Source: Gemmatimonadota bacterium (lineage in GTDB: Bacteria > Gemmatimonadota > Gemmatimonadetes > Gemmatimonadales > GWC2-71-9). From it: DNA of 64,000 nucleotides. Positions within the stretch are counted from its first letter, which is position 1, and each line of letters opens with the position of its first letter. Under the pieces are notes generated by a model. That model made no database searches, was not told the DNA's origin, and worked only from the letters and a program-made list of their open reading frames with translations. The DNA lies in assembly GCA_009692185.1 (NCBI GenBank), contig SHZT01000005.1, positions 84,068 to 148,067 of the forward strand, given 5' to 3'. The position numbers and the translations under genes were made by a program. Shown piece after piece: positions 1-64,000 of the stretch.

Positions 1-173
1 ACCCTATCCCGGCGCTGTTCCACCGGCTCGAGGCCGCTGGACTCATGACCCAGGCAGACTACGACGCGCTCGACGCGCACGTCCTGGCCGAGGTGGACGC
101 CGCCGTCAAGTTCGCTGACGAAAGTCCCGAGCCGGACGCCGACCAGTTGTACGCCGACGTGTACAGCGCCTGA
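1..173 (+). CDS. pdhA: pyruvate dehydrogenase E1 alpha subunit, 3' end only (gene starts upstream of window; codon phase begins at nt 3)
   Basis: The translation PIPALFHRLEAAGLMTQADYDALDAHVLAEVDAAVKFADESPEPDADQLYADVYSA* reads as an E1-alpha type C-terminus. The TGA at 171-173 overlaps the ATG of the E1 beta gene (TGATG). The operon context supports the call. Confidence 0.8.
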   Translation, partial: PIPALFHRLEAAGLMTQADYDALDAHVLAEVDAAVKFADESPEPDADQLYADVYSA

Positions 174-1156
174 TGCCGATTCTCACCTACCGAGATGCCC
201 TGAATCAGGCGCTCCGCGAAGAAATGGAGCGAGATCCGAACGTCTTCCTGATGGGCGAGGAAGTCGGGGTCTACCAGGGCGCCTACAAGGTGAGCCGCGG
301 CCTGCTGGAATCGTTTGGCGAGAAACGCGTCGTGGACACGCCGATCACCGAGCTGGGGTTCGCCGGCGTTGGGGTCGGCGCGGCCATGGTGGGGCTCCGG
401 CCGGTCATCGAGTTCATGACCTGGAACTTCGCCCTGCTGGCCCTCGACCAGATAATCAACTCGGCCGCGAAGATGCTCTACATGTCGGGCGGCCAGGTAC
501 CGATCCCCATCGTATTCCGCGGCCCCGGCGGCGCGGCCCGCCAGCTGGGCGCCCAGCATTCCCAGGCGTTCGAGTCGTGGTATGCACACATCCCGGGCCT
601 CAAGGTGGTGACTCCCGCCACGCCCGCCGACGCCAAGGGCCTGCTCAAGTCGGCCATTCGCGACAACAACCCGGTCATTTTCCTCGAAGGGGAAATGCTC
701 TACAACATGAAGGGCGAAGTCCCCGAGGGAGAGCACCTGGTGCCGCTGGGCCTGGCCGACGTGAAGCGCGAGGGATCCGACGTCACCATCATCTGTCACT
801 CCAAGACCGTCATTCCCTGCGAAAAGGCGGCGACTGCCCTGGCGGAACAGCACGGCGTTTCAGCCGAGGTGATTGATCTCCGGTCTATTCGCCCGCTGGA
901 CACCGAGACTATCCTGGCCAGCGTGCGGAAGACCAACCGGTGCGTCATCGTCGAAGAGGGCTGGCCCTTCTGCGGCGTTGGCGCGCAGGTGGTGGACGAG
1001 ATCCAGCGCGTGGCATTCGACGACCTCGATGCGCCCGTGATTCGCGTGACCGGGGCTGACGTGCCGATGCCCTACAACAAGGCGCTTGAGCGGGCGACCA
1101 AGCCCAACGTGGACAGCATCATCGAGGCGGTGAAGACCGTCTCGTACATGGACTGA
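173..1156 (+). CDS. pdhB: pyruvate dehydrogenase E1 beta subunit
   Basis: 327-aa ORF. It is colinear with mitochondrial/alphaproteobacterial-type PDH E1 beta. Matching segments include GEEVGVYQGAYKVSRGL, VVDTPITELGFAGVGVGAAMVGLRP, AQHSQAFESWYAHIPGLKVV and IRDNNPVIFLE. Confidence 0.95.
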   Translation: MPILTYRDALNQALREEMERDPNVFLMGEEVGVYQGAYKVSRGLLESFGEKRVVDTPITELGFAGVGVGAAMVGLRPVIEFMTWNFALLALDQIINSAAKMLYMSGGQVPIPIVFRGPGGAARQLGAQHSQAFESWYAHIPGLKVVTPATPADAKGLLKSAIRDNNPVIFLEGEMLYNMKGEVPEGEHLVPLGLADVKREGSDVTIICHSKTVIPCEKAATALAEQHGVSAEVIDLRSIRPLDTETILASVRKTNRCVIVEEGWPFCGVGAQVVDEIQRVAFDDLDAPVIRVTGADVPMPYNKALERATKPNVDSIIEAVKTVSYMD

Positions 1157-1160
1157 CGCC

Positions 1161-2414
1161 GTGGCCACCAAGGTGCTGATGGAAGCGCTCTCTCCCACCA
1201 TGGAGGAAGGGCGCGTCATCAAGTGGCTCAAGCACGAAGGGGACACAGTCAAGTCCGGCGAGACGCTGGCCGAGGTCGAAACCGACAAGGCGGTCATGGA
1301 ACTCGTCGCCCGCGGCGACGGCGTGCTTCGGGCAGTGCTGGTCGCCGAGGGCACGACGGTCGAGGTCGGCAAGCTCGTCGGCGTGATCGCCGCGGCGAAC
1401 GAAGACATCTCCATGGTGACGGGCGGAGCCCCAAAGACCGCGGCGCTGCCTGCCGCTGCCCCCGCTGCCTCCGCTGCCTCCGCTGCCTCCGCTGCCTCCG
1501 CTGCCTCCGCTGCCTCCCGTGCCCATCAGGCGTTATCGACCCCCGCGCCGGCTCCGGCACCGGCCGGTCGCGTTCGAGCGTCTCCACTCGCGCGACGCCT
1601 CGCGACCGAACAGGGTCTGGATCTCGGCGGTGTTGCCGGCTCGGGACCAGGCGGACGCATCGTGAAGCGGGACCTCGAAGGGGCGGCGGCGGCAATCCCC
1701 CCATCTCTCGTCTCTCGTCCCTCGTCCCCTGGGGGCTCCCGCGACGTTCCACTTACGCAAATCCGGAAAACCATCGCGAAGCGCCTGTCGCAGTCGCTCG
1801 GGCCGGTCCCGCACTTCTTCCTGACCGCGGAGATCGACATGGAGCGCGCCTGGGACGCCCGGGAAGCGCTCAACAAGCTCGACACCGGGCACCGCGTGTC
1901 GTTCAACGATCTCATCGTCAAGTTCACGGCGCTCGCCCTCCTCAAGCACCCCGAGTGCAATGCGTGGTGGATGGACGACCGGATCCGCTACTTCAGCGAC
2001 GTCCACATCGGCATGGCGGTCGCGGTGGAAGACGGGCTCATCACGCCCGTCATCCGGAACGCGCATACCAAGGGCCTGCGCGAGATCGCCGCGGAGTCGA
2101 AGGACTTCGCCGAGCGCGCCCGGTCCCGGAAGCTCAAGCCCGAGGAATACACGGGGAGCACGTTCTCCATTTCCAACCTCGGCATGCTCGACATTGACCA
2201 GTTCACCGCCATCATCAACCCGCCGGAAGCGGGCATACTGGCCGTCGGCAGCATCGTGCAGCAGCCGGTGGTGCACGAAGGCCAGATCGTCGCCCGGCGG
2301 CGGATGCGCGTGACGATGAGCTGCGACCACCGCGTAATAGACGGCGCCACCGGGGCCCGGTTCCTCCAGACCCTCCGGCAAATGCTCGAAAACCCGCTGA
2401 CCATGGTGTGGTGA
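1161..2414 (+). CDS. pdhC: dihydrolipoamide acetyltransferase (PDH E2)
   Basis: GTG start. It has one lipoyl domain with the ETDKA lipoyl-lysine motif, an Ala/Ser/Pro linker and a peripheral-subunit-binding domain (SPLARRLA..GSGPGGRIVKRD). The catalytic domain carries the DHRVIDG active-site motif. Confidence 0.95.
   Translation: MATKVLMEALSPTMEEGRVIKWLKHEGDTVKSGETLAEVETDKAVMELVARGDGVLRAVLVAEGTTVEVGKLVGVIAAANEDISMVTGGAPKTAALPAAAPAASAASAASAASAASAASRAHQALSTPAPAPAPAGRVRASPLARRLATEQGLDLGGVAGSGPGGRIVKRDLEGAAAAIPPSLVSRPSSPGGSRDVPLTQIRKTIAKRLSQSLGPVPHFFLTAEIDMERAWDAREALNKLDTGHRVSFNDLIVKFTALALLKHPECNAWWMDDRIRYFSDVHIGMAVAVEDGLITPVIRNAHTKGLREIAAESKDFAERARSRKLKPEEYTGSTFSISNLGMLDIDQFTAIINPPEAGILAVGSIVQQPVVHEGQIVARRRMRVTMSCDHRVIDGATGARFLQTLRQMLENPLTMVW
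1464..1517. repeat. perfect 9-bp tandem repeat (GCTGCCTCC) x6 inside the E2 inter-domain linker, encoding (AAS)6
   Basis: Read directly: six identical units from 1464 to 1517. A degenerate copy (GCTGCCCCC) precedes them at 1455-1463. Confidence 0.95.
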
Positions 2415-2418
2415 ACAA

Positions 2419-3810
2419 ATGGCAACATTTGACGTGATCGTCATCGGCGGCGGGCCCGGCGGCTACGTGTGCGCGATCCGCGCCGCGCAGCTCGGCCTCA
2501 CGGCGGCCGTGGTGGAGCGCGATAAGTTGGGCGGCGTCTGCGTCAACGTCGGCTGCATTCCCAGCAAGGCGCTGCTCCATAGCGCCTACGTCGCCAACCT
2601 GGTGAACCACGACGCAAAGGATTTCGGGGTGGAGGTGGGCGGGGTGACGCTCAACTTCGGCACCGCCATGAAGCATTCCCGCCAGGTGGCCGACCAGAAC
2701 TCGAAAGGTGTCGAGTTCCTCATGAAGAAGAACAAGATCACGGTGATCAAGGGCGAAGGCACGCTCGTGCCCGGCCGCAAGGTGAAGGTGGGCACCGAGA
2801 CCCACTCGGCCACCAAGGCCGTCGTGATCGCCACCGGCACCCGGGTCAAGGGAATTCCGCAGATCGGGCTCGAGATCAACAAGACGACCGTGATTTCGTC
2901 GGACGAGGCCCTGTTCCTGGAGCAGGCCCCCAAGACGCTGGCGATCGTCGGCGCCGGGGCCGTCGGGACCGAGTTCGCTGACATCTTCAACGCGTTCGGC
3001 GCGAAGGTCACCCTCATTGAGGCCCTGCCCCGCATGCTTCCCGTGGAAGACGCAGACTCCTCGGCGGCCATCGCCCGCAGCTTCAAGAAGCGCGGTATCG
3101 ATGTGCTGGTGGGCGCCAAGGTGAAGAGCGCCACGGTCGGCAACGCCGGCGTCACGCTGGAGGTCGAGTCGGGCGGCAAGACCCAGATTATCGAAGTGGA
3201 GAAGGTCCTGATGGCCGCGGGCCGCGCGCTCAACACCCAGAACCTGGGGCTCGAGGCCGCCGGCGTGCAGCTCGACCAGCGCGGCTTCGTGAAAGTGGGC
3301 CCGGACCTCCGAACCACCGCGGACGGCGTCTACTGCATTGGCGACGTGGCCGGCCCGCCCATGCTGGCGCACAAGGGGAGCCGCGAGGGCCTCGTCGTCG
3401 CGGAAACAATCGCCGGCAAGAAGCCCCACGCCATTCGTTACGACAACGTGCCCAGCGTCACCTACTGCCACCCCGAGGTCGCGAGCATTGGCCTGACCGA
3501 AGACCAGTGCAAGGAGAAGAAGCTGGACTACGTGGTCGGCAAGTTCGCGCTGACCGCGAACGGACGCGCCCGCGCCACCAACGAAACCGAGGGCTTCGTC
3601 AAGATCATCAAGGACAAGAAATACGGCGAAATCCTGGGCGCCCACATCGTGGCGTCACACGCCAGTGAAATGATCCATGAGCTGGCGGTCGCCCGCGAGA
3701 ACGAATACACCGTTGAAGAAGTGGACCTGGCTATTCACGCCCACCCGACGCTCTCCGAGGCCGTCGCCGAAGCCGCTCTGGACTCCCTCGGCCGGATGAT
3801 TCATGCTTGA
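2419..3810 (+). CDS. lpdA: dihydrolipoyl dehydrogenase (E3)
   Basis: 463 aa. Features are an N-terminal FAD motif (IGGGPGGY), the redox-active disulfide CVNVGCIPSK and the C-terminal HAHPTLSE motif. It follows E2 in the operon. Confidence 0.95.
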   Translation: MATFDVIVIGGGPGGYVCAIRAAQLGLTAAVVERDKLGGVCVNVGCIPSKALLHSAYVANLVNHDAKDFGVEVGGVTLNFGTAMKHSRQVADQNSKGVEFLMKKNKITVIKGEGTLVPGRKVKVGTETHSATKAVVIATGTRVKGIPQIGLEINKTTVISSDEALFLEQAPKTLAIVGAGAVGTEFADIFNAFGAKVTLIEALPRMLPVEDADSSAAIARSFKKRGIDVLVGAKVKSATVGNAGVTLEVESGGKTQIIEVEKVLMAAGRALNTQNLGLEAAGVQLDQRGFVKVGPDLRTTADGVYCIGDVAGPPMLAHKGSREGLVVAETIAGKKPHAIRYDNVPSVTYCHPEVASIGLTEDQCKEKKLDYVVGKFALTANGRARATNETEGFVKIIKDKKYGEILGAHIVASHASEMIHELAVARENEYTVEEVDLAIHAHPTLSEAVAEAALDSLGRMIHA

Positions 3811-3840
3811 TGCCACCTCACAACTCCTGATGGAGGACTG

Positions 3841-4257
3841 ATGAGCCAACCCAATCGTGTTGCGATCGCACTCTCCGGCCTGTTCCTGGGCGTCGGCGTC
3901 GGCGGAGCCATCGAGTCTCTGTGCACCTGGCTGGCGTGGCGAGAGTCGTTTCAGTCGTTCGGCGACCGCCTGGTGTTCGTCGGCTGGGGCGTCGGCGCCG
4001 TCTCCGCCTTCGTTCTCACGTGGACCTTCAGCCGCGGAGTCGAGGAAACCTGGCGCCGGGCAGCCCTCGCGGTGACCTCCGCCTTCGGGGCGTGGGGCGC
4101 GGGCGGCCTCGGGTTCTGGATCAGCATGCAGTCCATGATGTTCATGAACCCGATCGTGAGCCAGGGACTGGTACCGGCCTACTTCGTCGCCGCGCTGGTC
4201 ATGGCGTTCGTTTCCTACCGCATCGCGCGCAAGCACCGGGCCGCCCCAACGGCGTGA
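3841..4257 (+). CDS. small integral membrane protein, function unknown
   Basis: 138 aa with about four hydrophobic segments (e.g. VAIALSGLFLGVGVGGAI, VFVGWGVGAVSAFVL). Its stop overlaps the lipB GTG (GTGA), which suggests co-translation within the pdh-lipB operon. Confidence 0.55.
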   Translation: MSQPNRVAIALSGLFLGVGVGGAIESLCTWLAWRESFQSFGDRLVFVGWGVGAVSAFVLTWTFSRGVEETWRRAALAVTSAFGAWGAGGLGFWISMQSMMFMNPIVSQGLVPAYFVAALVMAFVSYRIARKHRAAPTA

Positions 4258-4961
4258 GTCGCGACCTCGGCATCGTGGGCCTCGGCCGCACGTCCTACGC
4301 CGAGGCCCTTGGTCTTCAGCGCCGGCTCGCGCAGCAGCGGGTGGATCACGCCCTCGACCAGGACCTTCTGCTGCTGGTCGAGCACAACCCGGTGGTAACG
4401 CTGGGACGTGGATCGAAGGACTCGAGCATGCCGTTCCCTGCCGAAGCCCTCGCGGCGCGCGGAGTCGAAGTGTTCGAAGTGGAGCGCGGCGGTGATGTCA
4501 CGTTCCACGGCCCCGGCCAGCTGGTTGGGTACCCCATATTCGATCTCGCCGAGCACAAGAAAGACCTGCACTGGTTCATGCGGCGGCTGGAAGCGGCGCT
4601 CATCACGGCGCTGGGTGAACTCGGTGTCCCGGGCGAACGGAACGAGGGACTCACCGGCGTCTGGACCGGCGGCCGGAAAATCGCGAGCCTCGGCATCCAC
4701 GTGAAACAGTGGGTCACCTGGCACGGCTTCGCCCTCAACGTCACCACCGACCTCTCCTACTTCGATTTGATCGTTCCGTGCGGAATCACCGGCGTCGAAA
4801 TGACCAGTGTTCAGAAGGAGCTCGACGAGCGGACGCCACGGGACGTGTGGAACCGGTCTCTCGATTCGGTCATCCTGGGCTTCGCGGAAGCATTCGACCA
4901 GGAACCACACGCGCTGGCCTTGGACGACCTGGTGACCCTCACCCCTGTCCCTTCTCCCTGA
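4254..4961 (+). CDS. lipB: octanoyltransferase (lipoyl(octanoyl) transferase)
   Basis: It lies in frame with the track ORF 3921-4961, but homology begins at GTG 4254 (VSRDLGIVGLGRTSY). Conserved LipB motifs are ERGGDVTFHGPGQLVGYPI, KIASLGIHV..WVTWHGFALNV and IVPCGI. Confidence 0.9.
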   Translation: MSRDLGIVGLGRTSYAEALGLQRRLAQQRVDHALDQDLLLLVEHNPVVTLGRGSKDSSMPFPAEALAARGVEVFEVERGGDVTFHGPGQLVGYPIFDLAEHKKDLHWFMRRLEAALITALGELGVPGERNEGLTGVWTGGRKIASLGIHVKQWVTWHGFALNVTTDLSYFDLIVPCGITGVEMTSVQKELDERTPRDVWNRSLDSVILGFAEAFDQEPHALALDDLVTLTPVPSP

Positions 4962-4973
4962 CGGGAAAGGGGA
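4948..4973 (+). terminator. imperfect GC hairpin spanning the lipB stop codon (TCCCTTCTCCC-TGAC-GGGAAAGGGGA)
   Basis: An 11-bp stem with one mismatch and one G:U pair, and no T-run. Its core CTCCCTGACGGGA equals the reverse complement of the hairpin at 7437-7460. Confidence 0.3.
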
Positions 4974-5010
4974 ACAACGAGTGACCCGCGAGGTGGACCG
5001 AGGAGCCGAT

Positions 5011-5991
5011 ATGGAAACCAGATCCGGTTCGGATGCGACGCGGGCCACGATGAGGGTCGGCGCCATGCTTGCGGCGGCGGCGTTAGCGGCGGCCTGCGCG
5101 CCCGAGCCCGAGACGATTGGGACGGGCGGCGAGACACTCACGGATGGGCGGTACGACGTCGTGATTCGTCAGACTCCGCCCGGCCAGATCCCCATTGGCA
5201 CAGATGCCAGCATAACGGTCACCGTGTTTCACATGGCCGTCGGCACGACACCCGCCGTTTGGAGCGGGGCGCTCTTCGCCGGCGAACTGGTGACGGCCTT
5301 GGGGCCGCTCACACCAACAGCGCTGATTGACCTTCCCGCCAGCGCTCCGCTACACCGTGGCGGCCGTTGGACGTCAACCAACCTGTTCCGCTGCACGTCG
5401 GGCGGCCCCGCCCAACTGAATTACCGGGTCGAACTGCGTCACCCGCTCCAAGTGGACGGCGCTGGAAGTCGGGTGGACTCGCTCAAGGCAACCGCCCAGG
5501 TAGACTGCGGCGACCTGGCTCCGAACGCTCCGCCCCCGGTGCCGTTGACCGACCCGAATCACACGCGGTGGAGCCGGACGTTTGGGGAAATGGGCTACGG
5601 CGGGTTCGTGATCCGGATGTGGCGGGCCCCGGCAGGAGACCCCGTCAAACTCGGTGACACTGTCTACGTCCACGTGGAGGTCGAGAATAACTTCGCGTTC
5701 GCAAGTGAGCGCCGCCCGGACACCACGTACCGCAATTGGGGTCTCCAGGGGGAGATCCTGACCCAGGGCTCCGCGCTCGTCCCCCGGCGGATCAACGACA
5801 CGCCGAAATACCTCGTCCAGCTGGGGCCCGGCGACACCTGGCGAGGGGATTTCAAGTTCGTGTGCCAGCGGCCCGGCGTGGCGGACATATGGCCGCACGC
5901 AAACATCCTTCGCGAAGATCCGGCGAACGGCTGGGGCAACGACCGCACGCTCATCGCGTACGGCGGACCGTTTCGCTGCGGGGAGGACTAG
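5011..5991 (+). CDS. putative secreted lipoprotein, function unknown
   Basis: AGGAG at 5001-5005 lies 5 nt before ATG 5011. The track ORF starts at GTG 4981. A signal/lipobox-like MRVGAMLAAAALAAAC is present. I recognise no domain. Confidence 0.6.
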   Translation: METRSGSDATRATMRVGAMLAAAALAAACAPEPETIGTGGETLTDGRYDVVIRQTPPGQIPIGTDASITVTVFHMAVGTTPAVWSGALFAGELVTALGPLTPTALIDLPASAPLHRGGRWTSTNLFRCTSGGPAQLNYRVELRHPLQVDGAGSRVDSLKATAQVDCGDLAPNAPPPVPLTDPNHTRWSRTFGEMGYGGFVIRMWRAPAGDPVKLGDTVYVHVEVENNFAFASERRPDTTYRNWGLQGEILTQGSALVPRRINDTPKYLVQLGPGDTWRGDFKFVCQRPGVADIWPHANILREDPANGWGNDRTLIAYGGPFRCGED

Positions 5992-6001
5992 GCGGGCGGA
6001 T

Positions 6002-7366
6002 CTAGCCGTCGCCCATGTATGTCAGGAATCGCGCGAATGCCCTGATCCCCTTGTAGAACTGCTCCACGTTGATCTTCTCGTCGGGCGCATGCAGCCGGTC
6101 GTCGGGAAGTCCAATGCCCGCGAGAATCACCGGCGCGCCCTTTTTCCCCAGCGCCGGCACGACCGGAATCGACCCACCGGAACGCGTCGGCACGACCCCG
6201 CGGCCCTCGACCTCCCTGAACGCACGATCAATGTGCTGGAATGGCCTGGACGAAATGTCCACCAGCACCGGGTCGGCGCCGTGGAGGAAACGCACCTTCA
6301 CATCGGCGTACTTGGGCGCGGCGGCCTTTACCGCCTTGAGGAACTGCTTCTGGACGGTCTTCTCCTTCTGGTTGGGCACCAGGCGGAGGCTCACCTTCGC
6401 CGTGGCCACGGCGGGAATGACGGTCTTCGCGCCCTCGCCGGTAAAGCCACCCATGATCCCGTGGATCTCGAGCGTCGGCAGGGCCCAGGTACGCTCGAGC
6501 ACCGAGTACGGCTTGAGCCCCGTCAGCGCCTTCGCCTTCACTTCGTCCCTGAGGAACCTGGCCTCGCTGAACGGGAGTTTCTTCCAGGCCTTCCGCTCTT
6601 CGGCTGAGGGGCGCTTGACGGCCTCGTAGAGCCCGGGCACGCGGATCTTGCCGTCCGGCGTCTTGAGCTTGCCGAGGATCTGAACCAGCGCATCGTGCGC
6701 GTTGGGCACGGCACCGCCGTAGAGACCCGAATGCAGGTCGGTCTTGGACGTGCGGACCTCGATCTCGGTGTAGCAAAGTCCGCGGAGGCCGGTCTCGACG
6801 GCGGGCCACCCGGGCGCGAAGTACGACGTGTCCGACACCAGCACCGCATCCGCCGCAACCCGCTCTGGCTCCTTGTTCAGCAGGTCGAACAGCAGGCGCG
6901 AGCCCGATTCTTCCTGGCCTTCGATCATGAACCGCACGTTGACCGGCGGTTTCCCTCCCTGGCATATCGCTTCGAACGCCTTGATCGCGGCGAACACCTG
7001 GCCCTTGTCGTCGGTCGAGCCACGCGCGAAGAGATCTCCGTTCCGGACGACGGGTTCGAACGGCGGCGACGTCCATTCGTTGACTGGGTCGGGCGGCTGG
7101 ACGTCATAGTGACCGTAGATCAGCACAGTAGGCGCCCCGGGTACGTCCGGGCCGACACCCCACACAATGGGATGCGTGTCGCTGGCCAGCAGCTGCACGT
7201 CCCGGCACCCGAGTTTCCGCAGGTGGTCCGCCACCCAGTCGGCCGCCTTGCGGCAGTCGCCGGCGTGCTTGGGATCGGTGGATACGGACGGAATGCGCAG
7301 CAGCGTCTTGAGCTCTTCCAGGAAGCGCTCGCTCTGCGACAGGACCCAGCGGTCGAGTTCAGTCAT
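6002..7366 (-). CDS. M20 family metallopeptidase (dipeptidase, ArgE/DapE/ACY1/CPG2 family)
   Basis: 454 aa. Motifs are YGHYDVQPPDPVNEWTSPPFEP and GDLFARGSTDDKGQ, with an overall M20 dimerisation-domain layout. Confidence 0.85.
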   Translation of the reverse strand: MTELDRWVLSQSERFLEELKTLLRIPSVSTDPKHAGDCRKAADWVADHLRKLGCRDVQLLASDTHPIVWGVGPDVPGAPTVLIYGHYDVQPPDPVNEWTSPPFEPVVRNGDLFARGSTDDKGQVFAAIKAFEAICQGGKPPVNVRFMIEGQEESGSRLLFDLLNKEPERVAADAVLVSDTSYFAPGWPAVETGLRGLCYTEIEVRTSKTDLHSGLYGGAVPNAHDALVQILGKLKTPDGKIRVPGLYEAVKRPSAEERKAWKKLPFSEARFLRDEVKAKALTGLKPYSVLERTWALPTLEIHGIMGGFTGEGAKTVIPAVATAKVSLRLVPNQKEKTVQKQFLKAVKAAAPKYADVKVRFLHGADPVLVDISSRPFQHIDRAFREVEGRGVVPTRSGGSIPVVPALGKKGAPVILAGIGLPDDRLHAPDEKINVEQFYKGIRAFARFLTYMGDG

Positions 7367-7402
7367 GGCCGGTGTTCAATGATGAAGGGGATAGAAATAT
7401 AG

Positions 7403-7460
7403 ACGGCGTCCCAAGACCTGCCTCCGGGACGCCGTTCCCCTCTCCCGTCAGGGAGAGGGG
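7403..7460 (-). terminator. two adjacent perfect 10-bp GC hairpins downstream of amtB
   Basis: ACGGCGTCCC(7403-7412)/GGGACGCCGT(7426-7435) and CCCCTCTCCC(7437-7446)/GGGAGAGGGG(7451-7460). On the minus strand the second hairpin is followed by CTATATTTCT. The pair sits between the amtB stop (7475) and the next gene's start (7366). Confidence 0.5.
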
Positions 7461-7474
7461 CCAGGGGGTAAGGC

Positions 7475-8809
7475 CTAGTCGCCGGCCGCCTGCGGCAGTG
7501 TCAGCGGCTCCATGCCCATGTGCGACACCACCACGCTGCCCCCCAGCGACACACCAGGCCCGGCAAAGCTCCCGAGCTCCCCGCCGAAGTACGCCTCTTC
7601 GCCGTGCTCGGACATGTCGAGGCCCGAGATTTCGTCATGCACGTCGGACCGGAGCCCGATGGTCACCTTCACCAGCCACAGGATCCCGATAGTCCCGAGT
7701 GCGGAAAACGCGATCGCCGCGAAAACGGCGAGGGCCTGGACGGCCAGCTGGCCAGGATTGCCGGCGAGGAGGCCGTCGGCGCCGGCCGGGTTGGCGAGCT
7801 TCGAGGCAAACACGCCCGTGAGAAGCGCGCCGCTCATGCCCGCCATGCCATGGCAGGAGAACACGTCCAGCGAATCATCCACCCGGGTATGCGCCCGGAG
7901 TTGCATCGCGCCGTAGGAGATCAGCGCGCAAATGACGCCGATGGCGAGTGAGGCGGGCACGGCGACAAACCCGGCCGCGGGCGTAATGCCGACCAGGCCA
8001 ACTACCGCGCCCGTCGCTGCGCCCACGGCGGTCGCCTTGCCGCTCTTCCGCATTTCGAGGATGACCCACGTGACCAGCGCAGCCGCCGCGGCCGTATTCG
8101 TGTTTGTGAACGCCAGCGCCGCGATGCCGTTCGCCGCAAGCGCCGAGCCCGCGTTGAACCCGAACCAGCCGAACCAGAGAAGGCCGGCGCCGAGGAGCAC
8201 CAGGGGCACGTTGTGCGGCGCGATCGGGATGCGCCGGAAGTCCCTTCGGGCTCCGAGGTAGAGCGCCGCGACCAGCGCCGACACGCCGGCCGAAATGTGG
8301 ACTACCGTGCCACCGGCAAAGTCGAGCGCGCCCTTCGCCGCCAGCCAGCCGCCCTGCCCCCACACCCAGCGGGCCAGCGGATCGTAAATGAACGTGGACC
8401 ACAGAAGGATGAACGCCACGTACGACCGGAACCGCATCCGTTCCACAATCGCGCCCGAGATGAGCGCAGGGGTGATGATCGCAAACATGCCCTGGAACAT
8501 CGCGTGCGCCTGCTGCGGAATCGTGTTCCCGTAGAACGGGTGGGGCTCCAACCCCACACTCTGGAACCCGACCCAGTCCAACCGCCCCAGCCACGGGCCG
8601 CCCGGCCCGAACGAAATCGAATACCCCACCAGCACCCACTGCACGCCCACGAGCCCCAGGGCCACCACACTCATCATCATCGTATTCAGCGAATTCTTGG
8701 GCCGCACCAGGCCGCCGTAGAAGAAGGCGAGGCCCACCGTCATCAGAAGCACCAGCGCGGTGGACATGAGCACCCAGGCGGTATCCCCGGCCGAGATGGC
8801 GTTCGTCAC
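7475..8809 (-). CDS. amtB: ammonium transporter
   Basis: 444 aa and polytopic. Amt family signatures are present (FFYGGLVR, DFAGGTVVHISAG, GWFGFNAGSA, VFSCHGMAGMSGALLTG). It is translationally coupled to glnK. Confidence 0.95.
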   Translation of the reverse strand: MTNAISAGDTAWVLMSTALVLLMTVGLAFFYGGLVRPKNSLNTMMMSVVALGLVGVQWVLVGYSISFGPGGPWLGRLDWVGFQSVGLEPHPFYGNTIPQQAHAMFQGMFAIITPALISGAIVERMRFRSYVAFILLWSTFIYDPLARWVWGQGGWLAAKGALDFAGGTVVHISAGVSALVAALYLGARRDFRRIPIAPHNVPLVLLGAGLLWFGWFGFNAGSALAANGIAALAFTNTNTAAAAALVTWVILEMRKSGKATAVGAATGAVVGLVGITPAAGFVAVPASLAIGVICALISYGAMQLRAHTRVDDSLDVFSCHGMAGMSGALLTGVFASKLANPAGADGLLAGNPGQLAVQALAVFAAIAFSALGTIGILWLVKVTIGLRSDVHDEISGLDMSEHGEEAYFGGELGSFAGPGVSLGGSVVVSHMGMEPLTLPQAAGD

Positions 8810-9204
8810 GCTGCCTCCTCTGCGCCCTTGAGGGCCGCGGCTTGCACTTCACTTGCGTTGACCGCCGTGAGCGCAGCGTTGTCGCGCTCGCCGGTCCGGA
8901 TCCGGATCACCTGCTCGATCGCCTGGACGAAGATCTTCCCGTCACCGACTTCGCCGGTGCGCGCCGACGAGAGGATGGCCTGGACGGTGGGCTCGACGAA
9001 CGGCTCTGACACCGCCATCTCGATCCGCACCTTGTCCCGGAATTCCATGACCACCGTATTGCCGCGGTACTGAGAGAAGACCTCTCGTTCGCCGCCGTGC
9101 CCGGCGACCCGGGACAGCGTGATGCCCGTGACCCCAGCCCGGAACAGCGCTGCCTTGACCTCGGGCAACCGCTCCGGCCGGACGACCGTGGTAATCAGTT
9201 TCAT
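8806..9204 (-). CDS. glnK: P-II nitrogen regulatory protein
   Basis: MKLITTVVRPERLPEVKAAL..GITLSRVAGHGGE..YRG...DGKIFV is a P-II fold. It lies directly upstream of amtB with a 4-nt overlap. It carries an Ala-rich extension of about 20 aa beyond the usual ~112 aa. Confidence 0.93.
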   Translation of the reverse strand: MKLITTVVRPERLPEVKAALFRAGVTGITLSRVAGHGGEREVFSQYRGNTVVMEFRDKVRIEMAVSEPFVEPTVQAILSSARTGEVGDGKIFVQAIEQVIRIRTGERDNAALTAVNASEVQAAALKGAEEAA

Positions 9205-9392
9205 AGGGACGGTACTCCCGGGGCCTGCGCCCGTGCCGTTGCGCTTGTTGTGAGCGATTTAACGTCCGTTCGCGCTTGAGTTAGTGTAGTCCAAGTACAG
9301 AATTCGTCAATTCGTCACTAAATTACTGATTTCCAGAGGTTGTGTATTTCGGGTTTTGTTCGCGTGCCACCCATGGGTACATTACCCACCTC

Positions 9393-10592
9393 ATGCCCAC
9401 TTCCCGCGCCCGTCTCAGCGTCATTTTCCTGACCGTCTTCATCGACCTGGTAGGGTTCGGGCTCATCATGCCCATTCTCCCATTCTACGCGCAGAAATTC
9501 GGCGTGGCGGGGTTCGGGTTCGGGGCGCTCCTGAGCATCTACTCGCTCATGCAGTTCGTGGCGACCCAGATCCTCGGCCGCCTGTCCGACCAGCACGGGC
9601 GCCGGCCGCTGCTGCTCATCACCATCCTCTTCTCAGGCGCGGGATACGTCCTGTTCGCGCTGGCCGGCTCATTCGGCATGCTGTTCTTCGCGCGCCTCAT
9701 CTCGGGGTTCTCGGGCGGCAACATCTCCGTCGCGCAAGCATACATCGCCGATGTGACGAGCCCCGCCGAGCGTTCGCGTGGAATGGGCATGATCGGCGCG
9801 GCGTTCGGGTTGGGATTCGTGGTGGGGCCTGCCTTGGGCGGGCTCGCGGGACACTACCTGGGTCCGACGGCCCCCGCGTGGACGGCTGCTGCGCTGTGTG
9901 CGGTGAACCTGGTGTCCGCCTGGTTCGTGTTGCCCGAGTCCTTGCACAGCGATCACCGCTCGACAGGGCCGTTCTTCGACATCGGGCCGCTCCGCCGCGC
10001 GATCTCCAACCCGCGCCTGGCACCCGTGATCGGGTGGTGGGTCTTCGCGCCGCTCGCATTCTCGGGCTACATGGTCGCGACCCCGCTCTACACCTCGGCG
10101 CGGTTCGGCTGGCACGAAAAGGAACTGGGCTGGTTCTTCACCATCGTCGGGATCACCGCCGCGGCCGTGCAAGGCTATTTCTTCGGCCGGCTCACCCGAA
10201 GGTTCGGTGACCGCCCCCTGCTCATCCTCGGCACGGCCGGCATGGTACTCGGAATCCTGGTTGTACCGTTCGCGCCCACTGCCATCGCGCTTTACGGCTT
10301 CACATTCGTACTGGCATTCGCGAACAGCATCGCGGCCCCGGCGGCGAGCGGCCTCGTGTCTCGCTTCGCCGGCCCCACCGAGCAGGGCACCATGCTCGGC
10401 GCCGCCCAGGCATTGTCCGCCCTCGCCCGCCTGCTGGGCCCGGTGTCCATCGGAACGGTGTACGACGTCTGGAGCCCGCGAGCGGCCTACTTCATCGCCG
10501 CGAGCATCATGCTTGTCGCCTGCATCTCCACCACGCGCGTACCGCTCGAGAAAACAGCCGGCCACGTCGCGCCGCTTCCCGGGGGGTCGTGA
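9393..10592 (+). CDS. MFS transporter (DHA1 / Tet-like drug:H+ antiporter family)
   Basis: The start is taken at ATG 9393 (MPTSRARLSVIFLTVFIDLVGFGLIMPILP). The MFS motif GRLSDQHGRRPLL is present, with about 12 TM segments. Confidence 0.85.
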   Translation: MPTSRARLSVIFLTVFIDLVGFGLIMPILPFYAQKFGVAGFGFGALLSIYSLMQFVATQILGRLSDQHGRRPLLLITILFSGAGYVLFALAGSFGMLFFARLISGFSGGNISVAQAYIADVTSPAERSRGMGMIGAAFGLGFVVGPALGGLAGHYLGPTAPAWTAAALCAVNLVSAWFVLPESLHSDHRSTGPFFDIGPLRRAISNPRLAPVIGWWVFAPLAFSGYMVATPLYTSARFGWHEKELGWFFTIVGITAAAVQGYFFGRLTRRFGDRPLLILGTAGMVLGILVVPFAPTAIALYGFTFVLAFANSIAAPAASGLVSRFAGPTEQGTMLGAAQALSALARLLGPVSIGTVYDVWSPRAAYFIAASIMLVACISTTRVPLEKTAGHVAPLPGGS

Positions 10593-11155
10593 CCGAGGTT
10601 ACGCGGTGCGGGTGGATCAAGGACCCGCTCATGATGCGCTACCACGACGAGGAGTGGGGCCTGCCGGTCCACGACGACCGCAGGCACCACGAGTTCCTCA
10701 TTCTCGATGCGTTCCAGGCCGGGCTCTCGTGGGCGATCATTCTGAAAAAACGGGAGGGATTCCGCGCGGCGTTCGCGGACTTCGACCCCGAGCGGGTCGC
10801 CCGGTTTACGCCTGCGCGGGTCCAGAAAATCCTCAAGGACCCGTGGATCATCCGCAACAAGCTCAAGGTCGCCTGCGCGGTGACGAACGCCCGGGCCTTC
10901 CTCCGGATTCAGGAGGAGTTCGGCACGTTCGACCAGTTCATCTGGCAGTTCACCAGGGGCGAGACCATCCAGAACCGTCGGCGCTCACTCAAGGAAGTCC
11001 CGCCCCGCACCCGTGAATCAGACGCGATGAGCAAGGCGCTCATCGAGCGCGGGTTCAAGTTCGCCGGCTCGACGATCTGCTACGCGTACATGCAGGGGGC
11101 AGGCATGGTGAACGACCACGTGGTCAGTTGTTTCCGTCACGCACAACTGAAGTAA
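10589..11155 (+). CDS. tag: DNA-3-methyladenine glycosylase I
   Basis: RCGWIKDPLMMRYHDEEWGLPVHDDRRHHEFLILDAFQAGLSW matches the Tag family. The GTG start overlaps the MFS stop (GTGA). Confidence 0.9.
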   Translation: MTEVTRCGWIKDPLMMRYHDEEWGLPVHDDRRHHEFLILDAFQAGLSWAIILKKREGFRAAFADFDPERVARFTPARVQKILKDPWIIRNKLKVACAVTNARAFLRIQEEFGTFDQFIWQFTRGETIQNRRRSLKEVPPRTRESDAMSKALIERGFKFAGSTICYAYMQGAGMVNDHVVSCFRHAQLK

Positions 11156-12209
11156 CGCGCCCAAACGGGTCGCCCCTTCCCGATTTCACCAGTTCGGCGA
11201 TCACCCGCACCGTCCGGCGAACGTCCCCTCCCTGCTCCACCAGCATCCGGTCGAACACGTGGAGCCGCGCGCGGTAGATCCTCGCCGCTATGACGGTCGC
11301 GTTGTTGAGTTCGCGGCCGGCAAACCATTCCGCGCGATACGATTCGAATGTCGGGCCGACCGTCTTGGCCATCCGTTCCTGCGCGCGCTGAAACGCTTCG
11401 GTACGGGACCCAAGCTTGACGGAGTCGGCGACGGGCAACGCATAGACCGAATCGAGTACGCGTGAAAGCCCGGTGTAGAACTCACCCAGCCGCATCTCGT
11501 CCCGCCACTCCGCCGCGGCCTGGTTCGCCAGCGCGGTTTCGCCGCACGAGCGAAAGAACGCCTCCGCTCCCTTGAGTCCCACGAAGTTGGCGAAGCTCTC
11601 GTCGAACTCGGTGGCACTCGGTACGTAGAGCGTGTTGTGGGAGATCTCGTGAATGACCGTGGACACGAGAGCGACTGAGTCCCGCGCCAGGGCGCTCGAC
11701 ACCAGCGGGTCGCTGAACCAGCCAAGCGTGGAGAAGGCGCCCGCGGGGCGTACGTAGGTGTCCAGGCCTAAGGCCTCGAGCCGTCCCGCCGCAGCGAGCG
11801 CGGCGTCGAGACTGAAGTAGCCGTGATACGGGACCGATCCGACGATCGGGAACCACCACGAGTACACGGCAAGCTTGAGGCGCGGGCTCGCCGACAGCAC
11901 CAGCACCAGCGTGTCGCGGCCAATGTCCGCGTACGTCGTGTACGTGTCCCCGGCCTCGAGCCCAAGCGAGTCGGCAGCGAACGCCCGCGCGGCGAGAACC
12001 AGCGCAAACCGGTCGCGGAGCGCCAGCCGGGTGGCCGGATCAGCAACCAGACGTTCGAGGGAGCGGCGGCGGGAGAGGAGCCGCCCCTCTTCGTACCCCG
12101 CGCGGAACAGGAACCGGATTTCGGCGGACGCGAGTGCAGCGATTCCAACACCTACAACCAGCGCGAGCATCGCACCCAGCGCCCAGCGGAGCAGGCGCCG
12201 GCGCGCCAT
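11124..12209 (-). CDS. predicted aminopeptidase (DUF2265/Aminopep family zinc peptidase)
   Basis: ATG 12209 gives a signal-anchor MARRRLLRWALGAMLALVVG. The family pattern is WWFPIVGSVPYHGYF...STLGWFSDPL...VIHEISHN...FDESFANFVG. The upstream extension in the track ORF is Arg-rich non-coding-looking sequence. Confidence 0.72.
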   Translation of the reverse strand: MARRRLLRWALGAMLALVVGVGIAALASAEIRFLFRAGYEEGRLLSRRRSLERLVADPATRLALRDRFALVLAARAFAADSLGLEAGDTYTTYADIGRDTLVLVLSASPRLKLAVYSWWFPIVGSVPYHGYFSLDAALAAAGRLEALGLDTYVRPAGAFSTLGWFSDPLVSSALARDSVALVSTVIHEISHNTLYVPSATEFDESFANFVGLKGAEAFFRSCGETALANQAAAEWRDEMRLGEFYTGLSRVLDSVYALPVADSVKLGSRTEAFQRAQERMAKTVGPTFESYRAEWFAGRELNNATVIAARIYRARLHVFDRMLVEQGGDVRRTVRVIAELVKSGRGDPFGRVTSVVRDGNN

Positions 12210-13087
12210 CAAAATGCCAGCCTGATACCGATCCGGTGACGCGAATCCGGCAGGGCGGGCTGGGGCTCGAACGCGTAGTCGAAGATCACCCGCGCCATGA
12301 CGACGCTCCCGCCATAGGTGACTGCGGCCGGCTGGTAGTCGGCCCAGCGGGAGCCGTAGGCCAAGCGGCCCACCACGCCGATGCCCTTGATCACCGTCCC
12401 GGCCTCGCCGCCGATTACAACGCGGGACCCCCGCGTCTCCGGCCATTGGACCTCGAGGATCGAGCGCAGCCGGAAGCTTTCCTGGGGATCCACGTAGTTC
12501 ATGGTAAACCCGAACCGGCTGAGCCGCGGGAGCGCGATGCCCGACGCACTCCGCAGGTTGCCGCCGACGTTCTGCACCGAGAACGCGAGAGCCAGGATAT
12601 CAAACACCGCGACCGCCAGCCCAAGGTCCGCGCCGAGTGCACGTTCCCGAACGCCCGCCGTATTCACGGTCAGGTTCTTGCCGGACACGCCGAGGGAAAT
12701 CAGGCCGAACCGGTACACGACCGAACCAACGGCGAGCATTTCAGTGTAGCGCGGACCGGTGCTGGCCGGCCCGAGGTACTGCACGCCGCCGCCCACGTCG
12801 AACTGCCGGAGCCGCCAGGCGCCGGCCGCCGTCGCCACGTACTCGCCCGTTGTGGTGCGCCGGTAGGCGCCTTCCGCGGAGATGTGCCGGATGATCGCGA
12901 GCCCGGTGGGATTGCTGAACACCGCCGCGGCGTCCCCCATGAGGGAAGCGGCCGCGCCATTGAGGCCCGCGGACCGGGTTGACCCGGGAAGCCGGAGAAC
13001 AAGCGGGGCAATTGTTTGCGCGCAGAGCGGACCCGCGCCCGCGGCGATCAACACGGCCAGCATGACCTGCCGCGCCGGGAGGTTCAT
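12209..13087 (-). CDS. outer-membrane beta-barrel protein (PorV/PorQ- or FadL-like signature), function unknown
   Basis: ATG 13087 gives the signal peptide MNLPARQVMLAVLIAAGAGPLCAQ. It has alternating beta-strand patterning and ends ...IGIRLAF (a C-terminal aromatic residue typical of OMPs). Its stop overlaps the next gene's start (ATGA). Confidence 0.5.
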   Translation of the reverse strand: MNLPARQVMLAVLIAAGAGPLCAQTIAPLVLRLPGSTRSAGLNGAAASLMGDAAAVFSNPTGLAIIRHISAEGAYRRTTTGEYVATAAGAWRLRQFDVGGGVQYLGPASTGPRYTEMLAVGSVVYRFGLISLGVSGKNLTVNTAGVRERALGADLGLAVAVFDILALAFSVQNVGGNLRSASGIALPRLSRFGFTMNYVDPQESFRLRSILEVQWPETRGSRVVIGGEAGTVIKGIGVVGRLAYGSRWADYQPAAVTYGGSVVMARVIFDYAFEPQPALPDSRHRIGIRLAF

Positions 13088-13094
13088 GCGCCGG

Positions 13095-15308
13095 TCACTT
13101 GATCCGTACGACGTTGAGCCGGGCGACAACGGTTGGCGGTAACGCCAGCCCGGCTGGATCGGTGAGCCGCACCCCAAACCCGCGCTGGCCCGCGGCCTGC
13201 GTCACACGGAAGTAGTCCCCCGAGCCGGCGCGCACCGTTCCCGTTGCCGTGAACGAGCCGCCGCTGAAGATCTGCGGCACGAGCGGGAAGGGACGGTCGT
13301 ACCTGGAGGGTTGCTGCGCGTTCAGCGACGCATAGGTCGTGCGAAACGCCCAGCTCTCGTACCGGAGGCGCGCTGGCGCGGTGAAGCCCGGAAGGTCGGA
13401 CGTGTAATTGGCGAGAAACCATTCTCCCAGGAGGCGCGACACCGGCTCGCCGACGGCGGCCGCGATATTCTCGGCGCCGATGAGGCGCGACTCCTCCAGC
13501 CGGCGCATCGTGCTGATGCCGAAGCGGTCCACGATCCAGCGGAGAAACAGCCACTCGCCACCCCGCTCCGCCAGGAGGCCGGAGCCGGCATCGAACAGGA
13601 CGAAGTACGAGCCCGGGGCCTTGAGGTACTGGTACGCGTTGAAGAGGTTGCCGATCACGAAATCGCTGTAGGCTTGCTGCTGGCCGAGCTGTTGATACCT
13701 GAGCCCGCCGATCTCCTCGGCGAGGTGGGACATGCCCTCGTTGAGCCAGACCTCCTCTGCCGGCGCCCGCCGAATGAGCACATGCTGGTTGTAGTTGATC
13801 ATGTGCTGGAATTCGTGGATGAACGTCGAGGGCACGACCCGCTGGACCTGCGCCTTGGTGACCGCGCACGATGCCGATCCTCCCGCGTCCGGCGTCAGCG
13901 CGTAAAACATCTCGGCCTGGTTTGCCCGCTGGTCGGCGTTGAACAGTGGGTCAAGATCGATGCCGAAGAAGAACCCCGTGACCACCGACGTCGCGCACTG
14001 ATCCCGCGGCGTAATGCCGTTGACCACCGGCGTGAACAGGATGAACACCTTGCCGTTTCCATCGATGTCGGACTCGACGCCGAAGGTGCGCGTATCGAGA
14101 TCGTAGATCACCTGATCAAACCCGTCGCCCAAGGTCGTGAACTCGTCGTCCGTGAACCCGCCGGCCGGGGCGGCGACATCCTGGAACACCACGATGTGAT
14201 CGCCCACGTACTTCGCCTGCGCCTCGATCTTGCTGAAGTCGGCCGGGGGGCTGCAGCCGAACTTGTTGCAGACCTTGAAGCTCTTCTTGTCACCCACCTT
14301 GATCGCGGCAACTGCGGCCGACCCGGAGACCGGCTGCGTCAACAGGACCTCCGGCCGGTTGGGCGCAAGCGAAATCTTCCGTTCGGTTTCCCGCAGGAAT
14401 CGGTGAAAGGCGTCGGCTCCGCTCTCGTCCCTCGCGTCCCTGCCGGGGGAAACCACCAGGGTGACCGTCGAGTCGCCGGTCATGCGGTAGGCGGCGTTCA
14501 GGCCAACGGTCCCGGCCGCGCTCTGGGGCGCCAGGAGGTATTCGGCTCCACCAGCGCCCGCCGTGGGGAACGTCGCGCACCCCGAAGCGAGCTGAGCCGG
14601 ATCGATCATGGCGTACTCGCCCACGGCCAGCGTCACCGCTCCGCTCGAGGCGACGTACGTGGCAGCTTTGAGGTTCGACCCCGCTCCGGCCACCCGCACC
14701 TGGAAATTCACCGCGCCGGGCGCGAGACAGAGGGGTGTCACGGCCGTAATGGTCGTCGCGGTCGCGGCGGTCACCCGCGCGGGAGCGCCGGACACATCCA
14801 CCAGCGGGGACGTCGTGAAACCGGAACCCTGAATGGTTACGACCGTGCCGCCCGTCACCTGCGTGGGCGAAATGGTGGAAATGACCGGCGGCGCGGTGGC
14901 GGACGCCACCAGCGTTGTCGTACGGCTCACCGTGATCACGAGCTCCGCGTCCACGTTGTAAAGCCCGGGGGTGGGCGGCAGCGTGTAGTCCACCTGCGCC
15001 CGGCCGGTTCCGTCCGACACGGTAATCGAATCGGAGAGTGCGCCTCCGCTTGACACCGGCTTCCACCGAACCCGGATGCGCGGCACCGGCACGCCGTCCT
15101 TGGTCAACACCATCACGGCAAGCGGCGCCGGCAGCCGCGCGCCTGCCGGCGCGGTTTGCGCGTCACTCGCCACAACCTTGACGATCTGGTCAGGGGCGAC
15201 ATCGGAGGGGTCGTTCTTGCAGCCCAGGACGGAAAAGCCACTGGCGAACGCCAGCCATGCAGCGATGCGACGAGACGTCAACAGCGGCCTCCAAGAGGGG
15301 GTTTGCAA
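13095..15308 (-). CDS. secreted zinc metalloprotease lipoprotein with Ig-like (IPT/TIG-type) repeats
   Basis: 737 aa. Lipoprotein signal ..LAFASGFSVLGC. Two or three Ig-like modules in the N-terminal third (e.g. PVISTISPTQVTGGTVVTIQGSGF). HExxH motif FIHEFQHMINYN, possibly M30/hyicolysin-like. A family-level call needs an HMM search. Confidence 0.68.
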   Translation of the reverse strand: MQTPSWRPLLTSRRIAAWLAFASGFSVLGCKNDPSDVAPDQIVKVVASDAQTAPAGARLPAPLAVMVLTKDGVPVPRIRVRWKPVSSGGALSDSITVSDGTGRAQVDYTLPPTPGLYNVDAELVITVSRTTTLVASATAPPVISTISPTQVTGGTVVTIQGSGFTTSPLVDVSGAPARVTAATATTITAVTPLCLAPGAVNFQVRVAGAGSNLKAATYVASSGAVTLAVGEYAMIDPAQLASGCATFPTAGAGGAEYLLAPQSAAGTVGLNAAYRMTGDSTVTLVVSPGRDARDESGADAFHRFLRETERKISLAPNRPEVLLTQPVSGSAAVAAIKVGDKKSFKVCNKFGCSPPADFSKIEAQAKYVGDHIVVFQDVAAPAGGFTDDEFTTLGDGFDQVIYDLDTRTFGVESDIDGNGKVFILFTPVVNGITPRDQCATSVVTGFFFGIDLDPLFNADQRANQAEMFYALTPDAGGSASCAVTKAQVQRVVPSTFIHEFQHMINYNQHVLIRRAPAEEVWLNEGMSHLAEEIGGLRYQQLGQQQAYSDFVIGNLFNAYQYLKAPGSYFVLFDAGSGLLAERGGEWLFLRWIVDRFGISTMRRLEESRLIGAENIAAAVGEPVSRLLGEWFLANYTSDLPGFTAPARLRYESWAFRTTYASLNAQQPSRYDRPFPLVPQIFSGGSFTATGTVRAGSGDYFRVTQAAGQRGFGVRLTDPAGLALPPTVVARLNVVRIK

Positions 15309-15437
15309 AGTACCCGGAACGCCCTTGCAAGTTTCCCCGGGAGGTTCCGCAAGCGGCGCCTAACTCTGTACGTTAGACCAACATACGGCGCTCGACGGCC
15401 TTTTGACAACGCCCATGAAGCGGCATACCTTGAGTCC

Positions 15438-18400
15438 GTGAGCTTCGTTCATCTCCATACACATTCCGAATACTCCCTCCTTGACGGCGCCAACCGGATC
15501 CCTGATCTGGTGGGTCGCATTGCCGACCTCGGGATGGACAGCCTTGCCGTCACCGACCACGGCAACCTCCACGCCGCCTGCGCCTTCTATAAGGAAGCGC
15601 GCGCCCGGAAGATCCGGCCGATCCTCGGGTTCGAAGCCTACATGGCGTTCGGCCCGCGGCAGTCGCGCGAGCGCCCGGCCGGCGCACCCGCCAACTACTC
15701 GCACCTCGTCCTCCTCGCGCGGAATCGGGCCGGCTACCAGAACCTGATCAAGCTCGCATCCATCGGCTATCTCGAGGGATTCCACCGCCGCCCCCGCATC
15801 GACAAGGAGGCGCTCGCCGAGCACAGCGAGGGGATCGTGTGCCTGGCCGCGTGTCTGTCGGGCGAAGTCGCACTCTGGCTCCGCCAGGGGAACTTCGAAG
15901 AGGCCAAGCGATCCGCCGAGTGGTTCGCGACGACGTTCGGGAAGCAGGGCTTCTGGCTGGAAGTGCAGAACCATGGCATCCCCGATGAGCGGATCGTGGC
16001 CGAGGGAATGTTCCGCCTCGCGACCGAGCTGGGCATTCCCGTGGTCGCCACCAACGACGCGCACTACCTCCGGCGGGAAGACGCCCAGGCCCACGACGTC
16101 CTGCTCGCCATCGGCACGGGGAAGGAACTGGACGACCCGACGCGGTTCCGGTTCACCGGCGAAGAGAGCTACGTCAAGTCGGAATCCGAAATGGCCGCGC
16201 TGTTCCCCGGCCAGGCCGAGGCGCTCGCCAACACCCAGCGCGTGGCCGACCTCTGCGAGTTCGATTTCGAGAAGCGGTACTTCCTCCCGGTATTCCCGCT
16301 TCCGCCCGGATACAAGTCCGACAACGACCTGCTGGTGGAGCTCGCGACCGCCGGCGCGCACCGGCGCTACGGCGCGACGCTTCCCGCACCCGTCGAAGAG
16401 CGCCTCAAGTACGAACTGGGCGTCATCACCAGCACCGGCTACGCGGGCTACTTCCTGATCGTCCAGGATTTCATCCGTGCGGCGCGGGAACGTGGCATAC
16501 CGGTGGGGCCCGGCCGCGGCTCCTCCGCCGGCTCGCTCGTCGCGTATTCGCTCTGGATCACCAACGTGGACCCGCTCAAGTTCGACCTGCTGTTCGAGCG
16601 GTTCCTGAATCCCGAACGCATTTCGATGCCCGATATCGACGTGGACTTCTGCTTTGAGCGCCGGGGCGAAGTCATCGAGTACGTGCGCCAGCGCTACGGA
16701 CGCACCAGCGTCGGCCAGATCATCACGTTCGGGACGCTCAAGGCCCGGGCCGCCGTCAAGGATGTGGCACGGCTGCTTCGCGTGTCCCCCGCGGACGCCG
16801 ACCGCATTACCAAGCTCATTCCCTCCGGCCCGGCGTATGCGCTGTCCGTGGCGGAGGCGGTAAAGAAGGTTCCCGAACTGGCCGAGCTCGTCCGGAAGGA
16901 CCGCGTCATCGAGCGGCTGGCGAATCTCGCCCAGCGCATCGAGGGCATTTCGCGCCACGCGTCGGTGCATGCGGCGGGTATCGTGATCGCCCCGGGCCCG
17001 CTCGCCGACTACGTGCCGGTCTGCACCCAGCCGCAGAAAGGCGGCGGCAACGGCACCACCGAGGCGCCGGACGAAGCCATCATCACGCAGTACGACATGA
17101 ACGGCCTCGAGCAGGTCGGCATGCTGAAGATGGACTTCCTCGGCCTGACGACCCTCACGGTCATCCACGACGCCATCGAGGCCATCAAGACGCGGCACGG
17201 CGTCGTCGTGGATACCGACGCGCTGGACCTCGACGATCCGCCCGTCTACGAAATGCTCCGCGCGGGACGCACGGCCGGCGTATTCCAGTTCGAGTCTCCG
17301 CTTGCCACGGACACGTTGCGCCAGCTGCGCGCCGACAGTTTCAACGACCTCGTGGCGGTCAACGCGCTCATGCGCCCGGGGCCGCTGGACTCGGGCATGC
17401 ACCTCGTCTACATCCGGCGGAAGAAAGGCCTGGAACCGGTCCGCTTCCCTCACCCGCTCCTGAAGGACGTGCTCGCGCCCACCTACGGCGTGATCGTGTA
17501 CCAGGAACAGGTGATGCGCATCGCCAACGTGCTCGCCGGGTACAGCCTCGGCGAAGCCGACGTAATGCGCAAAGCCGTGGGGAAGAAGGACGCCGAGCTC
17601 CTCCAGAAGGAGCTCAAGGGTTTCGTCGAGCGCGCGGTCGCGCAGGGACACGACCGACGGGTCATCGAGGAGATCTCGGCACAAATCGAGACCTTCGGCC
17701 GCTACGGGTTCCCCAAGGCGCACTCGGTCGCGTATTCGATTCTCTCGTTCCAGACCGCGTGGCTCAAGCGGCACTACCCGGCCGAGTTCCTCGCGGCCAT
17801 GCTCTCGGCGGAAATCGGCGACTCGGACCGGGTCGTCGAGTACATCAACGAGGCCCGGGAGCTGGGCCTCAACGTTCTCCCTCCCTCCGTTACCGAGTCC
17901 GGCTGGAAGTTCACCGTCACCAACGACACCGAGATCCGGTTCGGCCTGGGCGCGGTGCGGAACGTGGGACGCGGCGCCATCGAGTCCATCATCGGCGCGC
18001 GGAAAGACGGACCCTACGCCTCGCTCGCCGACTTCTGCCAGCGCGTGGACTTGAGGGCCTGCAACAAGCGCGTCGTCGAGTCGCTCATCGCCGCCGGTGC
18101 GCTGGACCAGTTCGGCGGCCACCGCGCCCAGCTCATCGCCATGCTCGACCGCACACTGGGCGAGGCCCAGCTCCAGCAGCAGGAGCGCGACGCCGGCCAG
18201 GTCTCGATGTTCGGCGACGGGAATGACCAACCCAAGGCGTCCGAACCCGTGCCCGACGTCGCGCCGTGGTCCGAGGCGGAGCGGCTCACCCGGGAGAAGG
18301 AAGTCATCGGGTTCTTTATTTCCGGTCACCCGCTCGAGCGGTTCCGGGAGGAAGTCGGCCTGTTCGGCTCCCGCACCACCGCCACGCTCGGCGCCTGGAG

Positions 18401-18923
18401 CGAACACCAGGTGACCGCCGCCGCGGTGGTCACGGCGGTCAAGCGGCAGATCAGCCGGAAGAGCGGTGCGGAGTACGCGCGCCTGACGCTGGAGGATTTT
18501 CACGGCACGGCCGAGGCGATCGTATTCCCCGAGGCCTGGGCGCGGCTCGCCAGAGTAATCACACCGGACGCGGTTCTGCTCCTGAACGGGGGCTACAGCA
18601 AGCGTGACCAGGGGGAGGACCGCGCACCGTTCATCGTGGAATCCGCCCAGCCGCTCGCGGACCTGCGCGTGAGCGGCGCGGTCGGCCTGGCCCTTACGTG
18701 GACGGCCGGCGTCGGTCCGGAAGCGGACGTAACCCGCACCGCGCTTGCGCTGTGCGCCGCCCACCCCGGGCCGGCGCCGGTGTTCGTGGAGTGGAGCGAC
18801 GGCAACGGACACCAGGCCCGGTTGCGGTCCCGCCGTCTCCGGGTGGAACTTGAGGAGGAATTGCTGAATGGCCTTCGGGACGTCCTGGGGGCTGAACGCG
18901 TACGGCTGGTTCGGGCGCGCTAG
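15438..18923 (+). CDS. dnaE: DNA polymerase III alpha subunit
   Basis: GTG 15438 gives [18 protein letters not shown], the canonical PHP-domain N-terminus. It is 1161 aa with polymerase core motifs ([26 protein letters not shown]) and an OB fold near the C-terminus. Confidence 0.96.
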
Positions 18924-18930
18924 GAGAATC

Positions 18931-19893
18931 GTGGCGACGGCGTACAACCTCGAGTTCGAAAAACCGCTCCTGGAGCTGGAAAAGCAGATCGCGCATCTCA
19001 AGCGGATGGCGCGCGACCAGCAGATTGATGTCGGTCGTGAAATCGCGCCGCTCGAGTCGAAACTCACGAGCCTCCGGCGCGAGATCTACGACGGCCTCAC
19101 TCCCCTCCAGCGGGTCCTCGTGGCGCGACACCCCAGCCGGCCGTATACGCTGGACTACCTGGATCTCACGTTTACCGACTTCATTGAGCTGCGCGGGGAC
19201 CGGCTCTTTCGCGACGACCCCGCGATCGTCGGGGGGTGGGCCCGGTTCCGTGGCCGCACCGTGATGGTCATCGGGCACCAGAAGGGGCGGGACACCAAGG
19301 AGAACCTCAAGCGCAACTTCGGCATGCCGCACCCCGAGGGTTACCGGAAGGCGCTCCGCTTGATGCGGATGGCCGAGCGGTTCCACGCGCCGGTCATTAC
19401 GCTCATCGACACGCCCGGCGCGTACCCCGGCCTGGGCGCCGAAGAGCGGGGGCAGGCCGAAGCCATCGCGAGGAACCTGGAAGACATGGCCTCGCTCAAG
19501 ACCGCGACCATCGCCGTCATCATCGGCGAAGGCGGCTCCGGCGGCGCCCTGGCCCTGGCCCTGGCCGATCGGGTCATGATGTTCGAGAACTCGGTCTATT
19601 CGGTGATCTCGCCCGAAGGGTGCGCCGCGATTCTCTGGCAGGATGCATCGCAGAAGGAACGCGCCGCGGAGGCCCTCAAGATCACCGCGCGCGATTTGCA
19701 GCAGCTCGGCGTGATTGACGACATCGTCCCCGAGCCGCCGGGCGGCGCTCATGCGGACCCCGAAGGGGCCGCCGAAGCGCTGTCCGAAGTGCTCGCCCGG
19801 CACCTCGCCGACCTCGACCGCGTTCCGGTCGACCGGCTGGTGCCGCTGCGGGCGGAGAAGTACCTGAAAATGGGACAGTTCACCGAGGACTGA
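18931..19893 (+). CDS. accA: acetyl-CoA carboxylase carboxyltransferase alpha subunit
   Basis: GTG 18931 is preceded by AGGAG (18922-18926). The N-terminus [18 protein letters not shown] matches AccA. The motifs IDTPGAYPG and [10 protein letters not shown] are present. Length is 320 aa. Confidence 0.93.
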
Positions 19894-19895
19894 CA

Positions 19896-20993
19896 TTGGC
19901 CGAGTTGCTCGAAGTCCGGTTCAAGGGCAACCGAAAAGCGTTTTTCACGTGGGACAATCCGACGCTCCCCAACCTGGGCGACCCGGTGGTCGTCGCGGTC
20001 GAACGGGGCACGGATCTCGGACACGTCTCCGCCGTCGGCGACTCCGCGAAGAAGAAATGCGGGGTCGGCTGCGGGGGCTGTGCCGTGGCACCCACCGTGC
20101 CGCAGGAACTCGCCGGGAAAGCCCTCCGCGTGGCGTCCGCCGAGGACGCGACCGCCGGCGCAGATCTCCGCAAGTCCGAGGAAGACGTCCGCCACAAGGT
20201 GACGGAGCGCGCCCGCGCCCATCAGTTGGACATGAAGGTCTCCGACGCCGAATGGCAGTGGGATCGCAAGAAACTTACGGTCTTCTTCACCGCCGAAACC
20301 CGCGTGGATTTCCGGAAGCTCGTGCGCGACCTGGCGTCGCATTTCCGCGCGCGGATCGAGCTTCGCCAGATCGGCGCGCGGGACGAGGCCAAGCGCGTGG
20401 ACGGCGTGGGCCGCTGCGGACGCCAGTACTGCTGCTCGTCCTGGCTGCCGGAACTGCGGCCGGTGAGTCTTTCGCTCGCCAAGGACCAGCGCCTGTCCAT
20501 CAACCCCCAGCAGATTTCGGGCGGCTGCGGGCGTCTCCTGTGCTGCCTCCGCTACGAGCACGACTTCTACGTCTCCAGCCGCAAGCGGTTTCCCAAGGAA
20601 GGCAAGGAACTCCGCACCACGGTGGGCGCTGAGAAGGTCCTCGCCGTGGACATCTTCCGCGATCGCGTCATGCTCCGCGCCGAGGACGGCACGACCCGAA
20701 CGGTCGCGCTCGCCGACCTGACAGCGGAGACCAGCGACTCGCCGGCCACTGCGGTTGCAGAACCTGGAGTTGAGGCACGGGTCGAGTCGCGGGCGCCTTC
20801 CCCCCCACCAAGGCCTGCGCCCGGACCTGCCGCCCCTGCCGCTCCCGCTCCGCCGCCGGTCGCGGAAGGCAGTGCCGCGGACGCGAGTCAACGCCCCAAG
20901 CGGCGCCGTCGCCGGCACGGCCGGAGACGCCAGGGTGGTGGTGGACAGTCGCCAGCGCCAACCGATGCCCCGCCCGAGGAACCAAGTGCCTGA
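19896..20993 (+). CDS. PSP1 domain protein (RicT/YaaT-like)
   Basis: TTG start. The PSP1 C-terminal domain is present, with its Cys cluster (GRCGRQYCCSSWL...GGCGRLLCCLRYEHDFY). The tail is Pro/Ala-rich. Confidence 0.85.
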   Translation: MAELLEVRFKGNRKAFFTWDNPTLPNLGDPVVVAVERGTDLGHVSAVGDSAKKKCGVGCGGCAVAPTVPQELAGKALRVASAEDATAGADLRKSEEDVRHKVTERARAHQLDMKVSDAEWQWDRKKLTVFFTAETRVDFRKLVRDLASHFRARIELRQIGARDEAKRVDGVGRCGRQYCCSSWLPELRPVSLSLAKDQRLSINPQQISGGCGRLLCCLRYEHDFYVSSRKRFPKEGKELRTTVGAEKVLAVDIFRDRVMLRAEDGTTRTVALADLTAETSDSPATAVAEPGVEARVESRAPSPPPRPAPGPAAPAAPAPPPVAEGSAADASQRPKRRRRRHGRRRQGGGGQSPAPTDAPPEEPSA

Positions 20994-22500
20994 CCGGTTC
21001 TTCCTCACTACCGCCATCGACTACTCGAATGGCGATCCTCACCTAGGCCACGCGCTGGAAAAAGTCGGTGCCGATTGCATCGCCCGCTACCGACGGCTCC
21101 GGGGCAACGACGTGCACTTTCTCATGGGGATGGACGAGCATAGCCAGTCCGTGCTCCAGGCGTCCGCCAATGCCGGGGTCACACCGCAGGCGTGGGTGGA
21201 TCGCTTGTCCACGGTGTTCACCGACTTCTGGAAGCGCCTCGGCTGCTCCAACGATGACTGGATCCGGACCACCGAGCCACGCCACGCGCGCGCCGTCACC
21301 GCGCTCCTGGAGCGCATCAAGGAGCGGCACCCGGACCACGTGTTCCTCGCGGAATACTCCGGTCTCTACTGCACCGGCTGCGAGGAGTTCAAGGCGGACG
21401 CCCAGATCAAGGACGGCCACTGCATCGAGCACCCCACGCTGGAACTGGTTCCGACCAAGGAGCCCAATCACTATTTCCGGCTGACCGCCTGGCGTGACCC
21501 AGTGCTCCAAAAGATCGAAAACGGTGAGTTCCTGGTCGAACCCGCGATTCGGCGCAACGAGGTCCTGAGCCTGCTCCGAAGCGGCCTCCAGGACATTTCC
21601 ATTTCCCGCGTTCGACTGCCGTGGGGCATTCCCTTCCCCGACGACCCCGGGCAGACGGTCTACGTCTGGTTCGACGCGCTCATCAACTACCTCGCGGCCA
21701 CGGGATTCCCGGAGGCAGGCTACGAGAAAAGGTGGCCGGCGGATCTCCACGTGGTCGGCAAGGGCATCACCCGGTTCCATTGCATCATATGGCCCGCCAT
21801 GCTGCTCGCTGCAGGCCTGGACTTGCCGCGTGCCGTATGGGCCCACGGCTACGTCCAGTGGGAAGGCTCCAAGATGAGCAAGACGGCCGGTACCGCCGTG
21901 AGCCTGGAGTCCGCCATCGCGCGGCACGGCCCGGACGCCCTGCGGTACTTCCTGCTCCGGGAGATCGGCTTCGAGAATGACGGCAACTTCACCTGGGAAC
22001 GGCTCGATGTGCGCTACACCGACGAGCTCGCGAACGGGTATGGGAACCTCGCCAGCCGGGTGTTGGCCATGATCGAGCGCTACGTGGGTGGGATAGTCCC
22101 CACAGGCGTCGCGGATACTCCGCTGGACCAGGAGGGTAACGCCCGGGTCGCGGCCTACGGCAATGCCATGGACGGGAACCTGATCCATGAGGGCGCCCAG
22201 GAGATGTGGGGCCTGGTCTCCCGAGCCAATCAGTTCGTCGAAGAAACGGCGCCCTGGAACCTGGCGAAGGCCAAGGACACCGCCGGCCTCGACCGGGCAC
22301 TTGGAGCCCTCGCCCGAGCCCTGACCCGCATCACGTTGATGATCCACCCCTTCATTCCCGGCAAGGCTGGTGAGGTTTGGGGGGGGCTTGGACTCCCGGG
22401 AACCGCCGCCGATGCCAAGTGGGGGGCACTCGAGAATCCGCCCACGGGGGGCGGGAAAGTCAGGAAACTCACCCCGTTGTTCCCAAAGCCGGTTTCCTGA
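20965..22500 (+). CDS. metG: methionine--tRNA ligase (short form, no C-terminal EMAPII/Trbp111 domain)
   Basis: It carries class I HIGH-type DPHLGHA and KMSKT motifs and a CTGCEEF zinc knuckle. The start is ATG 20965 or GTG 20986. The upstream part of the track ORF overlaps the PSP1 gene and is not homologous. Confidence 0.93.
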   Translation: MPRPRNQVPDRFFLTTAIDYSNGDPHLGHALEKVGADCIARYRRLRGNDVHFLMGMDEHSQSVLQASANAGVTPQAWVDRLSTVFTDFWKRLGCSNDDWIRTTEPRHARAVTALLERIKERHPDHVFLAEYSGLYCTGCEEFKADAQIKDGHCIEHPTLELVPTKEPNHYFRLTAWRDPVLQKIENGEFLVEPAIRRNEVLSLLRSGLQDISISRVRLPWGIPFPDDPGQTVYVWFDALINYLAATGFPEAGYEKRWPADLHVVGKGITRFHCIIWPAMLLAAGLDLPRAVWAHGYVQWEGSKMSKTAGTAVSLESAIARHGPDALRYFLLREIGFENDGNFTWERLDVRYTDELANGYGNLASRVLAMIERYVGGIVPTGVADTPLDQEGNARVAAYGNAMDGNLIHEGAQEMWGLVSRANQFVEETAPWNLAKAKDTAGLDRALGALARALTRITLMIHPFIPGKAGEVWGGLGLPGTAADAKWGALENPPTGGGKVRKLTPLFPKPVS

Positions 22501-22546
22501 CATTTAAGTCGTTACAATGCAATGGCTTATACTTCGAACTTCGGTA

Positions 22547-22576
22547 TTGACATCGTTGTGACCGAAGGTCTAATAT
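22547..22576 (+). promoter_or_regulatory. candidate sigma-70 promoter for the M23 peptidase gene (TTGACA-N18-TAATAT)
   Basis: The hexamers were read directly in the AT-rich 100-bp gap after metG. The -35 sits in the loop of an inverted repeat, CTTCGGT...ACCGAAG. Confidence 0.35.
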
Positions 22577-22601
22577 TGGGGCCTCTCCACCCCTTGGATT
22601 A

Positions 22602-23528
22602 ATGTCAGAACCGCTTTGGACCGTGTTGGTCGTTCCTCATGGCTCGGGGCAATCCCGGTCCGTGGTTGTTTCGCGTCCGGCACTTCGGATTGTGCTGGGC
22701 TCTGTCCTCGCTATCCCCCTGACCGCCATCGTTTTAGCCTTTACCACCGTTTCCAAGTCCGTTGACTTCGCCCGGCTTGAGCGGCTGGATCGCCAGAACC
22801 GGTTCCTGGCCGAACAGCTCCAGCACACCCGGCAAATGGTAGCCGAGCTGAACGACACGATGACGATCATCGTGAAGCGCAACCAACAGGTCCGCCTGCT
22901 GGCAGGGCTCGAACCCACGGACCCTGAAGTCCAGCTGGCCGGTATCGGCGGTCCGCGTCCGCGGTCCGAAACGGGTGAGCTGGCCGAGGAGCCGATGGGC
23001 CAGAGCGCCCTCGTGGCCCGCGCCGACATCTCGACGCTCCTCCGCCGCGCGAGCCTGCTGGCCCAGTCCTACGACGAGGCCATCGACAGCCTGTCCGCCC
23101 ACCGGGAAATGCTCCAGCGCATGCCGTCCATATGGCCCACGGTGGGCTTCCTGAGCAGCGCGTTCATGGCGTCCCGCATTCACCCCATCCACCAGTATGC
23201 CCGGCCGCATGAAGGCGTTGACGTGTCCGCTCCCATGGGCGCTCCCATCAGCGCACCGGCCGGCGGGTTGGTCATCGACATCGGCAATAACGAGCCCGGG
23301 TACGGCAAGATCGTGACCATCGACCACGGGTACAACATCGTCACTCGCTACGCGCACTGCTCCCGGATCAACGTTCGGGTGGGACAGCGGGTGAAGCGTG
23401 GCGAGGTCATCGCACTGGTCGGCAAAACCGGCATCTCCACCGGCCCGCACCTCCACTACGAAGTGATCGTCGGCGGCAAGCACGTAGACCCCCGGACGTA
23501 CATCCTGCCCGAGACCATCGTCGACTGA
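22602..23528 (+). CDS. M23 family (LytM-type) metallopeptidase with N-terminal membrane anchor and coiled coil
   Basis: The motifs HEGVDVSAPMGAPISAPAGG....TIDHGYNIVTRYAHCS...VGKTGISTGPHLHYEV match HxxxD and HxH M23 signatures. Confidence 0.9.
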   Translation: MSEPLWTVLVVPHGSGQSRSVVVSRPALRIVLGSVLAIPLTAIVLAFTTVSKSVDFARLERLDRQNRFLAEQLQHTRQMVAELNDTMTIIVKRNQQVRLLAGLEPTDPEVQLAGIGGPRPRSETGELAEEPMGQSALVARADISTLLRRASLLAQSYDEAIDSLSAHREMLQRMPSIWPTVGFLSSAFMASRIHPIHQYARPHEGVDVSAPMGAPISAPAGGLVIDIGNNEPGYGKIVTIDHGYNIVTRYAHCSRINVRVGQRVKRGEVIALVGKTGISTGPHLHYEVIVGGKHVDPRTYILPETIVD

Positions 23529-23596
23529 CGCTGCGGCACGCTTCTCGCAGGGCCATCTTCGTCATCGCCGCGCTGGGGTGCGCCAACCCAACTTCG

Positions 23597-24307
23597 GTGC
23601 ACATCCGGGCAGAACTGGCCAAAGAGGCCCCCATGCGAGGGCTTGAGATCACGGCCGTCCCGTTTGATCCCCGGTTCCTGTTCGATTCCCTCGCGCTCGC
23701 CGCGCCCACGCCTCGACCCGAGTTTCCGGAACTGGAACAGCGCGTCCTCAAGTACCAGCCTTCTCCGTCCGGTACGGACCCGGACAGGGCGGACCAGGGA
23801 ACGATGGAGTCGGCGGTGGCATCGGCCGCGACCCGGGACAGCGTGCTCCGGCTCTCCGCGGCCCTCCGCCGCATGGACCGAACGGCCCCCGGCTACCGCG
23901 AGTCCTACAACCGGTTCCGGGACCTCTACGCCCGGTATTCGGCGCGCGCGGCAGCCCGGGAGAACGCCCTCCGGCGGCTGCACGCTGGGGATCGCTCGCT
24001 GGCCGAACAGGCGGCGCGAGCCGCGGACTCGCTCCGGGCGTGGGAGCGCGTGGCCTACCGCGATTTCCCGCGCGTTGCCGAGGGCCACGCCACCGCGCTT
24101 GGCCGCGCCCCGCAACGCGTCACGACGGATTCCGCCGGCCGGGCAACGCTTGGCCTTCCAGCCGGTGATTGGTGGCTCGTCGCCCGCCTCGCCGACCCGG
24201 ATAACCCGTTCGTGGAGTACAGCTGGAGCATCCTGGTGAGTACGGCGGGCCTGCCGTTCGGCATCCCCGTTTCCCTCGCCAACGCGGAGACACGATGGCG
24301 GCATTGA
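23597..24307 (+). CDS. hypothetical (probably exported) protein; start uncertain, possibly CTG at 23531
   Basis: 236-aa ORF from GTG 23597 with high third-position GC. I recognise no domain. In-frame upstream sequence encodes a lipoprotein-like signal (see findings). Confidence 0.55.
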   Translation: MHIRAELAKEAPMRGLEITAVPFDPRFLFDSLALAAPTPRPEFPELEQRVLKYQPSPSGTDPDRADQGTMESAVASAATRDSVLRLSAALRRMDRTAPGYRESYNRFRDLYARYSARAAARENALRRLHAGDRSLAEQAARAADSLRAWERVAYRDFPRVAEGHATALGRAPQRVTTDSAGRATLGLPAGDWWLVARLADPDNPFVEYSWSILVSTAGLPFGIPVSLANAETRWRH

Positions 24308-24990
24308 GTTCCCGGACGAGGCTCGCGGCCGGCGTGGGCGTCACCATGCTGGCGGTCGCGGCGGTATTCATCGGCTCCAAGGGGTCCGGGACTTCGGGAC
24401 CGTCGGTGACGGCCGCCACTCCCCCGCGTCCCGCCGATACCACGTCCCTGCTTCTCGTGGAACGCACCCGGGGCGACTCGATGGCCCCGATCACGATCTG
24501 GGAGTTCTCCGACTTTCAGTGCCCGTTCTGCCGGGACTTCGCGCGGAATGTCCTGCCGGCGCTCGAACGGGAGTACATCGCGACGAAGAAGGTCCGGCTT
24601 ATCTTCGTGAACCTTCCCCTGACGCGAATTCATCCAAACGCCGTCCGGGCGCACGAGTTCGCCATGTGCGTCGCTCGCGAGAACCGGTTCTGGCCATTTC
24701 ACGACCTGCTCTACCGGCACCAGGATGACTGGGCACGGTTGCCAAACCCCTCGGCCTACTTCCGCGGGCTGGTGGATTCGGTGGGACTCCGGCCGCAAGT
24801 CATCGGGGGGTGCGCGGACAACCATGTCCTGGCGTGGGTCGTGTCGGGCGAGACGGACGCGGCGCGCAAGGCGGGCATTTCCCAGACGCCGTCGTTCGTG
24901 CTGGAAGGAATGCTGATGCCGGGAGCGTTTCCGATCGAGGACTGGAGACCGATCCTGGACTCGGTGTACAAGGCGAAGCGGCCGTTCTAG
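24295..24990 (+). CDS. DsbA-family thiol:disulfide oxidoreductase, membrane anchored
   Basis: It has an N-terminal TM segment. The thioredoxin-fold active site is FQCPFCRDF, in the context WEFSDFQCPFC...VNLPL..HPNA... Confidence 0.85.
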   Translation: MAALSSRTRLAAGVGVTMLAVAAVFIGSKGSGTSGPSVTAATPPRPADTTSLLLVERTRGDSMAPITIWEFSDFQCPFCRDFARNVLPALEREYIATKKVRLIFVNLPLTRIHPNAVRAHEFAMCVARENRFWPFHDLLYRHQDDWARLPNPSAYFRGLVDSVGLRPQVIGGCADNHVLAWVVSGETDAARKAGISQTPSFVLEGMLMPGAFPIEDWRPILDSVYKAKRPF

Positions 24991-25727
24991 GCCAGCAGGG
25001 ACAGCCCGACATCGTAGAGGGCGTGGGTCCAGGCGGTGATCCCAAAACCGCGCGCCACGTAGAGGCCAGAGAACATGAGCCCGGCAATTGCCCGGAAGGT
25101 GAACGAGGGCAAGGTGAGCGTATCGCCGTACGGGCCCACGTAGTGAAAGGCGCTGAAGATGAGTGCCGAGACCACGATCGCGATCGCGTTGGCCAGGGCG
25201 CGGCGGCGGAACACCGCAAAGGCCGCGGCAGTGAGCCCGGAGACGAGCAGCACGCGGAATAGAAGCTCCTCGTAGACCCCGGCACCCAACGACACGACCA
25301 GTTGGGTCGCAAGCGGCAGGCGCTCCAGCGGCGACGCACCTCCTTGTACCACGGCCAGCGTCGGGCGCAGCAGGAGCATCGTCAGCGTGGCAGCCACGCC
25401 GCCGAACACCGCCGCGTACGCGATGCTCTCCAGCATCATGCCGCCGAGGATCCTGCCAGAGAGCCGGCCAGGGTGCCGGCGCAGGTCCCGGACAACCAGG
25501 GCTATGGCCGCGCCGAGCGACAGGACGCCAAACGCCAGCAGCCCGTTGCGGCCACCCAGCCCGATGAACATGGTCTTGAGCAGCACGTCCGCACCGTTCC
25601 GGACGCCGGCGAGCGCGGAGTGGGACACGAGGGCTGCCAGGGCCTCGTAGAGCAGGAAAAGCGGTAGCGCGAAGGTGATCGAGTACCGGGGCGCGCGCGC
25701 GGCGCGCCAGTAGGAGCCGAAGGACAT
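24987..25727 (-). CDS. CPBP family intramembrane glutamic endopeptidase (CAAX protease/Abi family)
   Basis: Polytopic. Motifs are EELLFRVLL and FSAFHY.... Confidence 0.85.
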   Translation of the reverse strand: MSFGSYWRAARAPRYSITFALPLFLLYEALAALVSHSALAGVRNGADVLLKTMFIGLGGRNGLLAFGVLSLGAAIALVVRDLRRHPGRLSGRILGGMMLESIAYAAVFGGVAATLTMLLLRPTLAVVQGGASPLERLPLATQLVVSLGAGVYEELLFRVLLVSGLTAAAFAVFRRRALANAIAIVVSALIFSAFHYVGPYGDTLTLPSFTFRAIAGLMFSGLYVARGFGITAWTHALYDVGLSLLA

Positions 25728-26877
25728 GGGACTAATACTAGCAGGCTATCGTGTCCTCGCCCGCCTGGGCGCCGCCCTTCCCGCGGCACCACTCGAAGGG
25801 CGCCGTTCGGCGACCGGTCGCTGGATCGCGTGGGCCGCGGGCCACCCCCGGCTCTTCCGAACGATCTGGTACCATGCGGCCTCCGTGGGAGAGGCGCTTG
25901 CAATTGAACCGGTCATTCGCCGCATGACTGCTCTCAGACCCGATCTCACCGCCGTCCTCACGTTCACCTCACCATCACTGGCGCGGTGGCCCAACCCGCT
26001 CCCGGTCGCCCGGGCGGATTTCGCTCCGTCCGACACTCCGCAAGACATGGCGCATGTCTTCGAGGCCCTGGACCCGGCCCTGCTGGTTTTCTCCCGCTCT
26101 GACCTCTGGCCCGAAATGCTGATCGCGGCAAACCAGCGGGGCGTGCCGGTGGCGGTCGCCGGTGGAACCGTCCGGGCGACGAGCCGGCGCCTGCGGTGGC
26201 CCGCTCCTGCCTTGCTGGCACCCTTGTACAAGTCGGTGACGTTTGTCGGCGCTACCAGCGAGTTGGACGCCGCCAGGTGGCACACGATGGGTGTCCCGCG
26301 CTCGTGCATCTACGTGACCGGCGATCCGCGACACGACCACGTGCTCGAGCGGCTTCCGAGTACGACCGCGCTGAGACCGCTTGCCGACTGGGCGAGCGAC
26401 GGCGGCCCACTCCTCGTGGCGGGGAGCGTAGAACCGGAGGACCTGTGTCCCCTCATGGAGGCATTCGGGGTCGTGGCGCGCGCGCGGCCTGATGCACGCC
26501 TCCTCCTCGTTCCCCACGATCCGTCCGCGACGGTCGGCGGCGTGTCATGGGCGCCAGGCGAGTCAATGCCGGATCCACCGGCGAGCGTGGTCGTCGTACG
26601 AGCGCTCGGCCTGCTTGCCGATCTCTACGCGTTGGCGACCGTGGCGTATGTGGGTGGAAGCCTGGGGGCCCGCGGCCAGCACTCGACGATCGAGCCGGCA
26701 GTCTACGCGGTTCCCGTGTTGCGACCGGGGGCGGATAGCACAGCGCTGGCGGACCAGTGTCTCGCGTGGCTGAACAACACGCCGGCGGCGCGAGTCGCGG
26801 GCCTCTCGGCGCGAAGCGAGATTCAAACGGGCGCGTCCCACATGACCTGTGGGCACCTGAAGGCGCTCCTTCGGTGA
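25726..26877 (+). CDS. waaA: 3-deoxy-D-manno-octulosonic acid (Kdo) transferase
   Basis: WYHAASVGEALAIEPVI lies about 56 aa from the start, matching the position of the HSVSVGE motif in E. coli WaaA. The fold is GT30. The C-terminal region looks somewhat shortened. Confidence 0.72.
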   Translation: MGLILAGYRVLARLGAALPAAPLEGRRSATGRWIAWAAGHPRLFRTIWYHAASVGEALAIEPVIRRMTALRPDLTAVLTFTSPSLARWPNPLPVARADFAPSDTPQDMAHVFEALDPALLVFSRSDLWPEMLIAANQRGVPVAVAGGTVRATSRRLRWPAPALLAPLYKSVTFVGATSELDAARWHTMGVPRSCIYVTGDPRHDHVLERLPSTTALRPLADWASDGGPLLVAGSVEPEDLCPLMEAFGVVARARPDARLLLVPHDPSATVGGVSWAPGESMPDPPASVVVVRALGLLADLYALATVAYVGGSLGARGQHSTIEPAVYAVPVLRPGADSTALADQCLAWLNNTPAARVAGLSARSEIQTGASHMTCGHLKALLR

Positions 26878-26910
26878 ATGGCTGGCTGTCGCGCTGCCCA
26901 AAGCGTATGA

Positions 26911-27798
26911 TTGATTGCCGAGGCCGGGGTCAGGCCCCCGTCTCGAGAGGGGCGCGCCGTGGACACCAAACGTTGGGAACCACTCGGTAGCCGGCCAGAC
27001 CCACGGCGGCGGGGCGCGCGCGCATTCCGCACCGCCCTCGCACTCGCCCCGCTGTTCCTCCCCCTCACGCTCCGCGCGCAAAACTACGATTCGGTCACGG
27101 GAACGGTGACCAGCGGAAACCAGGGCCCACTCGTTCACGCGTGGGTCAACATGGTCGGCACCGGGGTGTGGGCACTGACGACGGACGATGGCTCATTTCG
27201 CCTGGATGCCGTTCCCCCGGGAATCCACACCCTCGAGGTCAGGATGCTCGGGTACCGGCCGGCATCGCTCCCCATCAACGTGGAGTTGGGGAAGGCGCAA
27301 CGAGTGGACGTGGCACTCACGGCCATGGCCGTTCCCATCGATCCGATGACGGTGACGGGAGACGGCACGCCGTTCGAGCTGCGGGGCTTTGAGGAACGCC
27401 GGGCCCGCGGGCTCGGGACCTTCTTCACCCGGGAACAGATCAAGCGCATGCAACCCCGGCTGGTCACGGACGTCCTGCGTCGCGTACCGGGTATGCAGAT
27501 CTGGTCGGAACCGGGAGCATACGGGAATAACCTCTCCGCGCGCTCGTCGCGTGCCACCGGCGTCTCGGGATCCCGACCGTGTCCGGTCCTGTTCTACGTG
27601 GACGGAACGCCTTTTCCCGTCACGGGGGACATCCCCATCAACACCTATGTTTCTCCGGCGGAAATCGCGGCGGTCGAGGTGTACGCCGGTACGTCGCAGA
27701 TTCCGGTCCAGTTCCTGTCCACCGCGCTGAACGCCCGGTGCGGCGTGATCGTCATCTGGACGGTCAGCGGGCGGCCCTCCGATCGGCGCGCACACTAA
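26911..27798 (+). CDS. CarboxypepD_reg-like + TonB-receptor-plug-like protein without a beta-barrel
   Basis: Signal peptide (..LALAPLFLPLTLRAQ). A carboxypeptidase-regulatory-like domain (VTGTVTSGNQGPLVHAWV..DDGSFRLDAVPPGIHTLEVRMLGYRP). A plug-like segment (VTDVLRRVPGMQI...LFYVDGTPF). It is only 295 aa, so there is no room for a 22-strand barrel. The start is uncertain. Confidence 0.62.
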   Translation: MIAEAGVRPPSREGRAVDTKRWEPLGSRPDPRRRGARAFRTALALAPLFLPLTLRAQNYDSVTGTVTSGNQGPLVHAWVNMVGTGVWALTTDDGSFRLDAVPPGIHTLEVRMLGYRPASLPINVELGKAQRVDVALTAMAVPIDPMTVTGDGTPFELRGFEERRARGLGTFFTREQIKRMQPRLVTDVLRRVPGMQIWSEPGAYGNNLSARSSRATGVSGSRPCPVLFYVDGTPFPVTGDIPINTYVSPAEIAAVEVYAGTSQIPVQFLSTALNARCGVIVIWTVSGRPSDRRAH

Positions 27799-28254
27799 TT
27801 GCACGCTGACACACGGAGAGTCCTGGCCCGACCCGGGTCCCCGGTGACCCCATGGCTCTTGCTCACCTCATGGGTAGCAATCGTGAGTTGTGGCGCGGCA
27901 CAGGCCAGCTCGGAGGACTAGGCTCCGACGCCGAATGGATCGGCGATCGTGGTGCGGGGCTCTGACCTGAACGGCAACCTGCTGGATGCCCTCCGGATGC
28001 GTGTTCCGGCAATGGTCGTGTCGAATACCACGGGTGGGTGCCCGCGCATCGTGTTCCGGGGCCAGCGATCAATGGGGAGCCAGGGGAGCCCGAGCGTCTA
28101 TGTGGACGGGACGCTCATGGGAGACACGTGCGGCCTCAGTCAGATCCAGGCCGCCGAGGTGGACCACGTGGAGATCTACTCGAGCGGGAACGCCTCCCAA
28201 CCCGGCGTCCAGCGTAACCCCAACGGCTTGATTCTCATCTTTCGAATCCAGTAG
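27799..28254 (+). pseudogene. plug-like lipoprotein gene interrupted by an in-frame TAG (27919-27921)
   Basis: TTG 27799 or GTG 27844 opens a frame encoding ..RRVLARPGSPVTPWLLLTSWVAIVSCGAAQASSED, then TAG. The same frame continues APTPNGSAIVVRGSDLNGNLLDALRMRVPAMVV... to 28254. The part after the TAG is paralogous to the C-terminal half of the preceding gene. Confidence 0.55.
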
Positions 28255-28259
28255 CCGTG

Positions 28260-28721
28260 CTACTGGGGTGGCTGGACCACCGACCCACCCAGTTCTTCGG
28301 ACCCGATCAGGCGGAATGACATCGCGACTCCGACCACGGATGCCGTGAAGAGTCCGGCCGCGAGCCAGCTGCGAGCCCGGTCAAGCCGGCGCTCCTGCAC
28401 CTGGCTCAGCGCGAAGCGTGGGAACGGCACGACCTCGTGGTTCCAGGGCGTGGATCGCCCGTCCCGCTGGTCCACTCGAAGCATCTGGAGCCGCCACGTA
28501 CCGGGTTCAACCGACACGACGATCCCTTCTACTTCGAGTGCGCCCGAACCAATGGCGTTGCCCATCGCGACGGCGCCGGAATCCGTGACTTCCGCCACGA
28601 TGCGCATTCCCGCCTGGGGAACCGGCTCGGTCAGCAGCCGCTGGGAATAGCACCCGCACAACGCGGCCAGCATGGCGAGCCAGGCTGGATGACGGGCGAA
28701 GGGCACGGCAGTTGAGGACAT
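28260..28721 (-). CDS. hypothetical lipoprotein
   Basis: 153 aa. Lipobox LAMLAALCGC. It has a C-terminal hydrophobic segment and lies downstream of the SusD-like gene on the same strand. Confidence 0.6.
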   Translation of the reverse strand: MSSTAVPFARHPAWLAMLAALCGCYSQRLLTEPVPQAGMRIVAEVTDSGAVAMGNAIGSGALEVEGIVVSVEPGTWRLQMLRVDQRDGRSTPWNHEVVPFPRFALSQVQERRLDRARSWLAAGLFTASVVGVAMSFRLIGSEELGGSVVQPPQ

Positions 28722-28805
28722 TACGAAAGGAATCTAGCGGGGCAGCGAAAACAATCGGCCTGCCCCTCGCGGGACAGGCCGATTGCGCTGCTCAACAGCC
28801 CGCCG

Positions 28806-30221
28806 TCATGGGCAGCGGTTGGGATCGTTCCAATTACGCACCGATGCCGCACCCGACGTGCCAGTGGGGAACGATGCCGGCAACGGGATATTCGGGTTGT
28901 TGGTGCGTTCCGCGGAGCCGTACGGCAGGCGGCCCAGCACCTCGACGCGCGTGGAGTAAGGCGTAATCGCCGGAATACACGTGCGCTTGTAGTCACTCCA
29001 GACATCAACGTTCTGGAACATGGCGATGTACTTCTCCAGCATGATGCCCTGGAGTGTCGCGGCACCAAGCGCAGGCAAGCCGACAATTGTGCGCACGTTG
29101 TTCATGTTGATGAGGGCCCCGGGCGCATCGCCGGTCTGGAACCTGGCCTCCGCCAAAATGAGCTGGGTCTCGGCCCACGTGATGAACGGCTGGCGGAACG
29201 TGTTGGACCGCCGGGTCACCGTGTTGACCACGGAGGGCGTACCGCCAACAGAGATGCCGTTTCGATCCATCCCGCAAACCGTTGTCGGCGGTGTCCCCAC
29301 ACAGCTGACGTCGAAGTACGCCGACAGGCGCGGGTCCGTGCGGGCCTTGAGAATGGACACCAGGGGGTCACCGGCCACGATATCCTGCCTGGAACCCAGG
29401 AACTGGGCCCAGATGTTGGCGTCCACGTTGAGCGTGCTGCCGTGCAGGGCGCGGAAGTCACCGGCCGCCTGGCCGTTCATCGCCGCTGCCGGTGTGGTCG
29501 CCGCTTCGTTGATACCCAGGTTCGCAGCCGTGATGGCCTGCGTGTACCGTGCCACACCGTCCCGCTCCACCAGGTGAAGGAGGAACCGCGCCTTGAGCGT
29601 GTACGCCGCCCGAATCCAGCGCCCCGGGTTGCCTCCGTAAATCAGGTCGGTCGCACCCGGGCCCGGGCCTACGCCCCCGAGCAGCGTGATGCCGTTGTCC
29701 AGCAGGGCGATCACCGCGGTGTAGATGGCCTGCTGCGTGTCGAGCTTGGGCGTCAGGATGACCGGATCGTTGGCCTCCCTGTATGGCAGGTCACCCCAGA
29801 TGGAGGCGGCCGTACCCATGGCGAATGCTTCCCAGATCTTCGCAATGCCTTCGTATTGGGCGTCACCGGCGGCCTTCGCCGCCGCCTGCACCTTCCGCAG
29901 GCCCACCAGACCAGCGCCCGTGTAGAAGGCGGACATGAATCCGCTCACGTCGCCCTCCACCACGCCGTACTGTGTTCCCTGCAACTGCTGCTGGTTGTTG
30001 CTGCCGATGATCTGCTGGGTATACATCCCGGCAAATCGGGCCAGTTGCCCTTCCATCAGCGTCATCATGTTCGCCTGGATGGCGACGAACTGCGCCGTCG
30101 TGGACGCCTCGGTGGCACTGTTGGGGTTCTCCGTCAATCCAGGCCCTTGCAGGAAATCGCCGCAACCCGCCGTAAGTACAGCGAGCGACAACGCGATTCC
30201 GGCCTTGGTAATCCGTTTCAT
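28806..30221 (-). CDS. SusD/RagB family nutrient-binding outer-membrane lipoprotein
   Basis: 471 aa. Lipobox LAVLTAGC. It has TPR-like helical SusD architecture and sits immediately downstream of a SusC-like gene with a 22-nt gap. Confidence 0.88.
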   Translation of the reverse strand: MKRITKAGIALSLAVLTAGCGDFLQGPGLTENPNSATEASTTAQFVAIQANMMTLMEGQLARFAGMYTQQIIGSNNQQQLQGTQYGVVEGDVSGFMSAFYTGAGLVGLRKVQAAAKAAGDAQYEGIAKIWEAFAMGTAASIWGDLPYREANDPVILTPKLDTQQAIYTAVIALLDNGITLLGGVGPGPGATDLIYGGNPGRWIRAAYTLKARFLLHLVERDGVARYTQAITAANLGINEAATTPAAAMNGQAAGDFRALHGSTLNVDANIWAQFLGSRQDIVAGDPLVSILKARTDPRLSAYFDVSCVGTPPTTVCGMDRNGISVGGTPSVVNTVTRRSNTFRQPFITWAETQLILAEARFQTGDAPGALINMNNVRTIVGLPALGAATLQGIMLEKYIAMFQNVDVWSDYKRTCIPAITPYSTRVEVLGRLPYGSAERTNNPNIPLPASFPTGTSGAASVRNWNDPNRCP

Positions 30222-30243
30222 GGTCGGGTTCCTCGCGTTGGCG

Positions 30244-33200
30244 TTAGTGAGTGAGGGTCACGGTCACGATGAACGACCGCGCCAGCGGGTTGTTGAACCA
30301 GTCAATACCCCGGTTAGCCGCCTCGGCGCCGCCAAGGTTGGTTTCCGGATCGAACCCGGAGTAGTTGGTCCACAGCTTGAGATTGCGAGCGGACAGCTTC
30401 ACGTCGAGCTCACGCATGCCCGCCAGTGTCCGGAGCCAGCTACCCGTCACCGCGTAGCTGATGGAGACTTCCCGGAGGCGTGTGTTGGTACCGTCTTCGA
30501 TGCGGTTGGTCACCGGGCCGCCGACGCTGCCCAAGCCGGTGAACCACGCCTCGCTGATCGGGACCGCCAACCCGGCGCCCGGGCCGACAACCGGCCCATT
30601 GAACACGTCGCAGGTCTTGTTCGAACAGAGCCAATCACTGCCGAACGTGTGCAGCGTGCCACGCAACTCCGTGTCCTTGTGAGTGCCGTACCCGTACGTC
30701 GAGGCACGCGTCATGTTGAGCACGTCACCACCCTGCCGGGTGTCAACGAAGGCGGAGACCTTGACGCCCTTGATGTTCATCTCGGCCGAGAGACCGCCGG
30801 TCCAGTCGGGCTGCGGATCGCCGACAACCCGGGTGTTGGGATCCGTAATGGGATACCCGCTGGCGGCGATGTACAGCGTGCCGTCCGCCTGGCCGGTGCA
30901 GGCCGCGCCAACGTTGTCCGCGCCGATCGTGGTGAGGTTCCGGCCGCAGCGCGCGAAGTCGACGCCGCGCCACACGCCCAGCGGATAGCCGACTTGCGCG
31001 TTCGTGGCCTGGCCGGCAAACGAGCTGGAGAACCCGATGACGCACCGCGGCAACAGCGCGGTGGGGCCGCAGTTCTCCGCCGTCGGCATCAGCACCGCGC
31101 CGGAGAGCTGGGCGTCAATCGCGCCCAGTCCGGTGACCAGGTTGCGGTTCTTCGCCCAGTTGGCGCCGATTTCGAGCGTGAACCCGCGCGTCTGGATCGG
31201 CCGGATGTTCAGCGTGGCTTCCCAGCCCTTGTTCTCGAGGCTGGCTGCATTGAGCACTTGGCTGGTGTAGCCGGTCGACGGCGGAGTGCCGACCGCGAAC
31301 ACCACGTCGGACGACTTCGACATGTAACGGGTCAGCGTGATGTCTGCCCGGCCGCGAACCATGCTCAGGTCAAACCCGGCCTCGAGTTCCCGCACCCGCT
31401 CCGGCTTGATGGTGGGATTGCCCTTGGATGCCGACGTGTACAACCCGCCAATGCCGTTCTGCGTGGGGCTCAGGATGGAGCCAGGGTTGAAGTCGGAGAA
31501 GGTGCCTGCACTGAAGATGTCCTGCGTCTGGTAGATGGGCGGCTGCTGGCCCGTCTCACCATAGGCCACGCGCAACTTGCCGTAGTTCACCAGCACTTCG
31601 GGAAGCTTGAGGGCCTTGGTGAAGCTCCAGGCCGCGCTGCCGCCCGGGTACCACGCTCGCTGGGAATTCACGCCGAAACGCGAGTTGCCGTCGTTCCGGA
31701 CCCGCCCCTGGAGGAAGATCTGGTCCAGGAGGTCCACGTTCGCCTGGAAGAAGTAGCCCTCGATCCGCGTCCGGGTCTCGGCGTCATCCGGCGTCTCGCG
31801 GGAAACCGTGTTCGACAGCTTGAAGGGCTGGGGCGCGATCCACGTGCGGCCCACCACGCTGATATTGCGGTAGTAGGTCTCGTTGAGGTTCTGGCCGACG
31901 GTCCCGCTGATGTGGAAATTCTTCGAGGGCTCGTGATTCGCCGTCGCGGTCAGCGTGTGGTCGAGGATGCGGTCATAGAACTGCCACCGCGTGTCCTGCC
32001 CACCCACCGCACCGCCGGAGCTGGAGATCGGGAACGCCTCGACCCGGTCGTCGTTGTTGTAGTCGGCCCCCACGGTCTCGTTGAACGTCAGCCACGTCAA
32101 GGGCTGGTAGCTAGCCTGGATGTTGCCGAAGAACCGGCCCGTCTCGGCGCTGCTCACGGCCTCATGGATGAAGTAGAACGGGTTGTCGAACCCGCGATTG
32201 TTGGTCACGGCTGTCGGGCCCGGCATGGGGAAGCGCCAGGAGCGGTGCAGCTTGGTGGTGGGATCCAGGTACTGCTGGTTGTTGAAATCGGGCGGCGTGC
32301 GGAGGGCGCCCAGCAGCCCACCAAGGGAGTTGCCCCGCTGGTTGCCGCGGCCCTTGGTCTGCACGTAGGAACCCGTCACGCGGACGTTCAGGTTGTCCAC
32401 GATCGCATGCGAACCGTTGAAACGCGCGGTATAGCGCTTCCAGTAGTCGCTGTCACCCGTCATGAAGCCGTTGTCAACCAGCGCTCCGCCCGACAGGTAG
32501 AACGTCGTGCGGTCGGTCCCGCCGGACATGGAAATCGTGTTGTCCAGCGTCACGCCGGTCTCGTACATCTCCCTCGCGTGATCGTAGATCGGCGTGCCTG
32601 CCGGCAGCGCAGGACCATAAGAGAAGAAGCTGGCGGAGATCGAGCAATTGATCACCGCGCAGTTGCTCGACACGCCGGCGGCGCCGACGCCATAAGTGGT
32701 CTGCAACGGGATGAACTGCACCGGCTTGTTCGACTGGTAGGTCGAGCGAATCGAGTAGGTCGTGCGCCCGGCCAGGCCCCGTTTCGTGGTAATCAGGATC
32801 GCGCCCGCCGAGCCCGCGCTGGCCCCATAGATGGAGCTGGCCGCCGCGCCTTTCAGGATCTCGACCGATTCGATGTCGTCGGGGTTGATGTCCGAGGCGC
32901 GGTTCGGCGACACGGCGCCCTGCAGGGATCCGGCCGTGTTGCGGCTCGAATTGTTGATGGGGACACCGTCCACCACGATCAGCGGCTGGCTGGTGCCAAA
33001 CGACTTCGCCCCGCGAATCTGGATGGACGTCGAGGCGCCGGCGTCACCGCTTTGCTGATTGGTCAGCACGTTCGGCACCTTGCCCGCCAGGGCCTGCACG
33101 ATATTCCGCTCGTTGGAGCGCAGCACGTCGGTGGCCGAAACGTTCGCGACCATCGTCCCGAGTCGCTCACCCCGCGCCTCCGTACCGGCGCCCGTGATGA

Positions 33201-33588
33201 CGATCTCCTCGAGGCGGAACGGATCCGCGTCGAGCGAGAAGTCCTGGGAAAGCGAACCGCCGGACGCAAGCGTCACCATCGCCGAGCGCATGCGGAAGCC
33301 GATCAGCCGGACCGTCACCTCCACTTGTGCGGTCGAAACGCGGGCGCCCGGCACGGCAAGCCGGTACGTCCCGTTCGGGGCCGTATACGTGAGGAGGCTC
33401 ATCGAGGGAATCGCGACCATCGCCTGGCTCACCGGATCACCCGACTGGGTGGTCACCTTGCCGGTAAGCGTCGCGGGCGCCTGGCCGGCCAATGAAGCCG
33501 GCAGCAAGACCAGCGCTGCTAAAAGGCCGGTAGTCAGGCGCGTGTACGCCTTCAGACGGTTGAGGAGCATATGAACTCTCCGGGGCAT
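30244..33588 (-). CDS. SusC/RagA family TonB-linked outer-membrane protein
   Basis: 1114 aa. Its N-terminal CarboxypepD_reg domain is LTGKVTTQSGDPVSQAMVAIP...NGTYRL. The plug carries IVITGAG...VEILKGAAASSIYG. A long beta-barrel ends ...FIVTVTLTH. Confidence 0.92.
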   Translation of the reverse strand: MPRRVHMLLNRLKAYTRLTTGLLAALVLLPASLAGQAPATLTGKVTTQSGDPVSQAMVAIPSMSLLTYTAPNGTYRLAVPGARVSTAQVEVTVRLIGFRMRSAMVTLASGGSLSQDFSLDADPFRLEEIVITGAGTEARGERLGTMVANVSATDVLRSNERNIVQALAGKVPNVLTNQQSGDAGASTSIQIRGAKSFGTSQPLIVVDGVPINNSSRNTAGSLQGAVSPNRASDINPDDIESVEILKGAAASSIYGASAGSAGAILITTKRGLAGRTTYSIRSTYQSNKPVQFIPLQTTYGVGAAGVSSNCAVINCSISASFFSYGPALPAGTPIYDHAREMYETGVTLDNTISMSGGTDRTTFYLSGGALVDNGFMTGDSDYWKRYTARFNGSHAIVDNLNVRVTGSYVQTKGRGNQRGNSLGGLLGALRTPPDFNNQQYLDPTTKLHRSWRFPMPGPTAVTNNRGFDNPFYFIHEAVSSAETGRFFGNIQASYQPLTWLTFNETVGADYNNDDRVEAFPISSSGGAVGGQDTRWQFYDRILDHTLTATANHEPSKNFHISGTVGQNLNETYYRNISVVGRTWIAPQPFKLSNTVSRETPDDAETRTRIEGYFFQANVDLLDQIFLQGRVRNDGNSRFGVNSQRAWYPGGSAAWSFTKALKLPEVLVNYGKLRVAYGETGQQPPIYQTQDIFSAGTFSDFNPGSILSPTQNGIGGLYTSASKGNPTIKPERVRELEAGFDLSMVRGRADITLTRYMSKSSDVVFAVGTPPSTGYTSQVLNAASLENKGWEATLNIRPIQTRGFTLEIGANWAKNRNLVTGLGAIDAQLSGAVLMPTAENCGPTALLPRCVIGFSSSFAGQATNAQVGYPLGVWRGVDFARCGRNLTTIGADNVGAACTGQADGTLYIAASGYPITDPNTRVVGDPQPDWTGGLSAEMNIKGVKVSAFVDTRQGGDVLNMTRASTYGYGTHKDTELRGTLHTFGSDWLCSNKTCDVFNGPVVGPGAGLAVPISEAWFTGLGSVGGPVTNRIEDGTNTRLREVSISYAVTGSWLRTLAGMRELDVKLSARNLKLWTNYSGFDPETNLGGAEAANRGIDWFNNPLARSFIVTVTLTH

Positions 33589-33842
33589 GGGAAACCTGGC
33601 GCGGTCCTTACGAACCGTGCATGAACTCGGGACATGATGAGCCTGGCGGGCGGCAGAACGGGCATGAACGCCTCACACCGTTACAACCTGGCGAAAAAAG
33701 TTGCCAACGTGAACCGTCCGTTGCAGAACGGTACAGTCTCCCTCATATACGCTCTGCGGTCGGACGCGTCAAGAGAAGGGTCGCACAAAACACTGCGCGA
33801 CCTCAAGTAACTCAATACGGCACAATCACATAGGACTAGGTA

Positions 33843-34250
33843 CTATTGGGCGGGCGGGACCTGTGGCGGTACAATTATGCCTTCGAAGGTGAACGACCGC
33901 GGCACGATGAACCCGGCAGTCAGCACAGTCGCCACCAAGTCTCCGAGGCGGCTGCGGACGCGGATCCGCAGGTTGGCCACCTGCTGGCCGCCGGTGATCT
34001 GGCCCGCCAATACTCGCTCGAGTGACGGCTGCGAGGCTGCCGCCAGCCCCCACAACAGGTAGACGCCGGTCCTGGTGATGTGGAACTCCTCACCTTGCGG
34101 CTGGGCGCCAGGGCCGGCTGACAACATGGTGTTCGCACCCAGCGTGCGGGCATCGAACGTCATGGCGCACCCGCTGACGCCCATCGTTCCGATCAGTAAC
34201 AGCGCCATGGCGGCCGCGCGGCGCGCGGCGGCATTCAAGTTGGGCGTCAT
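33843..34250 (-). CDS. small lipoprotein, possibly Bor-like
   Basis: ATG 34250 gives MTPNLNAAARRAAAMALLLIGTMGVSGC (lipobox). The size and the C-terminal pattern (..LTAGFIVPRSFTFEG) resemble Bor/Iss-type lipoproteins. The similarity was judged by eye only. Confidence 0.45.
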   Translation of the reverse strand: MTPNLNAAARRAAAMALLLIGTMGVSGCAMTFDARTLGANTMLSAGPGAQPQGEEFHITRTGVYLLWGLAAASQPSLERVLAGQITGGQQVANLRIRVRSRLGDLVATVLTAGFIVPRSFTFEGIIVPPQVPPAQ

Positions 34251-34344
34251 CCGCTCCGTTGGTGACGGGTCAAAAAAGAGGCGCTCCCTGATACCCGGGA
34301 GCGCCTCAAAAAGTAGCAGGACGGGACCGCGAACGGTACCGGAC

Positions 34345-35109
34345 TCAGATTCCGGGCACGATCGGCACACCCGGAAGGCCGGGGAGCTTGAGGCTGTAGT
34401 GGAGTCCAATGCCCAGGGTCATCCGCTCGATTTTGTTCCGTTGGGACGCGATCGGGCTCGTCAGCTTCGCGGCGTACGACACCCAGTCCAGCGCCACGTG
34501 TACCCCCACCCCGATCGGCAGGCCCAGGTTGATGCCCCCGGACGCGCCGTAGCCGAGCTGAGTGCCCGACGTCGTGGCGCCGCCGGCCGTTCCGGTGCTG
34601 ACCGAGTTCACCTGCACCCGGCCCGCGACCCAGGGCTCGATAGACGCGCCCGGCGTCGGAACGTTGAGCGCAATACCAAGACCGACCGGGACGTTGACGG
34701 CCTTCGTGGCGAATGTCCCCGTGCCGACCTTGAGGAAGCCGGCCCCGGCCTGCAGGCTGACGGCCACGGGAATGAGCGGCGCTCCGAACACCTTGAGTGC
34801 CATGGTCCCCATATACTGCAGTTCATTCGTCTGCGCGGTGACCTTGGGGTCGTAAACCCCGGCGCCAAGCCCGACCGTGATGAACGGGAGGCCGAGACTC
34901 ACGCGCCCGCCGATGGTCGAGGGCTTCTGCGCGGACGTGATGCCGCCGACCGTATTGCTCACGGTACGCCCGAAATCGCCCGCGATGGTGATACCGGTCC
35001 CGCCCTTCGGATTGAAATGCACCGGCAGGCCCTGGAGCTGCCCCGCCGCAGGCCGGGCGCCGAGGATGGACCCGAATCCGAACAGGACCATGATAAACAA
35101 CCGTTTCAT
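34345..35109 (-). CDS. outer-membrane beta-barrel protein (porin-family fold), function unknown
   Basis: Signal peptide MKRLFIMVLFGFGSILGARPAAGQ. It is Gly-rich with alternating strands. Confidence 0.6.
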   Translation of the reverse strand: MKRLFIMVLFGFGSILGARPAAGQLQGLPVHFNPKGGTGITIAGDFGRTVSNTVGGITSAQKPSTIGGRVSLGLPFITVGLGAGVYDPKVTAQTNELQYMGTMALKVFGAPLIPVAVSLQAGAGFLKVGTGTFATKAVNVPVGLGIALNVPTPGASIEPWVAGRVQVNSVSTGTAGGATTSGTQLGYGASGGINLGLPIGVGVHVALDWVSYAAKLTSPIASQRNKIERMTLGIGLHYSLKLPGLPGVPIVPGI

Positions 35110-35142
35110 ACTTCTATCATCATTTGGGAGACTCTCGCTCTC

Positions 35143-35739
35143 TTAGTGCACCCACACGGCGCTGAACGCGATGCCCTGAACGTCCCCGAAGCCGATGCTC
35201 ACGCGTGCGTCGAGGACACTGCTCAGGCGGAAATCCGCGCCCAAACCCAGTGCTAAGAGTACATCAGTGCCGCCGCCCGAGGCGAGGTACAGCACCGGTT
35301 CCACATAGGGAACGATACTGACCGGGGAGTCCTTGGGGTCGATGCGGCGGCCCAGCGAGAGGCCGCCCATCAGGAGCGTTTGGGAGGAATTGTTGGCGAA
35401 CCGCCCGCCCACGCCCACGATCAGCGCGCCATCGGCCGGAAACTTGTCCGTGTGCGTGATTACCCGGGCTCGTCCCTCAACGCCCAGCACAAACAACGTC
35501 GTCGCTCCCGCGTCCACGAACCCGCCGCGGACGCCGACGTCGAACCGCTGGTAGCCGAACCGGTACTGGCCTTCCACCCCGACATTGCCGCCGCGGGGGA
35601 AGCTGATGGTGCCGCCGAATTCGTGCCGGCTAAACGCACGGTAGGGTGCATTGAACGAAGGTGTTCCCGTTGCCTGTGCCGCCAGGTGTCCGGAAACTCC
35701 GCCCAGCAATACGACGAAAAGAAACGCGTTGCGCTGCAT
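35143..35739 (-). CDS. outer-membrane beta-barrel protein (8-strand OmpA/OmpW-like size), function unknown
   Basis: Signal peptide MQRNAFLFVVLLGGVSGHLAAQ. It shows alternating strand patterning and ends ..IAFSAVWVH. Confidence 0.6.
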   Translation of the reverse strand: MQRNAFLFVVLLGGVSGHLAAQATGTPSFNAPYRAFSRHEFGGTISFPRGGNVGVEGQYRFGYQRFDVGVRGGFVDAGATTLFVLGVEGRARVITHTDKFPADGALIVGVGGRFANNSSQTLLMGGLSLGRRIDPKDSPVSIVPYVEPVLYLASGGGTDVLLALGLGADFRLSSVLDARVSIGFGDVQGIAFSAVWVH

Positions 35740-35741
35740 TC

Positions 35742-39834
<4,093 letters not shown>

Positions 39835-39917
39835 GTATCGATGAGTGGGAAAGGGTGGTGGAAAAGGCTTGTGAAAAATATCACAAAGTCCCGATACCGC
39901 AACCAGACCTGCAGCGC

Positions 39918-40682
39918 CTACAGTCTACTTCTCGTACGGCCTTTCAGGAATCTCGACAGGACCTGCCGGACGCCGAGGCGCGGAAGCTCGAGCGGGGTCG
40001 CCCCCGCGATGCGCCGGGAACTCGCCGCGAGGTGACTGGGTGAAGCAAACCGGAGCACGCGACCCACGGTCATCACGTCGTAGCCCGGATTCGTAAGGAG
40101 GTCGGCCGCGCAGCAGATCCGCGCGAGGTCGATCACCCGCTTGAGGTTGGGAGCTCCGCCTGCCGCGAACTCGCGCGACAGGTGTTCGCGAGTGAGGCCG
40201 AGGCCCCGGGCAATGTCGGCGGTCCGGGCCCGGGAGCCGACCGAAAGGAGCACGGCTTCCCAGATCCTGATCTGAATAGGTTCGGTCAAGCGGAGGAGAG
40301 CCGGTGCATCCCGCAACTCCACCTGACGGCGGCGGCTCGCGGTCCGTGCCGCGATCACCTCGCCCGTCACCGCCTCGTCCACGCCCGTTTCCAGCACCCG
40401 CACCCCCGCGCGCCGGCAGGCCACCAAGAGCTGCCCGTCGTCCGGGCGGAACGAGGACACGGCGAACAGCGGAATGCGGGGGAAGCGACCGACGAACCGG
40501 AACGTCGTATCCGCGAGCCGGGCGCGGACGTCCACCACCACGGCGTCCACCACTTCGCGGGCCAGCAGGGATTCCACCCCGTCCAGCCCGCCGCACCCGA
40601 GGACCCGGGCGCCCCTCCTCACTCCGCGGCGAACGGCGCCGCGAACCGCGGCACTCCGATGTACCACCGCGATCACCGCCAC
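39918..40682 (-). CDS. AraC-family HTH transcriptional regulator with degenerate receiver-like N-terminal domain
   Basis: GTG 40682 lies 1 nt after the Nudix stop. The C-terminal AraC HTH is [19 protein letters not shown]...[23 protein letters not shown]. The N-terminal alpha/beta region has a VVVDV strand but lacks the acidic DD pair and the Lys of true receivers. Confidence 0.68.
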
Positions 40683-40683
40683 T

Positions 40684-41148
40684 TCAGGACCCCAGGGCGG
40701 TTTTCCGTTCGCCGTCCGGCGCACCGACCATGCGGGCGGCGGCCTGGAGCACCGTACGCGAATTCTCCCAGATGGTGGACCTGAGCGCCTCCTCCAGGGA
40801 GTGCCACGAGCAGGCGGTGATGCCCTCTTCGCTCTGCGGAACGACGTCACCGTACGGCGACTCGAACAGGAAAAGATGACAGTCCTTGTGGATCAGCTCG
40901 CCGCGGGCCCGGAAGTACCAGTCGATGACGCCCAGTTCACCGTGCAGCACCAGGTCAGCCAAGCCGGTTTCCTCTGCCACCTCCCGGCGGGCCGCATCGA
41001 GCGGAGATTCGCCGTCGCGGAGGTGACCCTTGGGGAAGCCCCAATTCCGGTTCCCGTCGAGAATGAGCAAGTAGCGTGGGCCGGCGGGGGAGCGGCGAAA
41101 CACCACGCCTCCGGCGCTGGTTTCACGCCGGGCTCGCCCCCGCGCCAC
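40684..41148 (-). CDS. Nudix hydrolase
   Basis: The Nudix box is GFPKGHLRDGESPLDAARREVAEETGL. Its ATG sits in the same ATCAT-type junction as the mlaD stop. Confidence 0.9.
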   Translation of the reverse strand: MARGRARRETSAGGVVFRRSPAGPRYLLILDGNRNWGFPKGHLRDGESPLDAARREVAEETGLADLVLHGELGVIDWYFRARGELIHKDCHLFLFESPYGDVVPQSEEGITACSWHSLEEALRSTIWENSRTVLQAAARMVGAPDGERKTALGS

Positions 41149-42155
41149 TAGAACACCTTGAAGGAGAAGTATTTCCTGGGGTTGGCCTGGATGTCCGCCA
41201 GCAGCCGCTCGAACTGCATCACGGCCTTGGTAGCCTCGACATAGAGGGTGGTGTCACCGAGCAGGAGCCCGGCAGTGCTGCGGCGGTCCATGATCCGGGT
41301 CATCATGGTGTCGGCGCCCTGGATGATCCGCTGGATGGACTCCTGGTTGCGGTGCGCGACGGCCATCACGTCCCTGAGGCTCTGGGTCGCCTCCCGCGCG
41401 TTCACCGCCGCCGCCTGGGCGTTGGAGAGAATCGTGACCAGTTCACCCTCGTTGGTAGCGGAATCGATGCGGGCAAGGGAGTTCGACAGGCTCCGTGCGG
41501 CTTCGGCCAGTACGTCGGAACCCTGCTGGAGGTTCGTGCCGACGTTGCCGAGAATGCTCGACTGCTGCTGGGTGAATCGCGCCAGCTGGTCGGCAACGCG
41601 CCCGAAGTCTTTGACGGACTTCTGCACCTCCGCCACGGCGGAGGAGTCGAAGGCCGTCTGGATGCGGGACGACACGCTGGCGATGTCGCCGGCGATACGC
41701 CCGGCCTGCGCGGTCAGCTGGCCGATGTCCGGCAGGGTGGCGCCGGGCCACATCTGGCCCCCGACGGCGGCGGCCTCGTCCAGCTCGCGGCGCAGGGCCG
41801 GGTCGTCAAACGGCTGGTCGAAGGCCACGATGCTCGCCTGCCACTCGCCGAAGAGCGATCCCGACGCGGCGATGATGGCCGGCCGGACCGGCAGGGTGGC
41901 GTCCTGGTAGATCTGGAGCTCGGCCTCGACCCAGTTCTTCTGACCCAGACGGATTTCCTTGACCCGGCCTACCCGGACGCCCCGCAGGACGACCGGGTCG
42001 CCCACGCCGAGCCCGCCCACGGTACGGAACCGGGCGGAGCTGGTTTGGGACGCTCCCCCGAACTGGGCATGGGAAAGCCACAGCGCGCCCGCCACCACGA
42101 TCACGAGCACGCCGAAGATAGTCGCGCCGACGACGATCTCGTCCCGGCGCTTCAC
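41148..42155 (-). CDS. mlaD: MlaD/MCE-domain protein (substrate-binding component of Mla-type lipid ABC transporter)
   Basis: It has an N-terminal TM segment, then the MCE domain ..FRTVGGLGVGDPVVLRGVRVGRVKEIRL.., then a long helical C-terminal region. Confidence 0.85.
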   Translation of the reverse strand: MKRRDEIVVGATIFGVLVIVVAGALWLSHAQFGGASQTSSARFRTVGGLGVGDPVVLRGVRVGRVKEIRLGQKNWVEAELQIYQDATLPVRPAIIAASGSLFGEWQASIVAFDQPFDDPALRRELDEAAAVGGQMWPGATLPDIGQLTAQAGRIAGDIASVSSRIQTAFDSSAVAEVQKSVKDFGRVADQLARFTQQQSSILGNVGTNLQQGSDVLAEAARSLSNSLARIDSATNEGELVTILSNAQAAAVNAREATQSLRDVMAVAHRNQESIQRIIQGADTMMTRIMDRRSTAGLLLGDTTLYVEATKAVMQFERLLADIQANPRKYFSFKVF

Positions 42156-42919
42156 GCGACGGCTCCGGACGCGGCGTCTTCGGCATCGGCGGCGCCCTCG
42201 GGACGGCCCTCGATGAACTGGCGCACGACGGGATCATTGGACTGGCGGATTTCTTCCACCGTCCCCACGCGCCGCACGGCTCCACGGTAGAGCATAGCGA
42301 TGCGATCGCCGACCGTGAAGGCGCTCCGCATGTCGTGGGTGACGACCACGCCGGTCACGCCGAACTTCTCGCGGGCGCGGACCATGAGACGGTCGATGAC
42401 CGCGGACGTGACCGGGTCCAGCCCGGTGGTCGGCTCGTCGTACAGGATGTAGCGGGGCCGGAGGGCGATGGCGCGCGCGATCCCGACACGCTTCCGCATG
42501 CCGCCGGACAGCTCCGCCGGGTAGCGGTCATCCGCCCCCGTCAGCCCCACCAGCTCCAGCGATTCCGCCACGCGCTCCTCCATCTCCATCTCCGGCAAGT
42601 CCCGCCGCTTGAGGCCCAGCATCAGGTTCTCGCGAACTGTCAGGGAATCAAGCAGGGCGGCAAACTGGAAGACGAATCCGATCGACGCCCTCAGATCGGC
42701 CAGCTCGGGCCGTGAGAGAAGGTGCACGATTCGGCCGTCCACCTCAACCTCTCCGGCATCGGGCTCCAGCAAGCCCACGATGTGCTTGAGCGCCACGCTC
42801 TTCCCCGAGCCGGAGTAACCGATGATCGCCAGGGTCTCGCCCTCGCGGATTTCAAGGGAGAACCCCTGGAGCACGGCCTTCGGGCCGAAACGCTTGTGGA
42901 CGTCGCGGAAGATGATCAT
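42152..42919 (-). CDS. mlaF: Mla-type ABC transporter ATP-binding protein
   Basis: ATG 42919 (MIIFRDVHKRFG). Walker A GYSGSGKS, signature LSGGMRKRV and Walker B ILYDEPTTGLD are present. The 568-aa track ORF is an artefactual upstream extension through mlaE. Confidence 0.92.
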   Translation of the reverse strand: MIIFRDVHKRFGPKAVLQGFSLEIREGETLAIIGYSGSGKSVALKHIVGLLEPDAGEVEVDGRIVHLLSRPELADLRASIGFVFQFAALLDSLTVRENLMLGLKRRDLPEMEMEERVAESLELVGLTGADDRYPAELSGGMRKRVGIARAIALRPRYILYDEPTTGLDPVTSAVIDRLMVRAREKFGVTGVVVTHDMRSAFTVGDRIAMLYRGAVRRVGTVEEIRQSNDPVVRQFIEGRPEGAADAEDAASGAVA

Positions 42920-43680
42920 CAGAGCAGCACCACCGCCCAGAACGCGTCCAGCACGAGAATCACCTCCGCCGACAGCACCACCGCCTCGGTTGCCGCGCGG
43001 CCCACGCCCTCTGCCCCGCCCCGGACACTCAAACCCTTGACGCAGCCGATCAACGCGACCGCGAAGCCAAACGAGACCGCCTTCACCAGCCCGAACCAGA
43101 TGTCCTTGAAATTGTAGAAGATCTGGAGGCCCTTCACGAACTCGACGGTGGAAAGATCCAGCAGGTTGATAGCCGTAATCCACCCCGAAGCGACGCCAAC
43201 CGCCATGGCGGCGGCCACGACAACGGGAAACATCACCGTAGCGGCCAGGACGCGGGGCAGGACGAGGTAGGAGAACGGGTTGTAGGCCAGCGTCTCCAGT
43301 GCATCCACCTGTTCCGTGACCCGCATGGTGCCCAGTTCCGCGGCAATATTTGCCCCCACGCGCCCCGACAGGGCGAGCCCCGTGAGGACCGGCGCCAGTT
43401 CGAGCATGACCGTCTTCCCTACGAGCGTGCCAACGAAGTAGAGCGGCACGGCGCCGGTGAACGTATAGGACGACTGGAGAGCGAGCACCACGCCGGTGAA
43501 CGCGGAAATGAACAGACCAATGGGGAGCGAATTGACGCCAATTCGCCGCATCTGGACCACGGTGAGGCCCGGCCAGATGCGCGTGTCGCGCGCGCTGGAA
43601 ACGGTATCGGACACGAAGTGACCGACCCGCCCGAGGCCTGAGAGCCAATCGGCGACGCGCTGTGTAATCACCTGGTACAT
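42919..43680 (-). CDS. mlaE: Mla-type ABC transporter permease
   Basis: 253 aa and polytopic. MlaE family conservation is visible (..VVQMRRIGVNSLPI....GRVGANIAAELGTMRVTEQVDALE..). Its stop overlaps the mlaF ATG (ATGA). Confidence 0.9.
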   Translation of the reverse strand: MYQVITQRVADWLSGLGRVGHFVSDTVSSARDTRIWPGLTVVQMRRIGVNSLPIGLFISAFTGVVLALQSSYTFTGAVPLYFVGTLVGKTVMLELAPVLTGLALSGRVGANIAAELGTMRVTEQVDALETLAYNPFSYLVLPRVLAATVMFPVVVAAAMAVGVASGWITAINLLDLSTVEFVKGLQIFYNFKDIWFGLVKAVSFGFAVALIGCVKGLSVRGGAEGVGRAATEAVVLSAEVILVLDAFWAVVLL

Positions 43681-43703
43681 GTGGGGCGAATGTAGTGAAA
43701 GGC

Positions 43704-43827
43704 GGGCAGGATGGGCAGGACGGGCAGGACGGGCAAGGCGGGCAAGAGCGTTCAGGTGCAGAAAAATGGGGCCTCACCTGAGGCCCCACTTGTCCGTCCC
43801 GCCCGTCTCGCCCGCCCCGTCTGTCAG
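43704..43827. repeat. 9-nt stutter palindrome: (GGGCAGGAY-like)x5 on the left arm, complementary C-rich 9-mers x4 on the right arm, flanking a terminator hairpin
   Basis: The left units are GGGCAGGAT, GGGCAGGAC, GGGCAGGAC, GGGCAAGGC and GGGCAAGAG (43704-43748). The right units are GTCCGTCCC, GCCCGTCTC, GCCCGCCCC and GTCTGTCAG (43792-43827). All were read directly. Confidence 0.8.
43762..43787 (-). terminator. rho-independent terminator of the sigma factor gene
   Basis: The minus strand reads GGGGCCTCA-GG-TGAGGCCCC followed by ATTTTTC. This lies 37 nt after the stop at 43824. Confidence 0.8.
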
Positions 43828-44717
43828 GCCGCGAAGCTGGCCAGGGCCTTGCCGACATCGCCCTCGCGGAGCCGTTTCAAGGCGCGGTCTCGCAACTGGC
43901 GCACCCGTTCCCGGGTTACGCCCAGCATGCCGCCGATTTCCTCCAGCGTGTGTTCACGGCCGCCATCCAGCCCGAAGTACAGCCGAAGCACCTTGGCGTC
44001 GCGGGGCGGGAGGGTGCGGAGCGCCTGCTCGACTTCGTCGGACAGGAAACGCTCCATCGTTTTTTCTTCGGTGTCCGGCTGATCTTCGGCGATAAACCGC
44101 TCGATGAGGGCTCGGTCGCCGTCGGGATCAAGCGGAGCATCGAGGCGTACCTCGCCAGTATTCAGGGCGGCGAGGGACTGCACTACCTCGAGCGAAAGCC
44201 CCGTGGCCTGGCCGATTTCCTCGGGCGTTGGCTCGCGCCGCAGCTCCTGCCTAAGGGCCTCAGCCGTCCGGACGATCTTGGACAGGTCGGCCGTGCGGTT
44301 GAGCGGCACCCGGACTGTTCGGCCGTGGCGGGCCAGCGAAGCCAGGATGGCCTGCCGAATCCACCAGACGGCGTACGAGATGAACTTGACCCCCTGGTCG
44401 GGGTCGAACTTCCGGGCCGCCGTAAGCAGCCCGACGTTCCCCTCGCCGATCAGGTCGGTGAGCGGGAGGCCCCGGTTCTGGTACTTCTTGGCGACGGAGA
44501 TCACGAAGCGCAGGTTGCGCTTGGCCAGCTCCTGCATGGCGGCTTGGTCCCCCGCCCGCACCTTCTTCGCCAGCTCGATTTCCTGCTGAGCGGTCAGCAG
44601 GGGAGTCTTGCTGACCTCGTACAGGTACTGGTCGAGGAGGTCCCGGTCGTCTTCATTAGCCGACAACAGGGGGGCCGGACGCCGACGCCGCTTTTTCGGT
44701 TCTCGTGCCTGGGCCAT
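43824..44717 (-). CDS. rpoD: RNA polymerase sigma-70 family factor, short primary-type (RpoD/SigA-like, ~297 aa)
   Basis: ATG 44717 (MAQAREPKKRRR). Region 2 reads RNLRFVISVAKKYQNRGLPLTDLIGEGNVGLLTAARKFDPDQGVKFISYAVWWIRQAI. Region 3 is present. Region 4.2 reads TLEEIGGMLGVTRERVRQLRDRALKRLR. The short length resembles Bacteroidota-type primary sigma factors. Whether it is group 1 or group 2 is not resolved. Confidence 0.85.
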   Translation of the reverse strand: MAQAREPKKRRRRPAPLLSANEDDRDLLDQYLYEVSKTPLLTAQQEIELAKKVRAGDQAAMQELAKRNLRFVISVAKKYQNRGLPLTDLIGEGNVGLLTAARKFDPDQGVKFISYAVWWIRQAILASLARHGRTVRVPLNRTADLSKIVRTAEALRQELRREPTPEEIGQATGLSLEVVQSLAALNTGEVRLDAPLDPDGDRALIERFIAEDQPDTEEKTMERFLSDEVEQALRTLPPRDAKVLRLYFGLDGGREHTLEEIGGMLGVTRERVRQLRDRALKRLREGDVGKALASFAA

Positions 44718-44836
44718 GACCTTCTCGCGTATGGCGTTACGAGCCCTGCTTCGGGGTGGAACGTGGCTCGAAAATTCTCGTGGCCCGGGCTCATACCCCG
44801 ACCACGCGGGGATGTTCATGAGGCCCAAAACCTTGC

Positions 44837-44865
44837 TTGACACCTACAAAACCCCCGGCTAGGTT
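44837..44865 (+). promoter_or_regulatory. candidate sigma-70 promoter for the tRNA cluster (TTGACA-N17-TAGGTT)
   Basis: The hexamers were read directly. They lie about 50 nt upstream of tRNA-Ala. Confidence 0.4.
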
Positions 44866-44910
44866 GCCGTGTTCCCAGCGGGGCGGCGCCTGGGAGCGGC
44901 CAAATATAAC

Positions 44911-44983
44911 GGGGGCGTAGCTCAGTTGGGAGAGCGCGTGAATGGCATTCACGAGGTCAGGGGTTCGATCCCCCTCGCCTCCA
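44911..44983 (+). tRNA. tRNA-Ala (anticodon GGC)
   Basis: Manual cloverleaf. The acceptor is GGGGGCG/CGCCTCC with the G3:U70 Ala identity pair. The anticodon loop is ATGGCAT and the T-loop is TTCGATC. CCA is not encoded. Confidence 0.93.
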
Positions 44984-45096
44984 CTGGCCGGCTGGGCGGC
45001 TAGACGGTTCGATGGTTAGTGGCAAAGATACGCGTAGACCCGACAGATCGAACGCCAAATCGCCTAACCGACCAACCGTTCAACCATCCGTTTCTC
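44984..45096. repeat. imperfect long palindrome in the tRNA-Ala/tRNA-Gly spacer built from GGTT-rich short motifs
   Basis: The left arm is ..GACGGTTCGATGGTTAGTGGC. The reverse complement of the right arm is ACGGATGGTTGAACGGTTGGTCGGTTAGGCGATTTGGC. The architecture matches the elements at 45524-45614 and 50733-50811, but the motif differs. Confidence 0.4.
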
Positions 45097-45169
45097 GCGG
45101 GAATAGCTCAGTTGGTAGAGCACAACCTTGCCAAGGTTGGGGTCGCGGGTTCGAGTCCCGTTTCCCGCT
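45097..45169 (+). tRNA. tRNA-Gly (anticodon GCC)
   Basis: Manual cloverleaf: acceptor GCGGGAA/TTCCCGC, anticodon loop TTGCCAA, T-loop TTCGAGT. Confidence 0.93.
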
Positions 45170-45206
45170 CTCGAGGAGTCGTTGGTAGTCAGTACAAGAC
45201 AAGCGT

Positions 45207-45443
45207 CGCGGGGTGGAGCAGTCTCGGAGGCAGAGCTGAAGCTCTGGCTCGCTGGTCTGAGGCGGCTCAAGCCGCCAAACAACGGCGCGGGGTGGAGCAG
45301 TCTCGGAGGCAGAGCTGAAGCTATGGCTCGCTGGTCTGAGGCGGCTCAAGCCGCCAAACAACGGCGCGGGGTGGAGCAGTCTCGGAGGCAGAGCTGAAGC
45401 GCTGGCTCGTTGGTCTGAGGCGGCTCAAGCCGCCAAACAACGG
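45207..45443 (+). repeat. 3 tandem 79-bp units, each starting with nt 1-18 of the initiator tRNA (CGCGGGGTGGAGCAGTCT)
   Basis: The units are 45207-45285, 45286-45364 and 45365-45443. Only three substitutions occur among the copies (45323, 45401, 45410). The array abuts the intact tRNA at 45444. Confidence 0.97.
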
Positions 45444-45517
45444 CGCGGGGTGGAGCAGTCTGGTAGCTCGCCGGGCTCATAACCCGGAGGTCGTGGGTTC
45501 AAATCCCACCCCCGCTA
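45444..45517 (+). tRNA. initiator tRNA-fMet (anticodon CAT)
   Basis: It is near-identical in layout to E. coli tRNA-fMet. Positions 1 and 72 are unpaired (C1 x U72). Three consecutive G:C pairs close the anticodon stem (CCGGG/CCCGG). The anticodon loop is CTCATAA and the discriminator is A73. Confidence 0.92.
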
Positions 45518-45523
45518 CTACAG

Positions 45524-45614
45524 ATCGGATGGGCGGATAGGCGCTTAGGCGGATGGTTGGGACGGCGGATCACGAGGGTACCATTCCGCCCATCCGGCCA
45601 TCCGCCTATCCGTC
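45524..45614. repeat. 8-nt stutter palindrome in the tRNA-fMet/tRNA-Val spacer (GGCGGATR-type units left, YATCCGYC units right)
   Basis: GGCGGAT occurs at 45532, 45548 and 45564, with degenerate 8-mers between. The right arm is ATTCCGCC CATCCGGC CATCCGCC TATCCGTC (45583-45614). Confidence 0.75.
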
Positions 45615-45621
45615 TCAGTTC

Positions 45622-45695
45622 GGGCGGTTAGCTCAGTTGGTTAGAGCGCCACGTTGACATCGTGGAGGTCACTAGTTCGAGCCTAGTACCGCCCA
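45622..45695 (+). tRNA. tRNA-Val (anticodon GAC)
   Basis: Manual cloverleaf: acceptor GGGCGGT/ACCGCCC, anticodon loop TTGACAT, T-loop TTCGAGC. Confidence 0.93.
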
Positions 45696-45707
45696 TCCGG
45701 TTTTCCA

Positions 45708-45781
45708 GCGCCCATAGCTCAACTGGATAGAGCGTTTGGCTACGGACCAAAAGGCTGGGGGTTCGAGTCCCTCTGGGCGCA
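45708..45781 (+). tRNA. tRNA-Arg (anticodon ACG)
   Basis: Manual cloverleaf: acceptor GCGCCCA/TGGGCGC, anticodon loop CTACGGA, T-loop TTCGAGT. Confidence 0.92.
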
Positions 45782-45788
45782 TGTTTCA

Positions 45789-45865
<77 letters not shown>

Positions 45866-45871
45866 CGATTT

Positions 45872-45945
<74 letters not shown>

Positions 45946-45990
45946 CTCGCCAGCCCCCAGCACATCCCGACATCGCCGATCCCGCTGGCC

Positions 45991-46021
45991 AAAAAGAACC
46001 CCGGACATCCTGGCCCGGGGT
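45991..46021 (-). terminator. rho-independent terminator of the lipoprotein gene ending at 46039
   Basis: The minus strand reads ACCCCGG-GCCAGGATGT-CCGGGGT followed by TCTTTTT. Confidence 0.65.
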
Positions 46022-46038
46022 GCATGCCTGCCGACGTC

Positions 46039-47406
46039 TCAGTGCGGCGGCCTACGACTGCCCTCGTTCGGAACGTCGCTCCGTCCGCCTCGCCTCCCGC
46101 TGGCTTTCGTGCTCGATCCGTCTCGCTTGGGCGGCTTCCCGGCGTTCGCGCGCGTGCTCGACGCGCGCGGAGCGGTCCGGCGTAGCGGCCGGACGTGTCC
46201 CAACCACCGCCGCAGGCCGCGCCTGCTTGGGCGCCCGGGTTGGCCGAGCCGCCGGGGAACCGATCGCGACCGCCGCTGTCGTAGAGATGGCCGATGGCGC
46301 CGCCGTCGCTGGGGGCGCGAGAGTGGGCAGGCCGCCGGGAGCCGCGGCGAGATGGGCTGTCGAATCGACTCGACCAGCCACGCAGTCCGCACCAGTTCGG
46401 AGAAGTACAGGGCGGCCCGGGAGTAGTCGCCGGCGTCTTCCGCCAGGAGACCGCGCGAATACGCCAGGAACGCCTGGACGTTCTGCGTGCCGTTTTCCAG
46501 GATGGCCTGACGTTCGGCCACCGAAAGCGTGTAGCCGAGCCGGGTCACCACGGAGACGACGAGGTCCTTCTCGAGTCGCAGGAGGTCCCGCATTTGCCCG
46601 TTGACCTGCCCCGCGTTCCCCACTTCGCCGGTACGCTCGACCACGCTGGCCTCGAGGCGAACCGGCCCGCTGGACGGGATGGTCGCGAGGCCTTGTACGA
46701 TGCGGCCGGCCTGGACCAGCCGACCGACCCGCGCGGCCGTGGCTGGATCGACCCGCGTGCCCTGGCTGAATTTCATTTCATCCAGCAGGGCGCCGATCTG
46801 CACCCGCTCCACGAGCTTGAACTGATTCAGCATACCGATGTCGGAGATCATCATTTGGGCCAGGCCCCGCGAGAGAGGCTGGTAAGACGAGTCACCGATG
46901 ATCTGGAGCGGGAGAATCCCGATAGTGCGCGCATCGCCGGGCTGCTGCGCCAGCTGCTGCTCCTGGATGAGCGCGCGGCGGGCCATGGACGTGGCCTGGT
47001 CGCGCCGGGCGAGCAACTGCCGCGCCCGCACCGCCGGCGCGCCGTTTCCCTTGCTGTTGGCACCGAGGTACGTCTCGTAGGTCGCGACGGCGCGGTCGTA
47101 CTCACCGGCGCGTTCCTGGCACTGCCCGAGGACCATGACCGGCACCGCGTCGGACGGACGGGCGCCCATCGCGCGCCGGGCCACCGGCTGGGCCGAATCG
47201 CACGATCCGCCGGCAAACAGCGCGGCCGCGTACCGGACGAGCAGGTTGGCGTTATCGGGCTCCTTCTGGAGGCGCGCCGCCAGGTCAGGGACTTCCTGGG
47301 GCGAAACCGCGGCCGGCCCGCGTCCCGCACATGCCGTCAGCGCGGCGAGCAGGGGCAGGCCGCGCAGGATGCGCGCGGCGTTGAAACGTGAATGTGGCTC
47401 GGGCAT
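46039..47406 (-). CDS. lipoprotein with TPR-like N-terminal region and CsgG/LpoB-like domain; C-terminal ~110 aa of uncertain frame
   Basis: ATG 47406 gives MPEPHSRFNAARILRGLPLLAALTAC (lipobox). The central region IGILPLQIIGDSSYQPLSRGLAQMMISDIGMLNQFKLVERVQIGALLDEMKF resembles CsgG/HfaB/LpoB-type domains. The tail is extremely Arg-rich (see findings). Confidence 0.55.
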   Translation of the reverse strand: MPEPHSRFNAARILRGLPLLAALTACAGRGPAAVSPQEVPDLAARLQKEPDNANLLVRYAAALFAGGSCDSAQPVARRAMGARPSDAVPVMVLGQCQERAGEYDRAVATYETYLGANSKGNGAPAVRARQLLARRDQATSMARRALIQEQQLAQQPGDARTIGILPLQIIGDSSYQPLSRGLAQMMISDIGMLNQFKLVERVQIGALLDEMKFSQGTRVDPATAARVGRLVQAGRIVQGLATIPSSGPVRLEASVVERTGEVGNAGQVNGQMRDLLRLEKDLVVSVVTRLGYTLSVAERQAILENGTQNVQAFLAYSRGLLAEDAGDYSRAALYFSELVRTAWLVESIRQPISPRLPAACPLSRPQRRRRHRPSLRQRRSRSVPRRLGQPGRPSRRGLRRWLGHVRPLRRTAPRASSTRANAGKPPKRDGSSTKASGRRGGRSDVPNEGSRRPPH

Positions 47407-47639
47407 GTTGTCGCTCCGGATGCTTCCGAGGGGGCTCCCTACTGCCGGGAATCTCGCGGGAAAGGTCAACTTCGCCACGGCCCCTACCCTCGTCAAGTAC
47501 GACTCCGATGGTTTTTTATCGAGATGAGTATCGAGGGAAAGGGCACAAATCGCGGTGCGGTGGGTCACACCCGGTCGAGCACGATTTCGGGTGGGGGCGC
47601 CCGAATGTGCGCCACGTCACCCCGCTGCTGAGGCGGCCT

Positions 47640-47828
47640 TCAGACTTGCGCCATGATGTCCCGCATGCGCCGGGACAAGCCCTCGATTTCCCTCAGGGAG
47701 GCCACGGTCTCCGGGTCCAGCGTTTCTGCCCGGAGGAGCAGGAGCTGAGTTTCGGCCAAGATAGCGGACAACGGATTCGCCAGGTCGTGCCGGAACCGGC
47801 GGAGCAGGTCCTCCATGGATTCGTTCAT
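47640..47828 (-). CDS. stand-alone HisKA (DHp) domain mini-protein, 62 aa
   Basis: RFRHDLANPLSAILAETQLLLL...LREIEGLSRRMRDIM matches the H-box plus the two-helix HisKA pattern. Third-position GC is high. The ATG overlaps the stop of the upstream 95-aa ORF (ATGA). No HATPase_c coding capacity lies downstream. Confidence 0.65.
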   Translation of the reverse strand: MNESMEDLLRRFRHDLANPLSAILAETQLLLLRAETLDPETVASLREIEGLSRRMRDIMAQV

Positions 47829-48112
47829 TCGCCCAGGGAGCGGTAGAGGTCCCGCAGATGGTGCTCGCGAAGGTCGCGCACGGATTGCCAGAGGTCGCTC
47901 TCGGTCGCCGCGCAGAAGATGTCGGCCGTGGCCCGGGGGTCGGGCTGGTCAGCGATTCCGAACACCAAGCGCCCCCGCCACAGCCCGTCCTCCGAGCGCC
48001 ATGCCGCAAGCCGAATAGGCACATCGACTCCCGCCACGCGAAGCGGCGGAAGGTCGTGGACGACGGGTTCGTTGGTCTTGGGCGATCCGAAGCGGGCTGG
48101 ATTTGCTGACAC
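47825..48112 (-). CDS. hypothetical protein, 95 aa
   Basis: GTG start. Codon bias looks coding. It is translationally coupled to the HisKA-only ORF. I recognise no domain. Confidence 0.5.
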   Translation of the reverse strand: MSANPARFGSPKTNEPVVHDLPPLRVAGVDVPIRLAAWRSEDGLWRGRLVFGIADQPDPRATADIFCAATESDLWQSVRDLREHHLRDLYRSLGE

Positions 48113-48137
48113 GGTTCAGCTCGCAGTGGTTTGTGGA

Positions 48138-48165
48138 AATATAAGCCCGACTATGACTTATGCAA
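48138..48165 (-). promoter_or_regulatory. candidate sigma-70 promoter (minus strand TTGCAT-N16-TATATT) for the 95-aa/HisKA-only gene pair
   Basis: The hexamers were read on the reverse complement of the AT-rich 80-bp gap. The -10 lies about 25 nt upstream of the GTG at 48112. Confidence 0.4.
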
Positions 48166-48192
48166 TGACGGAGGGCTTCTATCCGCCTACAT

Positions 48193-49320
48193 CTATATAT
48201 GGAACGGAGCGTGGAACGGCGTCGGCATGAAAGTGATCGCGAACAAGATGACGGTGGCCCACCCGAGCCACCAGCGGCTGGCAGGGATGGTTCGCAGACG
48301 ATCGAGCACCGCGGGGTGGGAAACGCGCCCCCGCGAAAAGAGCAGGATCAACGCCGCCCAAAACCACCAGCCGACAAACCAGGTACCGAGCGGAATGAGC
48401 GCCAGCCACATGATGCGCCCGACGACTCTCTGGCGGTCCCCGACCAAGGCATACAACACGTGCCCGCCGTCCAGCTGACCAAGCGGGAGCAGGTTGAGCG
48501 TGGTCACGAACACTCCGACCCAGCCTGCCATGGCGAGCGGATGGAGCTGGACCGTTCCCTCCCCCACCAGCCAGTGCCGAGCGAGGTACGTGACGACGGA
48601 GTCTCCCAGGGGAATCGCCGTACCCTGGAAGAACACCACGAACGGCCATGGGTCGGGCGGAGCGGGAAACACGTGGGACCGGGTGAGGCCGATTCCAAGA
48701 AACAGTACGGCCACGACGAAACCGGCCCACGGCCCGGCGGCACCGACGTCCATGAGCTGGCGGCGGTCGGCGATCGGACTCCGCAGGCGGATGAAGGCGC
48801 CAAAGGTGCCGACGAAGTTCCAGAACCAGGGCGCCGGCAGGAAATACGGCGGCGATGCGTTGATCGCGTACCTGCGGGCCATGAAGTAGTGGCCGAATTC
48901 GTGGGTGAGCAGGATGGCCATCAGGGCAGTCGCGAAGGCGAGCCCCGGACGCAGGGCCAGGAGCCAGCTCCACACCGCGGTGAGCCACCCGCCCGACGCC
49001 CCGGCGGTGTCCGCCGCGACGGCATCGATCCCGAGGAGGGCCCCGCCGGCGGTCACCGTCACGAACGTCACGATGAAGAGCACGGCGTGGAGCCACCAGC
49101 GCTCGCGCTGCGGGCGCCCGAGGGCACGCACCAGGACGATGCGGCCGGGGCCATCTCGCGGGACCCAGTAGTGGTACCCGGGCCACCCGTCGAGCAGGCG
49201 CCTCAGCTCGGGAGACGGACCACGATGGGCCGGGTCCACGAGCGCGTCGATGATTTCCCGGTCACGCACCACGGTGGTGCGCCAGAACGAGAGGACATCG
49301 GAGAACGGGGGGATGGTCAT
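48193..49320 (-). CDS. M50 family site-2 protease-like intramembrane metalloprotease
   Basis: HEFGHYFMARRY (HExxH within a TM segment) and LLPLGQLDGGHV (second metal-ligand motif) are present. The protein is polytopic. Confidence 0.85.
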   Translation of the reverse strand: MTIPPFSDVLSFWRTTVVRDREIIDALVDPAHRGPSPELRRLLDGWPGYHYWVPRDGPGRIVLVRALGRPQRERWWLHAVLFIVTFVTVTAGGALLGIDAVAADTAGASGGWLTAVWSWLLALRPGLAFATALMAILLTHEFGHYFMARRYAINASPPYFLPAPWFWNFVGTFGAFIRLRSPIADRRQLMDVGAAGPWAGFVVAVLFLGIGLTRSHVFPAPPDPWPFVVFFQGTAIPLGDSVVTYLARHWLVGEGTVQLHPLAMAGWVGVFVTTLNLLPLGQLDGGHVLYALVGDRQRVVGRIMWLALIPLGTWFVGWWFWAALILLFSRGRVSHPAVLDRLRTIPASRWWLGWATVILFAITFMPTPFHAPFHI

Positions 49321-49325
49321 CGGGC

Positions 49326-49354
49326 TTGACGGCGTACCGGGCTACTCCTATCTT
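49326..49354 (+). promoter_or_regulatory. candidate sigma-70 promoter for rho (TTGACG-N17-TATCTT), followed by a ~110-nt C/U-rich leader
   Basis: The hexamers were read directly. The leader contains CTTCTGCGTTCTTCTCTGCGACCCC. Confidence 0.4.
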
Positions 49355-49470
49355 GGCGGCGACTTCTGCGTTCTTCTCTGCGACCCCAAGCGTACTCATC
49401 AAGAACTGCGCGGCACCCCAACCGGGTGCATTCCTTCTTACGGCTACCCCACCGACTTACGGCATCAGGT

Positions 49471-50733
49471 ATGGAAACCCAAGTAGACATTGCTGATCTG
49501 AAGAAGAAGTCCGTCGCGGAGCTGCACGCGATGGCCGAGGAATTGAACATCACCAACTACTCGGGGCTACGCAAGCAGGATTTGATCTTCCGGATCGAGC
49601 AATCGCTGCTCGATTCCGACACGGTTCTCCGCAGTGAGGGTGTGCTGGAGATCCTGCCGGAAGGTTACGGGTTCCTCCGCAGCCAGGATTGGAACTACCT
49701 CTACGGGCCCGACGACATCTATGTCAGCCCGAGCCAGATCAAGCGATTCGACCTGCGCACCGGCGACACGGTGCTCGGCCAGGTGCGGCCGCCCAAGGAG
49801 GGCGAGCGTTACCTCGCCCTGCTCAAGGTCGAGACGGTCAACTTCGACGAGCCGGACAAGGCCAAGCACCGCATCGCGTTCGACAACCTGCGTCCGCGCT
49901 ACCCGGACCGGCGCATCAAGCTGGAACGCAAGGACAGCGAAATCTCGATGCGGGTGCTCGACATTCTCGCGCCCATCGGGTTCGGTCAGCGCGGCCTGAT
50001 CGTCTCGCCGCCCAAGGCCGGCAAGACCATCCTCCTCCAGAAGCTCGCCAACTCCATCACCGAGAATCACCCGGACGTCACACTCATCGTGCTGCTCATC
50101 GACGAGCGGCCAGAGGAAGTGACGGACATGGAGGAGAACGTGAAGGCGGAGGTCATTTCCTCCACGTTCGACGAGCCCGCCGACCGCCACGTGCAGGTGG
50201 CGGACATGGTCATCGAGAAGGCCAAGCGGCTGGTGGAACACCGGAAGGACGTGATCATCCTGCTGGACTCGATCACGCGCCTGGCGCGGGCCCACAACGT
50301 GGTGGTGCCGCACTCGGGCAAGATTCTCTCCGGCGGCGTGGACGCCAACGCGCTGCAGAAGCCCAAGCGGTTCTTCGGCGCCGCCCGCAACATCGAGGGC
50401 GGCGGCTCGCTGACGATCATCGCGACGGCGCTCATCGAGACGGGCAGCCGCATGGACGAAGTGATCTTCGAGGAATTCAAGGGCACCGGCAACATGGAAG
50501 TGATCCTGGACCGCCGGATCGCCGATCGCCGCATCTACCCCGCGGTCGAGGTGCAGCGGAGTTCCACCCGGAAAGAAGAGCTCCTGCTCGACAAGGAAGA
50601 GCTCAACAAGATCTACCTGCTCCGCAATTTCCTGGCGGACATGCCGCCGGTCGAGGCGATCGAGTTCCTGCTGGAGCGCATGAAACGCACGAAGAACAAC
50701 AAGGAGTTCTTCGCGACGATGCAGCAGGGCTAG
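49471..50733 (+). CDS. rho: transcription termination factor Rho
   Basis: ATG 49471 ([25 protein letters not shown]). It has the RNA-binding CSD-like domain (GYGFLR). Walker A is PPKAGKT. The C-terminus carries ...STRKEELL. Length is 420 aa. Confidence 0.97.
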
Positions 50734-50811
50734 GCGGATGGGCGGATGGGCGGATGAGCGGAAAGAACCTGCGGATCACTCATCCGCTCATCCGCTCAAC
50801 CACTTATCCGC
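50733..50811. repeat. 8-nt stutter palindrome: (GGCGGATG)x3 + degenerate unit on the left, (TCATCCGC, TCATCCGC, TCAACCAC, TTATCCGC) on the right
   Basis: Read directly. GCGGATGAGCGG (left) and CCGCTCATCCGC (right) can form a perfect 12-bp stem. The element overlaps the first ~25 codons of the ruvX ORF as called. Confidence 0.85.
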
Positions 50812-51244
50812 TCACGTTCCCCCGGTCGGCCGTCTCCTCGCCGTGGATTGGGGAGAGAAACGCATCGGCCTCGCCCTGTCGGACCCTACCCAGACCCTCG
50901 CCCAGCCCCTGGCCACACTCAGCCGGCGGAGCGGGCGGCGGTTTCCCATGAAAGCATTCCGGGAACACGTCGAAACACACCTGCCCGTTGGTTTCGTGGT
51001 GGGCCTTCCCATCGAGGGCGAAGGCACGCTCGGCCCCGCCGCGAAAGCCGCCCAGGAACTCGGCGACCTCATCGGGCGAAGCACCGGCTTGCCGGTGGTG
51101 TTCCAGGACGAGCGCATGACTACGGCCCGCGCACGGCGGGCGGTGGACGACATGGGCGGGAAGACGCGCGGCCGTGAGGGAGAGGTGGACCAGCTCGCGG
51201 CGACGGTCTTGCTGCAGGCGTTCCTCGACGCTCGGCGACGGTGA
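50738..51244 (+). CDS. ruvX: Holliday junction resolvase-like nuclease RuvX/YqgF
   Basis: RLLAVDWGEKRIGLALSD....GFVVGLPIEGEGT...VVFQDERMTT matches YqgF. The only canonical in-frame start upstream of the conserved core is ATG 50738, which gives a ~28-aa N-terminal extension encoded by the repeat element. Confidence 0.85.
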   Translation: MGGWADERKEPADHSSAHPLNHLSAHVPPVGRLLAVDWGEKRIGLALSDPTQTLAQPLATLSRRSGRRFPMKAFREHVETHLPVGFVVGLPIEGEGTLGPAAKAAQELGDLIGRSTGLPVVFQDERMTTARARRAVDDMGGKTRGREGEVDQLAATVLLQAFLDARRR

Positions 51245-52191
51245 AACGCGTCCTCGTCGTCGCCGTGGCAGCAAGCCTGGCGTGCGGAGGGGGCAGCGGG
51301 CCGCCAGTCCAGGTCGTAATCCCCGAAGGCGCGACCCTCCGGGCCGCCGCGGAGTCGCTGACGGCGAGAGGGGTCATCGGTTCCGCCGGCTGGTTTCGCT
51401 GGTACGCCACGCTGCTTCAGGGGTCCGGGGATATCCCGGCGGGCGTGTACCGGCTCCGGACGGGAATGTCGGCGGGCCGCGCGCTCGCCGCGCTGGCGGG
51501 GGGGCGCGCCGCCCTCAGGCGGATCGTGGTCCCGGAAGGCTTGATGCTCGGGGAGGTGGCGAACACCGTCTCACGGCAGCTGAGTGTACCCCAGGCCGAC
51601 ATCGAGAACGCCGCGACCGACTCGGCATTACTCGCCCGCGCCGGATCGCCAGGCCCCACGCTCGAGGGATACCTCTATCCCAGCACCTACCTGGTGCGCT
51701 ACGGGGCCCCGCCCCGGGAAATCCTGGCGCAGATGGTGGACGAGTTCCTGGCCAACTGGCAGCCCGGGTGGAACGCGCGGCTCGACGCCATCAAGCTCAC
51801 GCGGCACCAGGTCGTGACGCTTGCCTCGATCGTCGAGGGCGAGGTGCGGTACGAGCCGGACCGGAAGTATGTCGCGTCGGTGTACCTCAACCGCTTGCGG
51901 AAGGGGATGCGCCTGCAGGCGGACCCGACGGTGATCTACGCCCTGGGCAAGCGACGCCGCCTGTTCGAGAAGGACTACCTGTTCCGGTCCCGCTACAACA
52001 CGTACCTGGTCGACGGTCTTCCACCCGGTCCCATCGGCCAGCCATCGGCCGCGAGCATCGAGGCTGCGCTCTACCCGGCGGAGACCTCGTTCCTGTACTT
52101 CGTGGCGCAGGGAGACGGCAAGCACGTGTTTTCGCGCACGTACCCCGAGCACTTGCAGGCCATCCGTACCGCGAGGGTCACCGCGCGCTGA
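51241..52191 (+). CDS. mltG: endolytic murein transglycosylase (YceG family)
   Basis: The GTG overlaps the ruvX stop. YceG motifs are LEGYLYPSTY, TLASIVEGE, VYLNRLRKGMRLQADPTV, YNTYLVDGLPPGPI and the ending ..YFVAQGDGKHVFSRTYPEH. Confidence 0.9.
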   Translation: MKRVLVVAVAASLACGGGSGPPVQVVIPEGATLRAAAESLTARGVIGSAGWFRWYATLLQGSGDIPAGVYRLRTGMSAGRALAALAGGRAALRRIVVPEGLMLGEVANTVSRQLSVPQADIENAATDSALLARAGSPGPTLEGYLYPSTYLVRYGAPPREILAQMVDEFLANWQPGWNARLDAIKLTRHQVVTLASIVEGEVRYEPDRKYVASVYLNRLRKGMRLQADPTVIYALGKRRRLFEKDYLFRSRYNTYLVDGLPPGPIGQPSAASIEAALYPAETSFLYFVAQGDGKHVFSRTYPEHLQAIRTARVTAR

Positions 52192-52813
52192 CCGCCCGGT
52201 CCACCGCGTCACGGATGCCCCGGGCGGCCTTCTCGATGTCCGGTGCGTGGAAAATCGCTCCGATGACCGCGACACCCCGGGCGCCCGCCGCGATCACCGG
52301 TTCCGCGTTGGCGGCGGTGATGCCGCCAATCGCGATCACCGGCATGCCGCGCGGCGCCAGGCGTGCCAGGCGGGCAAATCCCGGTGGCTCGAGCGGATCT
52401 CCCGCGTCGGGCTTCGAGGCAGTACGATACACCGGGCCCACGCTCCAGTAAGCCACGCCATCGGCGCCGGCGACCCTGGCCTCTTCCGGGGACCCAACCG
52501 AGAGGCCGATCCGAAACGGCGGTGGGAGGAGCGCGCGAAGCGGCCCAGGGGGTATATCATCCTGCCCCACGTGCACGCCCGCCGCGCCGGCCGCCCACGC
52601 AACATCGGCCCGGTCGTTGATGTAGAGCGGCACGGAAAGCCGGGCGAGCAGGGCCCGCGCGGCCTGGAACACGTGGCCGGCCGCGGCGCCCTTGATGCGA
52701 AGCTGAATGGCCGTCGCGCCGCCGGATTCGGCGGCGAGCGCGGCCGCGACGAGGTCGCGGCCGGCCAGGACCGAGGGATCCACGACGGCGACAACTCTCA
52801 GGTCAAGCGACAC
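52178..52813 (-). CDS. thiE: thiamine-phosphate synthase
   Basis: GTG start. ThiE family motifs are ..AIQLRIKG....LYINDRADVAWAAGAAGVHVGQDD...IGLSV....DGVAYWSVGPVY.T.SK.... Confidence 0.9.
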   Translation of the reverse strand: MSLDLRVVAVVDPSVLAGRDLVAAALAAESGGATAIQLRIKGAAAGHVFQAARALLARLSVPLYINDRADVAWAAGAAGVHVGQDDIPPGPLRALLPPPFRIGLSVGSPEEARVAGADGVAYWSVGPVYRTASKPDAGDPLEPPGFARLARLAPRGMPVIAIGGITAANAEPVIAAGARGVAVIGAIFHAPDIEKAARGIRDAVDRAVSAR

Positions 52814-52824
52814 GAGGACAACGC

Positions 52825-53181
52825 ATGGCGGTTCGAGGGATCCGCGGGGCGACCGCGGTCAAGACGGATACATCGGAAGCCGTGCTGGCGGCGACGCGCG
52901 AACTCCTCGAGGCGCTGGTCGCCGCGAACGGGATCGTGCCCGACGACATCGCCTCCGTGATTTTCACGGTCACTCCCGATCTCCGCAGTGACTTCCCCGC
53001 GCATGCCGCGCGGCAGATGGGCTGGATCAACGTGGCGCTCCTCGGCGCCACCGAGATGGACGTACCGGCCGGGCTGAAACGCTGCATACGCGTGCTCCTG
53101 CACGTCAACACCGACCGCCCTGCCAGCGTCATACAACACGTGTACCTCCACGAGGCGAAGTCGCTGCGCCCCGACCGGTGA
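52825..53181 (+). CDS. aroH: chorismate mutase, AroH class
   Basis: MAVRGIRGATAV......A..ELL..L...N.I..DDIASVIFTVTPDL...FPA is the typical AroH-class monofunctional CM. Length is 118 aa. Confidence 0.9.
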   Translation: MAVRGIRGATAVKTDTSEAVLAATRELLEALVAANGIVPDDIASVIFTVTPDLRSDFPAHAARQMGWINVALLGATEMDVPAGLKRCIRVLLHVNTDRPASVIQHVYLHEAKSLRPDR

Positions 53182-54347
53182 CCCCGCCCCCGAGCGTCAC
53201 CGTCAGCGCCAAGGGGGCCGCGCGCTGGAAGCAGGGACATCCGTGGATCTACCGCTCCGACGTGGACGCCGGCCGCATGCCGCCCGGCATCGTTCGGGTC
53301 ACCGACGCACGCGGCCGCTTTCTCGGCCAGGCCCTGTGGAGTCCAACGTCTGAAATCCGGTTGCGCCTCCTCACCACCGCCGAGCCCCCCGTGGACGCCA
53401 CTTGGTGGACCGCGATGCTCATGGCGGCGAACCAGCGACGCAGCGCGCGCACGGGAGCCGGCGCCGCCTATCGCGTCGTGCACGGGGAGGCGGACGGCCT
53501 GCCGTCGCTCATCGTAGACCGGTACGGGGACTACGCCGTCGCCCAACTCCTGTCGGCGGGTCTTGAAGCACAACGCGACCACATCGTTCACGCCATTCGC
53601 GCCACGCTCGACCCGAAGGGAATCCTGCTTCGGAACGACGCATCCGTCCGGCGTCACGAGGGGCTTGCGATCGAGGTGGTGGACGCCCTGGGGTCGGTCC
53701 CCGAAAGCGTCGAGGTAATCGAGGGCCCCGTCCGCTACCTGGCGGCGCCGCGCACCGGCCAGAAGACCGGGGCATTCCTGGACCAGCGGGACAACCGGGA
53801 AATGATGGGCGCCCTGTCACACGGACGCGCGCTGGACCTGTTCACCTACAACGGTCTCTTCGCGCTGCATCTCGCGCGGACCGCAGATGCCGTCGTCGCG
53901 GTGGACTCGAGCGCGCCCGCCCTGGACATCGCGCGGCGCAATGCCGACCTCAACCGCGTGACGAACATCGAGTGGCGCGAGGCGAACGTGTTCGACCTGC
54001 TGCGGGAACTGGAGCGCTCCGGCCAGCGGTTCGACACCGTGGTGCTCGACCCGCCGGCGTTCGCGAAGCGGAAGGACGCCGTCGAGCGCGCGGTCGCCGG
54101 TTACAAGGAAATCAACCTGCGGGCCATGCGCGTGCTGGCCCCGGGCGGCGTGTTGTTCACGGCGTCCTGTTCTTTCCACGTTGGGCGCGCGGTGTTCTTC
54201 GACATGCTGGCGGATGCGGCGGCGGACAGCGGGCGACGGATGGCGCTGGAGCGGATGGTAGGGCCGAGTGCCGATCACCCGGAGCTCCTGGCGGTTCCGG
54301 AGACGGGTTACCTCAAGGGGGCGGTGCTGCGGGCGGTAGACCCGTAA
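53178..54347 (+). CDS. rlmI: class I SAM-dependent rRNA (cytosine-C5) methyltransferase, RlmI-like
   Basis: It has an N-terminal PUA-like region (KQGHPWIYRSDV). The methyltransferase core is ALDLFTYNGLFALHLA..VVAVDSS..AL....N..LN and FDTVVLDPPAFAK. Length is 389 aa. Confidence 0.85.
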   Translation: MTPPPSVTVSAKGAARWKQGHPWIYRSDVDAGRMPPGIVRVTDARGRFLGQALWSPTSEIRLRLLTTAEPPVDATWWTAMLMAANQRRSARTGAGAAYRVVHGEADGLPSLIVDRYGDYAVAQLLSAGLEAQRDHIVHAIRATLDPKGILLRNDASVRRHEGLAIEVVDALGSVPESVEVIEGPVRYLAAPRTGQKTGAFLDQRDNREMMGALSHGRALDLFTYNGLFALHLARTADAVVAVDSSAPALDIARRNADLNRVTNIEWREANVFDLLRELERSGQRFDTVVLDPPAFAKRKDAVERAVAGYKEINLRAMRVLAPGGVLFTASCSFHVGRAVFFDMLADAAADSGRRMALERMVGPSADHPELLAVPETGYLKGAVLRAVDP

Positions 54348-55925
54348 TCAGGGTCGCACCAGCCCGTCGATCCACGTTCCCAGCGTTGCCACGAGTTCGG
54401 GGACGATGGGCACGGTAGGATCCTGATACAACGCGAGCTGCGCCATGCGGCCCGTTCCTGCCGCCGCCTTGTACACGTGGTTCGCCTGCGGGATGATCGC
54501 GAGCTGGGCGTCAGGCCGGACGCCCCGGAACAACTGGGCGTCCGCGAGGGAGACCTGGATGTCCGCTCCCCCTTGCACGATGAGCAGGGCGCCCCGGGCC
54601 GCGCGGGCGGCGGCCAGCGGGTCAAACGCCGCCACCGAGGCCGCGAAGCGCCGGTTCACGGGAAGCAGGAGCGGCCGCAGGTACTCGGGGACGTTGACCA
54701 GGTCCTCGCCGGCAACGTAGCGCGGGAAGAGTTCGGCGAATCGCCTCGCGGCAACGGAATCCACCTGGCGCCGCAATTGATCCGTCACCACGTCGGCAAA
54801 CCGGCGCCCCGGAGTCGCGAGGAGCGCAATGCCGGCCACGGGAAACACGCCTCGCGCCGCGGCCCGGAGCGCGAGGAGTCCGCCCTCGCTGTGCCCGATC
54901 ACCACCACCGGGCCGAAGCGGGTGTCACCGAGCGCCGCGCTCACCGCCGCAACGACATCTCCCGCAAAATCGTCGAACGTGAGCGAGTCCGGCCGCGCCC
55001 CGCCCCGGCTTTCCCCCACCCAGCGCTTGTCGTACCGGATCGACGCGATACCCCGCTCCGCGAGCTTCCAGGCGAGCTGGGCATACGTGTTGGTGCGGAG
55101 CACCGGCGCCGCGTTGCCGTTCCGGTCCACGCCCCCTGAGCCCGCACCGATGACGGCAAGCGGGATCCGCCCGGTTGCCGACGGGGGCACCGTGAGTGTC
55201 CCTGCCAGGCGGGCGCCAGCGCTCAGGATGGCCAACGGCGACTCGCGCGCCTTCACCGGCGGGGCGGTGTCTGCGGCCAGGGTCTCCGACGCCGCAAATG
55301 CCACGTCGGCGCGCCACTCCACCGAGAGGCGCTGGGCGGGCACCGACACGGAGCGCAACCACCCATCCCGGTCCGTCGTCACGCGCATCGACACGCCGCC
55401 CACGTCCACGGTGCCGGTGTCGCCCTTGAACGACATCCGGAGCTGTCCGACCCGCCCGCCGTCGGGAAACCAGACGTCGAGGACCTGCACGCCGCCCGCG
55501 GGACGGCTGTACCGGAGCAGGATCGCGGCGAGGTGGGAGAAGAGCCGGTTCTGCATCGTGGCGTAGGGGCGCATGACGAATGCCGAGTCGGCGGATGCCG
55601 CGCCTGCCGTGCGGGCCGTCCAACGCACCGAGTCACTGAACGCCGCGTCCATTTCCTGGATCGCCGACCGGCCTCCGCCACCGAACACCGCTGCGCGAAA
55701 GCGCGTAGGTGAGAGCGCCGGGTTGTACTCGGTCCGCGTCGTCAGCCGGATGCCCCGGCCAGTGACCTCGACGTCGGCCTCGAGCGTCGAGCCGTCAAAC
55801 CGGTATCGCTCTCGAGCGATTTCCTTGCCGTCCTGGTGCGCCACGAACCCGCCCGTGCGGACCTGGGCGAAGGCCGGCGCGGCGACCGTGCCGGTCAGGA
55901 GGATTGCAATGCTCCAACGATGCAT
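54348..55925 (-). CDS. secreted alpha/beta hydrolase with N-terminal beta-rich domain
   Basis: ATG 55925 gives the signal MHRWSIAILLTGTVAAPAFAQ. The nucleophile elbow is VVVIGHSEGG. The upstream 333 codons of the track ORF are antisense to the CDF gene and are rejected. Confidence 0.75.
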   Translation of the reverse strand: MHRWSIAILLTGTVAAPAFAQVRTGGFVAHQDGKEIARERYRFDGSTLEADVEVTGRGIRLTTRTEYNPALSPTRFRAAVFGGGGRSAIQEMDAAFSDSVRWTARTAGAASADSAFVMRPYATMQNRLFSHLAAILLRYSRPAGGVQVLDVWFPDGGRVGQLRMSFKGDTGTVDVGGVSMRVTTDRDGWLRSVSVPAQRLSVEWRADVAFAASETLAADTAPPVKARESPLAILSAGARLAGTLTVPPSATGRIPLAVIGAGSGGVDRNGNAAPVLRTNTYAQLAWKLAERGIASIRYDKRWVGESRGGARPDSLTFDDFAGDVVAAVSAALGDTRFGPVVVIGHSEGGLLALRAAARGVFPVAGIALLATPGRRFADVVTDQLRRQVDSVAARRFAELFPRYVAGEDLVNVPEYLRPLLLPVNRRFAASVAAFDPLAAARAARGALLIVQGGADIQVSLADAQLFRGVRPDAQLAIIPQANHVYKAAAGTGRMAQLALYQDPTVPIVPELVATLGTWIDGLVRP

Positions 55926-56006
55926 TCTCAAATATGCAGCGGCATGGCGGCGTGAGCGGCATCCTTCCGGTTGACATCCCCTTCGGACTCCGCGAACGTT
56001 CCACGC

Positions 56007-56885
56007 ATGTCGCCCGCGCGCGCGGACGCGCACGATCGTCCCACCCAAATCAAGCGGGTACTCCTCGGCCTTCTCGCGGCGAACCTCGCTGTCGTCGCGG
56101 CCAAGTTCGTGATTGGGGCGGCGAGCGGGTCGCTGGCCGTCCTCTCGGACGGCGTCCACTCGTCGATCGATTCGATCAACAACGTGCTGGGGCTTGCGGT
56201 GATCTGGGTGGCCGCTCGCGGGCCGGATGAAGACCACCCGTATGGCCACAACAAGTTCGAAACGCTGGGGGCGCTCGGCATCGTGGGGTTTCTCTCGATC
56301 TCGGGTTTCGAGGTGATCAAGGGCGCGGTCGCGCGCCTCATTCACGGCGCCGAACCCCTCGCCATCACCAACACCCAGGTAGCCGTCCTGGTGGGCACGC
56401 TGTTCATCAACAGTGGCGTCGCCGTCTACGAGAACCGCCGCGGACACGAACTCGGGTCGGAAATCCTCCTCGCGGACGCCGCGCACACGCGGGCTGACGT
56501 GTTCATCACCCTCGGCGTACTCTCCGGTGTCATGCTGTCCCGCGCGGGATTCGGGTTCGCCGATCCCCTGGTGGCACTCGGCATCGCGGGGGTGATCGTC
56601 TGGATTGCCTACGGCATCGTCCGGCGGTCCGTGCCCGTGCTGGTGGACGAGCACGCGGTGCCGGCCGGCGTCATTCGCCAGGCGGCGGAGGCCGTCGCCG
56701 GCGTCCACAGCGCCTACCAGATCCGTTCCCGCGGCGCGCGCCACCAGCGCTTCGCGGAAGTCACGATCTCCGTGGACCGGACGGCGACCGTCGACGCCGC
56801 ACACCAGATCGCCGACGCGGTCGAGGCGCGCCTGCGGGTCGAGCTCGAATTGCACGAAGTCCTGATCCACATCGAGCCATGCTGA
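56007..56885 (+). CDS. cation diffusion facilitator (CDF) family metal transporter
   Basis: AKFVIGAASGSLAVLSDGVHSSIDS....DEDHPYGHNKFE matches CDF signatures. It has six TM segments plus a cytoplasmic C-terminal domain. The start is ATG 56007, or TTG 55971 in the track. Confidence 0.88.
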   Translation: MSPARADAHDRPTQIKRVLLGLLAANLAVVAAKFVIGAASGSLAVLSDGVHSSIDSINNVLGLAVIWVAARGPDEDHPYGHNKFETLGALGIVGFLSISGFEVIKGAVARLIHGAEPLAITNTQVAVLVGTLFINSGVAVYENRRGHELGSEILLADAAHTRADVFITLGVLSGVMLSRAGFGFADPLVALGIAGVIVWIAYGIVRRSVPVLVDEHAVPAGVIRQAAEAVAGVHSAYQIRSRGARHQRFAEVTISVDRTATVDAAHQIADAVEARLRVELELHEVLIHIEPC

Positions 56886-57691
56886 CCAAGCCTCGCCCCC
56901 GTCCCGCGCGCTCACGGCAGCCACACTCCCTGCGCCAGGAGTACGAAGAGTTCATTCTCCAGCGCATCGAGGACTTCAAGAACGAGATGTCCCGGGACCG
57001 GCTGCTGGCTCTGGCCGACGAGGCGGTGCAGGAGCTCGAGACCGACGCGGCCGAGCAGCTGATTCTCACCGAGGTGCTGGTGCTGGAGCATGTGGACCGG
57101 CTGATCATGCGGCGCCTGCGCCTGCCGGTATACAAGCGCTGGCGGGACCGGCACGTGAAGCTCCGGCAAGCCCAGCTGGACCCGACGCACTGGGGCCTGG
57201 CGTCCGACACGCCCCTGGCCAGCCTGGCCGGCCGGCTCGACGAGAATGACCAGGCGCTGGTGCTTGGCGCGGGCGCGGTGGCCGCCGCGCTATTCCTTGC
57301 GGCGCAGGACGCGAACGTCCTGCTCCTCGACGACGACCTCGCGACCATTGAGGCGGCCGAGGCGCGGGCCGGGACGGAGGCCGTCGCGGCCCGGTTCCAG
57401 GCCCTCGTGGTGAGCCTGGGCGGCTGGTTCCCCGAGGCAACGCCGGCCCTGGTGGTCATGGACGCCACCACGATGGCCGAGCTTACCGAGCCCGTTCGCG
57501 TGAGGATCGTGGACATGCTGAAGGAGTGCACGCCGGCTGGCGGCATTCACTGCATCCTGCCGGCCGAGCACGGGCGGGACGTCATCCCGCTCGCGCCGGA
57601 AGCCCTGCATGCGTTCTATGCCGACTGGATCGTCGAGCGGGCCCGCCGGTCGGGATCGCGGGCCCGCTGGTTTTTCGCCACCAAGCCCTGA
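56879..57691 (+). CDS. hypothetical protein: helical N-terminal region + degenerate Rossmann/methyltransferase-like C-terminal half
   Basis: 270 aa, overlapping the CDF stop by 7 nt. LVLGAGAVAAALFLAAQDANVLLLDDD resembles SAM-MTase motif I plus the acidic beta-2 end, but is degenerate. Confidence 0.45.
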   Translation: MLTKPRPRPARSRQPHSLRQEYEEFILQRIEDFKNEMSRDRLLALADEAVQELETDAAEQLILTEVLVLEHVDRLIMRRLRLPVYKRWRDRHVKLRQAQLDPTHWGLASDTPLASLAGRLDENDQALVLGAGAVAAALFLAAQDANVLLLDDDLATIEAAEARAGTEAVAARFQALVVSLGGWFPEATPALVVMDATTMAELTEPVRVRIVDMLKECTPAGGIHCILPAEHGRDVIPLAPEALHAFYADWIVERARRSGSRARWFFATKP

Positions 57692-57695
57692 AACC

Positions 57696-58487
57696 ATGGA
57701 TCTCAAGATCGAAGGCCGGGTCGCGCTCGTGTGCGGCTCCTCGAGCGGTTTGGGCCGCGCAATCGCCCAGGCCCTGGCCGAAGAGGGCTGCCGCGTCGCG
57801 CTGAACGGCCGCGACGCCGGGCGGCTCGAGCGCGCCGGTGAGCTGGTCCGCCGGTCGGGCCGGGGCGACGCGAAGGGCTTTCCGGCAGATGTCAGCGTTC
57901 CGGCTGACGCCGAAGCGCTGGTGCGCCGGGTGCAGGACCATTTCGGCGCGCTCGACATTCTGGTGTGCAACGCGGGCGGGCCGAAGGCCGCGTCGTTCGA
58001 GGACACGCCGGCGGACGCGTGGCAGAAGGCCCTGGAGCTGAACCTGCTGAGCACGGTGCACCTCTGCCGGGCGGCGGTACCGGCGATGCGGGGGCGGCGG
58101 TGGGGGCGGGTCATTTGCCTGACCAGCATCGCCGCCAAGCAACCGGTGACGGGACTCATTCTCTCCACCACTGCCCGGGCCGGTGTGCTGGGCTTTGCCA
58201 AGGCCCTCTCTGACGAGGTCGCCGCGCTGGGTATCACCGTCAACTCGGTGTGCCCGGGGTTCGTGCGCACCGAGCGGGTCGAGGATCTCGCGAGCCAGCG
58301 ATCGGCCCAGACCCGGACCACGAAGGACGAGGTGCTGGCGTCGTTCATCAAGGACGTGCCTGCCGGGCGCATTGGCGAACCCAGGGAACTCGCCGCCGCG
58401 GTCGCGTTCCTCGCTTCCGAGGGCGCGAGCTACATTACCGGCGCCGCGTTGCAGGTAGACGGCGGACTCATTCGGAGCATCCTCTGA
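57696..58487 (+). CDS. SDR family oxidoreductase (FabG-like)
   Basis: ATG 57696 (MDLKIEGRVALVCGSSSGLGRAIA = TGxxxGxG). NAGG is present. The catalytic-region context is S...(T)AR.G..GF.KAL. The PG motif is CPGFVRT. Confidence 0.88.
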   Translation: MDLKIEGRVALVCGSSSGLGRAIAQALAEEGCRVALNGRDAGRLERAGELVRRSGRGDAKGFPADVSVPADAEALVRRVQDHFGALDILVCNAGGPKAASFEDTPADAWQKALELNLLSTVHLCRAAVPAMRGRRWGRVICLTSIAAKQPVTGLILSTTARAGVLGFAKALSDEVAALGITVNSVCPGFVRTERVEDLASQRSAQTRTTKDEVLASFIKDVPAGRIGEPRELAAAVAFLASEGASYITGAALQVDGGLIRSIL

Positions 58488-59518
58488 GAGCCATCATCAA
58501 GCGCACGGCGGGGCCCGGCCTGGAAGTCGCGACCGTGCCCAAGCCGGACTGCGGTCCATCCGATGTACTCATCGGGGTACGGCACGCCGGCGTATGCGGG
58601 ACCGATCTCCATATCGCAGATTGGGACGTGTGGGCCAGCGGCCGCTGCAAGCCGCCGTTCGTGCTGGGTCACGAATTCGCCGGCGAGATCGTCGAAGTCG
58701 GGCGGGACGTCAAGAACGACTTCCAGGCCGGCCAGCTGGTGACCGCGGAGGGACACATCGTGTGCGGGCACTGCCGGCAGTGCCGCACCGGCAACGGGCA
58801 TATCTGCCAGCGAACGCAGATCATTGGGGTGGATCGCGATGGCGCCTTTGCCGAGTTCATCGCGATGCCCGCCATCAACGTCATGACGCTGGACGGCATC
58901 CCGACAACCACCGGCGCCATCATGGATCCCCTGGGCAACGCCTTTCACACCGTGCTCTCCGCCGAAGTCTCCGGGAGCACGGTTCTCGTCCTGGGGTGCG
59001 GGCCGATCGGCTGTTTCGCCGTCGGCATCGCCCGCGCGGCGGGGGCGGCGAAGGTCTTCGCGTCGGACGTGAACGCCACGCGGCTGGCGCTGGCGTGCCG
59101 CATGGGCGCCCACGAAACCCTGAACCCGGCCAGGGAAGACGTCGTCGCGCGGGTCATGGAACTGACGGCGGGCGAAGGGGCGGACCTGGTCTGCGAAATG
59201 TCCGGGCACCCGGATGCAGTGCGGCAGGCCTTCCAGGCAGCCCGGCTGGGCGGACGGGTACACCTGCTGGGCATCCCCAAGGATGCCGTATCGGTCGACC
59301 TTTCGAACGACGTGATTTTCAAGGGACTCACGGTCTACGGCGTGGTAGGCCGGAAGATCTTCGAGACCTGGCACCAGATGCGGAGCTTCCTGGCGTCGGG
59401 CCAGATGGACCCCACGCCGGTGGTCACCCACCAGTTCCCTCTCGCCGATATCCACCGCGCGCTGGACGCCATTCGCTCCGGCGAAGCGGGCAAGGTCATC
59501 CTGGAGATCGGGAGCTAG
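58484..59518 (+). CDS. tdh: L-threonine 3-dehydrogenase; apparent CTG start
   Basis: It is colinear with E. coli Tdh from residue 1 (LRAIIKRTAGPGLEVATVPKPD.. against [22 protein letters not shown]..). The zinc ligands GVCGTDLH, GHEFAGE and CGHCRQCRTG are present. GGAG at 58474-58477 lies 6 nt upstream of the CTG. Confidence 0.88.
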   Translation: MRAIIKRTAGPGLEVATVPKPDCGPSDVLIGVRHAGVCGTDLHIADWDVWASGRCKPPFVLGHEFAGEIVEVGRDVKNDFQAGQLVTAEGHIVCGHCRQCRTGNGHICQRTQIIGVDRDGAFAEFIAMPAINVMTLDGIPTTTGAIMDPLGNAFHTVLSAEVSGSTVLVLGCGPIGCFAVGIARAAGAAKVFASDVNATRLALACRMGAHETLNPAREDVVARVMELTAGEGADLVCEMSGHPDAVRQAFQAARLGGRVHLLGIPKDAVSVDLSNDVIFKGLTVYGVVGRKIFETWHQMRSFLASGQMDPTPVVTHQFPLADIHRALDAIRSGEAGKVILEIGS

Positions 59519-59521
59519 GGC

Positions 59522-60721
59522 ATGCGCGCCTCGGTGGAGCAGCGGCTCACGGCGGAACTCGACCAGTTCAAGCGCGATGGCGTCTACAAGCGCATGAACT
59601 TCCTCGATTCCCCCCAGGCGCCGCGGGTGCAGATGGAGGGACGGGGCGAGGTGATCATCCTGTCGAGCAACAACTACCTCGGCCTATGCACCGTCCCGGA
59701 AGTGGTTCGCGCCGGCCACGAGGGCCTGGACCGGTTTGGCGCGGGCACGGCCAGCGTCCGGTTCATCTGCGGCACGTTCACGTTCCATCGCGAGCTAGAG
59801 GCGGAACTGGCCCGGTTCGTGGGAGCCGAGGCGTCGCTCACGTTTGTGTCGTGCTGGGCGGCGAACGAGGCGGTCTGCCCCACCCTGCTGGGCCCCGACG
59901 ACGTGGTGATTTCCGACCAGCTCAACCATGCGTCGATCATCGACTCCATTCGCCTGGCCCGACAAATCGTGAAATGCCAGAGTGCTGTTTACAAGCATTC
60001 CGACATGGGCGATCTCGAGGAGAAGCTCCAGGCGGCCAAGAGTGCGCGCACCCGGCTGATCTTCACGGACGGCATTTTCTCGATGGAAGGCGACATCGCG
60101 AAACTGGCCGATATCGTCGAGCTCGCCCGGAAATACGATGCCATCGTTGCGGTGGACGATTCCCATGCCACCGGTGTGCTGGGCAAGACCGGCAGGGGCA
60201 CCCCCGAGTATGCCGGGGTCCTAGGCTCGGTGGACATCATTACCTCGACCCTGGGCAAGGCGCTGGGCGGGGCCGCGGGTGGGTTTGTCGCCAGCTCCAA
60301 CTCGCTTGCCGATTACCTGGTCCAGCGTTCTCGCCCCCAGCTCTTTTCCAACGCCCTCCCCCCCACTGTCGCCCTGAGCTCGCTCGCCGCGGTGAAATAC
60401 CTGGGCGCCCACCCGGACCTGGTGGAGAAGCTCCGGGGCAATACCCGGTACTTCCGGGATCAGCTCAAGGCCCGTGGTTTCAAGCCTCTGGACGGCGACA
60501 CCCCCATCATCCCCGTCATTTTGGGGGAAACGGCCAAGGCTATCCAAATGAGCGACATGCTGCTAGATGAGGGGGTCTTCGTGACCGGGTTTGGGTACCC
60601 GGTGGTGCCAAAAGGTGAGGCTCGGGTCCGGTGCCAGATATCGGCAGCCCATTCAAGGGAAGATCTTGATCAGGCCCTCAGAGCATTCGATAAAGTAGGT
60701 CGCCAGTTGAAGTTAGTATAA
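59522..60721 (+). CDS. kbl: glycine C-acetyltransferase (2-amino-3-ketobutyrate CoA ligase)
   Basis: 399 aa in the alpha-oxoamine synthase family. The PLP-lysine region is DIITSTLGKALGG. It lies 3 nt after tdh, the classical tdh-kbl pair. Confidence 0.95.
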   Translation: MRASVEQRLTAELDQFKRDGVYKRMNFLDSPQAPRVQMEGRGEVIILSSNNYLGLCTVPEVVRAGHEGLDRFGAGTASVRFICGTFTFHRELEAELARFVGAEASLTFVSCWAANEAVCPTLLGPDDVVISDQLNHASIIDSIRLARQIVKCQSAVYKHSDMGDLEEKLQAAKSARTRLIFTDGIFSMEGDIAKLADIVELARKYDAIVAVDDSHATGVLGKTGRGTPEYAGVLGSVDIITSTLGKALGGAAGGFVASSNSLADYLVQRSRPQLFSNALPPTVALSSLAAVKYLGAHPDLVEKLRGNTRYFRDQLKARGFKPLDGDTPIIPVILGETAKAIQMSDMLLDEGVFVTGFGYPVVPKGEARVRCQISAAHSREDLDQALRAFDKVGRQLKLV

Positions 60722-60976
60722 CTGTCACATATGCAGCCACTATAATAACACCATAATAACACAATGAATTCTAGCCGGTCACCAGACCGCCCGACATGAC
60801 CGGGAACCGCGGGAATCACACCTCAAGTAGTTTCACAGCCAACGCCCCTAAACCATAGCATAGCAATGGTCTGTGATATGTCCCACCTAGGCGTTACCCC
60901 TCGCGTTTTTCGGGCGACTTCCCTATTTTTGGGGCCCGACCGACGAACGGGCGGTCACATTAGAAGAGGGACACCG

Positions 60977-61639
60977 ATGGACAAGCGTGTGGTACTCCTG
61001 GCGGGTTTGGGCCTGGCGGCGATTTCGGCACAGCCGGCGGCGGCTCAAGCGGACGCGTGGCAGCGGAAGTGGTATTGGGGCGCACAGGGCGGCGTCTTCA
61101 TGTACTCCACTCCGACCACGACCGGGCGGACGAGGGCGATCACGGCCGGGGGCCATTGGCTCATCACCGGCAAGCGATCTGCGCTGCTCATCGGGTTCGA
61201 CCAGATCATGTTCCCAGATTCCACGACGTCCCAGATCCCGGACCCCGTCACACTGACCGGCCTCCGGACGGTGGACTTCACGAGCGGTCGCCGAATCTAG
61301 GCCATGCTGTACGCCATTCCGTCGGATTCCAAGCTCCAGATCATGCTCGGCGGCGGGTTCGCCATCCAGCAGATCTCCGATGCCGCCGGGCGGGGTCCAT
61401 TCCTCACGCTGGCGGAAAAGACCAACACGGACGTCATCGTGGCAAACAATGACACCCGGGCGTTCGCGGTGGTATCGGCGGGGTTCCAGTTCCGGAAAGG
61501 GCGCTGGGCCCTGTTCGCGAACTACCAGTTCATGCCCTCCGCCAAGAACTTCCTGCTCACGAGCGAGCAGCACGCGCTGGCAGCCGGACTGCGCTTCGCG
61601 CTGACCACGGCGCATGAGGAAGTCACGACGGAGAGGTAA
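60977..61639 (+). pseudogene. small outer-membrane beta-barrel protein gene interrupted by an in-frame TAG (61298-61300)
   Basis: ATG 60977 gives the signal MDKRVVLLAGLGLAAISAQPAAAQA plus beta strands up to ..FTSGRRI, then TAG. The same frame continues AMLYAIPSDSKLQIMLGGGFAI...LRFALTTAHEEVTTER. The track shows it as two ORFs (60866-61300 and 61304-61639) in one frame. Confidence 0.6.
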
Positions 61640-61657
61640 ACGCCGACTGATTGCGGC

Positions 61658-61694
61658 AAGAAGGGGAACGGTAGCGTCTACCGTTCCCCTTCTT
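61658..61694. terminator. bidirectional terminator hairpin between convergent genes (perfect 17-bp stem)
   Basis: AAGAAGGGGAACGGTAG-CGT-CTACCGTTCCCCTTCTT. It sits 19 nt after the OMP gene stop and abuts the mpg stop. Confidence 0.7.
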
Positions 61695-62267
61695 CTATCT
61701 GGAAACCCACTCCGAATCCCGCAGGTAGAACCTCAGCGGCCAGTCCACGGCCCGGGTGATCCCTATTCGTGGCCCGTGGACGATGTGGGCCTTCTCGACG
61801 CGGGCGCCCGCCCGTATCCGCAATCGGCCACCCCTGAGCGGCATGCCATTGAGCGCGCCGGTGATCCCCAGTGCCTGGCACAGTTTGGCGGGGCCGGAGC
61901 AGAGGTCCCGGGCATTCGTCCTGCCCCGCCGGCAGCGCATCGAATCCAGCCCGGTCAGCGGCTCGAGTGCCCGGATCAGCACGGCCGCCGGGTAACCCTC
62001 CCGCTCGGTCACCGCGTTCACGCACCAATGCATTCCGTAGGTGAAGTACACGTAGGCGATACCGGGCGGACCAAACAAACGGTCGTTGCGCCGGGTCCGG
62101 CGCCCCTGGTACCCGTGCCCCGCGGGATCGTGCGGGCCGACGTACGCCTCGACCTCGACGATACGCCCCGACGTGACAGCGTTTCGAACGCGGGACTCGA
62201 GGATACACCCTAACAAATCGCGCGCGACCCTTTCGGTGTCGCGCGCGAAAAAACCAGCCGGCAACAA
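61695..62267 (-). CDS. mpg: DNA-3-methyladenine (alkylpurine) glycosylase, Mpg/AAG family
   Basis: FFARDTERVARDLLGCIL....GRIVEVEAYVGPHDPAGHGY.GRRTRRN..LFGPPG.AYVYFTYGMHWCVN matches the Pur_DNA_glyco family. Confidence 0.9.
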   Translation of the reverse strand: MLPAGFFARDTERVARDLLGCILESRVRNAVTSGRIVEVEAYVGPHDPAGHGYQGRRTRRNDRLFGPPGIAYVYFTYGMHWCVNAVTEREGYPAAVLIRALEPLTGLDSMRCRRGRTNARDLCSGPAKLCQALGITGALNGMPLRGGRLRIRAGARVEKAHIVHGPRIGITRAVDWPLRFYLRDSEWVSR

Positions 62268-62273
62268 GGGGCG

Positions 62274-63992
62274 TTACTCCTTGTTGTCCTCTGTCCCCAG
62301 GGCCTTTTGCAAGGCCGCGCTCATACGCTTGAACAAGCTCTTCGGCTCCTCAGGCGGACTGCTCCCCGCAACCCTGGGCGCAGACGGAGCCACCGAAGGC
62401 GCGGGAGGGGCGGGTGGCCGCTGGGCCCGTGGAGGAGCGGGAGGCGCCGGCGTTGGGGCCGCGGCCGGGCGTTCGCTCACGGCAGGTGCGACGGCCGGCG
62501 TAGCGGGAGGGACCGCCCTCTTGGACCCGGACCGGAACCGCACGCTCCGACGGACATCAGCCTGACCCGGCGCTGCAGGCACCGCGGGGGGCGCTGGCCG
62601 CGGGGGTGGAGGTGGAGGTGGGGCGCTGTCATGGGCCGGCTCCCGCTCGACTGGCGAGGCCGATGGGGCAGGACTCGAGCGCGGCTGCTCCTCACGCTCG
62701 GCGCCACGCTCTCCAGCCCTGCCGCGTCCACGGCCGCGACCGCGGCCGCCACGATGCCGCTCGCGCGGCCGTTCGGTCGAATCAGCGGGCGCACCGGGCT
62801 CCCCACCCTCGGGGGCGCTGGGAGCGGCAACGTCCGGCACCGCGTCCGTCGCGGCGCCACGCGCTCCCAGGCGAATCAGGAACGCGTCGTCATCGCCTTC
62901 CGTCTTGACCAGCTCGATGACGGTGGCATCGTGCGCCTGCTTCAACAGCCGGCGGTAGCGCGTCTCTTCGACGATGGGGTCATCCGCGCCAAACCGGGTG
63001 ACCATGCGTTCCCGCACCTGTTCGGCGTCGGTGGCTTCCCCTCCAACGGTGCTCAAGTCGATCAGGATGTCGCGCAGGGCATCGAAGGCCTGGGCGAGCG
63101 TCACGCCCCGCGTGGGAGCCGCCCGTTCGACCCGGTCCCTGCCTCCGCCGCCGCGGCGACCACGGCCACGCGAACCTCCGGGCGGCGCGGGGGTGGCGGC
63201 GACCACCGCCAGGGCAGACTCGACGTCCGCCGAGATGTTGGCATTCGTGCCCAGGTCGATCTCGTATTGCCCGTTATCCAGCTTGGTCAAGCGGATCAAC
63301 CCGCGTGAACTCGCCTCGAGCACGAACTTGCTGAACCGGCTGAAGCCGACCTCGCCCTCGTCGAAATTCGGGTCGATTTCCTGCATGACCTGCTTCAGGC
63401 GATCGGAACGCATGACGTCGCGGTTCTGCTTCATGCGCGTGACGGCTTCAACGACGAGCTCCCAGGGATCGTGCCGCGGGTGCTCGATATCGCTTTCCTT
63501 GGCGAGGCCGGTGAGTTCGTTGTAGCTGTAGTACTCGTCGCAGTTCTGGATCAGCAGGTCGCTGGACGATTCCCGGATCCCGACGCCGATCACGAACTTC
63601 CCGTACTCCTTGAGCTTGAGCACCAGGCTGGAGAAGTCGGAATCGCCGGACAGCAGGATGAACGTGCCGATCTCGGGACGGGTGAACACCAGCTCGAGCG
63701 CGTCAATGGCGAGCCGGATGTCGGTGGCGTTCTTCTTGTTCGACCCGAAGGCCGGGGCGAAGATGAGATCGATGGACGCTTCGGACAGTGGGACGATGTA
63801 TTGCGGGTAGCGCCGCCAGTCGGCATACGCGCGCTGAACCGAGATTTTTCCCTTGAAGACTTCGGAGGCCAGGAGGCGCTTGAGCTGGGTCTGGAGGTCG
63901 GATCGGATGCCCAGCGTCACGTTGTCGAAGTCGATCATCATGGCGGCGTAGGGCGCGTAGGGCGGCGGCTCGAGACCGGTGCCGCCCCGCAA
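62274..63992 (-). CDS. NYN-domain nuclease-like protein with two OST-HTH/LOTUS domains and an RG/Pro-rich disordered tail; 5' end uncertain (may begin at ATG 63941 or run off the window)
   Basis: The NYN core is MMIDFDNV...QRAYADW....NATDIRLAIDALELV.....FILLSGDSDFSSLVLKLKEYGKFVIGVG. The first LOTUS-like module reads DPWELVVEAVTRMK...RSDRLKQVMQEIDPNFDEGEVGFSRFSKFVLEA. The second reads LAQAFDALRDIL.... The tail contains RGRGRRGGGGRDR and RHRGGRGRGRGRGRAGERG. Confidence 0.82.
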   Translation of the reverse strand: MRGGTGLEPPPYAPYAAMMIDFDNVTLGIRSDLQTQLKRLLASEVFKGKISVQRAYADWRRYPQYIVPLSEASIDLIFAPAFGSNKKNATDIRLAIDALELVFTRPEIGTFILLSGDSDFSSLVLKLKEYGKFVIGVGIRESSSDLLIQNCDEYYSYNELTGLAKESDIEHPRHDPWELVVEAVTRMKQNRDVMRSDRLKQVMQEIDPNFDEGEVGFSRFSKFVLEASSRGLIRLTKLDNGQYEIDLGTNANISADVESALAVVAATPAPPGGSRGRGRRGGGGRDRVERAAPTRGVTLAQAFDALRDILIDLSTVGGEATDAEQVRERMVTRFGADDPIVEETRYRRLLKQAHDATVIELVKTEGDDDAFLIRLGARGAATDAVPDVAAPSAPEGGEPGAPADSTERPRERHRGGRGRGRGRGRAGERGAEREEQPRSSPAPSASPVEREPAHDSAPPPPPPPRPAPPAVPAAPGQADVRRSVRFRSGSKRAVPPATPAVAPAVSERPAAAPTPAPPAPPRAQRPPAPPAPSVAPSAPRVAGSSPPEEPKSLFKRMSAALQKALGTEDNKE

Positions 63993-64000
63993 GCGGGTGT

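Follow-up and report, generated by a model that had tools for sequence, protein, structure and literature searches.

The DNA directly upstream of the initiator tRNA gene carries a genuine tandem array. It is old and inherited, its copy number varies, and it probably arose by a slippage-type duplication that took in both the leader and the gene's 5' end. In the window (the whole 64-kb stretch of DNA that was analysed), three full 79-nt units lie between tRNA-Gly and tRNA-fMet, each opening with nucleotides 1-18 of tRNA-fMet. Partial tRNA copies in bacteria are usually read as integration scars that hold the 3' end of a gene. The array reveals a second route, in which slippage duplicates a leader along with the initiator tRNA gene's 5' end and the copies are then inherited in variable number. 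In addition, the strongly conserved spacer hairpins of the unit are a candidate processing or small-RNA element beside the one tRNA whose dosage limits translation initiation.

Structure of the array and its tRNA cluster

The array is located in a co-oriented cluster of seven tRNA genes. The neighbouring genes, assigned by Pfam, encode a sigma-70 protein, MlaE/ABC/MlaD, a NUDIX protein, a TPR protein, a peptidase M50 and Rho. The features of the cluster are as follows.

44911-44984, plus strand: tRNA-Ala(GGC), first gene of the cluster (ARAGORN; Rfam, 64 bits)
45097-45170, plus strand: tRNA-Gly(GCC) (ARAGORN; Rfam, 71.5 bits); comparison with locus L183 places the left end of the duplicated segment at its 3' boundary, GC-TCT-CGAGG
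45171-45206, plus strand: probably the eroded remains of a first Gly-to-fMet spacer copy, TCGAGG..TCGTTGGT..ACAAGCGT, with both hairpins missing
45207-45285, plus strand: unit 1, composed of fMet nt 1-18 (45207-45224), hairpin P1 (45231-45246), hairpin P2 (45261-45276) and the linker AAACAACGG
45286-45364, plus strand: unit 2, with the layout of unit 1; P1 broken by 45323 C>A; P2 at 45340-45355
45365-45443, plus strand: unit 3, adjacent to the gene; P1 broken by 45401 T>G; P2 at 45419-45434
45444-45517 (45517/8 by ARAGORN), plus strand: intact initiator tRNA-fMet (CAT) (ARAGORN; Rfam tRNA, 65.3 bits)
45526-45612, plus strand: long imperfect hairpin in the fMet-to-Val spacer, outside the repeat (inverted repeats I1-I3, I6 and I9; present in the centroid fold)
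45622-45946, plus strand: tRNA-Val(GAC), tRNA-Arg(ACG), tRNA-Pro(CGG) and tRNA-Arg(CCG), starting at 45622, 45708, 45789 and 45872, respectively (ARAGORN; Rfam)

Tandem Repeats Finder reported a single array at 45199-45461, with a period of 79, 3.3 copies, 96% matches, zero indels and a score of 489. The 64-kb window contains exactly four occurrences of the 18-mer CGCGGGGTGGAGCAGTCT, starting at 45207, 45286, 45365 and 45444, against a chance expectation of 0.01, and unit 3 directly adjoins the intact gene. Both results agree with the three 79-nt units of the original prediction. Direct comparison of the units, which are mutually 96-99% alike, also returned the substitutions it had listed, 45323 (C>A), 45401 (T>G) and 45410 (C>T), as the sole differences. 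Its account of the two hairpins holds as well: P1 (CAGAGC-TGAA-GCTCTG) is whole in unit 1 only, with 45323 and 45401 each breaking one pair uncompensated, and P2 (GGCGGC-TCAA-GCCGCC) is whole in all three units. The initiator identity of the intact gene was read from C1:A72 and from GGG/CCC in the anticodon stem.

Whether the unit is a unique oddity or a member of a dispersed family had been left for checking, and it is neither. It is specific to this locus and inherited at one to three copies in Gemmatimonadales, with parallels in other lineages. No further copy was found elsewhere in the 64-kb window, nor outside the Gly-to-fMet spacer in the fetched loci by a pattern search with 3 mismatches and by nhmmer. 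A dispersed repeat of the REP or MITE kind was rejected, there being no copies at other loci in the window or the fetched relatives. A coding reading was likewise rejected, as the period of 79 is not divisible by 3 and the source assembly called no gene there. A split or intron-containing tRNA was considered and rejected.

Origin of the unit and copy number among relatives

The origin of the repeat is best seen at locus L183, a metagenome contig with the same tRNA cluster. There, the spacer directly 3' of tRNA-Gly begins TCGAGGCAGAGCTGAAGCTCTG... / TCGAGGCAGAGCTGAAGCTCTGACTC..., which is the interior of the unit with no tRNA fragment before it. This first spacer copy is followed by two units of fragment plus spacer and then by tRNA-fMet. 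Therefore, in this Gemmatimonadales clade, the 61-68-nt interior is the native spacer between tRNA-Gly and tRNA-fMet. To judge from the sequences, one unit is the spacer plus fMet nt 1-18, and its interior is not derived from a tRNA.

The ends of the duplicated segment share a short motif. The boundaries read GC-TCT-CGAGG at the end of tRNA-Gly, AG-TCT-GGTAG in the fMet D-loop and AG-TCT-CGAGG at the fragment/spacer junction, so that the founding junction sits on a 3-nt microhomology, TCT. A match of 3 nt is weak evidence on its own; the microhomology points to a slippage-type tandem duplication of the spacer plus fMet nt 1-18. The junction of GCAGTCT with CG(G)A(G/A)GCAGAG is common to the window, L004, L083, L117, L183, L158, L122, L189 and L108. 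As the fragment/spacer junction is common to all of the Gemmatimonadota loci, the founding event was single and old. In the window, the 36 nt at 45171-45206 start with TCGAGG, as does the L183 spacer after tRNA-Gly, and contain the 8-mer TCGTTGGT, which is also present in unit 3. Local alignment of this segment was borderline (p=0.06) and a spacer HMM gave no detection; it is probably an eroded first spacer copy.

The nearest homologues of the flanking sigma-70 protein among the GTDB species representatives belong to Gemmatimonadales MAGs, and the Ala-Gly-[fMet]-Val-Arg-Pro cluster beside the sigma gene is conserved among these relatives. The tRNA-fMet gene is present at the cluster in L004, L005, L006 and L013, and absent from it in L007, L008, L010, L011 and L018. 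Genome L004 has exactly one 79-nt unit before tRNA-fMet. In L005, L006 and L013, tRNA-fMet occupies the same place, preceded by unrelated spacers of 28, 92 and 127 nt and no unit, and L133 has kept the unit with P1 missing. The module is thus dispensable, as relatives live without the unit or without P1. The spacer is present once in L004, L083, L158 and L189, about twice in L117, L122 and L108, and three times in L183, where the second fragment carries C1>T. Copy number therefore varies at the same locus among related genomes, from one to three in independent assemblies.

The window copies themselves are young, as the original prediction had supposed. At unit offset 41, all three window units have G and every relative has A; at offset 46 (45410 in unit 3), unit 3 and L004 have T, whereas units 1 and 2 have C. 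These states indicate that the expansion post-dates the split of the window lineage from L004, and units 1 and 2 are apparently the youngest pair.

Based on these comparisons, the array is probably a variable-number tandem repeat, duplicated from the first bases after tRNA-Gly(GCC) to nt 18 of fMet in the D-loop. The first event would have been replication slippage or illegitimate recombination, and later gains and losses might have proceeded by slipped mispairing or unequal exchange between the 79-86-nt repeats. The survival of this short tandem repeat across species near synonymous saturation also counts against the explanation, as it is unlike pure neutrality.

Conserved hairpins and possible roles of the transcript

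Comparison of the window with L004 yields 76/79 identical positions over the unit (96%), matching the conservation of tRNA genes; the tRNA-fMet itself is 100% identical. Over the same pair of genomes, the Ala-Gly spacer gives 45 matches versus 41.8 for shuffled sequences, the fMet-Val spacer 39 versus 39.9, and the sigma gene has a DNA identity of 80% and only 58% at third codon positions. Across the clade, the conserved positions cluster in P1, its flanking sequence and the P2 stem, with more variable loops and linker, and P1 shows one compensated change, from C:G to U:A, in the L122/L189/L108 group. The spacer module thus looks constrained, with selection probably acting on the hairpins rather than on the fragments. 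Alternatively, recombination anchored in the identical flanking tRNA genes could account for the 96% identity between the window and L004.

The 18-nt fragments give no comparable sign of constraint. In arrays with more than one unit, differences between the distal fragments and the gene-proximal one amount to 32/374 positions, as against 114/1278 for the interiors, both computed after removal of the first L183 spacer copy, which has no fragment. The distal fragments diverge about as fast as the spacer and therefore look like passengers.

Terminator prediction found no site within the tRNA cluster, the single terminator-like site being on the minus strand downstream of the last tRNA gene. Therefore, the array is probably transcribed within a polycistronic pre-tRNA. 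Transcription had been called almost certain; the co-oriented cluster and the lack of a predicted internal terminator make co-transcription likely. A promoter scan detected no sigma-70-type site in or near the units, so that a reading of the array as promoter amplification is unsupported. By eye, TTGACA-N17-TAGGTT is present at 44837-44865, upstream of tRNA-Ala, below the threshold of the promoter scan.

We propose that transcription of the seven-tRNA cluster includes the array, giving a 5' leader extended to 273 nt, as compared with about 65 nt. As RNase P recognises the acceptor/T-arm stack and not the sequence at the junction, and as a foldable tRNA follows from the last 18-mer only, a single RNase P cut is expected, at 45443/45444. 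The suggestion that the RNase P junction is reproduced four times, with the units as decoys, is not borne out: the units have no acceptor 3' strand, no CCCCGC (the complement of CGCGGGG) being found anywhere in 45171-45443, and only the last copy is a plausible substrate. Selection would act on the two spacer hairpins, which would probably serve in the processing or stability of the pre-tRNA, with the gene fragments riding along. The extra copies might be neutral, or at most modulate tRNA-fMet maturation. The A-rich linker after P2 is a plausible entry site for an endonuclease, whose cuts would release pieces of ~79 nt, each with a stable hairpin at its end. In a naive thermodynamic ensemble, which takes no account of tertiary structure, each of the four 5' copies has a similarly low probability (0.03-0.08) of pairing with the acceptor 3' strand, and the four copies may compete in misfolding.

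Similar arrays are found well outside this clade. A scan of JGI metagenome contigs for pairs of the 15-mer CGCGGGGTGGAGCAG with 45-75 nt in between revealed 108 loci in 49 sequence clusters with 36 different tRNA-fMet sequences. At 104 of the 108 loci, a tRNA-Met begins at the last copy and no tRNA begins at those upstream of it; L087, L155 and L181 are cut off by the contig end within the last copy, and L180 has no tRNA. Nine loci have the same Gemmatimonadota tRNA cluster (L083, L117, L183, L158, L122, L189, L108 and L133, plus a group by tRNA sequence). Most fragments end at nt 15-19, in the D-loop, and a few reach the anticodon loop (the L092 group, L093, L154, L169 and L177). Four units are present in L142, and two in each of L098, L143 and L169. 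The scan design selects loci with exact gene-proximal fragments, so that the perfect identity of these fragments to the tRNA is uninformative. As a small control, the 133 other tRNAs of the fetched loci were checked, and no comparable copy of a 5' or 3' end lies near any of them.

In the sample of loci scanned with Rfam, many units are found where an rRNA operon ends, between 5S and tRNA-fMet, an arrangement typical of Alphaproteobacteria. The occurrence of the same architecture in 108 metagenome contigs, many of them in rRNA operons, indicates a recurrent feature of initiator-tRNA loci. In per-sequence folds of the rRNA-operon type, the outer stem of the hairpin occurs in at least nine sequences around a conserved GA/GA-GC-GNRA core. 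No Rfam family covers the elements of these units. By sequence inspection, the rRNA-operon type also has a nearly invariant CCGGGCT, the reverse complement of nt 14-20 of the cognate D-loop (AGCCCGG).

These observations bear on the question whether the unit is itself a functional RNA, either an sRNA of ~79 nt cut out of the transcript (for example by RNase E at the A-rich linker) or a competitor in cis that tunes the initiator tRNA, its extra 5' strands competing for the acceptor and D-stem 3' strands. We consider this unlikely overall. The tRNA-like conservation of the spacer between genomes near synonymous saturation, the compensated pair in P1 and the conservation of its unpaired flanks would all suit a functional RNA, as would the retention of a hairpin through at least nine outer-stem sequences, the shared architecture of the 49 clusters and the predicted pairing of the acceptor 3' strand with each 5' copy. 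In addition, the mirror-image tyrT repeat of E. coli is annotated as coding for the sRNA RttR (bioRxiv 10.1101/2024.07.17.603846). However, three relatives have unrelated spacers in place of the unit and L133 has a unit without P1, the distal fragments decay at the spacer rate, and P1 has a mismatch without compensation in both of the newest window copies. Folds of single units also disagree with one another in their minimum-energy structures, at modest z-scores (-1.7 to -3.1).

A broader form of the idea would have the structured leader plus the exact first 15-19 nt of the initiator tRNA constitute a selected pre-tRNA module, acting as an sRNA or a cis competitor and tuned by copy number, in the Gemmatimonadales tRNA cluster, the 5S-to-tRNA-fMet spacers at rRNA operon ends and other lineages alike. 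In its cis variant, competition for the tRNA 3' strands would set the yield or timing of initiator-tRNA maturation. We regard this as a speculative and rather doubtful generalisation. If the module is functional, it would offer a new handle on the control of initiator-tRNA supply.

Further explanations and known systems

The copy number, or the entire array, might be an artefact of short-read metagenome assembly, which we judge improbable. The window comes from a metagenome contig (ENA ERZ1305449) built from short reads only; the Logan contigs for this organism stop within tRNA-Ala and tRNA-Arg(CCG) and never cross the array, and in the closest GTDB relative, L003, the contig ends exactly at tRNA-Gly. 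Arrays of this kind break short-read assemblies at tRNA clusters, and they can confuse tRNA annotation. Nevertheless, a unit-to-unit junction requires at least two units, so that at least two are real, and the three substitutions tell three units apart, making three likely. A second contig of the same sample (ERZ1305449) has an identical 1321-nt gap between the sigma and TPR genes. Independent assemblies of relatives contain one, two or three copies, and other lineages up to four.

The units might also be decayed full copies of tRNA-fMet left by an old tandem gene duplication, with the 61 nt as remnant D, anticodon and T arms, as the original prediction proposed for the unit. By eye, GCTCGCTGGTCT resembles GCTCGCCGGGCT (the D-stem 3' strand plus the anticodon stem), P2 is faintly like a T arm, and a few unrelated loci (L169, L092 and L093) keep long tRNA-derived pieces. 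However, local alignment of the 61-nt interior against the rest of the tRNA gave a score of 16, which 44% of shuffled sequences equalled (p=0.44). ARAGORN found no tRNA in 45171-45443. Rfam searches of the window at the gathering threshold and at E<=10 returned tRNAs, rRNAs and chance-level matches, with nothing, and hence no tRNA match, over the units; at the gathering threshold, no family covers the units in 20 related loci either. As the interior at L183 is ordinary spacer directly 3' of tRNA-Gly, the decayed-copy proposal is very improbable and we abandoned it.

Integrase-made duplications are the usual source of prokaryotic tRNA gene fragments (PMC9897764). Similar to such att duplications, the array has a direct repeat of part of a tRNA gene beside an intact copy, and the 18-nt repeats flanking each 61-nt segment, with an intact tRNA restored, superficially resemble attL and attR. 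That the repeats are scars of an integrative element targeting the 5' part of tRNA-fMet can nevertheless be dismissed almost entirely: integrases copy the 3' part and leave kilobases with an integrase between the copies, whereas here nt 1-18 at the gene 5' end are repeated around only 61 nt of native spacer, no integrase or mobile gene was found within ~5 kb by the Pfam families of the neighbour genes, and scans of 2.9 million viral contigs for the general pattern and for hairpin P1 gave zero matches. Circles of 79 bp are, moreover, too small as recombination substrates. The earlier view that no mobile gene is nearby and that the array was not made by an integrase is thus upheld.

Partial tRNA copies produced by duplication are familiar from animal mitochondria, where they arise, along with variable-number repeats, by tandem duplication of the slippage type with random loss. 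The pseudo-tRNAs of these genomes resemble the array in that the duplication ends inside tRNA genes. They differ in belonging to an organelle and in having usually larger, whole-gene units, whereas the present array is on a bacterial chromosome, with an inherited junction and conserved hairpins. A different parallel is 3'ETS-leuZ of E. coli, a spacer-derived RNA of a polycistronic tRNA transcript with a demonstrated role as an sRNA sponge. Both are conserved, structured pieces of a tRNA-operon spacer transcribed with the tRNAs, as predicted here; the sponge function is established for 3'ETS-leuZ, and the array shows no similarity to it.

A literature search found no description of 5'-fragment arrays upstream of an initiator tRNA. 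The closest known analogue is the tyrT/rttR repeat of E. coli, with the polarity reversed. We checked the tyrT/tyrV trailer, which consists of 178-bp units in 3.1 copies with 95% matches, each ending in AATCCTTCCCCCACCACCA, the last 19 nt of tRNA-Tyr, and whose annotation lists both an sRNA, rttR, and a small ORF, tpr. No sequence or Rfam match (gathering threshold, E<=10) links this repeat or its RtT RNA to the units. In E. coli, the unit comprises the tRNA 3' end and trailer downstream of an elongator tRNA, whereas here it comprises the 5' end and leader upstream of the initiator; the unit is 178 bp as compared with 79 bp here, and a stable sRNA, RttR, is annotated in E. coli only. Similar to the present array, the tyrT-tyrV units are arranged head to tail, adjoining an intact tRNA gene inside a tRNA transcription unit, and each combines flanking spacer with a terminal tRNA piece of ~18-19 nt, in about three copies of ~95% identity.

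The tRNA-fMet gene and its surroundings in Gemmatimonadota

Comparison of the window with the loci of Gemmatimonadales relatives, homologous through the sigma-70 protein beside the tRNA cluster, revealed tRNA-fMet between tRNA-Gly and tRNA-Val in the window, L004, L005, L006 and L013, and its absence from this place in L007, L008, L010, L011 and L018. Therefore, the initiator tRNA gene is a variable member of the Gemmatimonadota tRNA cluster. In L003 (1-75), the closest relative in GTDB, with a sigma protein 94% identical to that of the window, the contig ends one base past the 3' end of tRNA-Gly, exactly at the expected start of the array of 79-nt units. This end suggests that the repeat array breaks the L003 assembly.

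In the divergent region that separates tRNA-Ala from the sigma-70 gene, inspection by eye found TTGACA-N17-TAGGTT at window 44837-44865. This element is a possible promoter of the tRNA cluster and falls below the threshold of the promoter scan.

Downstream of tRNA-fMet, the spacer to tRNA-Val holds a long hairpin at window 45526-45612. A long hairpin occupies the same place in L004, L005 and L006 and in the metagenome loci L083, L158 and L183 carrying the same cluster; no fMet-to-Val spacer in this set of Gemmatimonadota clusters lacks one. Between genomes, the sequences of these hairpins are unrelated; therefore, conservation concerns the structure rather than the sequence. Short direct repeats of the GGCGG/GACGG type are also abundant in these spacers.

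Units between 5S rRNA and tRNA-fMet

Among the JGI metagenome loci with two closely spaced copies of the fMet 15-mer (L084-L190), rRNA-operon contigs carry one to four units in the 5S-to-tRNA-fMet spacer.

Example loci with rRNA-operon-type units
L137, 684-769
L129, 4507-4593
L142, 1162-1509
L143, 486-666

Each unit runs from fMet nucleotides 1-17/19 through a hairpin, with a GA/GA-GC-GNRA core inside a covarying outer stem, to an A-rich stretch, a nearly invariant CCGGGCT and a short linker. The reverse complement of CCGGGCT is AGCCCGG, which forms nucleotides 14-20 in the D-loop of the cognate tRNA. These units are not covered by any Rfam family. In some loci of this type (L097, L101, L123, L137, L181 and L084), the first fragment is preceded at 13-16 nt by a sequence containing CCCGCG or CCCCGCG. 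Because this motif is complementary to CGCGGG(G) of the fragment, a local hairpin could sequester the extra acceptor 5' strand there. The rRNA-operon-distal tRNA-fMet of L143 is followed, at a distance of about 110 nt, by an Rfam match to chrB-a RNA (851-936, 68 bits, above the gathering score).

Other repeats and longer half-copies

L180 contains a 36-37-nt tandem repeat of at least four copies (659-805). In each unit, the fMet 15-mer comes first and the hairpin GCAGGCC-TTTCC-GGCCTGC second; downstream of this repeat there is no tRNA gene. Some upstream copies in other lineages retain 37-41 nt of tRNA-fMet, the entire 5' half as far as the anticodon loop, and then a hairpin.

Loci with 5'-half copies
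L092, L096, L111, L114, L120, L149, L150, L188, L169 (4-144), L093, L154, L177

Several of the first eight, L092 to L188 as listed, bear a human-gut metagenome label. The two 70-nt units of L169 also retain the loop and the 5' strand of the T-arm. The half-copy in the L092 group shows several mismatches to the downstream tRNA-fMet gene.
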